Positions 1-64,000 of a stretch of DNA of 64,000 nucleotides are shown piece by piece. The stretch comes from Setoptus koraiensis (lineage: Eukaryota; Animalia; Arthropoda), in assembly GCA_048013815.1 (NCBI GenBank), contig CM106585.1, forward strand, positions 1,984,001-2,048,000, given 5' to 3'. Each line of letters begins with the position of its first letter. The stretch's first letter is position 1. The notes beneath the pieces were generated by a model. The model saw only the letters and a program-made list of their open reading frames with translations, did not search any database and was not told the origin of the DNA. Made by a program: the position numbers and the translations under genes.

Positions 1-197
1 TTTGTTGTTTGTGTGTCCGCAACACTGCAAAGTGTTGCCGTTGCTCATCGCCGGTCATCACATTAACTGCAACCAGAACCATATTGTGTTATTGCTTGCC
101 AACACATACCAACGCACAATTTGTTGAACGGCTTGCCATGGACATTGTATCACACAATTTGTATGGCATGGACTCCATGCCATGGAGGCGCCTCAGC

Positions 198-253
198 GTC
201 CAACCGACTCTGTCCAACCGACTCTGTCCAACCGACTCTTTCCGACCGACTCT
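198..253. repeat. 14-bp minisatellite (GTCCAACCGACTCT)x4
   Basis: Three perfect units and one degenerate unit. Confidence 0.9.
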
Positions 254-1199
254 CGCCACCTGACCGACAGAGGGCCGGCGTGCGATAGAACGAAGCGACG
301 GCCGGTTGCATCATTGTAGTGGTTTTAAGCGCGCATCAATTATCAATTATCAATACACACACACACCACGGCAAGTTGGTTGCGCCAAGTCGAGTTTGAA
401 AGAGTGTGCCGTTCAAGACAAAAGGCTGGCTGGCACCATTGTGTACTGGCCGGTGAGCTCACGAGAAAGAAAAAGAATAAATGATAAGCATAAAGAGAGG
501 GGATAAAGAAAGAGATGCTCTCAGAGCGAGTCGTCTTAGCGGCCGCTGGTCGTGGCCGTTTATGAAAGGAAACTATTGGCAAGAGGCAAATTTATACTCG
601 TTATGTAAGCTTGCTTGCGTTGCGGCGCTGGCTTGTCGCTGCCAGTTGTGGCTTCGATTTGCGATTTTCGGTTCTCGCGTCTCGAGTCTCGATTCTCGGC
701 TCTTGATTCTCGGCTCTCGATTCTCAAAGCTTGATTCTCGATTCTTGATTCTCAGAGCCACTATGGCCAGTGCGAAACAAGCCAGCAATAATGCATGTTT
801 TATGCATCCCAAACGCTCGATGAGAGCCAACATAAAAGCAGCAGCATAAAGTAGCTGCTGCTGCTGCTCTAATCATTTTGCTAATTCGTTGCAACTTAGC
901 GCCATTACGTAACAACAAGCAAGCCAAAATTGCTCCCTATCTGCATCGCATTGCTGCCGCTGGCCAACGCAACCGGCTACCTGTTGCATGCGTTACCTGT
1001 TGCCTGTTACCTGTGTCCGGCGATGCTGGCGCTTGTGGCGAATGGCTGCGTTGCGCTGTTTTGTTGTGAGAACTTTAATAACAATCATCGCATACAATTT
1101 GATCCTTTGTTCCACTTTATTCTTTACTGTTGTTGCTGTTGTTTCTGGTGGCGTTGATGGCGCTCGCACAATTGATCTTATCGATAAGTTATCGCGCAC

Positions 1200-1285
1200 C
1201 CAACAACAACAACAACAGCAACGTCCACAACAGCAGCAGCAGCAGCAACAACAACAACGACAACAACAACAACAGCAACAACCGC
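1200..1285. repeat. (CAA/CAG)n microsatellite
   Basis: Seen directly in the sequence. Confidence 0.9.
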
Positions 1286-2260
1286 AAGCCGTGTATTGGG
1301 TATGTTACGGGCACAACATGCGCAATATAAATGTATATGTAAAGTTTAAACATTGCCGTTCAATTGTGCCAGCAATCAACAAGACAATATGCGCACCACT
1401 GACACCAGGGCACCCCGGCTGGCAATTGTTAGTGGCAACACAACAATACTCTCAATCTATGTGTGCCGAATGCCTATTAGCGAGTCACCTTAATTGAGCA
1501 AACAATCGCAGCCACCAATTACCTGTCGCTGTCTATAAACGGCGCCAAGAGCTCGCCAGAGCGAAACAACTTGCAGTTCGCATACTTACGCAAGTGGCTA
1601 GACTAGATTTACTAGACCTATATGGATTTATGTTTGTGCTGCGGCACTTTAACTCGGCTCACAATTGGCCACAACATTGTCGATTGTGCCAATTGCGCGC
1701 GACGCCATATAAATTGATCATTATCGGTCTGTGCCTGTTCGTTAACCGGTTAACGAGGCTGTGCCGCGGTGTTACATAAGTGTGCCCAGCTCGTCGACAC
1801 TACTCGCACTGTGTGCATTCTACCGTAGAATTTCTACGTGAATCATCATAGCGCGTGGCTCCGTCCGAGAGGCGGCGCTCGTTGCAGTCGCGTTCATAAT
1901 ACACGATCACGCATATTATATTGTTTTGAATGCGCTCTGTCATCTGCAACCACTGCATCTATCGCCAAAGCCACAAGAGGCGCGCGATGCGCACTGCACA
2001 CAGGATGTGCCTCAAGAGCGCTCCAGCCTAGACCTGGCCACCTGGTGGTCACCTTGTGGCCAGCTGAACAACGCTCAAGACGAACGCTGGAGAGAGGGCC
2101 TCGGCTTTATTTGTGAGCAGTGTGCAACGTGGTGCGCGTACACAGGCCACTGGTCAGTGAGCATACATGAGGGAATCTTCCAGTGGACGAGCGTGTGTGA
2201 CCATTGTACGCATTTATATATATTTACATATATTTATATATATATTTATACATATGCATA

Positions 2261-2311
2261 TATTAGCGCGGATATTAGTGCAGATATTAGCGCGAATATT
2301 AGTGCAGATAT
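2261..2311. repeat. 12-bp minisatellite TATTAG(C/T)GC(G/A)(G/A)A x4, alternating variants
   Basis: Seen directly in the sequence. Confidence 0.85.
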
Positions 2312-3183
2312 AGGGTGCAGTGGTTCGCCAAGGTCTCGTGTGCACCGCGCACACGGGCACAGAGTGCAGGCCGAGATTACGCGTGCTAGCTTGTGTGGCG
2401 GCGGGTTTATGCACTGATTGTATGGTTATATATGGTGCGCACAGTGTGCGTTAAATTAGTAGTTAACATGCAACAAGTAGCGTGTGCTTAGGCACGAACT
2501 GTGCCTACGCAGCGCGTCCATTTTAAGCCGATGGGCTGGTTGTGTGCGTCGGGCAGCGGAGAATGTTGTTAACGTACAGCAACGTACGGCAATCAGTAGC
2601 AACTCGCGCACTTGATCCTCACACCCTATACAGCACACACACACACACAAGCCAGACAGACTGTACATAATACAGCTAAAGTGCGTGCGTGCTCGTCTGT
2701 GTGTGTGTGTGTGCGTCCCATTGTAGCATGTTTGTCAGCTTGTGCGTGCGTGTGTGTGTGTGTAAAAGCTAGCATGTGTGCGCAAAGCTAAACGCAAGAG
2801 CTCACCTTTGGTGGGGCGCATGCGCACAGCTTACCTGTTGATTGTTGTTTGGCTTTGGGCATGCTTTTTCTGTTTCGGTCTGTATGTCGTTGGCTGTGTG
2901 TCGTGCTCTGTCCTATCGTTGTTGTGTTTAGTAGTCGATTTTATTCCAGCTGAACGCATCGACGAATCGAGATTCATTTGAGCATTATTGTTATTCATCG
3001 TCACTACCCTCAATCGAGGCTACCCCAAACCGAGGCTACCCCAAATCGCCGCTACCCTCAACCATCGATCGTCAGCCATCAATCGTGAGCCATCAATCGT
3101 CGCCAGCATCAATTATCAATTGTCGCCAAGCTACAATCAATTGTGTTCGCAGCAGCAGCAACAGCAACAAGCGTCACCTCAGA

Positions 3184-4694
3184 ATGGATTTAACCCTGAA
3201 AAAAGTGCAGCAGCAACAGCAGCACCACCACCTAAATCATCAGCACAACAACCATCAGCACAACAACCAAAATCATCATCACAAGCAGCAGCAGCAACAG
3301 CAATCGCCCGACCAATCGCCCAGCCAGTCGCCCCAACAGTCGCCAGCAATGAAAAAGGTGAGACAGAGAACAATGTTGCCCTGCTCCTATTGCAGCAAAT
3401 CCTTCGATAGACCCTCGCTGTTGAAGAGGCACATTCGTACCCACACCGGAGAGAAGCCTCATATCTGTGATTTGTGCGGCAAGGGATTCTCTACCTCAAG
3501 CTCACTCAATACGCACCGAAGAATACACACAGGCGTCAAGCCGCACACATGTGACACCTGTGGCAAAAGTTTCACCGCAAGCTCAAACCTCTACTATCAC
3601 CGAATGACGCACAACAAGGTAAATATCCCAAAATCGCTAATTACTCACTAATTAATTAACAATGACGTTAATTAATGTCACTCAAACAACCAACCCAAAC
3701 AAACAACCAACCCAAACAAACAACTAACCCAAACAAATAACTAACATGACGCAACAAATCTTCCCAATCAATCCCGATAAACAGGAGAAACCCCACAAAT
3801 GTACTCTCTGCTCTAAGAGCTTTCCCACACCGGGCGACCTCAAAAGTCACATGTACGTCCACAACGGCAGCTGGCCATTCAAATGCCAGGTCTGCAATCG
3901 CGGATTCAGCAAACAAACCAATCTCAAGAATCACATGTCTCTTCACACAGGTAAGTCTCGACCAAAATCGCCCGCACCATCGTTATCTGTTCCTAGCGAC
4001 ACTCCTAACATCCTATCTCTCTCTCTCTCTGTATAAATATATCTCTAATATATATATATATATATATATAGGTGACAAGCCCCACAAATGCGAAGTTTGC
4101 GACAAACGATTCGCGCTAGCCTGCAATTTGCGCGCCCACATGAAAACCCATCTAGAAGAAACCAGCAACAACACTACCATTACAACTACAAACATGTCAC
4201 CTAATAATCACGACGAGGAATCAAGCACCGATATTGATATTGATATGGATGACCACGAAGAAGACGAAGAGCACGATGAAGAGGAAGAGGACGACATAGA
4301 AGAGCCCAATGTACAGCCAGACATTGTTGCCCCAGACGACAAGACATTGTCATCAAGTAGACAGCAACAGCAACACCACAACCACCATCACCACCAGCAA
4401 CAACAACAACAACATCAACAACAATCACCTGATCATCATCATCCACTGCAACAGGCTGCAGCAGTAACTGCAGCGGCCTCTCAACAAGCTGCCGCTCTTA
4501 ATATGATGCAAATAATGATGCAGGCCGTTAGTAATGGGGCCAGCTTTTCGCCGCCATCATTACCATCAACTGGATCACCACTAGATGCACTTCATTTGCA
4601 ACATCATCTACAACAACAACAACAGCAACAACAACTACTAATGGAAGTTTATCGATTCTTTCCAGCGCTTGCGTCCAACTATAGATTTGATTGA
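3184..4694 (+). CDS. C2H2 zinc-finger transcription factor, six tandem fingers, poly-Q/H tracts; exons 3184-3618, 3785-3950, 4072-4694
   Basis: Spliced frame gives six CxxC-x12-HxxxH fingers with TGEKP-type linkers ([21 protein letters not shown] ... [21 protein letters not shown]). GT-AG introns at 3619-3784 and 3951-4071 join the fingers in frame. Start ATG 3184 (MDLTLKK) is inferred; the frame is open from 3085. Confidence 0.93.
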
Positions 4695-7147
4695 GACTTT
4701 AAAATGATAACAACACAGAGATAGTAATTAATAATAATGTAAAAATGTGAATGTACATAGAATTAATATAATATTGATAAATAATGTATTATAATTATAA
4801 AAATGTTGCCAACAATTTTTGTGTTCGGCAACCTGTTCACATTGCGTCTATTTTCTGTATGATGTTTTCCAGGTGAGACAGTCTCAAGAATGTCACGTCC
4901 GCATTCTCGGCGTATCAAACCGATACTCAGGTCAGATCGTAGGAAGGTTACGAACGTATTGATCAACTTGATATCAACCCGAGTATCAAGTATAGCAACA
5001 CGTGCAGTTGTGCGTCGGTGGTTGGCAGTCGTTGGTTGCAAGTTGCTGTTGCTATACCCACTGGATGGTGCTCAACGCCGATAGCCTGCAGCCGACAGTG
5101 TTGTCGTGATCGGTCATAGGCCCCACGGCCACGTAAAACAGGTCATGATCTTGTGAGCTACCTGTTGGCATATCTGCATTCTCACATCTGTGCTCAATCG
5201 AATACTCAATTTGATGCGACCTTTGATAATCAAACGTGATAATTCGTTTATTTCCATTTATTTCATCACACACATAGATAGTGTGAGTATATACCACATC
5301 ATGTATAGCTCATATCGTCATTTGTGATCTGATCGTGCGTCGGGATGCTCGATGAGACAGCTTCAGCTGAGTGCGTTGAGAATCCGGCTGCGAAGAATTC
5401 GCGACGACCACCACTGATCTGATTAGAACTGGAACTAGAATATGAACTTGAATCGGCGCACAGGTATCCCCATAGCATGCCACATAGCCTCTTGGACAGT
5501 GTTGTGTAGGAGAGCTGCCGATGAGAGTGGCGCCCAGATAGTGGTGACGCGTGTGTGGTTAATGGCTGAGCAGCCCGTGTCCGTGGTTGCAAGCCGCTGG
5601 CCAGTGGCTGAGATGGTCAGTTAGATTATTGTGACAATCTGACTTACACACTTGGCTACCGTGCTGCTCGATTGTGCCGCTTGGCAGCGGCGTTTGCGTG
5701 GTCCAACTATAGATTTGATTGCGACTTGAGTCTGGTCTGTTCTCACCGCGGGCTCTAAACATTTGCGACCGACAAACAAAGTGATGCTATGATCCTGGGC
5801 TCGGGATGTCATGCGATGCGGGCTGGACAAAACGCAAAATGGTGCGTGTTATCCAGCAGTATCGGTGGCACTAGCAAAGTGAAATTTTCACTTGGAAAGT
5901 AATGCTTGAATTGTCCCTGAGTTGTTTAGTTGCGGAGAGAGGCAATTTGTCAGACCGTCAGACCGTCGGTCAGGCAGCATCATGAGCTACCTGTCGCTGT
6001 TGCTGCTGCTGCTGATGCTGTTGTTGATGCTGATGCTGTTGTTGGCGGTTGTTGATGGCGGCCACTAGTGGCTGACCTGGCAGCGAGCGGGGCAGCAGCA
6101 GTGGCCAGGGCTCTATGGACTGGTGCGTGCAAGTGTCAGATCTGGTGCAGACACTGCGCCAGACACAAACATAAATTGTGCAGCAGTGTTGCACCAACTG
6201 ACCATCATCTCACCTGTTGTTGAGCGGCAGTGGCAGCGACACGAACAACAGCAGCACCAGCAACAACAGCAGCAACAACAACGGCAGCAACGGCAACAAC
6301 AAAAAACAAGAAGCCATAAGAAGTGCAAAGATAAAACGGCGTGCTTTTATTGCGTGTCTGACATCAGTAGTTCAATTGGCGCTTGCGATTGCGTGCGATA
6401 TCTTGTTGTTTGTTATTGATATATTGGAATTACTTATTTGCCATTACCGCCATTAATGCTAGCCAGTCATCCAATCAGAGAGTGAGATCATTATGCTTCT
6501 GTTGCTGTCGTTGTTGCTGTCGTTGTTGCTGGCGCTGTTGCCGGTGCCACTGTTGCCCGAGTCGCCGTTTGTTGAAGACTGATATTACATCAGACTGTAT
6601 ACATCAGTGTGTGTGTGTGTGTGCGCGCATGAGGAGAACACTATGATCATTGCTCACTGACATGGTAGTTACTCGCATTTGCATGAAACATCTATTATGT
6701 GATACACGAATTATGTGCTCACCTGTGCGCTGCTCCCGTGAGCATTACACGGCCACCGATGACGTAATTGATGTTCCTCCGCTCTCTGAAAACTTGTACA
6801 ACTCTCTGTTGTGTTTGTAGACACAGGCACATAGGCATAGGCAGGCGGCCAGCGCACAGCAGAGAAGCCGGCCCGTGTGATTTATTCTAACCCAAAGGCG
6901 GCGCGCTGGCAATTAGTCAGCCTTGGGGCAAAGCTTGTTCGCTACTTTCGAGCTGGTTTGCTGGCGAACAGTATTAGTATCGCTAGTTTAGTATCGTTAG
7001 TGCGCTTGTTGCCGGCGCTGGCGTGTGTGTGTGTGTCTTATTCTACTTATTCCCACTTGCAACAGGCAAACTCGTACTAAAACTGGCATTCAAATTTATA
7101 TTTGTGTCTTGCGCTGCCATATTCAACTTGATTTCATACTCAGGCTC

Positions 7148-7220
7148 GATTTGATCCAATCCAATCCGATCCCATCCGATTTGATCCAATCCGATCCGAT
7201 ACGATCCCATTCGATCCGAG
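7148..7220. repeat. Degenerate 5-bp (GATCC/AATCC)n repeat
   Basis: Seen directly in the sequence. Confidence 0.8.
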
Positions 7221-8346
7221 CCAGACTCCGTTCTGGGCAGGTCGTTCGGCCGGACACAGTATCGAGACCAAGAGCGACCGATTGGAGCGTCCAAAAATCA
7301 ATGAATCGACAGCAAGCGACAGCCAGCGACAGCAAGCGACGGGAATAGCAATAGTGGCAGCGGATTGTAGTTCAACTTGGCGAACTTGGCAGCAGCATAA
7401 GCGAGCGATGAGTGAGCGACGCAACAAGCGGCCACCGAGACGACGAAAAGAGAATTAGCAACTTATGCGTGCGTCTGACTAGTGAGTTTGAGTAGACATT
7501 GCAATCGGCAGCAACTGATAAGCAACAGGTTGTCTTAATGGGTCCAATTACGATTGTGTGCACTGCATAATGGCAAGTATGTATGGCAAGGTGGATACAT
7601 TTTTTACTTTGGCTGCTGGGATGGCTGGTCGCCGATTCAATGATCAAACTGATCATTGAATCGGCGAGCGATCACACTGATTAGGCCCGCGAGATGAGAA
7701 TTGCGAGCCGTGATGCGGTTCATAAGTTACATGCTGCCGTTACTTGCACCACCACTAATACGCCACTACCACTGCTACCTGTGCACATAATGTAATGTAC
7801 ATGTAAATATTATTAATAATGTCAGATAGACACAACACTATATATAAATGTGTGTATCACATACATCAATATGTGTATGGCAAATGGCAATAAATAATCC
7901 ATCTCACAATCGCAAATCTTGAAATGCACAACACTGTTTGTGTGCAAGACCAGCTGAGTTTGGCCAATTATCGCCCCCATTTATTCACCTTGATCCGTGC
8001 ATGATTTGCATTGCTACACTTGTTGCACGGCAAGCTACTGGCGGGCTAATGCGAGCCTATGATCATAATCGCGATGATGATGATGATGTTGATGATGTCG
8101 TCGTTCTAGTATACGACTGTGTGTGCCACTGTGAATCACAGTCTGTGATAGCTGGCGATAGCTAGTGATAACTAGTAGACGCGACCACTACCACTGCCAA
8201 ATCAATTATGACGCCAAGCTTGACAACTTGCTGTGCTCAGCCGTTTGCGCAACAGCCAGTTGTTTCGCCGAGCATCGCTCGCGGCCAATGGCTGCTGGCT
8301 GCCGACTGGCTGGCTGGCTGGCTGGCTCGTTACCTGGCGGCTACCT

Positions 8347-8903
8347 GACTCTCGAATTGAGAGTCTCGACGGCTCGCTGGCTCGCTCGATAGCTCACTCG
8401 ACGGCTTACCCTTTGCATAAAACAACAGCCGTCGCATATTATCATTATCATTATCATTGCCATTGCTACTATTAATATTTTTATTTATATGTATGCATAT
8501 TCAAATTATTTCGCATTCGTATATTTGCCACTATAGGCTTGTGTCGTTGTCGAGCCACTTTGTGATTTGTGAACTGTGTGATCTGCGCCATTTGTGTGAT
8601 CCATGTTCACACAGTTGCCAATGTGTTGTCGTATGGTTGTGTGATCGCTCATTTGCTCGATCTCTACCACTAGAGATCGTCTATACACACACTGACAGTG
8701 AGCTATTCAAGAGCGCATATTCCAGACCGAACGCCGGCCGGCCGGCCGGCTCTCTCAGTGGTCGCATTCGGATCTGTTTGTGATCTGAATTAATAACCAG
8801 CCAGATGAACTTATCTCGCAATGGCATCTACGCTAATGAGATTTAATCCCAACCAAAGCCTTAGAGAGTAATAATATAATAACCATAATGGCAGCTAATA
8901 AGC
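8347..8903. repeat. Direct repeat copy 1 (557 bp), identical to 12886-13442
   Basis: Constant offset of 4539 bp; identical translated ORFs at 8457-8783 and 12996-13322; boundaries read from the sequence. Confidence 0.92.
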
Positions 8904-9099
8904 AAACAACTAATCCTATCATCTCTCTCTCTCTCTCTCTGTCTGTCTCTCTTCTTTTTTCACACATCATATCGTAACGCTAATATTCACAAACATGTAC
9001 ATGGTACCAAATAACTAAACAACCGAGAGCAACATGTAACAACTGAACATGGACTTAATAACATCAAAATCACTCGAATGAATAAATAAGAAAAACCTC

Positions 9100-10020
9100 A
9101 CAAATGCGCTCGCTGCCACAACGGCTTTCCCACACCGGCCGACCTCAAGAGTCACATACGTACGCTGTCCACAATGGGAGCTGGCCATTCAAATGTCAAG
9201 TTTGTAATCGCGCTGCCAGCATACACACCAACCTCAAGAATCACATGTCTCTCTCTCTCTCTCTCTTCGAACAGGTAACTTTTGTCGTCTATTTCTGTCC
9301 ACGCTGTTTACTCTACGCCCTGACATGTACGGCCCGCCGGCTCAATCACTGCTGCCGTTGTTGTTGTTGTTGGCCTGTTTTTAACCGGTCACACAAACTT
9401 TTGCCACTGACCACTCATCGGATAGTCGTCCATCCGGACCAATTGCTCAACAAGACCACTCTGCCAGAGGGACTGCACACGCATCGTCACCTGAGCTCGC
9501 TGGCCAATAAACCAACAAACAAGCATGCACCTGTTGTGTTTTACTGGTAACTATTCGCGCGCAATATTTTACAATAGTTTCCCGCTGTGAACCACGACCA
9601 TCTCGTCTGTCAGCAACGTAACCTCGGCCCGTCAACAAAAGCACCTCATCTACAGCCTACATTGATTGAGTCTATTTTTAGTTGATCTAATAATATTCTG
9701 ATCCTATCTCACCGTTCGTCTACGCACCCTCGTCTTCATCAATGTGTCTATTATAGGTGACAAGCCACACAAATGCGAATCGTTTGCGACAAGCGATCAT
9801 CTAATCGACACTATCGACAGCAACACCACGAGCGGCAACATCCACTGATGCGAGTTCATCAATTCTTACCGGCGTTGCGCCTAACTATAGATTGAATACT
9901 GGTTAATTTACTAATGTAATGTAGAAAAAAAAGTAAATGTACAAAAAATGATAATTTTGTATCACGAAAAAAATGTTTCGAACGATTTTTTGTTCGGCAA
10001 CTGGTTCAAATTGCGCGCAA
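9100..10020 (+). pseudogene. Decayed paralog of the 3' half (exons 2-3 and 3' UTR) of the zinc-finger gene
   Basis: Matches [32 protein letters not shown], tatag|gtgacaagcc (exon 3 start), the C-terminal aactatagatt and the 3' UTR (ttttgttcggcaac) of the 3785-4850 segment, with many indels and frameshifts. Confidence 0.8.
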
Positions 10021-10884
10021 TTTATATTGCGCTTCCCTCTCGTAAGAAGTGCTAGCGATTGTTCTGTGGGTATGATAAAGGTTATCAATGTTGTATTGTG
10101 CAGACTGTTCACGCTGTAGCCTGTGCCATCTACAGTTGAATAGCAGAAATAGTTGTTCGTGTGCTTGCGTGCGGTTTGTGTGGTGCTGTGATTGCGCGCG
10201 CAATATGAGTCACATCGACCCGTCGATAATGTCAGGCGATGCTTGTATTGGGCACCGCAGCGGCGTTTCGTGAAAGTATCGCTTCACCGACGCACAATAC
10301 TATTAGCCTGAGATTTTCTTTGCCGGCGTCGCGGTTCTTTCGCTGATAAATCACTTCATCGATGCTCAATTTCTTGATAATATTGACATGCATTCACGGC
10401 CAGACGCATGGCAGTAATAGTGTAACAGTGTCGACGAAAGCACAACGTCGACGAACTGATACACGGCCACATGTCCGATGCTGTGCAGTTAGGAACACGA
10501 GCAATTTTGTGCTGCGTGTGCACAGAGTTGCGGCACCGTCAGTAGAGTGCGGGTGCTTTGTGGAATTGCTCGTTGTAAATATAGTGAGTTGTGAGCCGAG
10601 CTTCAGTTATTTGTTATAGCAGCAACAGTATAGAAGATTATGGTCACCGTATAGACATTTCAGCATATAAACATATAAACATCATACATTGTACGTTATT
10701 TACAAACTATATACGATAATATAATCTACAATTCGTCCTATCGAGATACATGTAATAGAGGAGTGTGCCCACCCCCGCCCCCCTTCATTCATTCACAAAA
10801 ATATATATATATAAATATATATATTCATTTTGGAGCTGCCTGAAATAGCTTTGATATCTCAACTTGAGAGACGCCTGGCTCCAC

Positions 10885-12379
10885 ATGGAAGAGGTGCGTA
10901 CCTATTGGCAGGTGGCCAATGTATCTTATTTTTGCACTCTATTTAGGAGGACTTTCAAATTGCCAGAGTTTGATTTTCAGGATCTCGAAATTGCGTTTGT
11001 GAGCCCAATACCCGAATACAAGGACATTATTGATTTGGAGTCGGAGCAACAGCTCGATCATTTTCACCTTTTAGTTAAACTATCCATAGCACTACTCAAG
11101 CCACATTACAGCACTCGTCTGAGGTAAGCCCCCAATGATAAATGTTGCATGTGGAAATATCACTATTGATGCATCTCAGCATGTACCCAATATGATCAAT
11201 TTTCACTACGACCAACATACAGTCTCATCATATGATATCCGTCACGCCGACATTGTTAATCTCAATCGGCTAATCTAGTTTACATATATTATATTAAAAT
11301 TCCATTCTCACACCATACACAGCTACGCCAACTGGGAAAATTACCTCCGTAAATTCTTGGACAAACAATATGAGGAGGCCGAGAACAGGCGATCTCCGTT
11401 CCGAGTGCCCCTGTTGTCGCAGGATGGAGTGGAACTGATCAAGAATCTTACTTTCAATGAAATACCCCTAGGAGAAAAGATAGAAATAATAAATTCTTTA
11501 TGTGATTACAGATTGCGTTGCGATGATGCTGCCGATGCTCTCAAAGAATTCTCGCCGGACGATCTTAGATTGGAGAGTATTGGAGAAGATTCAAATGGTT
11601 TCATTTATTGGTACTTTTGTGGATGTCGCCTGTACAGAGAGGACAGAGAGGCCTCACACGAAATTATTAGGAGAACTTTTCGCACCGCTGAACTCAAATT
11701 TAGACTCTTGCAGTTGGAGAAACAACGTATTTTCAAGGAACAAGAAGAAAGGAGAAAAGCAAAACAATTGCTGGCGAAACAATTAGCAGCCGAAGCTAGA
11801 GAACAAAGTTTAAAAATTAAATTGCAACAGGACCAACAAGAGCAAGATCAAAAGCCTAAAATTAAAAAACAAAAACCAACAACGCCGAGAGCTGGCGTAA
11901 GAACTGGGCTACGTGAACGACGCTCCACGTCCACCGGTGGTAACTCATTAAATCCTACCTCAAGCACTCCTATTCAAAACGGTGATACCAAGAATAACAC
12001 GAAACACAAACAAGCAACACAGCAACAACAACCCCAGCTACCTAAGAAGAGCCCCGAAGAGTTATGCCGCGAAGAACTTGAAAATAATCTCATCTCTCTG
12101 GAAGATCGTACCGCTGCCTGGAATGTTGTTTGCGATTCAATTGAAGAGTGGGAAAGCTTTGTAGAAGAACTGAGCAAGAGTAAACAGCGCTCCGATAAGA
12201 TTCTCCTTAATTTAGTCGAACAGGAGCTTTTACCCAGGGTTCGTAATATATATACTAGGAAAATTCAAGAAATTAGGCGACGTGAAAAGGAACTGATTTT
12301 GGCGCTTATGCCAAGACGTGTATCTTCTAGGATGGTTTGTAAGAAAACAATCCTTGAGGATGACTATATATTGACATGA
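10885..12379 (+). CDS. CECR2: CECR2/dikar-like chromatin-remodelling subunit, N-terminal DDT/WHIM region only; exons 10885-11123 and 11323 to about 12379; bromodomain not seen
   Basis: EVRTYWQVANVSYFCTLFRRTFKLPEFDFQDLE, LCDYRLRCDDA..LRLESIGEDSNGFIYWYFCGCRLYRED and WNVVCDSIEEW...LLPRV...MPRRVSSR match the CECR2-family N-terminus as remembered. The phase-2 GT-AG intron at 11124-11322 restores the frame. Confidence 0.75.
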
Positions 12380-12704
12380 ATTTAAGTAAATTTATATCGT
12401 GATGATCCGTTAATTGATGTGCGTACGCTCCAATTCGTAGAGCTCAGTAAATAAGCTTTAAGAAACATTATTATAACTATGTCAAATATGTGCTAATCAA
12501 AAGTAGTTCTAGTAATTGGTTACGAAGTATTTTTTGATTAAATTGATTCGACAAACATGGAAATAATGGATTCAGGCCTCTGATGTTGCAAATTGTCGAC
12601 TCAAACAAGTGGCTTCTAATGAACGAGCAAATAATTCAATTTGGTCAAACTATACGCTGACTGCACATTGCCTGCCCACTAGCTGTATGGATCCAGGTGC
12701 GACA

Positions 12705-12886
12705 ATCTCAAGAATGTCACGTCCGCATTCTGGGCCTAGCTATCAACTTGATATCAACCTGAATATCAAATATAGCAACACGTGCAGTTGGTTGTTGGCA
12801 GTTGTTGGATGATAATTGCTGTTGCTATACTCGCTGGTTGGTGGTCATCGCCGATACCCGACAGCCGACAGTTATGTCGTGATCGG
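12705..12886. repeat. Diverged copy of about 4870-5113
   Basis: Shares ctcaagaatgtcacgtccgcattct, tcaacttgatatcaacc, tatagcaacacgtgcagttg and gtcgtgatcgg with 4883-5113, with an internal deletion and substitutions. Confidence 0.85.
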
Positions 12887-13442
12887 ACTCTCGAATTGAG
12901 AGTCTCGACGGCTCGCTGGCTCGCTCGATAGCTCACTCGACGGCTTACCCTTTGCATAAAACAACAGCCGTCGCATATTATCATTATCATTATCATTGCC
13001 ATTGCTACTATTAATATTTTTATTTATATGTATGCATATTCAAATTATTTCGCATTCGTATATTTGCCACTATAGGCTTGTGTCGTTGTCGAGCCACTTT
13101 GTGATTTGTGAACTGTGTGATCTGCGCCATTTGTGTGATCCATGTTCACACAGTTGCCAATGTGTTGTCGTATGGTTGTGTGATCGCTCATTTGCTCGAT
13201 CTCTACCACTAGAGATCGTCTATACACACACTGACAGTGAGCTATTCAAGAGCGCATATTCCAGACCGAACGCCGGCCGGCCGGCCGGCTCTCTCAGTGG
13301 TCGCATTCGGATCTGTTTGTGATCTGAATTAATAACCAGCCAGATGAACTTATCTCGCAATGGCATCTACGCTAATGAGATTTAATCCCAACCAAAGCCT
13401 TAGAGAGTAATAATATAATAACCATAATGGCAGCTAATAAGC
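12886..13442. repeat. Direct repeat copy 2 (557 bp), identical to 8347-8903
   Basis: Same sequence as 8347-8903, from gactctcgaattgagagtc to gcagctaataagc. Confidence 0.92.
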
Positions 13443-14216
13443 CAATCTTTCTAAGAATTTCTGTTAATACTCGGCTCTTTAGAGCCGATCCACATGTGCA
13501 TGGTAGTTCCAGGATATTCTCGTTCTTTGGAGGATCCGACCTACTGAAGAGATCTTCAAATGACGATTCATAGGGAATATCATCTGAATTTCGAACAATA
13601 TGCTCCTGGGCAGGTTTTCTAATTAGGTTGCGTCTACGATACAAACTCGCCCGATAATTTAATGGTTCGTTCCATCCCATAGGGTCGCCTACCATCATCT
13701 TCCCATCCATCTTGAAAAAATCGGCTTGGGGTAAACTATATCATGATTAATTTGTGTTTCGCTGGTTATTTTATTCTCCATGGGTTTTTCGCTTAATCCT
13801 GCCATTTTTCATTTATTAATTTGTATTGTATTAAATTTAAGTTTCATCAACCAGACACATAACAGGAATGCAACAACTGTGCGTTCTGTGGCTTCAGCTC
13901 CTTAAAAAAGCTAGGCACAGTGTGCGTTCACGACTAACGATCCAAACGGATGCATTTGGGGTTGGCACTCAGGTTCATCGTTTACAAAAATCACTTTCTG
14001 CCCCCAAAAGTCTGTTTGACCGCCAACAAAGTAACTCAATCCATATCGATGAGTTACGTTGACCTGGCTAGCTGTAACGGCTTCACTATCGTTTTATAGC
14101 ACATTCATAATGACCGCGTGGCCACAATCATCGATAAGTCTATTAATATTATTATTTTTTTCTCTTTTTCAACTAAAAAATTTCACCATTATGCAAGATC
14201 ATCTAGAAGACGAGTA

Positions 14217-14322
14217 TCCAGAGGCCTTCGTTGGTAGCATTCGAGGTAGGCCCATGATTCATCAACCTGGTGGAAATAATAATCGCTGCTGGACCCGAAT
14301 GCTACCAACGAAGGCCTCTGGA
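14217..14322. repeat. Perfect 27-bp inverted repeat with a 52-nt spacer
   Basis: tccagaggccttcgttggtagcattcg (14217-14243) is the exact reverse complement of cgaatgctaccaacgaaggcctctgga (14296-14322). Confidence 0.95.
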
Positions 14323-15244
14323 AATAACACGGACTTCCTTTCAGACATGGATTTCCTGGAACTACATTCTTTTATTCGATCATTTTGCTCACTAAAATTA
14401 TATCTCACCCATGTTTCCCTGGTTTATAACCTTGAGAGGCCCGTGTACTGCAGCGACTGATATCTTTCCACAATTATCCTCTAACGTCTGACGGAAGGAA
14501 CTTTGTTTTGTTAAAAAATTCCAAACATTGTTTGATTCTCTGTGATGCGATGGATTGGGAAAGTCGATACGAAAGGTAAAAACCTATGATCTTGTTTCAC
14601 TACGATCAATAAGGTTTCGCCGATGTGTCATTATGCAACAGAGAGTCGATCTGACTGCAAATCTCTCACAACTACTATTGAGTAGCGAGCGCATACTCAA
14701 TAAAATATCGATGATATCATGGAGAGTCACGAATTCATTGTAATGATTATCCACATTTATTGCTCATAATACATACGGCCTATGTGTCACACATATCGGG
14801 CCCAATACTCATAACTCTACTTGAATCATGTTTGAGTGTACCTTTGAACGTGCTTCGCATTGTCATCAGGGACCAATGCAAAAGATGTTCTCTATTCATA
14901 TCAGCTGTAAGCTATAAACTATTATATTATGATCCAACAATCTAACCAATCCATTTATTGCATATTATGATCCAACAATGTATAATTAGAGCATACATCT
15001 ACTGCGTATACTAAACAATCTATTACGTAATAGTAATCATGTAAACAAGGTTGTGAACCTAAATTTATGAGACGACAAAAGCACAATCATCGGGTATCCG
15101 TTTAGATCAGTGATTCAGCGAGACCTGAAACATAATGTTCAATTTGTATGATCAATTACTGTTTTAACTTATAACTATCGATCTTCGTCGTAACCAATTT
15201 GAGACAAATCTATCTAGAATACATGTGATCGCCAGAGAACCAGG

Positions 15245-16734
15245 ATGGCCAATCAAACAAACATAGACACAAATATCGACAACAATAGTGTTGGTGATGC
15301 CTCGGTGACAAATTATCATCATCACGAGACAATGAAAGTTTATAAAAAACGTTTTTTAATATTGTTACTATTTTGTCTCTATTCCATGATGAACTCTTTT
15401 CAATGGATTGAGTACTCAAGCTTGACCAATGTAGTATCACATTTCTACAATGTTGACAATATGGCCGTCAATTGGACCTCAGTCATCTACATGGTAACCT
15501 ATATACCGTTCATTTTGCCAGCCAGTTGGCTTTTGGAGTTCATCGGACTGAGATACGCTGTCATAATTGGCTCGACCGGAACAACTATTGGAGCCGCCAT
15601 AAAGTGTTTCAGTGTTCACGAAGCGGGCTTTGCAATAACAATGTTCGGTCAAACTATAGTGGCTCTATCTCAACTTTTTATCATTAGCGTGCCCCCTCTA
15701 CTGGCTGCCGTATGGTACCCCGACAATCAAGTGTCCACGGCTACAGCTTTCGGCGTGTTCGGTAATCAATTTGGAATTGCGCTGGGATTCATTGTACCAC
15801 CACTCATGTTGCCGGATATCTCTACTAAGGCTGCTATTGCCTCTGGACTCAAATCACTATTCTATTCAGTGTTTTTAATGTCCCTCATACTCACCGTGGC
15901 CATCTTATTGTTTTTCGACAACGAACCCGAAAAGCCGCCAGGATCCGCGCGTCTCCGAGCACAAATGGGCTGTCAAGCTCCCACACCTGCTTCTTTTTTG
16001 GCCTCTGTAGTGGCTGTTTGCAAAGACAAAAATTACATTCTGCTGGTGATTAGCTATGGCATAAATGTGGGAGTATTCTACGCCATATCTACAGTTCTAA
16101 ATCAAATGGTTGCACCAACGTGGCCTCAATTGACCTACTTGGCTGGTGCCATGGGTCTCATAATAGTCATTAGCGGCATGGCGGGTTCCGTTGTTTGTGG
16201 TCAAGCTCTAGATAGAACGCATGCTTTCAAGACTGTTACAGTGCTGATCTATTTGTTCTCTCTATTGTCTATGGTTGTGTTCGCTATTGTTGTCCGGCTA
16301 CCCAACATGATCTGGCCACTTTACGTGGCTTCAGCGATCCTCGGATTCTTTATGACTGGCTATCTACCGTTGGGCTTTGAGTTTGCAGCTGAGATAACTT
16401 ATCCACAGCCAGAGAATACTACAGCCGGTCTCTTGAATCTGTCGGCTCAGGTGAGTCATCTTAGCTAGTCACATCTTGTATTCTTCAACCCGATGACTGT
16501 CTAATTCTAACCATGTTGTTAATTTGCTGTTTCCACTAGGTTTTCGGAATAGCTTTAACATTTTTGACATCTGAACTAGTGGACCATTCAGGAGATTTGA
16601 TCGCCAATGCATTTCTTTCCGGCTGTCTGCTATTGGGACTGATCATAACAGTATTGATTAAGGCCGATCTCAAGCGTCAGAAAGCCGTTAAAAACCAATT
16701 GGATGAAATGCACGGTAACGTTGTATTCACTTGA
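15245..16734 (+). CDS. FLVCR: FLVCR-family major facilitator superfamily transporter (heme/choline/ethanolamine exporter family); exons 15245-16450, 16540-16734
   Basis: KVYKKRFLILLLFCLYSMMNSFQWIEYS, AAVWYPDNQVSTATAFGVFGNQFGIALGF, GFFMTGYLPLGFEFAAEITYPQPE and the terminal IKADLKRQ are FLVCR signatures; about 12 hydrophobic helices; phase-0 GT-AG intron at 16451-16539. Confidence 0.93.
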
Positions 16735-16980
16735 CAAATCAATACTGGAATGGTCCATTAGGAATGATCGAGTTTGTTAGTCACTAATCACTCTCTGACT
16801 TACTGAATACCTGATATTCGTTGCATTCTCATGGAACGGCGACAGAATCGCTTTTTATACTCTTAACCAGTTGATCCAACTCAGGAGACACAATACAGCT
16901 GTCGATATGATCAACCCACAGGTTGTGATCGAATGGTTTTTGATGAAAACATATCTATGGCTTATTGTGAGGACTTATTT

Positions 16981-18002
16981 TTAGATCGTAGGGAGGTTAC
17001 GATCGTAGATCTTGTTCTCTAAGAAAGGGAAGAATTTGTCTTTCCAGAATGAATCGTCCATCCAGTTATCACTAGATATTATTCTCGTATTCGGCGCAGG
17101 TATCGCTATGCCTAATGATCTGGCGCCACTCGAATAATTCTTCAGGAACTGTTCACACGCTTTGTCATTTTTATCCTTTATGTCGCGATCAGGTCGTTTG
17201 GGATCGTGAGCGCAAAGGGCCAGCATCCATTTTGTAATCGAAACTGGATTGAAGAATTTTACTCCGTCTTTAATATTATAGGCGCCATCAAAAGGTTTGA
17301 TTAATTTGTTGCCCATCAAGCTTGTTGGCTCAAGCTCCCTGCCTTTCACTGGCAATGGCTCAGTACCGATATTAATTCCAAAGGTTTCGTAAATTTTCTT
17401 TCCGCTATTCCTGATATCCGCAGCATTGCGATTTATTTTATCGAAGTGGACATCCGGCTTGGTGGCGGTTTTCCTTATTATTTCAGCGGTCTCCTTAGGA
17501 TCAAACCTTCTCTTGCAATGCTGCTTTTCTATCAACCAGCCCACTTCCATGGGCAAATGGTAGAACTGCTCAGGATTTCCAACTTTAATACAGAATAGTT
17601 TTGGATATTTCACAGTATAGTTATGCACACGTTTGAGATATTCTTCGACCGATGTCTCTCTCACAGCTTTTGTTTCATGGTTAACCTCGTTAAACTTCAA
17701 CTGTTGTGAGTCAATTCTGGCTAATCCAAGTACGCGTACTTTCCTATAGTGTTTAACGCTAGGGTTGGAACCTGGATACGCTTTGTGTCTAACCTCTACT
17801 TGTTTGTGTTTAATGTCAACCTCGAACAGGTCCCATATAGTTTTATCTTTTTGAGCTTCCATAAAGGCAGTTTTGACGTCGACTTGTCCATTTTCTTGCC
17901 GAAACTTTTTCGAAGCCACTCGCTTGCAGAGCAGGTCGACCAGATTGCATTCGTCATAGAACGCGGCGATTGAGTTGGCAACATTCAACAGCATACCAGA
18001 AA

Positions 18003-18076
<74 letters not shown>

Positions 18077-18267
18077 TAATAAATTGGGGGGGGGGGGTGG
18101 GGGGGGGGGGGCGGGGGGGGGGGGGGCGGGGGGGGGGGGGGGGGGGGGGGGGGGGATATTAATAATATATATAATATAAAACATTTTGCCGGGCCTGGCG
18201 ACTCAAATAGAAGCCAGTGTTCAATTTGATCCCATTCCCAAATCTATATCTGTTCTCGGATCCGACA
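16981..18267 (-). CDS. AGO: Divergent Argonaute fragment: L1 (DUF1785), PAZ, L2 and the start of MID; no PIWI domain; 5' end lost in the gap; may be a pseudogene or an assembly fragment
   Basis: ORF 16981-17994: MLLNVANSIAAFY (L1), SVEEYLKRVHNYTVKYPKLFCIKVGNPEQFYHLPMEV (PAZ), KETAEIIRKTATKP and FGINIGTEPLPVKGRELEP (L2). Across the poly-G, 18190-18267 encodes FGNGIKLNTGFYLS, the upstream half of L1. Confidence 0.85.
18006..18155. other. Poly-G tract, probable sequencing or assembly artefact
   Basis: About 140 G broken by a 10-nt AT-rich insert and single bases, next to a scaffold gap; typical of two-colour-chemistry no-signal reads. Confidence 0.75.
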
Positions 18268-18767
18268 NNNNNNNNNNNNNNNNNNNNNNNNNNNNNNNNN
18301 NNNNNNNNNNNNNNNNNNNNNNNNNNNNNNNNNNNNNNNNNNNNNNNNNNNNNNNNNNNNNNNNNNNNNNNNNNNNNNNNNNNNNNNNNNNNNNNNNNNN
18401 NNNNNNNNNNNNNNNNNNNNNNNNNNNNNNNNNNNNNNNNNNNNNNNNNNNNNNNNNNNNNNNNNNNNNNNNNNNNNNNNNNNNNNNNNNNNNNNNNNNN
18501 NNNNNNNNNNNNNNNNNNNNNNNNNNNNNNNNNNNNNNNNNNNNNNNNNNNNNNNNNNNNNNNNNNNNNNNNNNNNNNNNNNNNNNNNNNNNNNNNNNNN
18601 NNNNNNNNNNNNNNNNNNNNNNNNNNNNNNNNNNNNNNNNNNNNNNNNNNNNNNNNNNNNNNNNNNNNNNNNNNNNNNNNNNNNNNNNNNNNNNNNNNNN
18701 NNNNNNNNNNNNNNNNNNNNNNNNNNNNNNNNNNNNNNNNNNNNNNNNNNNNNNNNNNNNNNNNNNN
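18268..18767. other. Assembly gap (500 N)
   Basis: Run of exactly 500 N. Confidence 0.99.
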
Positions 18768-18940
18768 GCAGACATCAATCATCCAATTGAAAAAAAAAAA
18801 AGTTAGTCCAAGTCGAACCATTATCACGCGTCAATTCAATAAGTCATTCGAAGTTAGTTCACTGTAATTTGGTGGCACATTAACTCTTCCAAACATTATC
18901 TACATCACCAGTTGATTGTTTACATACCCACATACATAAA

Positions 18941-19300
18941 GGTTGTAAAGCAAAACCAAAAATGAAGCTCAGTTTATCAGAGATGAGGGAACAACATGAA
19001 TATAAGATGTCCCTAAAGCAACATCATCAATCATCCATCGTAGATTATTTGCATAAACAACTACAACAACGGACAAGCAACAAACAAGATAACGAATGGA
19101 TTGAAAAAGAAAAGAATAATATTAAGTCGTCGTCCAAGTCAGCCAATGGCAAGTTCTCAAAGTTGCATAATGGAAACAGCGGCTCATTAACGCCCCAAAC
19201 AGACAGCGAAAAGAAGCACAATTCTAATAATTGTTTCAGGCGATTAGCCAACACTATCGACTGGCATCAAGTTAATCAATATATGGACTCATTTCCGTAG
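18941..19300 (+). CDS. Unassigned open frame, possibly an exon of a gene cut by the gap
   Basis: About 119 stop-free, non-repetitive codons (GCKAKPKMKLSLSEMREQHEY...RRLANTIDW) after a possible acceptor; no family recognised. Confidence 0.35.
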   Translation, partial: GCKAKPKMKLSLSEMREQHEYKMSLKQHHQSSIVDYLHKQLQQRTSNKQDNEWIEKEKNNIKSSSKSANGKFSKLHNGNSGSLTPQTDSEKKHNSNNCFRRLANTIDWHQVNQYMDSFP

Positions 19301-21511
19301 GGCATTTGTTCGAATCCAATTAACCATCTGCAGAGAAACAATTTATTGAGCAGTATTATTAGTCGTAGTTGGCAGTGATTGGTAATATAGCAATAATAGA
19401 TTAATGCTTAATATTGTTGCTTGATTGGTCTCATTTACCTGATGGATACACACACAAATTGTTTGTTTGTTTGTGTGTATGATTTCTTCTATCCTTATTA
19501 TTGTTACTAACGTCATTAGTATTAAACATAATTAACATAATTATTAATACTAATAGTATTAAGAAATTGTTGTATGTGTGTACCCATTAGAGCCATATTT
19601 TATTTGTCCGTTTAATGGTGGACACAACAGCACAAACATAATTAAGAGTATAATTAAATGTAAAAGCTAGCCGCATCTAACGAGCGAGCTAGTGTCTTCG
19701 TCGCGCTAAAACGCCCATCGATTTCGATATCGGTCATCGTCACAACAAGCGTCTTGGCTAGACAAGACGCATACATTCACAAGTAGAGAGATAAATGTCA
19801 TATCGCTGTCGTGGTCGCTTAAATATTATGATCATATTATTGTACAAATTAATGTGACACTACAGTGACAGCCTACCGCCAGTAACCAATGTAATTTGTC
19901 AATATTATTATTATTATCATTATCATAATCAAGATTACTAATAAATCAGCATACGCACACTCTCATATGGTACACTTATAGTATGACACTTATAGTCATA
20001 TGTGAGTCAATCGGCTAACTATTGCATATATAGTTATTATTATAAATGATTTTATTATTACCAATTAGATGCCAATAACTGTTTTATTAAGTGAGTCAAG
20101 TTAGTAACTTGTTGCAAGCGGTGATAAACTAGCTGTCCATAGAAAAAGTCCGTACGAAACATAACATTTTAGGTAAGTATCAAGAGGACGCATATCAATA
20201 CGTATGGCGTGTATAAATTGTTGTAACTAGGCCACTATTGTAGATGCCGCAACACTGTGAAACACATGATGTGATGCGGCACAAAATGACACGAAATTGT
20301 TGCAAATAGTTTGCTGTGGTCAAGATATTGATACAATGCAACCACAGTGTAGTGTAATAATGACCAGTGATAAGAGACAAGTTGTCGCCAGTTGTCAGAT
20401 TGCCAATTAGCCTAGTTAACAGTACAGCACACAGGTAATGGGTCAGGTGCCGGTGACCTCGATACATGTTGTGTTACTTGCGGCTTGCGTAAATTTTATA
20501 TTTGCAGCCGGTATTGTTGTCTGTTTGGTTGGCTCAAGTCGGTTAGTCCGAACAGCGACACAACAACAACAACGACAACAACAGCAGCAGCACTAGTAGC
20601 AATAACAACAACATCACTACCAATGAGACAAAAGATTTTTCGTCTCTCCACTAGCGTCTTGAGCGAAACTCCATTTGATGTTGTATGGCAACAACATTCG
20701 GTGATGATGAAAAGAAATCTGATTTGTTGTTCACAAGAATAGAACAGCAGTCGTTGTTGCAGTTGTTGCTGTGATAAATAGAATTGGATAGAAAAAAGCT
20801 TTCTTGCCCATTGTTGTCTACGCTTGTGCTAGTCTACTGACCACCAAGTGTCAACTCATTCAATTGTCATCCGATTTAGCAGGCACCGATACAAGTTAGC
20901 GAGTAGCGAGTTTGATTTCCTGCCGGCCGAGTTTCACAGCAAGCAGTACTACGGGCACAAGTGGCAACAAGTGTTGCTTCTTTGCAAGCGTCTTTGCTTT
21001 CTCGACTACTCGCTTCTTTTTGGCTTCTTGTTCGCCTTTGGCCATCACTGTCGGTTATGTAACATTTGTTATGTAACAGCAAGCCAGCAGCAACGGCAGC
21101 ATCGCAGTATCAAATCAACGAGCGGCTATCTATAGACCTTGTTGCCACTATGTATTGTTACAGCTAGCTGTGGATAGAAGATACAAGAGAGCTTCACTTG
21201 AGCACATCACAAGTCCGCATCAGACTTAAAATAATCACAACCAAACAATTATTATTAGTCACTCACAGTGAAACAAACCCAATACTCGTCATATACTCAA
21301 TAATAATCCGATGAGCCAATAATTAATCTTGCTTGGGTTTTTTGAATTCAAATTTTCAACAATTTCAAACAAAACCCGACGACTAGGATCAACGCAGCAA
21401 CTGCTCAGTCAATTTATCACTAATAGCAACACTTGCGACCACAAACAGAGTGAAATCGTAGCCACAGGAGCGTCGTAACAGGAAATAACTGTGTAATAGA
21501 ACATTGTCAAC

Positions 21512-24109
21512 ATGAGGTACTCAAAGCTTCTCTCATGGACACTATTTATGGTTGTATTTATAATTTATTTAACTGCAATTAAATTTGTACGTGGACAACT
21601 GCTACAACCATTGCAATTAGTGGGCCAACCAAATCAAAACATCTTATTTGAGTCCACACTAAAACAACAGCAACAGCAACAACAGCAATCGCAATTAAAG
21701 TTTCAATCGCCGTCACAACAAAATCCCCACAATAGCGTCACCAACAACATTGCTCAACAACTATCCATACAACAGCAGTCACCTTTGCAACAGCAATCAT
21801 CAGCACAGCCACAACCGCAACAATTGCAACGTCCGCAACAAGCTTTCCAAGATCAAGAGCTAATCAACAGTAATAACCATCAGTTATTAGCTAATCAAGC
21901 AAGAGCGCCGGCAACCATAGAATTTACCTATCATAATTATGATGCAATGACAAACTTAATGCACAATATTAGTAAGAATTTTCCCGATATTGTACGTGTC
22001 TACAGTATAGGTCGGTCGGTTCAAGGTGAGTGCAACCCCCCTACGACATACAACGTCTTCATTGAGTGTCTTGGTGTCGTAAATATAGCTGTAGTATGCA
22101 GTTTACGACATTTGATAAAGGGAGCGAGACAGATACAACATTTATGTGTCACATACATTGTGTCTAGCAACTGTCTACGTGATCCCGATAATGAGTCTGA
22201 TAGTTGACCGACCGGCTGACTTTGCAACTTTATTCTTGAACTTGATTGGCTTTTTGTTTACTTTTTGCATTCAACTCTGCCAGTACATTAGTAGTGTCTC
22301 TTATATAATGATTCGAATCTCATAATGAAAGGAGAGAAAAAATTATATAACATACAACATGTTGTGCAATAACAACTTTACACACTTGCATGTACTGATA
22401 GATGGCGGATAGACTGTGTCAGTCAGAGAGAAATGTTGCAATGAAAAGTCGCACAGTAGCTGCTTGCTTACCTTTGAGAAACATGCTCACGTGACTGAAT
22501 ATTTTGAATATAAATATATTCCGACACATTACATAATTGAATTGGGCAAAAATAAATCTGCATACGTGACATTTCTGCAGTGTGCGTTTGGGTCTCACGT
22601 AACACGTTATATCTTGGGTTGCGACTTTCAAAGTTGTCCCACATGGTGGCTGGCTTCGAGCAAGCCTGACAATGATCACATAATACTATCTCTGACAAGG
22701 TTTTTTCTTAATTATTATCTCTGTCTGTTATGCGATGCAGGGCGCCACTTGTGGGTGGCACTGGTCACCAAGGATCCCCAAACCGACGACCAGTTACTCA
22801 AACCAAATGTCAAGTATATCGCCAACATGCACGGGAATGAGGTCGTGGGCAGAGAGCTTTTGCTGCAGCTGCTCGTGTATCTAGTCAATTCGTACCCGTC
22901 TGACCAGTATGTCAAGTATCTCATAGATAATACACGAATACATTTGATGCCGTCCATGAATCCCGATGGCTACGAGATGGTAAGTGTCGCACAGACGAGT
23001 GGTCATCACACATGCGATGACCGATGCGATGACCACACGTCTAAATCATGCTCTTCACTCGTGATTGTCACTAAATAATAATGCTCATAAATAATCTGCA
23101 TCAAAATCCCTGCAACCTCGTCAATAGTCAGTGGAGGGCCAATGCACCAACGGAGAGGGTAGATTCAACACAAACGGCATAGATTTGAATAGAAATTTTC
23201 CCGATTTTTTCGCTCCAAACAATTTCGACAGCTCAAAAGAGCAGCCAGAAACCAAGGCTGTTCGTCTGTGGATCGACAAAATTCCCTTTGTTCTGTCCGC
23301 TAACTTGCACGGTGGGGCCCTGGTGGCATCGTTTCCGTTCGACAATCAAGCTAGCACATGTGAGTACAATTTAATCATTAAATTTTAATGTGACGCAATT
23401 TCACCGTTGCACCAATTGATGCGCGCCTATCACCAATCACCCAATATCCGTTCTAACCGCCCTTATTACCCCCAAATACCATCTACTGTACAAAGTATTT
23501 TCAGTTCTTTCAGCGCGCAGACAAAACTCACAATATTCCGCGACGCCGGACGATGACGTTTTCAAGCATCTGGCTCAAGCCTATTCATTCAATCACAAGA
23601 CCATGCATTTAGGTCAGCCATGTCCCCGAGAAAGACAAAGATTTCTCAATGGAACCACCAACGGAGCACAATGGTATTTACTGGAGGGTGGCATGCAAGA
23701 TTACAACTATTATTGGACCGGTTGTATGGAGGTCACGCTTGAGTTGTCGTGCTGCAAATATCCGCCCAAGAACGAGCTACCTGAGTTTTGGATACAAAAC
23801 AGAAAGGCTCTCATAGCTTATCTGGGAGAGGTGCATCGCGGTGTTCGGGGTCTGTTGCTGAACCCGATGGGAGTTGCGATCACCAATGGCAAATTAAAGA
23901 TCAAGGGAAGAGATTTTAGTTTCCGTGTGAGCCGTCGCGGCGAATTCTGGCGCATTCTCTTGCCAGGTCAATACACATTGCAAGCTACTGCCGATGGTTA
24001 CGAGCCCGCAGAACAAAATTTTGTTGTCAATTCGGGCCAGGTAACTTTTCTGGAGATTCACATGAAACCTGTTGCGTCGAGTGAGCCCGTGAAATATGCA
24101 GACATATAA
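21512..24109 (+). CDS. Secreted M14B (carboxypeptidase M/D/E-like) zinc carboxypeptidase, one catalytic domain plus a transthyretin-like domain; exons 21512-22025, 22741-22979, 23128-23359, about 23505-24109
   Basis: Signal peptide; YHNYDAM...YSIGRSVQG|RHLW; [14 protein letters not shown] (Zn ligands H, E); PSMNPDGYE; DLNRNFPD; SANLHGG (Zn ligand H); GGMQDYNY; [11 protein letters not shown] (catalytic Glu); [12 protein letters not shown]. The GT-AG introns keep the frame. Confidence 0.93.
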
Positions 24110-24559
24110 CAAAAATAAATAGCGATCACATACAGCCAGCATAGCATTTACTCATGGAGTCAACAATAAGATTCATGACTTTCATAATACCACTGAATCG
24201 TGTATCACATTCGTAACATGAGGCCGTCATGTAGTCATAGCAATTGCAACCATTCATTGGGCTATTTACATTCGATGCCACTTGGATGGTCTCAGCGATA
24301 TAATCTGAGCAGATATTGTGGTGTCTTGATTTGATTTAGTTTGCTTTAGTAGTAGTAGTGAAAAACACAATCATGGTGCTGGTAAATATTCGTGCACCAT
24401 GAAGCCTTGTCTGTCGGTTGTCGTAGATGGAGCTTTTCTCGGCCGAGAGAAACCGTTGCGTTGATTTTTGTTTGCTGTACTGTGATCGTTCGGATAGTTG
24501 CAACCGATTCGTTTTATTCAGCGATTGTCAGCTTTTTTTCTACGAAATCACGATAACGT

Positions 24560-25680
24560 TTTGCATCTGATCGATCCTAAGGACAATCTAACACAGCTTC
24601 CACATTCTAACACATGGCTTCGAGTCGCAAACTCACCCTCGTTCATTTCCAATCTTCCATCTTGATTTTGCTGAGACATAGTCGTGTTGTTTGCCTCATA
24701 TTCACCAGGCCAGTTTCAATAGTATAGATCTTTTACGGCTGAGAATAATCTTGTTGCAAGTTGGTTCACTTATGAATTATCTGCACCGTAGGTCGTGCTC
24801 AAGGCTTGGGTTAAAATAGGGAAGACCTCCTAAGCATAGACATACGACAAAAGAAATATTTATCATGTTTTGATAGGTGCGGCCAGTTAGATGGTTTTAC
24901 ATTTTGCGAGCTATGTTTTTCAACAAATGACAACTACTTTTTTATCTGAAGCTGATCACACTTGTTGGGTGATTTATTAACTAATAGTATCAGAGAGTAA
25001 AACAGAGAGTTTAAATACTTTCTCTCTACCAAGAAACTCGAACCCGACCACGAACAAATGTGATAATCGGTGTCGCAATAATTCACTTAACCAAAGTCGT
25101 AAGTCATTTAACTCTTGCGCAACACCACCACATATCCATCGACTACAAACTTGACAAGCGTTCGCAGTAATATGTGGTGGCACGTCAGGGGCGAAAGCGG
25201 GCCTGAGTGCCGAACTGACTTTAGCTTGATATTGTTCTAATATGGAATGACCTGAATATTCTCTTGCTTCTAGATGGGTGAATCTGTCTATAATCGATTG
25301 TAGCATCATCAGACCCTTCAGTCTTAGGTCATCAATAGATGAGGTAACGGCGACAAATGACATTCTTATAGGATCCGACAGATTGTTCACTAAAAAAATA
25401 TATTTTGTATTGGTTGTCGCGTTGATAGACTAGAGATAGAGATTTAGATAGAGAGTGAGTCTGGTAGTGATTCGTATGATCACAAGTACCATCGTTTTCG
25501 CTTGAATATATTTCTATGAGACGTCTCAATACTGACATTGCGTAGATCCTAGTCGTCCATCTGGGCGAACGACCCATCTGTTTCTCATCTGAGGCCTTAA
25601 AAGACTCACCTGGGTCCTCTGCGTTGTATCATCTGTTGCCGATTGTAATTTATTCAAGCAGTCTTGAAGTATCCGCTGTC
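24560..25680 (-). pseudogene. HEATR5: HEATR5 (HEAT repeat-containing protein 5A/B, Laa1-like) internal fragment with a frameshift and stops
   Basis: SPRWTTRIYAMSVLRRLI and LSDPIRMSFVAVTSSIDDLRLKGLMMLQSIIDRF...GHSILEQYQAKVSSALRPAFAPDVPPHITANACQVCSRWICGGVAQELNDLR match the HEATR5 core as remembered. The two blocks are in different frames, shifting near the A7 run at 25392-25398; the downstream sequence has stops. Confidence 0.72.
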
Positions 25681-25818
25681 TTCACCATCTGATACATGTT
25701 CAATCACAGATTGATTGAACATTGTTTCTCAGATATTTAAGGATTTCGATCTACAATTATTATAATTTCTCCCATATCGGAAAACAAATATTATTAATAT
25801 ATATATATCATAAGAACC

Positions 25819-26238
25819 ATGACCCAATGCTCAATTTGTCGAGACGATTTCCCAGACAGTGAGATCAAAAGAACGCCATGCCGACATGAAGCTTATCTTT
25901 TTATTTGCATGGCGGCTGTCTTTAATAATTCAAATTCAGCTATAAAAAAATGTTTCATTTGCCGTCAAGTTCTTACATTATGGGTGGCTAATGGGATGCC
26001 AGATGGAGCAACTTTAGAGCAGCAATCCGAGATTATAACAATAGAAGATTCGGAGACTGAACAGTTTGAGATAGATGTAATCTTGCACCATAGAAGAACC
26101 GGGATCGCAGGTGTAATCTAATTACTAGACAAATGGGCCAATCATCTCGAAGTAGAATGGATAAAAGCGCGTGATTTTCGTCGATTAAGAATAGAGAGAC
26201 CAACCAACCAATTACTTAATTGGTTGGTAGGTAATTAA
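25819..26238 (+). CDS. Small RING-like plus chromodomain-like protein, interrupted by an in-frame TAA at 26119-26121
   Basis: CSIC-x13-CRH-x6-C-x14-CFIC is RING-like with the fifth ligand missing. FEIDVILHHRR-TGIAGVI*LLDKWANHLEVEWIKARDF resembles the chromodomain pattern [FY]EVEKILDHR...YLVKW...TWEP. The frame stays open to TAA at 26236-26238. Confidence 0.55.
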
Positions 26239-27399
26239 CTGATAGTTGAACATTCGTTGGCATTTATGTCAAATTCCAATTTCAACGAAAGTCCTCGTTG
26301 GCCGACTACACAAGTCATAAATTTCTAATCCTTTTTTACCACTTCAGGTAGGTTTCAGTCTCAAAGCGGCTGAAAGAGGGCACCTGAGTAGATGGTGTAT
26401 ACATGTATAAACGATCTACGTTCGTGACCTGTCTATGATCTAATTAGATCGAGAGTAGGTAATCAACTGTAGATAAAAAAGAGGCCATTCAGCGGGCTAA
26501 CAAATTGCAAAAGAGACACTTACTAATAGAACCAAGCAAAACGGTCCAATTCAGATGACACCTCTCAAGGCCCCACTATCATAGAGCCGAATGCTCGAAT
26601 AGCCTAGATGTAATATTATATATTATATAACTATATAGCTTACGAAAATGAACTGCGCTTTGCATTGCTGGATCTTTCTCGTTAGGATGCTCTGCACACT
26701 GGAAAAAAGAAATTCTCGAAAGGGATTTGCATTCGATAGGCGAGCGTTGATAACGATTTCAAAAAGATATACGTCGATAGCTTATTGGTAGGGCCAACAG
26801 AATCGGTGGTAATTCTAACTAGAAATCGGTGAAAATAGTGAGTCATTGGTCATCGATCTCTAAGGATAAAGGTGGTTATTCTCAGTCTGGTCACCTGGGT
26901 AAAAACGATGATTTTTCTGTATCGTTTTTTGATGTCAAGTGATTTCTGGCCGCTAGAGTGCAAGCACCAATGAACTTGTTCAATAAACAGTGCCTGACAG
27001 ACAACAAATAATTAATCCGAGGAGCTTCTTTGAGAGCAATTATATCTTATTTATATCCTGTCCACTCAACTACAACAACAACAACAACTGCAGCCGCAGA
27101 CATAACGCGATGCTTGGGGCTGCTCAGCGATTTGCGACCAGATCTTATTGCGATTTTAGGAATCTATTATCCAAGTGTTGACATCATTTCATCAAATCAC
27201 CGTGAGATCGACATCTCACACATGTAAATCATCAAAAATGGTTGTTTTTCAATTGATCAAAACGGTCGTGCGATTGTTGTGGAGCACTCCACATATGTTA
27301 GTTGTCTGTTACATATGAATCATATGATATGATAAATTCTGGTGGATAAGTGTTTTGCTAATCGCCTACGCTGGTAGTGAATATCCCCTCATTGCAAAG

Positions 27400-28011
27400 T
27401 TAATTAAACTGTGGTGGTGCATCCTCTGCTCTGCTCCAATCGCCCGAATCATAATACCGGCAATCAACAGGTTCCGATTTCCATTGCTCCCAGTAAAATT
27501 TCAGCCGCTGAGCCACCCATTGATCCTTTTTGAAATCTGGCTGAGGGTACCTCCTTTTATAGTACCAGCAAATACTGCCGTATCTTTGACAGTCAAAGCA
27601 ATATGTAGACATGTCCTCCTCTTTTTTACAATTACCTTTATCATCATACAGCCAACACACGTGATAGTAGGATCTTATATCAAAAGGATAACCACATTCT
27701 TTGTTTTTTTTCCATTTTTCAGAATCTAGTTTCATCTTGAGCGCAATTTTTTTATCCTCTAACTGGAATTCACGGTTAGCCCTCTGTTTATACCACCAGC
27801 AAATGCCACTTTGCTCGGGACAGGCATCGCAAAAAACTGAAAAGTCCTGTTCTTTCGAACAAACTTTGTACTCGGAATTCCAATCAACGCACACATGCTG
27901 AATATCGCCCACCTGATAAGCCCTGGTTTTTCCGATTCGTCCACAGGATGTTAGCATGAACAGAGGCGCCAAGAAGATAATTAGGCCACCAATGAGGTTC
28001 GATTTGTTCAT
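27400..28011 (-). CDS. Orphan secreted cysteine-rich protein (203 aa) with two tandem 78-aa repeats of six Cys each
   Basis: Intronless ORF from ATG 28011; hydrophobic leader MNKSNLIGGLIIFLAPLFMLTSC; repeats HVC-x9-C-x9-C-x2-C-x6-CWWYKQR-..-C and HVC-x8-C-x9-C-x2-C-x6-CWYYKRR-..-C. Confidence 0.8.
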   Translation of the reverse strand: MNKSNLIGGLIIFLAPLFMLTSCGRIGKTRAYQVGDIQHVCVDWNSEYKVCSKEQDFSVFCDACPEQSGICWWYKQRANREFQLEDKKIALKMKLDSEKWKKNKECGYPFDIRSYYHVCWLYDDKGNCKKEEDMSTYCFDCQRYGSICWYYKRRYPQPDFKKDQWVAQRLKFYWEQWKSEPVDCRYYDSGDWSRAEDAPPQFN

Positions 28012-30272
28012 CTTGATTTCATGAGGCTGCACACAAACTTGCTATTTAATATTTATCAATAATTCATGATTGATCAAAGTTCAATTGCTGCCGTCGTGCA
28101 CTTAGATCATTCGCAATATCAAATGTCTAGATGAGATTGTACTTTCACTTGATTGATTCACCGAGAATCGCCGTCGACGTTCAAACTACTGACAGCATAC
28201 ATTTGTTCATTTGTGATAGTCACTCACGAATGAATGATCTCACAATTTCAAGAGCAATCTACAACGGTGAGCGATTTTAGATTATCAAGTTTAATTTGAG
28301 TTGAGAGTGCTAACTGGTTGCTGTCAATAGTCTCGACAGCATGAGATTCAATTTACAGTCAGCCAGTCTCTGGGTTGAAAATGATCTGCAAGCCACATGA
28401 AATTTCTACATGAAATGGAGCACACTTTCTATTGGAATTAATTTTAGCAAGACGTCAGATTCAATGTGTGCCTGTTCTGATGATTAAATCATCTTTATCT
28501 CGGGCTGCATATACGGGCAAAGTTTTGTAACTTAGTCATAATAGCATGCGAGATCAGACATTACAAAAGTCCGATAATTCTAGCACACATATGGATTTGT
28601 GGTATTTTACATTTGTATATTGTGGATATTCACAGATATTCCATTGAAGCAGATGCATTGAATAGGCCTAGCAAGCCGACAATAATGTACGAGCAATTAA
28701 GTTATTGGCCGCAGTTGGCTCATTTATAGAATCGCCTAGCGAACCAGTGAGTAGTCTTTTAATAAAAATCAAGCGCTTAATATCTTGTGATAACTTGCTC
28801 GTAAGAGGAGCTATTTTTGGGATTTGTCTGGGTCTCTCAAGTTGAGAGTCTCAAGTGGGGCGCTATCGGTGGCGGGCTCGGTTTGCGAATGGCTCGAAAT
28901 GGCCAGAGGGGCCGATGCACTAACATTTTGAGATGTGGTGCATGCTTGTCATGCTGGCTTGTAACCATGGTGTGACATGTATGGCGGATAGCGTGGCTTG
29001 TCGGCGGACGGGAGAGTTGGGGGCGACTAGTTCAATTTGGCTTGTCATCATAAATTATATCGGACATATTGCCTATGGGTCGAGCATGTCGTTAATAATA
29101 ATATTGGCATCAGCATACGACAACTAATAACTTATCTCCGGCTAACGAAGCTCGCAACATATTGCAAGATGAATATTTGTCAATGTAGACTGGACATATT
29201 GTCAAGAGCAGTTATATTACATTGGCGATTGGCGATTCGCTATTCGCTATTCGCTATTCGCCATTTACGATTCGCCGTTTGCCGTTCGAGAAACACTCAG
29301 TGCTAATCTATTTGGCATTTAACATTATTATGTAACATGACGTATTGAGAGTATTGCAAATGTTGACTAATGATATACACTGTCTGGCCAAATCAATTTT
29401 AACAGTGTGTCCCAATAATAGTTGTGTGCCTTTACTTTTACTTTGCTTAGCGAGCGAAAGAGGCCGCAAAATGCAGACACAGAAGATGATCACTGAGTAA
29501 AACAAAAGACACAACCATTTAAATGGCCAGCTGATATTACACAAATTTAACATGATTGTGAGATGTATTGCAGCATGAGCAAATTGAGGCCCAACTGAGA
29601 AGCAATATAGTTAATGGACAGATAGCGGTGATCAGATGAGAGGCCAGCATGTTTGTTTATGTCAATGCAAATCTTTCTAAGATGACAATTTATTTATTGC
29701 AAGGCACACATACATAAATTTATACCGTGCTATAGTGATGGTATGTAAACAAGTGAGCACAAACATCCGATTGTTGTCTGGTTCACCAAGACAAAACAAT
29801 AAGACAATTTGAGGATAAACATAAACAAGCCGGGGATCACTCGAGCGAGACAGTTTGATTTATTCCTTGTCATACTACCAATAGTGGTATCACCAATAGT
29901 GGCGCTGTCTGGCCAGTTGAGCTTGCCTGTTGTCGGCCCCTGCTACAATAATCACAAATAATCTGACAACTGAACAGTTTAGAATTTTGATTAGCTGTCA
30001 CTGTGCATGTTGATCAAAACCAAATTGCTATGGTCAAAATAAAATGACTGTATTAATCAATGATCTTTATCTCATCGTTCACATTCATTTAGCTGCACAG
30101 ACAAACCAATCGACAAATAAATTATTACGCATCGTTGTGGGCACATCTTTAAATACGACTAATACATTGTTCAGTTCAGTTCTTTGGTAGCATTGATAAG
30201 CTACCAGTTATCTATCAGTTTCTATGTTTTGCTCAAATTCATTCAAATCGAAAGTGTGCTCTATTTCATGCA

Positions 30273-30570
30273 AGAGTTGGTGCACCGAAGACTGAATGAA
30301 CACCATATTGGCAATATGATATTGCACCGGCTCAGTTAGAGTATGCTATCAACGATTCCAATGCTGGAGAAATAAAATTTTTCAAAGTAATTTTAAATGT
30401 GCCATACGATATAAGACGAACACAACTCGCTTGTCCACAAATGCGAGGCCAATTTAGAGGATCCAGAAGAAACTGTAATCAAAAAGCATTTTGTGTTGCC
30501 CAGATCAAAGCCAAAGATGGGACGGATTTCGAATAATTAACCGTGATCAACAGCAAGTGGTGTGGTTGTC
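30273..30570 (+). pseudogene. Possible cystatin-like remnant with in-frame stops
   Basis: One frame reads RVGAPKTE*TPYWQYDIAPAQLEYAINDSNAGEIKFFKVILNVPYDIRRTQLACPQ..RNCNQKAFCVAQI..FE*LTVINSKWC. The N-terminal G, LEYAIN helix and Cys spacing are cystatin-like, but QxVxG and PW are absent. Confidence 0.4.
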
Positions 30571-32133
30571 TCAATTATTCTAACCAGACCAGATGAACCG
30601 GATGAATAGTTGCCAAATTTTGCCAATTTTACCAACACAATCCTTAAAAGTAAACTAAACTGATGCTTATAAGGAAGGAAGTGCACGCTTGCAACCGAGA
30701 TAAATAAACGAAAACTGTTATAAATAAACCAGTTGAAAGTATCCAGTGGAAACTGTCCATCTGTCTATGTGTGAGCGGACTCAAAAATGTTGTCGTGTGC
30801 AAAGCATTGATGCCAGTTAGTTAAGGTCATCACTTGGCATCTATTACACTTGAAAGAATGTTTAATCTAGCGTGATAGTGAATTGATCTCATTGTTGCGC
30901 GCAAATCTCTATGATTTCATCAACGAGCTAACTGATCGTATGGTCTCATCCGACAATCTCGCTTCGATAATGGTACCGATTGAGTTGGCTCGAGTGCCCA
31001 GGAGATTTTAATCTTGCACATAGTGAGGCCTCCATGGCGAGCCGCTTCTCCACCTCTGACCAACTAACCAATCTTTCGAAATGGATCACATGGATTAACA
31101 ACCACTAACACTGGCACTCATTTCGAGCTGATTCTTTCTCATCAGAGTGTTGTGCACAGTGTAGAAGATTTACCTATCGGCACAATGGTCACTCTTTTGT
31201 TTTCACCGTCCAAACCTGAAGCATAACATTTCATTGATGAATTCGTGATCGTTCATATACAATACAGAGCCCACCATAGCTACCGGCGGTAATTAAATCA
31301 CGCAGGTATCCATGGTCTGATGCACTCGTAAATATGTTATTACTGTTATTGGTACTATTACAGTGATTGTATGTGGGCTGAGATTTGCTGAGATTGTTGA
31401 CGAACGCAAACAAAACAATCTGTAGAAAGTGGCCCAATGTATGCACTTAAACTCAATTTAAATTTTGAAATATTACCCAAACTTTCAACTCAACTTTCAT
31501 GTGTAATGTCCGTTATTTTGTTTGTTGGTCCGACATAAAACAACTGAAACAGAAACAATCTTGTAAAATTGTTTTGTTACGTAACAACTCGATGGTAACA
31601 CACTGTCGGAATATGAACGTTCAGTTGTGTGTAAGGTTATTTTTGTTATGAGCATTGTGCATTTAGTGAGTAGTGGAGATGCAGACAATGGAGAAGAATG
31701 CGTTTTGAGTTGTTGTTTTTGTTTGCAAACAGTGAAAACAATTGGCGTAGAGAAGAGAAGAATGACCAAAATGAAAAGAAACGGTCCCTTCTGTGATGCA
31801 GTAAACTGCTGTTTTGCTCGCTCTTTTCACCGTTATGTGCCTTGTGTGTCTATCCAAGCATACACACCATGGGGCCCAGATATATATATCCCGCCATATG
31901 TTACTCTTGACCATGTTATTGGTATTGGTATGACGGCCACTTTCTAATCTCTCTTCAGTTAGCTTGCCGAGCTATTACATAATAGTTACTTGTATCGGGC
32001 AACCATCGGGCAAGTTGCAACGCTTAAACGGGGTAACAAGTGAACTGGCGTTGCTACATTGAACTTGTCAACTTGTTACTACTAACTGTCTTACCAACTG
32101 ACCAGCTGAGCAGCCCATTCTTTGACAAGTTTT

Positions 32134-32175
32134 CACTATTATGTAATCACTATTATGTAATCACTATTATGTAAT
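32134..32175. repeat. 14-bp repeat (CACTATTATGTAAT)x3
   Basis: Three perfect units. Confidence 0.9.
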
Positions 32176-34182
32176 CGCGGTTTGTTTTTCGGTGGCTTGT
32201 CCGTTGCATTTGGCGATACTGCTGCTTGGGATGGTTCAAGATACGCTCAACTGAAATAGACGCATTACATTGCTACAATACCAGCGATACATATGCGGAC
32301 GTATTTGTTGACCTGGGCGCCCGTTGTTGCTGGCCGTTGCATCCATTGCAACGGCCACAGAAAATATCAATGATATACGACTCGTATAATACGCGATGTA
32401 TATCTGGCTCGCTGTACCGTTGGCGGACACACAATTGCTTTGTCATCACGATAGCGGTGGTTGTTGTTGTTGTTGTTGCTGCTGCTGTCGTTGTTGTTGT
32501 TGTTGTTGTTGTCATGAAAACGTGATGACGTAACACACAGTATAGATAGTTGTTGTTTGTATTGCGTTATATGCGTTCAGTGTTGATGGTCAGCGTGCAA
32601 GTTTCTTTGTGCAAGCATGTAAAATTCTTCTCGCTCTCGCTTGCCGTTTTGGCTGCCATATGTATGCCGTCAGTCGGCTATATGGCGGTCGTATATGTGC
32701 TCGTAGATGGTGCTATATGGCCATTCGGTGACCATATAGCACCCCATAGACACGGGCGGCAGTGCCACTGACAACTGGACAGGAATACGTAATGGACATT
32801 GGTGTGAGTGTTTGAGAAACAGTTCAGTGGCTATTTGCAGCCGAGTTGAGTCACTAGCGCTCCAAATTGAACAATAGTGATGACGGCGAGCGATTCATTT
32901 CATTGTACAAACGTGTAGAGACAATTTCCTCGGTAGCTTCGTCCGGTTTCGTCCGGCTATCAACTGGCCAATTGCCGTATTTATAGCCGGTACATTGAGA
33001 TATCTGGCGATCTGAATATACCTGATATACCGAAATAGTCAACACAATATTACGTTGAGTAGCGATGCAACGCGACAGCAGCAAATAACACGATAACAAA
33101 TTGAATTGAATGATGCAATTGGTCAATCAGCCAGTCGGTGCGGCCGGTGCAGTGAGTCAGATGTGTATGTCATCATTGTTATCGTTGGTATCATTGCCAC
33201 CATAGCGATGCTATGTAACAATAGAGACACAATGGATTATTTGAGTAGCGCGCACTGGGCAAATATAACAAATATACAATGGGTTATTATTATCATTATT
33301 GTTGTTGATATCATTGTGTTATATGGTTAGTGTTAGGTTAGTTGTAATATGATTGTTGAAAAGATATCTTTGTTGTGTAGAGGCCGGCAATCAACAATAG
33401 TAATCAGCACGCGCTCATTACTGCTGTTGATCAAACGTAAACACAATAGGTGATTAGTGCCACTAACTAAACTAATATAAACTAGCGACTAATGAGCGAC
33501 AACAAAGAATAAATTGAATAACAACACCGAGTTTATAATACTTTGTATGTTTGCATCTCTCTCTCTCTCTCTCTCTCCCTCTCTCTCTCTCTCTCTCATT
33601 CTCTCTGGGCTCCTCTGGCCTCATCTGGCAGCATTTGCGGCCGGACAGCGCTCGTGGCTGGGCAGCGTTTGCGCCAGCTTGCCGGAGCGTGCACAAACGC
33701 TGCCACAAATGGATTTATGGTCGACGTAGATAAAGAAAGCAAAGATTAATAGTGGCCCGGCGAGCATCTTTTGCAAACAAGCCAAAGTGCACTTGTCTTG
33801 GCACAAGGCAAGCAATCTATTATCTCTCACTGTAACGCACGCCAGCCACTGCCAGCCACTGCCTGCCACTACTAGCGACTACTGGCGACTTCTGGCCGGG
33901 GCCGGGGCCCCATTGAGATTGCCAGATACAGTGTGACTACTTATACTAGTTAGTGGATGGCGAGAGACGGCCCAAAATAGATATCGCCAGTGAGTGTAGT
34001 CACCATTTCTAGCCCTTCGTACAAGTATTAGTGTTAGTATTAGTATAAGTATTAGTGTTAGCGCTGCAAATGGGGCCAGTACGCACATGCCGGTTGATTA
34101 CATAACCTAACGGTCTGCTACTGATGCACTGATGCCATGCTGATGCTACACTGATGGTATGTGTGCTATATGGCCATGTGAT

Positions 34183-34312
34183 TGTATGGCTATGTGGCTA
34201 TGTGGATATGAGGATATGTGGATATGTGGATATGAGGATATGTGGATATGTGGATATGTGGATATGTGGATACGTGGATACGTGGATACGTGGATATGTG
34301 GATATGTGGCTA
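34183..34312. repeat. 8-bp minisatellite (GTGGATAT)n, about 15 units
   Basis: Seen directly, with GAGGATAT and GTGGATAC variants. Confidence 0.9.
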
Positions 34313-35439
34313 TTGGGGTATTTGGGTATGTGGGTGTATGGCAGCGCCGTTAGTAGCCGATGAAGCCACCATCAGTGAATATATAATCAATCATCCGGTG
34401 AGCATGATTAACGGGTGTGTGCTCATTGCACCTAAACTTTATATTTTGTGCCAGCCGCTATGTTTGGCACAACCAACAACAACCAACAGACAAACGATTA
34501 TCTGTCTCAATCGGTTGCTCACGAGCGCTCACTTGCACTTGTCGCACCTCGCACACGACTGGCCGTTGATGAAGACGTTAGATATATTAATAATAACTCA
34601 ACTATTTGCGTCGCTTGTCTTTTCTCCATTGTCTTGCATCTCAAGAGTGTGACTTGAATTACTCAATGTAAGAGACACACAAAAATCAATTCTGACCTCA
34701 TTGTTAGTTGTGACCTGGCGCGACACCTTTGCGTCGATCTGGCAACTAGCTACAGATCGATTTGTATGCAGCTACTTCGACTGTCGATACAACTTTCGAC
34801 TCGACCAGCTCGCTAGCTTTACTGGCTCGTATTTACTGGTGCCCGATTGTTTGTTTGCATGGTCGCATGTTGGATAAAAAACAAACACACACAATTCAAT
34901 ATGTCGCTATATTGAACTAGCTACGTTTAGCTGCGTTTTATAGTTGGCCTCTCATGCTCGTCTTATACTTATCGCGTACTTATCGTTTAGTTAGTCATAG
35001 TTAGTGAGCACTCGAGGCTCCTCAAGAGCAACCTTTCGATCCTTTTCGTCTCATCTCGTCTCGTTTCGTCTCGTTTTCTTTGCTTTCTTTTCTTCCTTTT
35101 CTTCCTTTTCTTCCTTTCGTCTTTCCTTCGTTTGTGTGTGTCTGCTTATGAGAAGCCCAAACAGCCGACGGGGCTCTTAACAATTTATTGTAACAACAAC
35201 CAATATATTTGTTGTGTTTGTATCTGTATCGGCAACATATCCAATTCAATGGGGCCACTATATAGAGACAACAGTCACTTATTGGGCATTCGCCAGCATT
35301 CATTGGGACCGAAATTGATGTCTTCTTTGGCCCTCTTCGGCTGGAATCGTTGCATCCAATTCCCATATCCCACCGTTGTCTTGCCTTTGTGTGTCTGCAT
35401 TCTGTTTTCGTTCGCTCTCCATCGGTCTTCATCGATTTC

Positions 35440-35527
35440 TATCGATTTCTATCGGGTTCCATCGGGTTCCATCGGGTTCCATCGGGTTCCGTCGGGTTCC
35501 ATCGGGTTCCATCGAGCTCCATCGGAT
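35440..35527. repeat. 10-bp minisatellite (CCATCGGGTT)n
   Basis: Seen directly in the sequence. Confidence 0.9.
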
Positions 35528-38500
35528 TGCAGGCACTGGGTTCCGATGCGATGGGTTACATTACTTATGGGTGGTGCTGTTGTCGCTGGAGTGCGAGTTT
35601 GAGTTGAAATTGAAATTGCAATTCAAGTTGGATTCTCTTTTTTGTTTCTTGCCGTTCCTTTTATTTCGTTTCATCAGGGCCAATGTGGGGCCAAGGCGAG
35701 TCCAATGCCAATCCAATGTGGGGGCCACATGTGGCCCTTGCCAGAGTTAGAGTTGAGTTGACTGGATCAATTGAAACTCACTACAGGTTATTACTACTAA
35801 AAGTAGTGCTAGTGCAATGTAGCGGAAGAAGCAACAACATTAATGAGATGTGTGCTTGAGTGTCACCACGTGCCATATGATGGGGGCGTCTTGAGAATGA
35901 ATGAACGCTGACACGAACGAGAATGCCGACTAACTGTAATCATTGGCACCTGAACTGACATGGTTGCGTTCATCTGCTCGTGACATATCTTTTTATTATT
36001 ATTGGCGGCCATACTATGGGGCCATGTCACTTTACCAGAAATGTCGCTGCAACAGCCAAGTCACAGCATCGACAATGTCGCTGCACCGGCAATGTCAGTG
36101 AGACGAGTTGACACTTGATGACATTGGAGCAGAATAACTTAGATGACTAAAGCAAATGACTAAATGACTGTCATCACTAGATCAGCCAGAACAAAATCAC
36201 TCAGCTGTATGATTGGCTTCTCTCCGCTGCTTTATCCGCTATCGAGCTGCTATCACTGCTGTCATCGCACCAGTTTGTTGTATCAATTTAGCTCCATTAC
36301 CAGTCAATATCCAATCAGTCCGTTGCCACCGGCTGAGCCATTACAATATTGCGCATAATTAGTCAATTTTCACCATGAGTTTCCAGCTCAACATTTCCAA
36401 TCGACGTTTCTATCAGCTCCTCCTATCGCTGGCAAGCAAAAATAATCTGCTAATCGGTAATGTGCTGATTAAGTGGCTTCGAATCACAATTTTGAATGAC
36501 AATTTTTGTCAAAAGTATGCATTAATTATGCAACATGCATGCACAATTACAGAGTAACAGAGTTAAGGTAACAATTGACAGAGATACAAATTTGCATACA
36601 CACAAGATATTGTTGTTGTAATTTGGTTGGCAGCTCGTGCTGATCAATCAATTGATCGCTCGCGTGACTGTCAATGCGCTGAGATTGTGTCTCGAGACTG
36701 AGCTCTATCTAGTTGGTTATTCACAAGTTTATCCGAGGTCATTGCAAATTGAACATTCTCCAATTGTAGATTCAGTCCACATCTAAACTTGATTTTCCTT
36801 TCCATGCAACACGATTGTTTCTCAAGTGTCTCATTGTTATCTATTGCTACAACATTATATCAGCCAGTGAATTGCGTCATTTGTCAGTGCCAACTTGAGT
36901 TAATTAGTGGCAACTAGACGACGTTAGCTTGCCAGATTCAACACAAATGCCACAAATGCACTTCAGTGCACTAAAGGGCCTTTAGTAAAGGCAGGCTTGG
37001 CGTTTCGGCCAACATAACCCGTGTCATGCCGATATTAGTGAGTTGAGCTTGTGTAATATATTGATAATGCTTCTTATAGCAGCCCCGAGAAAAAGAGCAA
37101 AATCGTACCGGGTGAACCCATTTGGCATGCACCGGCCCAAAGCCAATTTTAAATAATATATATGCTATAAAGTTTGAGCTTGGGCCAGAGCTGCAGTTGA
37201 CCTGCTTCATGTAACATAAACAAAAAACAACATAAAAACGTTGGGCCAGATTAAAGATACAAGGTGAAATGATAAAATGCTACATGTAAAATGTATAGTG
37301 ATATAAAAAAAAAGATGAAATGTTGAAATGGCAACAACGACAACAACACCACTGACATTTGTAAAGTGTCGTGTGAATAGACTCAGTTGTCAGCGGCTTA
37401 TTTATCAATGTTTATCAATGTTGACACATTGCGTGATTCGTTTATTACAGCCACTTTGGGCTTGTAACACATTGGGCACATTGGACAAACACAGGTCAAG
37501 TGTGGGATGTGATATCAACAAAATCGGAATTGACATTCTCGGAGTATTCATCTATAAATACTTTGACAAGTCGCTCACAATGTTAAATGTCACATTTGCA
37601 ATAATACAGTTAGTTACATTGGTGCGAGCAGTAAATAAGTGATAATACTAGGTGTGTGTCTGACAATAGAGAGATTACCACAAGTAGCGCCACTCACATC
37701 ATGAGTCGAATTGGCATGTGTCTACCTGTGTCAATGTTTGTCCTGTAATATGTTTCTTTTCGGCTCAAATATCGAGTTGACACCTTCAAGAGTGCAAGAT
37801 TGACGATGGCCGAACGCCATCCATCAACCGGTGACCTGTGCTGCCGAAAGAGAAGAATTTGTTGTGAATTATTTCTGAGGATAAAGTTTGTCAGGGGCCA
37901 GTGACCCACTCAAACGATTGGCCTCCATCTATCTATTGATGGTCACTGTGGAGGGAGCGTGCCACTGTTGCCACTGGTGTCATAAGTGGTGCCCAACGAT
38001 AATGACAGTTGATTGCATTCTCTCTCTCTCTCTTAAGCCTCTCACAACAGTTATGCAACTGACCCATCCAACTGTCGGCACACAGTGAGTAACAGTATGC
38101 ACCAAAACATGCCCAGCTTAACAACATCAACAGCAACAGCCACTAATAATAATAGTAATGATAATAATGATGATAATAAGTGATTATGCATTAGAGGTAC
38201 GTGGCGCAAGCCAACGTTAATTTGCTATTCGTGCTACGCAAGCACACACACACACACACACACAAATGATGATCTAGGCATACGATATAGCTAAAGTGAA
38301 AAGAATAGCGAGAATCAATAAATAAATCACTACAGAACAGAATAAGCACGTGTGGGTATGTGGTTGTGCTAGACAGTGAATAGAGAACGTGTTCGCAGTC
38401 GATCTGGTCTCAATTTGGCTCAATTTGGGTCACTCTGGTCAACGGGTGGCACTGGCGTGAGCCGTGTGCCAATCTCACAGTGGGCGAGATTGGGGCCGGT

Positions 38501-38886
38501 AGCCAATCCAATCCAATCGGCTACGATCCGGTTTGGTTTGGTCTGGTCTGATATGGCGCTGGCCGGTGCTCAAGTGAAATCATTCAACTCCAACCTTGGT
38601 CCGGCAGCCTAACAAGCTGACCAAAATAATAAGAGTAGAGCAAATAAAGCAAATCGATCTCTATATAAACAAATCGCTTTTGCTCACTTGCGCCAATATG
38701 GCTTCTATGGTGCAAACGTTAATCAGTGCTATTAGTCAGGGGTAATGTAAGAATAAAAAATAATCTCACGGCTAGCCGGCGACTGACCAGCGCCACCGAT
38801 TGTCACAGCGACGTGGTCAAGTGTGTGCCGACATACCAAACAAGCGATTTATTTATGGTAAAACAGTTTGCGAGAGAGCGCGAGAG

Positions 38887-38940
38887 AGCAAGCGAGAGAG
38901 ACGGCGAGAGAGACGGCGAGAGAGACGGCGAACGAGACAG
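38887..38940. repeat. 12-bp repeat (GAGAGACGGCGA)x3-4
   Basis: Seen directly in the sequence. Confidence 0.85.
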
Positions 38941-39847
38941 CGATAGGGAGCGAGAGAAAAGAATTTGCCAAGAATGATGATGTCAAAGCGATCAGACTGT
39001 AAACACACGTATAATGCACGTATTATCGTGCAATCCACAATATAGAGCATCCACAAAGAGGCTCCTTCTTTTACATTGCACACTGCTGATAATGCATTGT
39101 CGTTGAACCGCAAAATAAAAAGAATGCACCCAAACGAACGGGGCCCAGCTAATGGATGGCGGCAACACATCGGCGGGCCCCAGTTGGGGCCCCGCGAGCG
39201 AGCGGCCAGCAGCAAGCGAAGCTACAAGAGCACAGATAGACGTTGTGTGCCAGTGGCGATAATAGATGTTTGCAAGTGTTGTTAGCGAGCAAGAAAGGGA
39301 CACACTAACAATAACAAATAAAAAAGAAGCAGCATCCCTACTTGATGCCGGCACCCGCCAGCCACCTAGCGAGCGACCGGAAATGGGGCCCAAATCTAAT
39401 TTTGTGTGCGTGTGTGTGTGTGTGTGTGCGTGTGAGTGTGTGTGTGTTTATGTGTGTGTTTATGTGTGTGTTTATGCGTGTGTGACTTGAATCAACATAA
39501 ACAATTATTTGTACTTATTACATGTGGATCTGGCCGTGCTTGCCAGTGCTCGACCAAAAGGGGCCAGCAACAACAAGCGACAGCAAGCAACGGCAAGCAA
39601 CAGCAAGCTGCAGCAAGCAACAACAAAAGTGCAAACTAGCACCGCCGGTAATGTAAGCAAACGTGACACATAAACTGTCTGTTATCATGGCAAGCTAGCT
39701 GAGCACGACGAACAGACACAGTTGCGTAACAGAGTGACCGGTCAGAGAGATGATTTTGTGTTGCTCAAAAAATAAATAAGTGATACAGTGTTTGCTATCT
39801 GGCTCGATATTGCGACGCCGGCACCCAAGCATGCACACTACCAACAC

Positions 39848-39913
39848 TGGGCCCCACATCGGGCCTCACGTTGGGCCTCGCGTTGGGCCTCGCGTTGGGC
39901 CTCGCGTTGGGCC
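39848..39913. repeat. 12-bp repeat (GTTGGGCCTCGC)x4-5
   Basis: Seen directly in the sequence. Confidence 0.85.
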
Positions 39914-41047
39914 AAAGGTGAGAGGCGCGCCATGTAATTTATGGGCACAAGCTGGCCGGTGAGACCTAGACACCGATAGCACCTACAGTACATATTAAGC
40001 AACGGTACAGCGGACACCGAGCCGGCAATTGGTGTCCGTCTACCATTTATTTGTATGGCTACTATTACTATCCATGGTAGTGCGCGGTTCATTATTCCGG
40101 TTGATCCGGCATTTGGCTAGTTGTTTTCCAGTTGAGAGGAGCAATCGCGCCACCGGCCACAACTTCATCTTTGTGAGAGTCGCTACTCGATTTAAACTGA
40201 CAACGAACCGATTTAAACTTGAATCTCGATCGCGCGCGAGCCTTGCGCTGTTCGACAGCCGAATCGAAGAGCGCCGCTGACCAAATGATATATGGTCACC
40301 GGTGTGTATAAATCGGTAAATGTAACGCCCCGTGTGATGCAGTTATTTGCAGTTGTTTGTTGTTATTTCGTGTAACTGGTGACAACACTGGCCAACACGA
40401 GCCACATTTGTTGGCTGCGAACGGCCATCGAGCCACCGAGACCGTTCTCTAATGACACAGTCCGACGCTGATGATTGTGTGATATTTGTGATATTTGTGT
40501 CCTCTAAACTGCAAACTCTAAATATAAATACCTACTTGAGACTCAACACTGGCCATGGCCACATCGGCGCGCATTATCGGCCCTTTTCAATTTGTCTCAA
40601 CTTGTCTCTATGTACTATTGTTGTCTAATAACCTTGTATTTGTTTTGCCACACACACAATTGCCGGCTGGCTTCAATGCAAACAACAGCTCTCAATTACT
40701 CTCTAATAGAGAGTCTCTATACGCGGGCTTATATTACAATTGCAACTCGTTGGGCCTCCCTCTCTCGATCCGAATTGACGCCTCTATCCACAAGTTTGCG
40801 TTCACGAGTGAGAATAAATCCACTCGTGCCGACATAATCCCAATGTACGCAATGTTGCAGTTCGCTTTGCTATTTTAGTTAAACTATTTTTCGCTTCTAA
40901 CTCAACTTGTTCCTCAGCTTGCTCGGCTGGCCGCTCACACTTTTTGCTTACAAAGGAGGCCCAACAACGGACCAGTCACTTGGCGCCAATCAACAGCGCT
41001 CACCGACTGGCGACTTGTCAGTGACAAACTGCACTACCGGTGAGTCA

Positions 41048-41131
41048 CCAGCGACAATTGCCAGCACCAACGACAATTGCCAGCACCAGCGACAGTTGCC
41101 AGCACCAGCGACAGTTGCCAGCACCAACGAC
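41048..41131. repeat. 18-bp repeat (GACA[AG]TTGCCAGCACCA[AG]C)x4
   Basis: Seen directly in the sequence. Confidence 0.85.
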
Positions 41132-43269
41132 AACCCAATCGATTTCCTCTCTCTAATAGAGAGTCTGTATCCCCCGCCCGATCTGTATGGTAATAGAGTG
41201 ATTGTGTGATTACAAATAATTTCTTCCTCTCTCCTGTTTCCGGCATACGATTGTTTCATCGAGCTGCTCGTGCGGCATTACATCGAGTCCAATCTATCAA
41301 TAATGCTGGCGCTGTTTGTTGACGACAGGCGTTGATGTATACGACGTCGATAATATTACGCATATCGTCTGGCTTTTCGTTGATTCGTCATGTTTCGTCC
41401 AATCAGCTAACAAGCGGCCCCATTCATTGGGGCCTCCATATAGGGTCTGCATGCGACACACTCATACAAACATGGCCGATATACTTAGTAAGAACACAGT
41501 TGTCTATATGTGGTGGTGGTGCCCAATTGTCTCAATTTATAGTGCTTGACAAATTCGGCCGACTCGTTTCGTCTTATAACGCTGGCTTATAATGCTGGCA
41601 ATGCAATATTTCAATGACAATGCAAGCCGACTGAGCGAGCGTTGAAATAAATATATTATAAACATGACTCTTGTTGGCACAATAATTATCTATTGATCAT
41701 CAATGACAGCATGCCCATTTCCATCACTTGCACTGACCGTGCCAAGCGAGTCGCCAACAGACTCTGTTGAACAGAGAGAAAGAGAGAGATTATTTCCATC
41801 AATGGGGGCCGCTCATCTGCCGATATAAATAGCCGCTAAGATAGAGCCAGCCACACAGCTGCTGAGAGAGGATAATTAGAGGGCCGTTTTGTGTTGCGTT
41901 GTGCTGTGTTGTTTTGGCCGCTTGTTGGGTCTCACACACAAACCGTGATAGAGCCAGATAACAGGTTTGCTGTTTTGGTGCCACCGTGGGCCAAAAGAGA
42001 TTTTGCCAAGATTTGCCGCCGAGCCCATGATACCAACCAACTATCCGATTCATAACGGCTGCTGGCTCGACGACAAGCAGCCCCTTGCTCGACCTTTGCA
42101 AGCTGCCCAAGCTGCCAACGAATCGCACAATAAATATCGGCTCCAAATGGATGATTATGGATTCATTGGTTTTATTATCCGGCTCCAACCAAATAACATA
42201 ACGCTGGCCATGGCTTGCGTTTGAGTCGAGTATTTGAGGGTTGGCCGGCCGGCCGGCTGGCTGGTAGGCTGGTAAGCCGAGCTAGACTGGCACTAATGAC
42301 ATTTACACATAGCCATTTTGGTGTTGGACATTATTGGATTAGTTGCATTGTTCATCCATGCGATTCACATTGTGCGCCATTCTCTTTGCGGGCCTCAAAG
42401 AGAATGGCCCAATTTGCTGGCGGAATTCATCTTTTTCGGTGCTCATGCCACTGGCATTGTCGCTGGCTATCGCTGTGCAACGAGCCGACAAGCCGGCCCA
42501 TTTTCAAGCCATGCTTTTCATGATGTGATTTGCTGCTGCTGCTGCCTCTTTGATCAATCTCTGGCCTGATTATTATGATATGATGATGGCATCGCCAGTG
42601 ACAAGCGCCCACACAGACACACACGCCGAGACCGAGCCAACGAGCGAGAGACAGTCGCAACATTTGCAACGTTTGTATTGTGGCCAGATTTGGCCACTGG
42701 TCAGTCGGTTGGCCCTCTAATCAAATCCAGCCAGAGATATTATTAGATGTGGGCATGTGTGTGTGTGTGTGTGTGTGCGCCCCGTTGTGTCATCTTCATT
42801 GTCGTTTGTGTCGATCATGGCCGACCAACCAGCAGCCACCGCTAACAGCGACCATCAAATGCATGGCTGATCATGCTATCATCGCCACTAAATGCCGCCC
42901 AATGCTTCAATGCGAGGCCCCACTGCATCGTGAGGCCAAATTTTATCGCGCCCACCAGACTCTGGATATCCATGGGCATCTCTACACCAGAGATAGGGAA
43001 CCGATTCGATGAGCGTAGAAAGATGCCAAATTGAACTCATTGAATTAGTTGCTTGGTCGCTAGGCCCGCAACTACAGAGTTTGTTACACAGTACCAAGCA
43101 TGCATCTCGCAACCAACTGACCAGTCACTGAGCAACCTGGTGCATGCACCAAGAATATGCAAGAATATTGCCATTGCTTGCCTGACATTTGCCAGGCCCC
43201 AATTGTCACCTGGCGGCCGGAAAGAATCTCATCATTTCATATGCGCGCATTTTCTGTTCCTCAAGGACT

Positions 43270-43332
43270 GAAACCTAAACTGAGGCCCAAACTGCGACCT
43301 AAATTGAGACCTAAACTGAGGCCCAAACTGGG
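43270..43332. repeat. Degenerate 12-bp repeat (CCTAAACTGAGG-like)
   Basis: Seen directly; translates as KPKLRPKLRP in a spurious ORF. Confidence 0.8.
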
Positions 43333-43760
43333 GCTTACACTGAGGCGCAAATTGGCCAGGCTGCCAAGATGAGCCAGTTGGCCAGTGAGTGAAATGTGCG
43401 AAAAGATGTGCAAAAATGCCTGATACGGGGCCCAGTGGCACGTGATGCCAATGTCGATCCTTGGCTTGTGTCTATAGCAAATGTTGGGCATAGCGAATTG
43501 GCATTCTTCTCACAATATTATAATACCGTGATACTCACTCGTCGCTCGGTTGGCTTGCATTTCTGGTCGGCTTCACGAGCCGTGCAGTGGCAAGATTAAA
43601 TTATTCATGCAACAAGCCAACAATGCACTGTGTCTGGCTCGTCAGCCAATATCAGCTCGATATATATTTGCGTGCGACAAATTTCAGTGTCTCCAAATGT
43701 CGTTATCACAGCACGAGTCACGAGTGCTATCGTAGATATTCCCAGTGACAGCAACATGGA

Positions 43761-43815
43761 ATAAAACAAAATAAAACAAAACAAAATAAAACAAAACAAA
43801 ACAAAACAAAACAAG
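43761..43815. repeat. (AAAAC/AAAAT)n pentamer repeat
   Basis: Seen directly in the sequence. Confidence 0.9.
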
Positions 43816-44635
43816 ATAAAAATGTGTCAGAACATTAATAACAAACGAAATAGTGGAAAAAATTAGGAGGCCAAAAAAGTGAGCCAAAGAGCGACGTGCC
43901 GACACAAATTACGAAGAGGCCAACATTTTAATGGCGCTTACAAGGCGCTTTAAATAACAACAGCAACAACATCATCATTTGCCCACCTAATTAATGTGGT
44001 CGCTCGGTCATTTCGGCTAGGTGGCAATATTAACGCGTCTAGGGTCGCGTGTGTCGTGTTGTTGGCTGGTGTTGGCTGGTGTTGGCTGGTGTTGGCTGGC
44101 AGCTTCGATTGGCATGGTGCTGGCATTGGACTGTGTGGGTGTCATTGGCTAACAATTGCAAGGTGGCCATCGCAAGCTCAATGACATCAATGTCAGAGAG
44201 TACGTGTCAGAGAGGTTGCCAATAACGTGTTGTTGCGTCTGCCAACAATGGAGCAAACACAACAAACTGTTTACATTGTTGTCGTTGATGCGTATTGTTT
44301 GCTTTAGCTTTTTCTATTTCTCTCTGTATTTTATTTTATATGTCTGTGGTTGTGCCATTGTTGTTGTTGTTGTTGCTGCTGCTGTGGTTGTTGGTGATGC
44401 CGTCACAGTAGCTGTGATGTGGGCAGGGGGGGCTCCCCTTACTTAATACACACAAGTGAGGATCGCGCCAAGAACTGGCCCCAGCAGCATCAACTAACTT
44501 CACAAAGAACCTCACAACAGGCAATGCTGCTGTCACACAGTTGCAATGAGGAGCACACATACGGTGGCATTCGGTTGGCATTTGGGGCGAAAAGAGAGAA
44601 AAGAGAGAAAAAAGAAAATAGATAAATTGCCTTGT

Positions 44636-44675
<40 letters not shown>

Positions 44676-47143
44676 CAGTGTAGGTTGCTGCCATTCTGAC
44701 AGCACACACGCACACGCACGCACACACCGACATAACATTGATAAATGCAGTATTGCCATGTGAAGAGCCGAACAAAATAAATGGACTATAAACTGAGATA
44801 GATTAAGTTGAGAGTACAGCTAGCTGGTCGGCGAACGCTCAGCGAACGCTACCATTCTTGGGGCCGCTTTGGTTCTTTTGAGAAGCTCCTCAGTCGGCCT
44901 CGAGAGCCACCAAACCGAATCTTTTCTTTTGTCGAGCCAATTTGGTTTGCGAGCCTGTGAGCGGCGCGCAACTCGCTGGCTGCCAGTGCTCAGCGGGCGC
45001 CATTCGCTAATGACAACGCGCCCATCTCAGCGCGGCTCCCCTTCGCTTGTTCTTGGGCCCCTCTCCGGTTGTTCAATTCTTTGGTTGTTCGGCTCTTCGG
45101 TTGTTCGGTTGTTTGGCTCTTCAAATCTTTGGTTGTTCTGTTAGTCGGTTGTTGCCTATTCCGTTGTTCGGTTCCTCTTGAGAGTGGCCGCACTGGCAGC
45201 TGACGGGCCCTCACAGTGCGGCGGCGTGGTGATATGAGTTGGCCGAGTGGCGAGGCGCGGATATTTTCGAGGCGAGGTGCAATTACTACAACAAGCCAAT
45301 GGTTGTGTGATTATGCCCCCTTGCACCAGCGGCAGCAACAACAACGACAGGCAACCACGGCCAACCAACTAACAGCAGCCATAACAGTGGCCGGTGGCTG
45401 GATATAATTTAATTGCTCTTGTTTCGCAGCCCAAATCATCGAAATGAAGCTAAAAAACTAGCCACTGATCGCGAGCATCGTGAATATCCGATCACGGCAA
45501 CAACTAAACGCTTTCAACTGATTGCATTGGCCGGGCCGGCATCACACAATGAGTTTAGCCGTTGGCCGATGCACACTTCAATCTCATTTATTTCGCATTG
45601 CAACCGCTCACAACTCTATCTGTCCGTCAGAGGCGCCAGTGTGGGCCGGTGTGTTTATTTTGGGCCTCGCTGGGCTTCTCTTATTTGTATTTCTATTAGT
45701 TGTGTGTGTGTGTGTGTTTTATTTGTCTATTTGCGAGGCTGGTTGTGTGTTGTTGCTTGATTGGGGCCCATTGTGAGCGCGTATGACCGCTCGCTATCGG
45801 TTATGTGGTTATGGCGATATTTGTAGCCTGCAAATTGTAGGTATTTGTTGGTTTCTGATTGTTGATTGAGTAGCAATTGAGTGGCGATAGCCAACAACAG
45901 TCATCTCATCAGCGAGCTCATCATTTGGTACGAATTGTTGGCATGTTAACTGCACGGGTCCAGCTTAACTGCACGAGTCCAGCAGTCAGTTGGTAAGGAA
46001 AACTTTTCATGTTACATAGATGGCTTCTAACGGTTTGTGTTGGTGGCGCCATTAGTCAGTTAGCCACTGGGCGAGCCAACAATAGAGTAGAGAATTACGA
46101 TGGTGCTCATGATGCTCATAATGGTTACATCATAGTCTGTGATTCTTGGCGAGACTCATGACTCAAGATAGAGAGCGAGAGAGGGGCATCAATCAAAGGG
46201 CCGTGCAATTTGCTGTGGCGCAATTACATATACACCAGTTGTATATATGCTGGCTGGGTGAGATGCGATAGGCAGCAAGCGTGCATTTGATGCAAGGAAT
46301 TCGTCGATGATTTACGCAACTGACGAGAGAGAGAGAGAGAGAGAGAGAGAGTCGCAATAAGAGAAATGATGCAAGTGCAATTAGTTGGCAGCGGAAAAGA
46401 GCGCGACAAAAAACATGATGCACATTTGGCTCACTGATAGTGGCATTTTTAATTGATATTATTATTGTAATTATAGTTACAATTACACCAACATTAGTGT
46501 TTGCGATAATGATCATGCTGCTGCAACTGTTACAGATATTACAGATTACTGTTGCAGAGCATAGATGAGTGGCGTCATAATGCGCTCACGCTGACGAGCT
46601 GGCTCGATGAGGCCAGTTACGTAAAAATGGTTGTATCTTGTTAGTAGTAATGATGAAGAAAACTTTAATGTGTTTTGGTGCCGTTGTGAGCCACTGGGCC
46701 AAACTAGCGCCACAAAATGGCAATGATGCCACTGGGGCCCATGGTGCCAATGGTGCCAATGGCAAGACAATAACAATAAAGTTTCAAATTTCAAACGGTG
46801 CCCGCATTTGCCTTGGCAACTGGTAACATTTTGCCAACTGTAAAACTGTAAAGTTTTGCAAGTTTGTGCTGCTGTTGTGTGCAATCTGGTCGCTTTGTAA
46901 CGACTGACTAACTGGCCGCGGACATTATTCATAGCCAAGCGTTGGTAGCCGTTTGTGGCTACGAGCGCTATGGCCCGGTGGTGGCCATAAAACACGAGTT
47001 GTAGCCAGCGATGGAGACGATTGTGTTGGGCGGCCCTCGTGGCAGTTGCAGTGGCGCGGGCATTGCGAGCGCTGGCTGTCGGGCCGCTTCGTCGACATTG
47101 CTGAATGCGGTCTGGGCCAAAGCGATTGAGGAGCCAGGGGCCA

Positions 47144-47183
47144 CGAGCCGCGAGCCGCGAGCCGCGAGCCGCGAGCCGCGAGC
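47144..47183. repeat. 7-bp repeat (GAGCCGC)x5
   Basis: Seen directly in the sequence. Confidence 0.9.
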
Positions 47184-49227
47184 TAGCCGCAGTTGCCAGT
47201 AGGTGGTAGCCGGGCCCAGATTAATGGAGGCATGCGATCATCATGGTCATCACAACTGTGCAGCCAACGGTCGCTGGCTCGGCAGCCGGACAACAAGCGA
47301 ACACTTTGGCGCCGACTGGCGAGCCGAGCCTAGGCGAGCCCAAAGAAATCATTACCCCTCATATGAGGTCATTATTTTTATCCGATCTCAATGCCAGGTC
47401 TTGCAGTGTCTGCATTCACAAAGGAAACTGGCGCTGCCAACAGCGCCTCTGTTGCATGAAAGCCACACGATGGTTGTTTGTCATCTTCATGGTTGCACGA
47501 TGATGTTGGCGTTGCTGTTATTGTTGGCGCTGCCGCTGATTATCATGATGCTTGGCTAACTCACACATTGTTTGTAGTTGTGGTTTATTTTTGCGTTTGC
47601 CTCTCTACACTTTGTGCGCTTTCTATGGGCGCCCTCTCTGTCCACTTTCTCTGTCCTTTGCGCCTCGTCTCATCACTAAATGAGCCCGCCAAATCCCCCA
47701 ATCTGGCCAGCTTGCCAGCACAATGCAGCACAACCATTGTATATGTTTAGTATATATCTTTTAGTGTGTGTGTGCACCACTAACCAGACCAGTTACATAA
47801 CTGGCTAACTACAACTCACTTGTGTGTTGCAGCCGACACACACACACACACACACACACATAACGATGTATCGTGTAACGTGGTGACACTACTACTACTA
47901 CTACCATTGCTACTGCTGCCATCGCTGCCACTGTTGCCAGTGGCGAGGCAACGCAAATAAAACGGCTCGAAACGGATAAAACGAACGAAGAGAGTGAGCG
48001 ACAGCGCACAAAGAGGCACTGAAGCGATTCGCTTTGCGACCGTCCATCCGTCCAATGCGCCGCCGTCTACAACTTGTACTCAAACTATGCATATATTTGT
48101 GCAGCCGGCCTGTATATGCATACTACACACACCACATGTATATGTATGGATTCACCAGTGAATACACGCACAGCCAATACAACATTGTTAAACACTAACA
48201 AAGTGTTGCTTCTGTTCAACACGCCAACACTCGGCTAACCGAACCAACTAAACTGTCTCAACTAACTGAACAATCTGCTAGTGAGATTGCTCAGCGCCAC
48301 AAATGTGCACACAATGTCTGTTTGGCTGGCCAACTTTGCTCGGGATTGAAATAAATCTCGAGCAACTCGCTATTGATGTTTGCATGATATAACTTGCATT
48401 GATACTGGCCGATTTGATAGTGCTGGCGAGGGCCAGCTTGGCGAAGAGCTTGTTGTGGCATCGGCACGCCATTGGATGCACGATCGCTCATCGTGTTGCG
48501 CACTTATCATGTTGTGCAGCGAGCACGGTTGCGTGCAAATTGTCCGACAAGCAACCAATCTGACAAATATTGTCGTATCTGCGTGATTATTGCACAGTGC
48601 GCTGTTGGTTGTTGGCTGTTGGTAGCTGGTTGTTAGCTGTTGGTAGTTGGTTGTCGGTAGCTGGTTGTTGGTTGTCGGTAGTTGGTTGTTAGTTGGGGCC
48701 ACTACCGACACAGCGAACCGTCGTTGAGAGCATGTCATGATCGTAGCGCCCAGTATTAGCCGGGCAACAATGCACAGTTTACACGACAGTATGCGTATAG
48801 CGCGCATGTTTTACAGTATTTACGACATTTGTGCCAGGTCGCGAAAGTCGCTATAGTCACACACACACACACACACTACTATGCACACAGTGCTATGCAG
48901 TGCATACTGCGCACACGGTGTGCATACTATGTACACAAGCGAACACTCTATAAGCGCCGTGCTGCTAAACTGCGTGCCATCAAGACAATGGCGCCATTGT
49001 TGTTGTTATTGTTGCTGGTGCGAGCAGGCCGTGAAGCAAACGGCCAAGCCAGTTAGTGCCAATTGTGTATTATGGTGTTCACGTTCGCACGCGCTGCAGC
49101 ACAGTGCGGCACAGTGGGCCTGACAAGTGTACATGTAGCCGAATAACGAGCGTGGTGCTGGCAAGAACGAGCATAGTGCCGGCAACAACATAGAGCATAG
49201 AGCGCCCGAGAACGCGCGTGGGGCGCC

Positions 49228-49342
49228 CAAGAACGAGCACAGTGCAGCAGAGAACGAGCACAGGGCAGCAGAGAACGAGCACAGGGCAGCAGAGAACGAG
49301 CACAGGGCAGCAGAGAACGAGCACAGGGCAGCAGAGAACGAG
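49228..49342. repeat. 21-bp minisatellite (GAGAACGAGCACAGGGCAGCA)x4-5
   Basis: Seen directly in the sequence. Confidence 0.9.
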
Positions 49343-50632
49343 ACGGACAGAGAGCGAGCGAGCGAGAAGCTTCGCATCAATCGTGTCGCTGGCTGCAAGT
49401 TAGTTTGTTGTTATATTGTATTGACATTTGCGCGTGTTCAGCCGGCACGCATAACGCGTGCTGGCAGCGTGTTTTGTTGCGCCGGCCTGCATTGTTGTAC
49501 AGTTGTTGTATGCAGACATGGGCCGGCACATAAATGGCTGGGCAGCGCTCGGCAAGCGCACTCGGCGAATGCCAACACCAATCTGAGTGGCCGGGCGCGA
49601 ATCAAATCAAGCCGGGCCGAGCGGGCCCATCAAGCAGCGGCCATAAAACATAAAACTGGCCCAATCTTGGCGCCGACTCCACTCAATTGAGTGTCTGTGC
49701 GTGCAATTCCATGAATGTTTCTCGGCCGGCCGCCAATCGATGCCACTTTCGGGCGGCCGTTTCGCTCGCTCACTGGCGGCCGATTCGCCCGCTCACTGGA
49801 GAGATGGGCGAGCTGGTATCTGTGCTGTCGGTGCGCGATGGGGCCGCGAACCAATATAGCGACTGTATAATCATCGCGATCGGCGAGAGCCATTCATGAG
49901 GAACAGGAGTCATTGTTGCAATCGGTGTTGTCGCGCGCCACTCGTGACTGCTTGACTGACAGCCAGTTTGGCGCGCCAGCGAGCCAGTCTCTTAGATGGC
50001 CACTACTTGAAATAGCAATAACACTGCAGGTGAGACCTGTGCGCCGCTAATGCAATTAGAGCGGCTCGCTCGGTACACCTCAGACTGGCTCGTGATTGCC
50101 CCCAGTGATCCGGCCGCCGGTTGTTGCACTGTCAGCAAGAAATAAAACGCGCGCGCTTGCGTTAATATCGGCGCTAAGTGATAAGGTGAGGCGACTCTGG
50201 CTGGCACTTCTTTGTGTGGCGGCAACAACAATTCCGTTATTGCCGCGCCACCTCGCTCGCCAACTCGCTGTCGGCTCATCGGTGCAACAGCAGCAGCAAC
50301 AACAACAGCAACAACAACGACAGCAACAACAACAACAGCGCAAGCTGTCTGCTTGGCTGACTCTCTGGCTGGCCAGCGCCACCAGCGTGGCACTATCGCG
50401 AAACAGTGTGGATATAAATCGCAGCCCAGCCTCGACAGTGCAAAGCTAATGCTTGGTCACACTTGGTAACTGGCGCTTCGATGGTGGCGCAAAGTCGCCA
50501 GCGACAAGTGCAACCATCAAACGACAGCTGAACCCGCTCCGTGGAAGGTGCGCCCCGAACCGCCAGTCTCAACAGTGCACACACATACACACATTAGCAG
50601 ATATTAGATAATTTTTGCCTAAAATTTTCGCC

Positions 50633-50700
50633 GTGCCTCGCATTGCCTGTGCCTCGCATTGCCTGTGCCTCGCATTGCCTGTGCCTCGCATTACCTGTGC
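50633..50700. repeat. 16-bp repeat (GTGCCTCGCATTGCCT)x4
   Basis: Seen directly in the sequence. Confidence 0.9.
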
Positions 50701-52259
50701 AGCGTGCGGTGACGGGGCCCCGCGACTCACGGGTCGCGAGTCGCAAAATTGATCGCGGCCTCAGGAGAAGGGAACGGCAATATCGTTACGACGCTAGCGT
50801 TACGATAACCAGCTGCAGCGGCCAGCCAACGCTGCAGTGAGCAATGCATTGCGCCGGTTAGTGCGGTTACATAACAAAGCTCAATAAGCTTATTACAAGC
50901 ACTTGCGACAACAGCAACGCAGCCGCCTAAATACTCTGGCCCGCTCTCAATACGCTGTCCGCTGATGCTCCAATATGAGTGGGCGCTCTAATTTTTTGCC
51001 AACATGACTCTGGGCCGCGGTATGGGCACGGGCACACGCGCCGCGACAGTTTTAGTGGGCATCGTGGCAATATAATGACATGTACAGTGTGTGTGTAAAT
51101 TACGTTGGCGCGTGCTGATGCGGATTAAAAGATGCCAGCGCGCGTTGGCGGCTAGCGGTCGTTGTTTTGGCTGCAGCCAACAGATAGGCCGGCTATTGTC
51201 ACGCTTTAGTTTTTTACCGCTACCTCTTGCACCGTTGCAGCAAGGGCGCTCTTTTTGTACCGAAGCTCAGCAGCACAGAGCAAAGCTGATGATTATCGTT
51301 ACGCAACATTTTTCGCCTCGCAACTACAACCAACAACCAACAGACAGCAGCCAACAGCCAACAGCCAATAGATTAGTTTAGAACCATAAACAAGACACAC
51401 ACACTGAGTGAGCCTTATCTGGCTGGCCGCTGTTAAGCTTGCCTAAGTGGCAATAGTGGCGCCTCGCTGATTTGCGCCAGCTGATTCAGCGAGCTGCTGC
51501 CGTTGCAAATCTGCAAACCTGCGAACCTTTGCACCTGTACTAACCCGGTGGCAGGTACACACAGGCGCGTAGTGTGCACAATTGATCCGTCGTTGGCACG
51601 GGCACTTAAAGTTGTTGTTGTGACATTTGTGGCAACAACAACGACCCACTGACTGTCTGTTGGCCGAGCGCGTGCAACTTGTACCAGCGCAACACGCAAC
51701 ACGCCATAGGCATGAGTAATAGAGTGAATGAAAAATAATGATGCCCCCGCTGACCGGTCAACTCGTGCGACACACAAGCCGCGCATTTGCCACAAGTGAC
51801 ACGGCGGCGCACAGCGTGAAAATATATTTTTAAAACCGTTATTGCATCGACAGTGTCACATTATATTGGCCTGCAATGAGACGCCCTGGATCCAGTCGGA
51901 TCGGCGGGATTATGTGAGAGTGGCACGATGACAAGCATTCGTCGTTGCGTCACTCGCACGCGAACCGGCACAAACCGGCGCGCACCGTCAACGAGCTGGC
52001 CAACAAAACAAAACAAACGAGTGGCGACACTCGGCACAGCGTGCAAGACACAAATAAATGGATAACTGCGCTAACAAGCTTGCACCAACTTGTGCCAGTT
52101 GCCAGTTTATCGCTTGCGCAACCAGCGACTATTTGTTGCCTTATTGCCTCGCTCGCTCTACATTCTCTTGTATGATCTGTTGTTGTGTCGTCGTCACATC
52201 CGATTCCAACGAGCTCGTTATTGCCCCGTCGCCCCAAAGAGTCGCGACTCGCGACAGAG

Positions 52260-52310
<51 letters not shown>

Positions 52311-52721
52311 CCCAAACACAATGACAGCAGCGCGGCGTCTGGCCAATGAGCAGAGCGGATGTGCGAATGTATGCGCACTCTGGCGATTGGGGCGCGCCAG
52401 CAGCGCACACATGGTGCCAAGGTTCGCAAGAGCCCGCGCTCCTCCAAAGAGAGTGGGTTTTGTGTGCTCCACTTTACTTGTTCGTGGTTAGCCCACTACT
52501 TATGCCACTTTGCACACACACACACACACACACACTGGCTTGCGCGCTGACACGTTGCAGCGGGTGACATCGGGTGCGCACATTGTGTTGGCCACACGCG
52601 CTTGCCAGAGCTACCGGCCAGACAGGGCGCTCATCTGCATGCAAACTAACGAGCTGTTCCATCATGGTGGTTGCGTGTGCCAACGGGCCCACGCTCACTG
52701 CTCACTGCGCTACACGCAGCG

Positions 52722-52795
52722 CCTCGCACGGGGCCTCACACAGCCGCACGGGGCCTCACAAAGCCGCACGGCGCCTCACACAGCCGCATAGCGCC
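52722..52795. repeat. 20-bp repeat (GCACGGGGCCTCACACAGCC)x3-4
   Basis: Seen directly in the sequence. Confidence 0.85.
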
Positions 52796-53340
52796 CCGCA
52801 TAGAGCGCTACAACCGTTGTAGTACAACGAGCGCTACACGGAGCGCTAAATACAGTGTACACAGTGTGCAGGAATGTGGCGCTGCCAGCGCTGCCACGAC
52901 GTGCAAAGGGGAAGGGCGAAAGGCGAAAGGGGAAAGGGGGATCCGAAGGGGGCTTGCGCTGGTGCTAAAACATTGGCTCGCCGAATTTGCCGCTTTTGTC
53001 TGGCTCGCGTGTGCAAAAGTGGCGCCGATAGTTGGCCAATGGCAGCAGTGTGTTCCAATGTCTCAAGTGTGTCACTGTTGCCCCCTTCTGGCCCGGTCCC
53101 CCTTCTCGTCCAATGAGCTGCGGTGCCCGCTGGACGTTGCACACGCAAGACATTCTATACATTTGTGGGTGCGTGCGAGCGTGCGTCAGTGTGTCACCAG
53201 TGCGCCGTCGTTGGCCGCTAACCAGAGATAGACAACGACTAACACCATAGAACATAACACCAAACATTGCTACACATTGCTGCGCCACAGTGCACTGCTG
53301 CCCGCAACCAACTGCATAGCAACTACAGCAACGTTGAGCA

Positions 53341-53476
53341 CAGCGAACTATCGAGCAGCGAACTACCGAGCAGCGAACTACCGAGCAGCGAACTACCGAG
53401 CAGCGAACTATCGAGCAGCGAACTACCGAGCAGCGAACTACCGAGCAGCGAACTACCGAGCAGCGAACTATCGAGC
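53341..53476. repeat. 15-bp minisatellite (CAGCGAACTA[C/T]CGAG)x9 arranged as a 60-bp higher-order repeat
   Basis: 53341-53400 and 53401-53460 are identical; the variant order is T,C,C,C,T,C,C,C,T. Confidence 0.93.
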
Positions 53477-54388
53477 AAGCGAACGAGCTCATTCGCTCGA
53501 AGATAGAACGAGTTGCATCTCACTTTTGATTCGATCGAGTGTGCGCCTGTGTGTCTGGCAACGTTACTAGCAAGTGTGTGTGCAGTGGCAAGCCAAAGGC
53601 AGCAAACCAATCATTGAATTGCAATCAAATCATTGGCGAGTGAATGTGATCGAATGAAAAATTTGCAATTTTAAGTGCTCCACCAGCAGTGCCGCTACCA
53701 GTGTTACCAGCAGCAGCAGCAGCAAGTCTGGCCACAGTGGCATCCACAGTGGCGGTCACGTCAAGCGTCAGTGTACATTTATACAGTATCGCCGCGGTAT
53801 AGGGTGCGCGCCGTGCACACAAGTATGATTATTTCATACATCGCAAGATGCGCAATGAGCAATAATACAATAATACAATAATAAGCGACTATCCCACTGC
53901 TATCCACGTGCTATACCTCGCAAAGCCCACAGCGGCTTAAAATGGCGCCCAAACTCGAGTAAACGATCGGATAGAGACAGCGACCAGAAACGATCGAACT
54001 TTTCGCATGCACTGGCCAAAATAGCTTCGAGCTGTGTGTGTGTCGCTATCTGCGCCCGGTCGTGCCACTCAAGTGCTCGCACAACGACAGCCGAGCCAAA
54101 GTGAGTTAGTGCCAGCCATAAATACAAACAATTTTAAGCCCAAAAAGATGCCAGAAGCACAATGAAAAATTATTGTAAATATTATATAAATGCAAAATGG
54201 AAATTCATCGTTCACACCTATAAATACTGAATATTTATTCGGGCAGCGAGCAGCGCAATCACGCCAGCATGCACCATTGGACGGCATGCAAATAAAACAG
54301 AATAAAATAAAATTATAAACTAATAATAATAATCGAGCATCACAAAGACATCATTAAACGCGTGTGTGTGTGTGCGTGTGAGCCATCT

Positions 54389-54478
54389 TGCCAGCGGTAT
54401 CCAGCGGTATCCAGCGGCATCCAGTGGCATCCAGCGGCATCCAGTGGCATCCAGCGGCATCCAGCGCTATCCGGCGGC
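54389..54478. repeat. 10-bp minisatellite (TCCAGCGGCA)n
   Basis: Seen directly in the sequence. Confidence 0.88.
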
Positions 54479-55531
54479 AGCCAGCAGAAGCGGCAGCGAG
54501 CAGTATTTGCTAACATTAAAACGGTTTATCTCGCAAAATCATAGATTGCCAAGGATTGCGTGAAGAGATAAATATAGAGATTGCAGAATCGCGGAATTAT
54601 TATCATACACACACACACACACACACCCTGTCTAACAAATATTACGCTAAGTGCTTTCAGTGGGCAAAGTTCGATTAAAGAGCGCGAGACAGACAATCAG
54701 GCAGCAAAGTTTAATAGACAGAGCAGGGCGCATAGAACAAACTTGAAACAGTATGCCTCGAGCTATTTCAACGCAGCAGCAGCGTTTATTCATCTTGTAA
54801 GTCGCAGCTAGTAACGCCACTAGTCATTGTCATCCAAGTCAGTCATTGCTTCACTTGCAATATTGACTGGCAACCACAACAACAACAACGACGACGACGA
54901 CAGCACCAAAGAAGACTAAAATATTTTTTACATTCGCATAGATCATCATCATCAGACGACGCAAATATAGCAAATAGCAAAGATATATAGCGGCGCACAC
55001 ACACACAACACATAGCGCGCTTCAACATCACAATCAGACTCAATAAAACGGCCAACATGGGCCTCTACTCAAGTCACTAGTCACTCAACTACATCTAAGC
55101 TCAGCAACGACAAACATCGGCAAATTTCATCTCAATTCAATTGCAACGCAATCGGCCCCGGCACAACTAAAATTTGAGACTAACTCAATGACTGGCTAGC
55201 TCGCCGCTGGTCGCAAAAAAAAAACAAACAACACAAGCGAAACATCAATAACACGTCGATCAAATATCCATTAAATCCATGGAATGCTGAAACGCCATCA
55301 ACCTACAACTATTGTCAATTATTGCAAGCTATTAAGCCAGCCAACAATAAATGTGTGTGAGTCTGTTTGTGCCTAGATCAACCATCTCCAAGCCACGCAA
55401 ATTTGAAGCCAATCTGCCAATGCGACGCGCACTCATTAAATGCCCATTCGATAATACCAACACCTAACGCTCAATATGTTTACATGTACAAGTATCAAAA
55501 TGCAAAATCACATTGAAAATCACTTGATGTT

Positions 55532-58500
55532 ATGAAATTATACGCGCATAACACTGCACAATCACCATATCATTTGGCTGGATGTCTTTCTGTCAATCCG
55601 GGAAATAGTTATAACAATAGTGATCGGCGCCATCGTTCGAAAGGGAAAAAAGGCTCAACGTTTTCTAAAATTGAAGAGGCAACACTACTGATAAAATTGC
55701 TAGGTGCCTTACAACTTTTTTATAATTGTATACGTAATCCAAATCGTGCGAGTGGTCGTCATCATGGTCGCCAATGCTCACTTGCCAACTTGAGCGATAA
55801 ACAAGCTACATCGAATGATAAATTATTCCATATTCATGATAGAGAACACCATAATACCAATCATTACCATAATATTTTGCGACCATGTCCAACACACTCG
55901 ATAGTTCGATTTGGAGATCTAAATTCATGCAAATTGAGCCACCATGATGATCATCGCCACCTATCTAATATTAATGGTTATATTAGAGTTAATCATCTTG
56001 TGAACAACAATAATCCCCATAGTCCTAATGGGATGCTTTCGTCTGAACATATTCCCTCATGTGCGTACCCAGATTTCTACCAAATCCACCTATTGTCGGT
56101 TTGCTGGAGATCTCGTCACGCCAACAGCACAATGGACTGTCGAATAAACCACCGAAAATATAGGACACCGCCATCAGCGCTCAGTGCCATCAACATTTTA
56201 AGGCTAATAATACTTAATATGATGAGCATATATTTTTTGAATTTTATTTTCGGCACTTTGAGCTACACAGCGAACGCAGCCGTTTTTACTTTGATAACCA
56301 GGGATAACCAAAAATTGAATAGTTACTTTAATCATCGCAATCAAATTGTTGATAATCCACAGCTACCAATAAGTGATAATAGTTTCACAAAGCAGGATTC
56401 TGATACAAATGATCATTGGAATAATAATCATCTAAGTAGTGGCACGAGTGATAATATCAATGGCAATCAGATCGCTATAACACCGAAAATGACTTTAATA
56501 CGTGTACCCGCTGATTCAAGTGCTATTCTCAAATGTTTGATATCATCAAGATCGCGCTTCGAATCTAAGCTCAATATACAGTGGTCAAGGTATCTATATC
56601 ATGAAGATATTACGGAACAGATATCACCTCAGCTTACTTCTGCCAGCAACAATATCATCCAACATAATCTCAATCTTCAAAAAAAATCATTGGTCCTCAG
56701 CGATAATCTCACTACTGTTGATCTTGAGCATCCCGATAGAACCGAGAAGACAGTCAAAACAACAGATCCTACAATTGAAACTCGATTTCGACAAGAAATC
56801 AAAGAAATCTCGGATATCTTAATAGAGTCCTCTCTAGCGATCACACCGGTTACAACGCGCGATAACGCCAGCTATTTCTGCATAGCCAGTGACAACCTAT
56901 ATATTAATGAAGCCAAAATTGATTTATTAGTTTTATCTCTTCCTATTGTGAGTATTCCTTTTTTATAAATTCTTATAAATATACAGTTCATTCTTGAATA
57001 TCGTGCCAAGCTACCCACGATGCTTGCATGATAAGTAGATCTATATCCAGCATTTATAAGTTGGGAATATCGGTTATGGCTCACTTATTCAATGAATACG
57101 GACATTCAATAACACGGATATCTTGCTCATGATACTAAAATGTTTTCCGATATGATATTCTTCTAGGTTCGTATGGATAGGATTGTTCCAGCAAAAAATC
57201 CTAGGTCTGCGCTTATTTTCTGGACAATCTTATCTGATGGAAATGCCCCCTTGAGAAAAACTATTCTAATGATCAAGAATGATAGTCTTGCAACTGATAC
57301 TAAATCAGTCAGTCCAACGCTACCATCGCTCAGTCACTTAAGCAGCAACACCAGTGGAGGTTCTCTATCTTCACTTGTGACTGATGGAGATTTGAATCAG
57401 TGGCATAAGATTGAAGTTGGTAGCAAAGATTTCATACGGAACTTTGATACTGAAAGTGATAGATACAACACTGGAAATGACGAAAATGATAACTATATTG
57501 TATCTGTGGATCACGGACCAAATCAAGATTTACGGAAAGATAGAGCCCAAGGAATATCGAAAACTAGGGTTCAACATAGATCGTATAACTTGACTTTCCT
57601 ACTGCCAGGTGTAACGTACACCATCAGATTGGCAGTAATAAATGATGTTGGTCAGTCGAATTGGTCGCAGATCACTACTACCATGCCCAGCGACGTTCCA
57701 GAGCAGATAGCGGAAATGTTTCTTATTGCCAGGACTAATGAATCGCTAGCTATTGGTTGGCGAAGGCCATCTCACGATAATGGCGCCAAAATTAACCGTT
57801 ATGAGATGCAATTGTTCGATCTGAACAGGACTGTCACGATTGACGCGGCTACGAATACTTCCGTGATGTCAGCAAAAACAAACTATATGTACTTTTTTGT
57901 TAATTTAAATGCTGGAACAGACTATCATTTTCACGTTCGTGCTTGCTCTCGAATAGGTTGTGGAGTTTACTCAAATCCAAAGCTCTTGGCTAGCACTATT
58001 GATGGTGAAGCAGACGAACCTTCACTCGTTGAGGTATCATGCAATGATCAAAATAGTCAGATATCAATTACTTGGAAACCACCATCAGTCACACGAGGTC
58101 TAATAGTCAACTATAATATCACAATAGATGCGTACGCTCGTTATCGCAACCAAACTAATCAATGGACCATAGATCAATGGAAAGTTTCTTTTGAGACTAA
58201 AGATAATCACACAAATAGATTTGAGGCATCAATTTTATTACCGAATACAAATTATTCTGTGAGAATTTGTGCCATAAATAGGGTAGGAATATGTGGAAAA
58301 TTGAGCCATTTATCCGCAAATACTCAATGCTCGACGAGTTCTACTGTGCCTACATCAATACCAGATGGTATACAATTGACCCGTTATAACAAAAGGGATA
58401 CGAGTGATAAACAAATGGGTAACCCTTCTATGATTAGGAACGATGTGACATTGAAAAACAATGAACAACAGAATGGTCAGTTAGTTTCCCCTGATCAACT

Positions 58501-61500
58501 CATGGTTTTAAAGTTTCCGCAAGTAAATCAGAGGAACGGTCAGGTCAATTGTGTACAAGTAGTGTTGATCAAGTTACCTACCGACTTCAATATTGAACGT
58601 CCTTTAGAAACCTATCTGCCACAAACTCCAGCCGATGTTGGTCTAACTCATTATAACATCTCGAATACAATAGAACGCTTCGATGGTGTAACTAGCGACC
58701 ATTCAAAAGAGTTATCAAACGAAACTACATCACACAAAAACTTGGAGAAAACGTCCTTTCACGCATACATAGCCGAAGAGTTGGATTTGGATAACCTTTC
58801 CACCAAAGCAAATTTCAGCTCTATTGTTCTAGGGGATGAAGTTTTCTCCACTTGTAAGATTAGTTCTACGGATAGTTATATCGCCACAAATCAAACTGTC
58901 AAATATCAAGAATCATCTTCTGATAATACGGGCTCCAACAATTTGACAACCTCTCGCTCAGTTTTTGATGGCAAGCTGCAGCCCAATACTTTCTATACTG
59001 GTTTTCTAAAATTGCTAGTGAAGACTAATAACGAGTTCAGCAGATTAGGGCATGATAGTAGTCAGCAAGACAATGGCAAGATTTTAGTGAAATATAGCGA
59101 TTATTTTGATCCTATCAAAACAGGATTTGATACAGATATTTTCAATTCTGGCGATCCTTCAAATAGTGATGCTCAAAGTCAATGGGCGAATATAACACTC
59201 TCATCCCGATATAGATCGTTGATAAATTCGATGACTGATTCGATAAACCTAGACAACTTGAGTGAATGGATTCTGAAATCAAATCCTGTAGTAGTAGCGT
59301 TTTGGGTAGCCCTTGTGTTCGCATCTTTAACACTTCTGCTGTTTCTAGTTATAATAATGATCGGAAAGGTGCCGAAGAATGTAGGTGAACGTAAAATAAC
59401 GAAACAGTCCAAAGAAAAGGACAAAGAATCTGCAAACATGTACCACCTAGAGCAACAAGATGTACAATTTATTAACAATGGATACCCCAACAACATTCTT
59501 GTTAGGAATTGGGAAGAAAACAATCAAAATAACACCTTGAAAGGTGCACTGAACACTGATCCGAATTCGATGCTAATGAGAATTCCCAATCATCATGATG
59601 CATCACCTCTGCCTGACCATATTAAACCTACTGTAGGTCATGAATTGGATAGTCGTCAATACTTATTGTCAGGATCAAAAACATTAGCTATAAGGCGGTG
59701 TAGTAATAAATGTGCTAATGGTAATGATGCCAAAATACAATCGTCACATGATGATGGTGCATTAACATTGAATCACAACAATTCCATCATGTCTTTGTCG
59801 AAGAAATTCAACAGATCTATACCATTGAAAAGCTTTTGCGCTGTTTACGAATGCAGATTGCGCAACGGATGGTTGAAACAAGAATTTGAACAATTGCCCA
59901 AGCCAACTATCGCCACCTCACTTACTAAAGCATTCTATAATAATGTTCCACAAGGTAGTGTATCGGGTATGAACGGAATGCATATAGCACACCATGTCAC
60001 AGTTCAAAACAATGATATAACTAGCCATTGTCTTCAACATACAAATAAGAATTCCACTGGCAGTAAAATAAGTAACGGTGTAATTGCTGTCAATGGATTA
60101 GATTCTTCAATGGTAATTACCTCAGATATCAATGATAATACAAGTTCAACAGCCACCAATAACGCCGAGATGATAACCACAGCAGTACTAGAATCGGCGC
60201 CAGTTGAATCTACTCATAATCATTCGGTCGGTGGTAGTAAGAGACGTGGGAAGCAGACGTCCATTGTGTTGAATCCATATCTTATTGTTTCTACAAGTGA
60301 ACCGCTAGAGTGTAACGGGGGTCAACCATTATCAGTAGTAGTATGCGGCGAAGAAGCCATTGATGCCAATCTTGTAATGGGTTACAATGCTCCATATAAC
60401 ACAAGCACTACAAATGGTGCTGTGATGGGTAGCGATTTTGTACGACAACAAGCCAGTCTAGATAGGAAAGCATACATTTGCTCAAAATCGCCTTCAGATG
60501 CAGACTCTGTCTGGGATTTCTGGCGCATGATTTATGAATACAATGTCCCAATAATCGTCATGCTGACACCTATTGAGGTTAACGGTAAATTTAAATGTGC
60601 TCAATACTGGCCCACATGTGATAATGAAGAAACGACAATATTATCACCACGTACTCAAATGGCTCAAAAATCTAAGATGCCATTAGCAAAATTTAAGATC
60701 CGACAGGAGACACTTAGCGTGCTCCAAGATTATACTGTACGTCGATTGAGCCTTGTAATTATGCCAACAAGACCAGATAAAGACGATGAATCTGAGTCAA
60801 GTAAAATGTTTGACTTACATCCCGAAATAGAAGACATCATTGTTGTGAAACGCGACATAATACATTTCCAATGTCATAATTGGAAGAGTTTTTATGTATA
60901 TTCCCGCTCCCTCCGCTTAATTAAGTTTACGGAGCATGTTGATGATCAGTATTCGCAGGCAATTCAACAGAATTCACTTAGCGGGCCCATATTGGTCCAT
61001 TGTGGCAGTGGTTCAGGCCGTAGTGGGGTTTTTGTTTCCGTTGATCTCATACTGACTCATATGACTAGTTCAGTGCTACAACAAACCAGCATAACAACAG
61101 CAAAAGAAGAAGAAGAAGATCACGAGCTGATAAAACCTGCCGATGAAACTCTAGAAGATCGAAAACTGTTAGAACGGAAGCGCCTGTTCAATATTAATAT
61201 ATTCGATTTATTGTCAATCTTGCGTTTCCAAAGGACATTCATCGTGCGATCGTATAAGCAGTACAGGATGATATACCACACTATCGCTGAATATTATCTA
61301 TTTGGTGACACAGAGTTCCACACGTCTGAACTAGATAAAATCTTCAACCACTACAAAAATCTCCAATCAATACCAAATGGCATTGAGAATGAATTCTTGA
61401 AATTGGATCAACTGACCAAACTGGAAACCAAAAGCACATATGTATCATCACTCAAATACAACCTAAATCGTAATCGCTATGTTTCTATAGTACCATACGA

Positions 61501-62569
61501 TGAAAATAGGGTCATACTGCCAATCATACCAGAAAGCTCGCCAATAAGAGATCAAACTTCCTATATAAATGCCTCGTATATACAGAATCCAAACGATAAG
61601 ATATCATTCATCATAGCGCAAAATCCTTTGGAAAATACTATTGGAGATTTTTGGAAAATGCTATACTTTCAAGCAGTAAACAAAGTTTTGATGATATCGA
61701 GCTCACCCAATAACTCATGTCCTCAATATTGGCCTGACGAAGACGGATTCAATTGTGACTACCTGAGCATACGAATGATCTCTGAGACTATTCAGCCAAT
61801 GTTCATCGAACGTACCTTTGATATACTCAATCTCAAGCCCCAGCTTGTTGCCGGTCCATGTGAGATAGATTATGAATTTCAGAGCCATGATACTAGTGAT
61901 ATTCAATTGAGAACTAGACGCCACAAAGTTGTCGTATATCAGTACTTGGATTGGCCTGTTACTGAGTCGAAGCCAATAACGATGTATTCATTGATTGAAC
62001 TCATAACAAGATCTTCACTCTTGGATGACCCTACCAATTGCTTCAATCCTTCTAGTGACTTAGATAACTTCATACCACCTGCACCTGTAGTAGTTCATTG
62101 CGATAAAGTAAGTACATTTTGTCCACTATACCTACTAACTAAAATTTTCTGAAAATTGTTTGCTCCGGTTAGTCTAGCAGTGTTATTAATATCCACTCTT
62201 TTTAATATATTTCTGCTACAAAATCCTTATTTACAGGGTAACCGATCAAGCGTCGTAGTTGTGCTCACATTCTTGATGCGTCAGATTATACGGGAGCAGC
62301 GCGTCGATCTAGTACAGACTTGTCGGCTAGTCAGATCTCAGAGAATGGGATTGATCAATGCACCATCTCAATACGACTTGATATATAGGTGCTTGTTAGA
62401 GTATGTAAATCAACAAGGAAGTATTAGTATACAGCCAATTGATGAATATCAATTGGAAAACGCCAACGGCCAGCAACAAGCAGAGTCCGAATCACAGTAT
62501 CAGACGCAAATACTAGCCAACGGGTCTTGTTCACATGTTACTTCTATGTTACCGATTGTTATGGCCTGA
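55532..62569 (+). CDS. Ptp69D: Ptp69D-like receptor tyrosine phosphatase: Ig domain, three FN3 repeats, membrane-proximal region, TM helix, tandem PTP domains; exons 55532 (or 56219)-56947, 57167-62107, 62237-62569
   Basis: Signal-like segment MMSIYFLNFIFGTLSYTANA at 56219; Ig motifs LKC...W and DNASYFC; FN3 motifs LLPGVTYTIRLAVINDVG, LNAGTDYHFHVRACSRIGCG and LLPNTNYSVRICAINRVG; TM near 59285-59365; D1 VHCGSGSGRSG; D2 NRNRYVSIVPYDENRV and YINASYI; phase-0 GT-AG introns. Confidence 0.88.
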
Positions 62570-64000
62570 ACCGTTATTTCTTACTCAAATGTTAAAGGTC
62601 TATTATTGTTAAAATGTGGATGAAGGATGTAATAAATACTCGTGATTGCCTGCTTATGAATGAAGTCTTTAACTTTCTTCCCAAATCACCACATTTAATA
62701 TAGTGAGGATAGGTTACTCATGCTGCAGCCAAATGTAGGAGGGTTCAATGTCAAGTAACAATGAATAGCTCACAAACACAAAGACTTTGAGTCTATTCAG
62801 AATCTAGGCACTCGGAAAACTACTTCCTAATCGAGTAGTGACCTGAGGTGTTTCGCATGATAACACATTTAAATGCATCCACTATTTCAATTGCGAACTA
62901 TAATTGATTTAGTCAAGTAGACTAAGAACTATTGTGATGATTGGCAGTTCGTCAAGATTTTGAAGTTGGACAAAAGATGATTACAAGAATGATGAGCATT
63001 AGGATAATGATTATGCATGATAATGTACAAGTAAAGATATCTCCAACTAGTACGAGAAAAAATGCTTCTTACAGATTACAATGCTCACTTTGTGAGGCTT
63101 GCATCAGTGCTCTTCCCTTCGAAGCAGGTCGCACCTATCACCGGTCATAATTGTTGTTGGCAGTTCGAAGCCAGTTGATAGCCCTCACTGACGGAAACTA
63201 TCACAAAGTGAATAAGAAAAAGAAAAAGGGAGAGACAGAGATTGCCTTTCATTGATTGTTGACATATGGTGATAGTGACTGGGATGATGGGTGTAGTTTT
63301 AAGAACAAGTCAAAACTGTACTTGCTGCACTGTATGTGGTATACCTGTTGATTTGCATTCAGCACATTAGTAGAGAAGTAAAGATACTGGTGATGGCAGA
63401 GAAAATAGTGAGGTGCAAATCAAATCGCACACATGAATCAAGTTTCATTTAAACAGAGAAAAAAGGAAACCAATGGAAACCAATGGAAACAACAAGGTTA
63501 CATAACTGCTTATAACTTCAACTCAACTAGTCAAAGGAAGGAGAATATATAATGTTGGAGACAGTTAACGACTCAAATCCTACTTGACTTTCACAATTTA
63601 CGGTGCCAAACCACACACACTGTTATACTAGCATCATATAAAACGGTTCATACGAGTCCAACTAATATGTATAATATATCAGGTAGACTGGTGGAAAGAC
63701 ATGATATTCTTGAAACACAAGTAAATCTATTGAGTTAAAGATAATTCCAGGTGTTAAGAATGTACCATGTTTCATTTTTCAGACAGAAGCAATCTCCCTT
63801 TCTTATCTATGCAACGGTCCACCTATCTCACTTTCTCACTTAATGTAGCTGGGTGTATATATCTGCAGTAGACAAAATCAATATGCTACTGGTCCGGGTA
63901 ACTATGTGGAAACAACTACTTTAACTGAAAGAAACTTGATTCGATAAACGAATGTATATACCGTTAAGAACAAGTCTCTCTAACTGGCCTTAGGAAATCA

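Follow-up and report, generated by a model that had tools for sequence, protein, structure and literature searches.

A putative secreted protein built of two six-cysteine modules encoded in the genome of Setoptus koraiensis

A 203-codon ORF on the minus strand of contig CM106585.1 of Setoptus koraiensis (positions 27400-28011 of the window, by which we mean the whole analyzed stretch of 64,000 nt) raises the question of whether it is a genuine gene of the animal and, if so, what kind of protein it specifies. The first-pass annotation, made from the letters of the DNA, had described an intact, intronless ORF with a leader ending in L-T-S-C and two six-Cys repeats, and every element of that description turned out to be right. 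On balance, and with some reserve, we favor the reading that this is a genuine, expressed, single-copy and lineage-restricted animal gene for a secreted protein, whose two modules would enable it to bind its ligand bivalently.

The ORF is uninterrupted between the ATG at 28011 and the TAA at 27400-27402, and exhibits the following layout:

27400..28011, minus strand: coding sequence, 203 codons plus TAA, intronless (ORF read, a contig of sequencing run X7 collinear with the genome and without a joint, and in-frame codon score).
27943..28011, minus strand: signal peptide, residues 1-23, with the n-region MNKSN, a 15-residue hydrophobic core and T-S-C, which gives the lipobox-like L-T-S-C (hydropathy and pattern match; putative end at the Cys).
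27688..27924, minus strand: repeat 1, residues 30-108, with Cys 41, 51, 61, 64, 71 and 106 and the core ICWWYKQR (Cys positions and repeat alignment).
27454..27690, minus strand: repeat 2, residues 108-186, with Cys 119, 128, 138, 141, 148 and 184 and the core ICWYYKRR (Cys positions and repeat alignment).
27403..27453, minus strand: residues 187-203, a short acidic tail at the C-terminus (residues 185-203 have a computed pI of 4.2).

Of the 6129 stop-to-stop frames in the window, only 16 have 200 codons or more, and since this long ORF carries a conserved internal duplication, a chance origin is ruled out. Its base composition (GC 0.42, GC3 0.45) is like that of the neighboring animal genes. 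With a codon model trained on the genes of the window, the ORF obtained a log-odds score of 0.116 bits per codon in its own frame, which falls inside the range of the training genes (0.059-0.195) and about 1.5 SD above the non-coding ORFs (0.017 +/- 0.065), with the other five frames scoring from -0.10 to -0.37.

Thirteen Cys residues are present in the protein, the one at position 23 in the leader and six in each repeat, with the spacing C-x9/8-C-x9-C-x2-C-x6-C-x34/35-C in both repeats, exactly as it had been read initially. The MAFFT alignment of residues 30-108 with residues 108-186 extends over ~79 columns with 31% identity and one single-residue gap per repeat, and the invariant columns include HVC, the six Cys, I-C-W, Y-K, R and W-K. 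The local self-alignment score is 119, compared to 31.7 +/- 6.2 (maximum 71) in 500 shuffles, which corroborates the earlier proposal of an old internal duplication of an unrecognized six-Cys module. The retention of all six Cys in both repeats at only 31% identity implies, as judged from the comparison of the repeats, that the module would have been under purifying selection after its duplication. Aromatic residues account for 18% of the mature part (pI ~8) and for 25% of repeat 2. Each module appears to be composed of an N-terminal half that is dense in Cys, with five of them within 31 residues, followed by a segment of 34-35 residues with amphipathic periodicity and by the sixth Cys. AlphaFold2 models of the full protein built from the single sequence (pLDDT 39) and of repeat 2 built with the two-repeat alignment (pLDDT 48) are both of such low confidence as to be unusable, and the segment between the fifth and the sixth Cys is helical in one of them and a strand in the other.

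The N-terminus contains the sole hydrophobic window of the protein (residues 6-20, mean Kyte-Doolittle value 2.63; all others do not exceed 0.23), and the remainder is strongly hydrophilic (GRAVY -1.11). By hydropathy, the protein has an N-terminal signal peptide and no further membrane segment, which corresponds to the classical picture of a eukaryotic secretory protein. Residues 1-23 also match the lipobox expression [LVI][ASTVI][GAS]C (of the PROSITE PS51257 type), with a basic K3 and the Cys at position 23, so the earlier statement that the leader end fits the lipobox consensus is borne out as a pattern. Animals are not known to possess the Lgt/Lsp lipoprotein pathway, and therefore the resemblance is most simply explained as a coincidence, arising from a leader that happens to have small residues before a Cys. 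Cleavage after either C23 or G24 would have small residues at -3 and -1, as the rule for these positions demands; a cut there would leave exactly 12 Cys residues, enough for three disulfides per module.

Database searches failed to place the protein in any family. The only Pfam match at E <= 10 was TMEM95, with an insignificant E-value of 4.1, and none of the profiles of Kazal, Kunitz, EGF, knottin, saposin, granulin, TIL and WAP domains matched at this threshold, nor did CBM14/peritrophin-A (PF01607). No match was obtained in NCBIfam or by exact-sequence look-up, neither the full protein nor the two-repeat profile retrieved anything from 5.8 billion word-indexed clusters, and a pattern-plus-tblastn search revealed no credible relative among the genomes of 185,579 species of bacteria and archaea, in the IMG/VR viral contigs or in the JGI metagenomes. 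The ESM Atlas reported no named cluster and only unnamed bacterial ones, with sub-threshold scores of 0.76-0.80 that shuffled sequences attain a third of the time, and a search of the published literature on the core motif found no paper.

HMMER, run exhaustively over 1.84 billion representative proteins, gave one match (P0001, E-value 2.3e-4), an 874-aa bacterial lipoprotein composed of five near-identical ~160-aa repeats. We rejected it as a relative: the 60 aligned residues keep 1 of the 6 Cys, and the score against a single repeat is 15.1 bits (E-value 1400 at library scale), i.e. the apparent significance comes from summing repeats that are not independent.

Altogether, the orphan status that the first-pass annotation had assigned to the protein withstood the Pfam, NCBIfam, PDB, word, HMMER, genome and metagenome searches, none of which yielded a family match. 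The word "orphan" is to be understood here as having no relative outside an unsampled lineage, and not necessarily as species-specific, for the query itself was not recovered from the libraries, in which eriophyoid proteomes are probably scarce or absent. A search for paralogs in the animal's own genome (48.76 Mb in two contigs), which had been suggested along with the initial description, found the gene itself as the sole protein match at E <= 10 and indicates a single-copy gene. The degenerate DNA pattern C-x6-CW[WY]YK occurs across the genome as often as its reversed control, and two additional exact matches to it were rejected as paralogs, their frames being full of stops.

Eriophyoid mites are among the smallest of animals, and they manipulate their host plants or induce galls on them. 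The genome of Setoptus koraiensis, from Korean pine, has been described as 47 Mb anchored to two chromosomes (PMC11920263). The tiny, intron-poor, two-chromosome genome analyzed here probably fits such an eriophyoid plant mite. The genes in the neighborhood of the ORF are those of an animal, and comprise a receptor tyrosine phosphatase, an Argonaute PAZ/Mid piece, an MFS transporter, a HEATR5 fragment, a RING finger ORF and the exons of an M14 carboxypeptidase with a CarboxypepD_reg domain (carboxypeptidase D-like). The phosphatase (57173-62152, plus strand) is a 1659-aa receptor-type protein with FN3 repeats and two phosphatase domains encoded in a single uninterrupted ORF, which illustrates the extreme intron poverty of this genome.

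The 1.8-kb stretch around the gene is represented by 96-100% of its sampled words in six DNA-like runs from three studies. A 3414-nt contig (25848-29261) of the independent DNA run X5, which carries the label of organism B and belongs to a separate study, covers the gene together with both flanks; its depth is 112, compared to 130 for the contig over the neighboring carboxypeptidase exon. The initial description had named a contaminant segment mis-joined into the scaffold as something to be looked for; the spanning contig with its similar depth over gene and flank, the GC content and the codon use exhibit no signs of contamination or mis-joining, and indicate that the gene is integrated. The 203 codons are intact under three species labels and in no fewer than four studies, and the X5 contig contains a single difference:

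27497..27497, minus strand: A>T on the plus strand, changing TTT to TAT, i.e. F172Y (X5 contig 25848-29261).

This is one non-synonymous polymorphism, which has no statistical power regarding selection. Run X5 also contains a 151-nt contig (27860-28010) of low depth (2.4) with 7 differences (~95% identity). It lies over the 5' portion of the coding sequence, the A of the start codon being the first base that it leaves out, and may represent a diverged allele or an orthologous gene of a related mite that was sampled as well.

Several further features of the window were observed. An isolated 137-aa ORF (24977-25577, minus strand) matches the HEAT region of Laa1/Sip1/HEATR5 (PF20210, E-value 1.8e-34), with no further large minus-strand ORF nearby toward a full-length HEATR5 (~2000 aa) and with zero coverage in run X7. 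The ORF represents a fragment, a pseudogene, or else part of a heavily split gene. It is followed by a 100-aa ORF with a RING finger (25819-26121, plus strand; PF13639, E-value 2.2e-6). The region 25088-26240 is structurally polymorphic in X5, where 1151 bases are replaced by 15 others in one contig, 14 nt are inserted behind 25669, and SNPs cluster at 25525-25575; the rest of the 5.9 kb compared (23500-29400) is almost invariant in the same run. Farther away, at 18000-20000, the GC content falls to 0.30 and ORFs of 185-222 aa overlap on both strands (18159-18867), a pattern suggestive of low-complexity or repetitive sequence immediately downstream of the minus-strand Argonaute-like ORF.

The indication of expression comes from run X7 (of unknown kind, organism C), which contains a 1084-nt contig (27018-28101) over the gene with a depth of 18.5 and zero differences. 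The depth is zero on both flanks of this contig; the other coverage over the gene is a short match to a microsatellite (27066-27098), and elsewhere the sole covered piece is a part of the carboxypeptidase exon, with a depth of 7. The contig encompasses the 203-aa ORF as its single long ORF, with 90 nt upstream and 382 nt downstream:

28012..28101, minus strand: putative 5' UTR of 90 nt that includes two very short upstream ORFs and has an A at position -3 (upper end of the X7 contig, which is not equivalent to a proven transcription start).
27018..27399, minus strand: putative 3' UTR, 382 nt (X7 contig and sequence).
27066-27098, minus strand: (GTT)n/(CAA)n microsatellite in the putative 3' UTR.
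27050-27055, minus strand: TATAAA in the putative 3' UTR, ~30 nt before the contig end.

The two tiny upstream ORFs comprise 3 and 4 codons, and the TGA of the second overlaps the main ATG. Since a DNA run of depth 18 would be expected to cover the flanks, the X7 contig can be read as an mRNA, and its collinearity with the genome indicates that the transcript is unspliced. An unspliced mRNA is therefore strongly suggested by the shape of the coverage, the contigs themselves showing neither strand nor true ends. Four runs of the same study contain 25-63% of a 1801-nt query, and the contig accounts for 0.60 of it (1084/1801). In the RNA runs X11 and X14 there are 0 reads on 23500-29400, known exons included, i.e. 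this organism is absent from both. Many large poly-A RNA runs among X7-X24 share the species label of X7, organism C. This label probably denotes the host plant, and the study to which X7 belongs (P5) probably sampled infested tissue with mites carried along. That the ORF is a part of the animal genome and is transcribed is thus supported on the first count by the X5 contig and probable on the second from the X7 contig.

What could such a protein do? With an ordinary eukaryotic signal peptide it would enter the ER, where the leader would probably be removed at or just after Cys23/Gly24. The secreted product would be a very hydrophilic, aromatic-rich protein of ~22 kDa with two homologous ~78-aa modules, each probably stabilized by three disulfides, whose pairing and fold we infer. 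In the predicted layout of a module an amphipathic segment of ~25 residues would be followed by the last Cys, which would staple the end of the module back. No catalytic signature was identified in the protein, and because the two disulfide-stabilized modules share an aromatic/basic patch, we propose bivalent extracellular binding. The most likely action would be the binding of an extracellular ligand by both modules via the conserved aromatic/basic face ICW[WY]YK[QR]R, and the ligand could be a glycan, a polyanionic polymer, or a protein of the host or of a microbe, as suggested by the composition and the conserved residues. The same principle of two homologous disulfide-stabilized modules and bivalent binding is known from the double-knot spider toxin DkTx, the tick carboxypeptidase inhibitor and double-headed Kazal inhibitors, with which our protein nevertheless shows no kinship in sequence or Cys framework, its modules being about twice as long.

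A more specific version of this role would make the protein a salivary effector or toxin, produced in the salivary gland and injected into plant cells, where it would suppress the defense or reprogram the tissue. The protein is secreted, as judged from its leader, Cys-rich and lineage-specific, and it is apparently well expressed, with the X7 contig having 2.6 times the depth of the neighboring gene. The RNA runs X11 and X14, which have the label of X7, contain no reads of this animal, which fits samples of a host plant that carry mites. In addition, the effectors of eriophyoids, of which none is known at the molecular level, are expected to be species-specific, and the predicted secretome of Aculops lycopersici can serve as an example for comparison (PMC7738191). 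The candidate effectors of plant-feeding mites among Cys-rich secreted proteins share with our protein the signal peptide, the small size, the many Cys residues, the narrow lineage and the lack of an enzymatic signature. However, this is a single gene with two internally duplicated 78-aa modules and not a member of an expanded or tandem family, and the above description would suit every secreted orphan equally well, so that we regard an effector or toxin as a possible but rather unlikely reading.

Alternatively, the protein could act on the animal itself, as an extracellular component of the cuticle, eggshell, spermatophore or gut lining, or as an immune lectin, binding the animal's own chitin or matrix, or microbes. 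Tandem aromatic-rich six-Cys modules are a typical arthropod build for binders of chitin and matrix. The Peritrophin-A/CBM14 modules of arthropods are likewise secreted, aromatic-rich, of ~65-80 aa with six Cys and often in tandem, and the single copy of the gene and its near invariance between samples would also agree with a structural role. Yet neither CBM14 nor any other known chitin-binding family matched the protein, and the spacing x9-x9-x2-x6-x34 differs from that of the CBM14 framework; we consider a structural or self-directed function unlikely.

It is highly improbable that the ORF is non-functional, i.e. decaying or never functional, in a region of gene fragments. The neighborhood at 24.9-26.3 kb does contain the isolated HEATR5 fragment and the RING ORF, the recognition value of the protein in the protein atlas is low (1613), and the codon score exceeds that of non-coding ORFs by just the ~1.5 SD given above. 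On the other hand, the reading frame is preserved in all the species labels and studies mentioned, the Cys framework has been kept across an old duplication, and the transcript-like contig brackets the ORF exactly.

The first-pass annotation had also considered a horizontally acquired lipoprotein-like gene, i.e. a bacterial lipoprotein gene that would have been domesticated by the animal. With bacterial lipoproteins the ORF has in common the N-terminal basic residue (K3), the hydrophobic core and L-T-S-C, and it is intronless; moreover, the nearest language-model neighbors are the unnamed bacterial clusters, albeit at a level common among shuffles. In contrast to bacterial lipoproteins, the gene is found in a eukaryotic genomic and transcript context, and no bacterial relative is present among the 1.84 billion representatives, the genomes of the 185,579 species or the metagenomes, the one HMMER match being the repeat-summing artifact described above. 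GC and codon use are host-like, the minus strand has no sigma-70-like site upstream of the ORF and no AGGAGG-like ribosome-binding site visible ahead of the ATG, while the transcript-like contig has eukaryote-style UTRs. The absence of introns is uninformative in an intron-poor genome, where the phosphatase ORF is likewise uninterrupted. The proposal is weakly refuted by the missing bacterial relatives, the host-like composition, the lack of a bacterial promoter and the type of the UTRs, and we find such an origin very improbable indeed.

A tandem-duplicated, degenerate arachnid CS-alpha/beta (scorpion-toxin/defensin-like) domain is hardly credible: mites and scorpions are both arachnids, and the best PDB sequence match was the scorpion toxin BmKa2 (E-value 0.048; four Cys and the stretch 'YG..CW.YK' aligned to repeat 2 within a local similarity of 47 residues to the long-chain sodium-channel toxins, PDB 2kbh, which is insignificant), but we rejected this match, as the two-repeat profile weakens it to an E-value of 0.15, a chance level behind T-cell-receptor V-alpha chains (E-value 0.034), the defining CxxxC...CxC pairs are missing from both repeats, neither of which has a CxxxC or a CxC, the module is longer, with its 34-35-residue segment between the fifth and the sixth Cys, and neither Pfam, beyond the insignificant TMEM95, nor the 1.84 billion proteins contain such a relative.

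Returning to the reading that we favor, a single-copy gene for a secreted, bivalently binding two-module protein, the kind of gene it would represent is a familiar one, as arthropod genomes commonly encode secreted Cys-rich orphans, and the protein is an ordinary candidate more than a surprise. It is the module that is new to every library searched. As a secreted, disulfide-stabilized and apparently well-expressed protein with an unrecognized duplicated module, it is a concrete candidate all the same, and if its fold is new, it would add an extra domain family. At the far end of what we would speculate, and with a decidedly low expectation of being right, the protein could be the first representative of a novel disulfide-rich fold, delivered in eriophyoid saliva to bind a component of the plant cell wall or of plant defense bivalently; if this were true, it would be among the first molecularly defined effectors of the eriophyoid superfamily.
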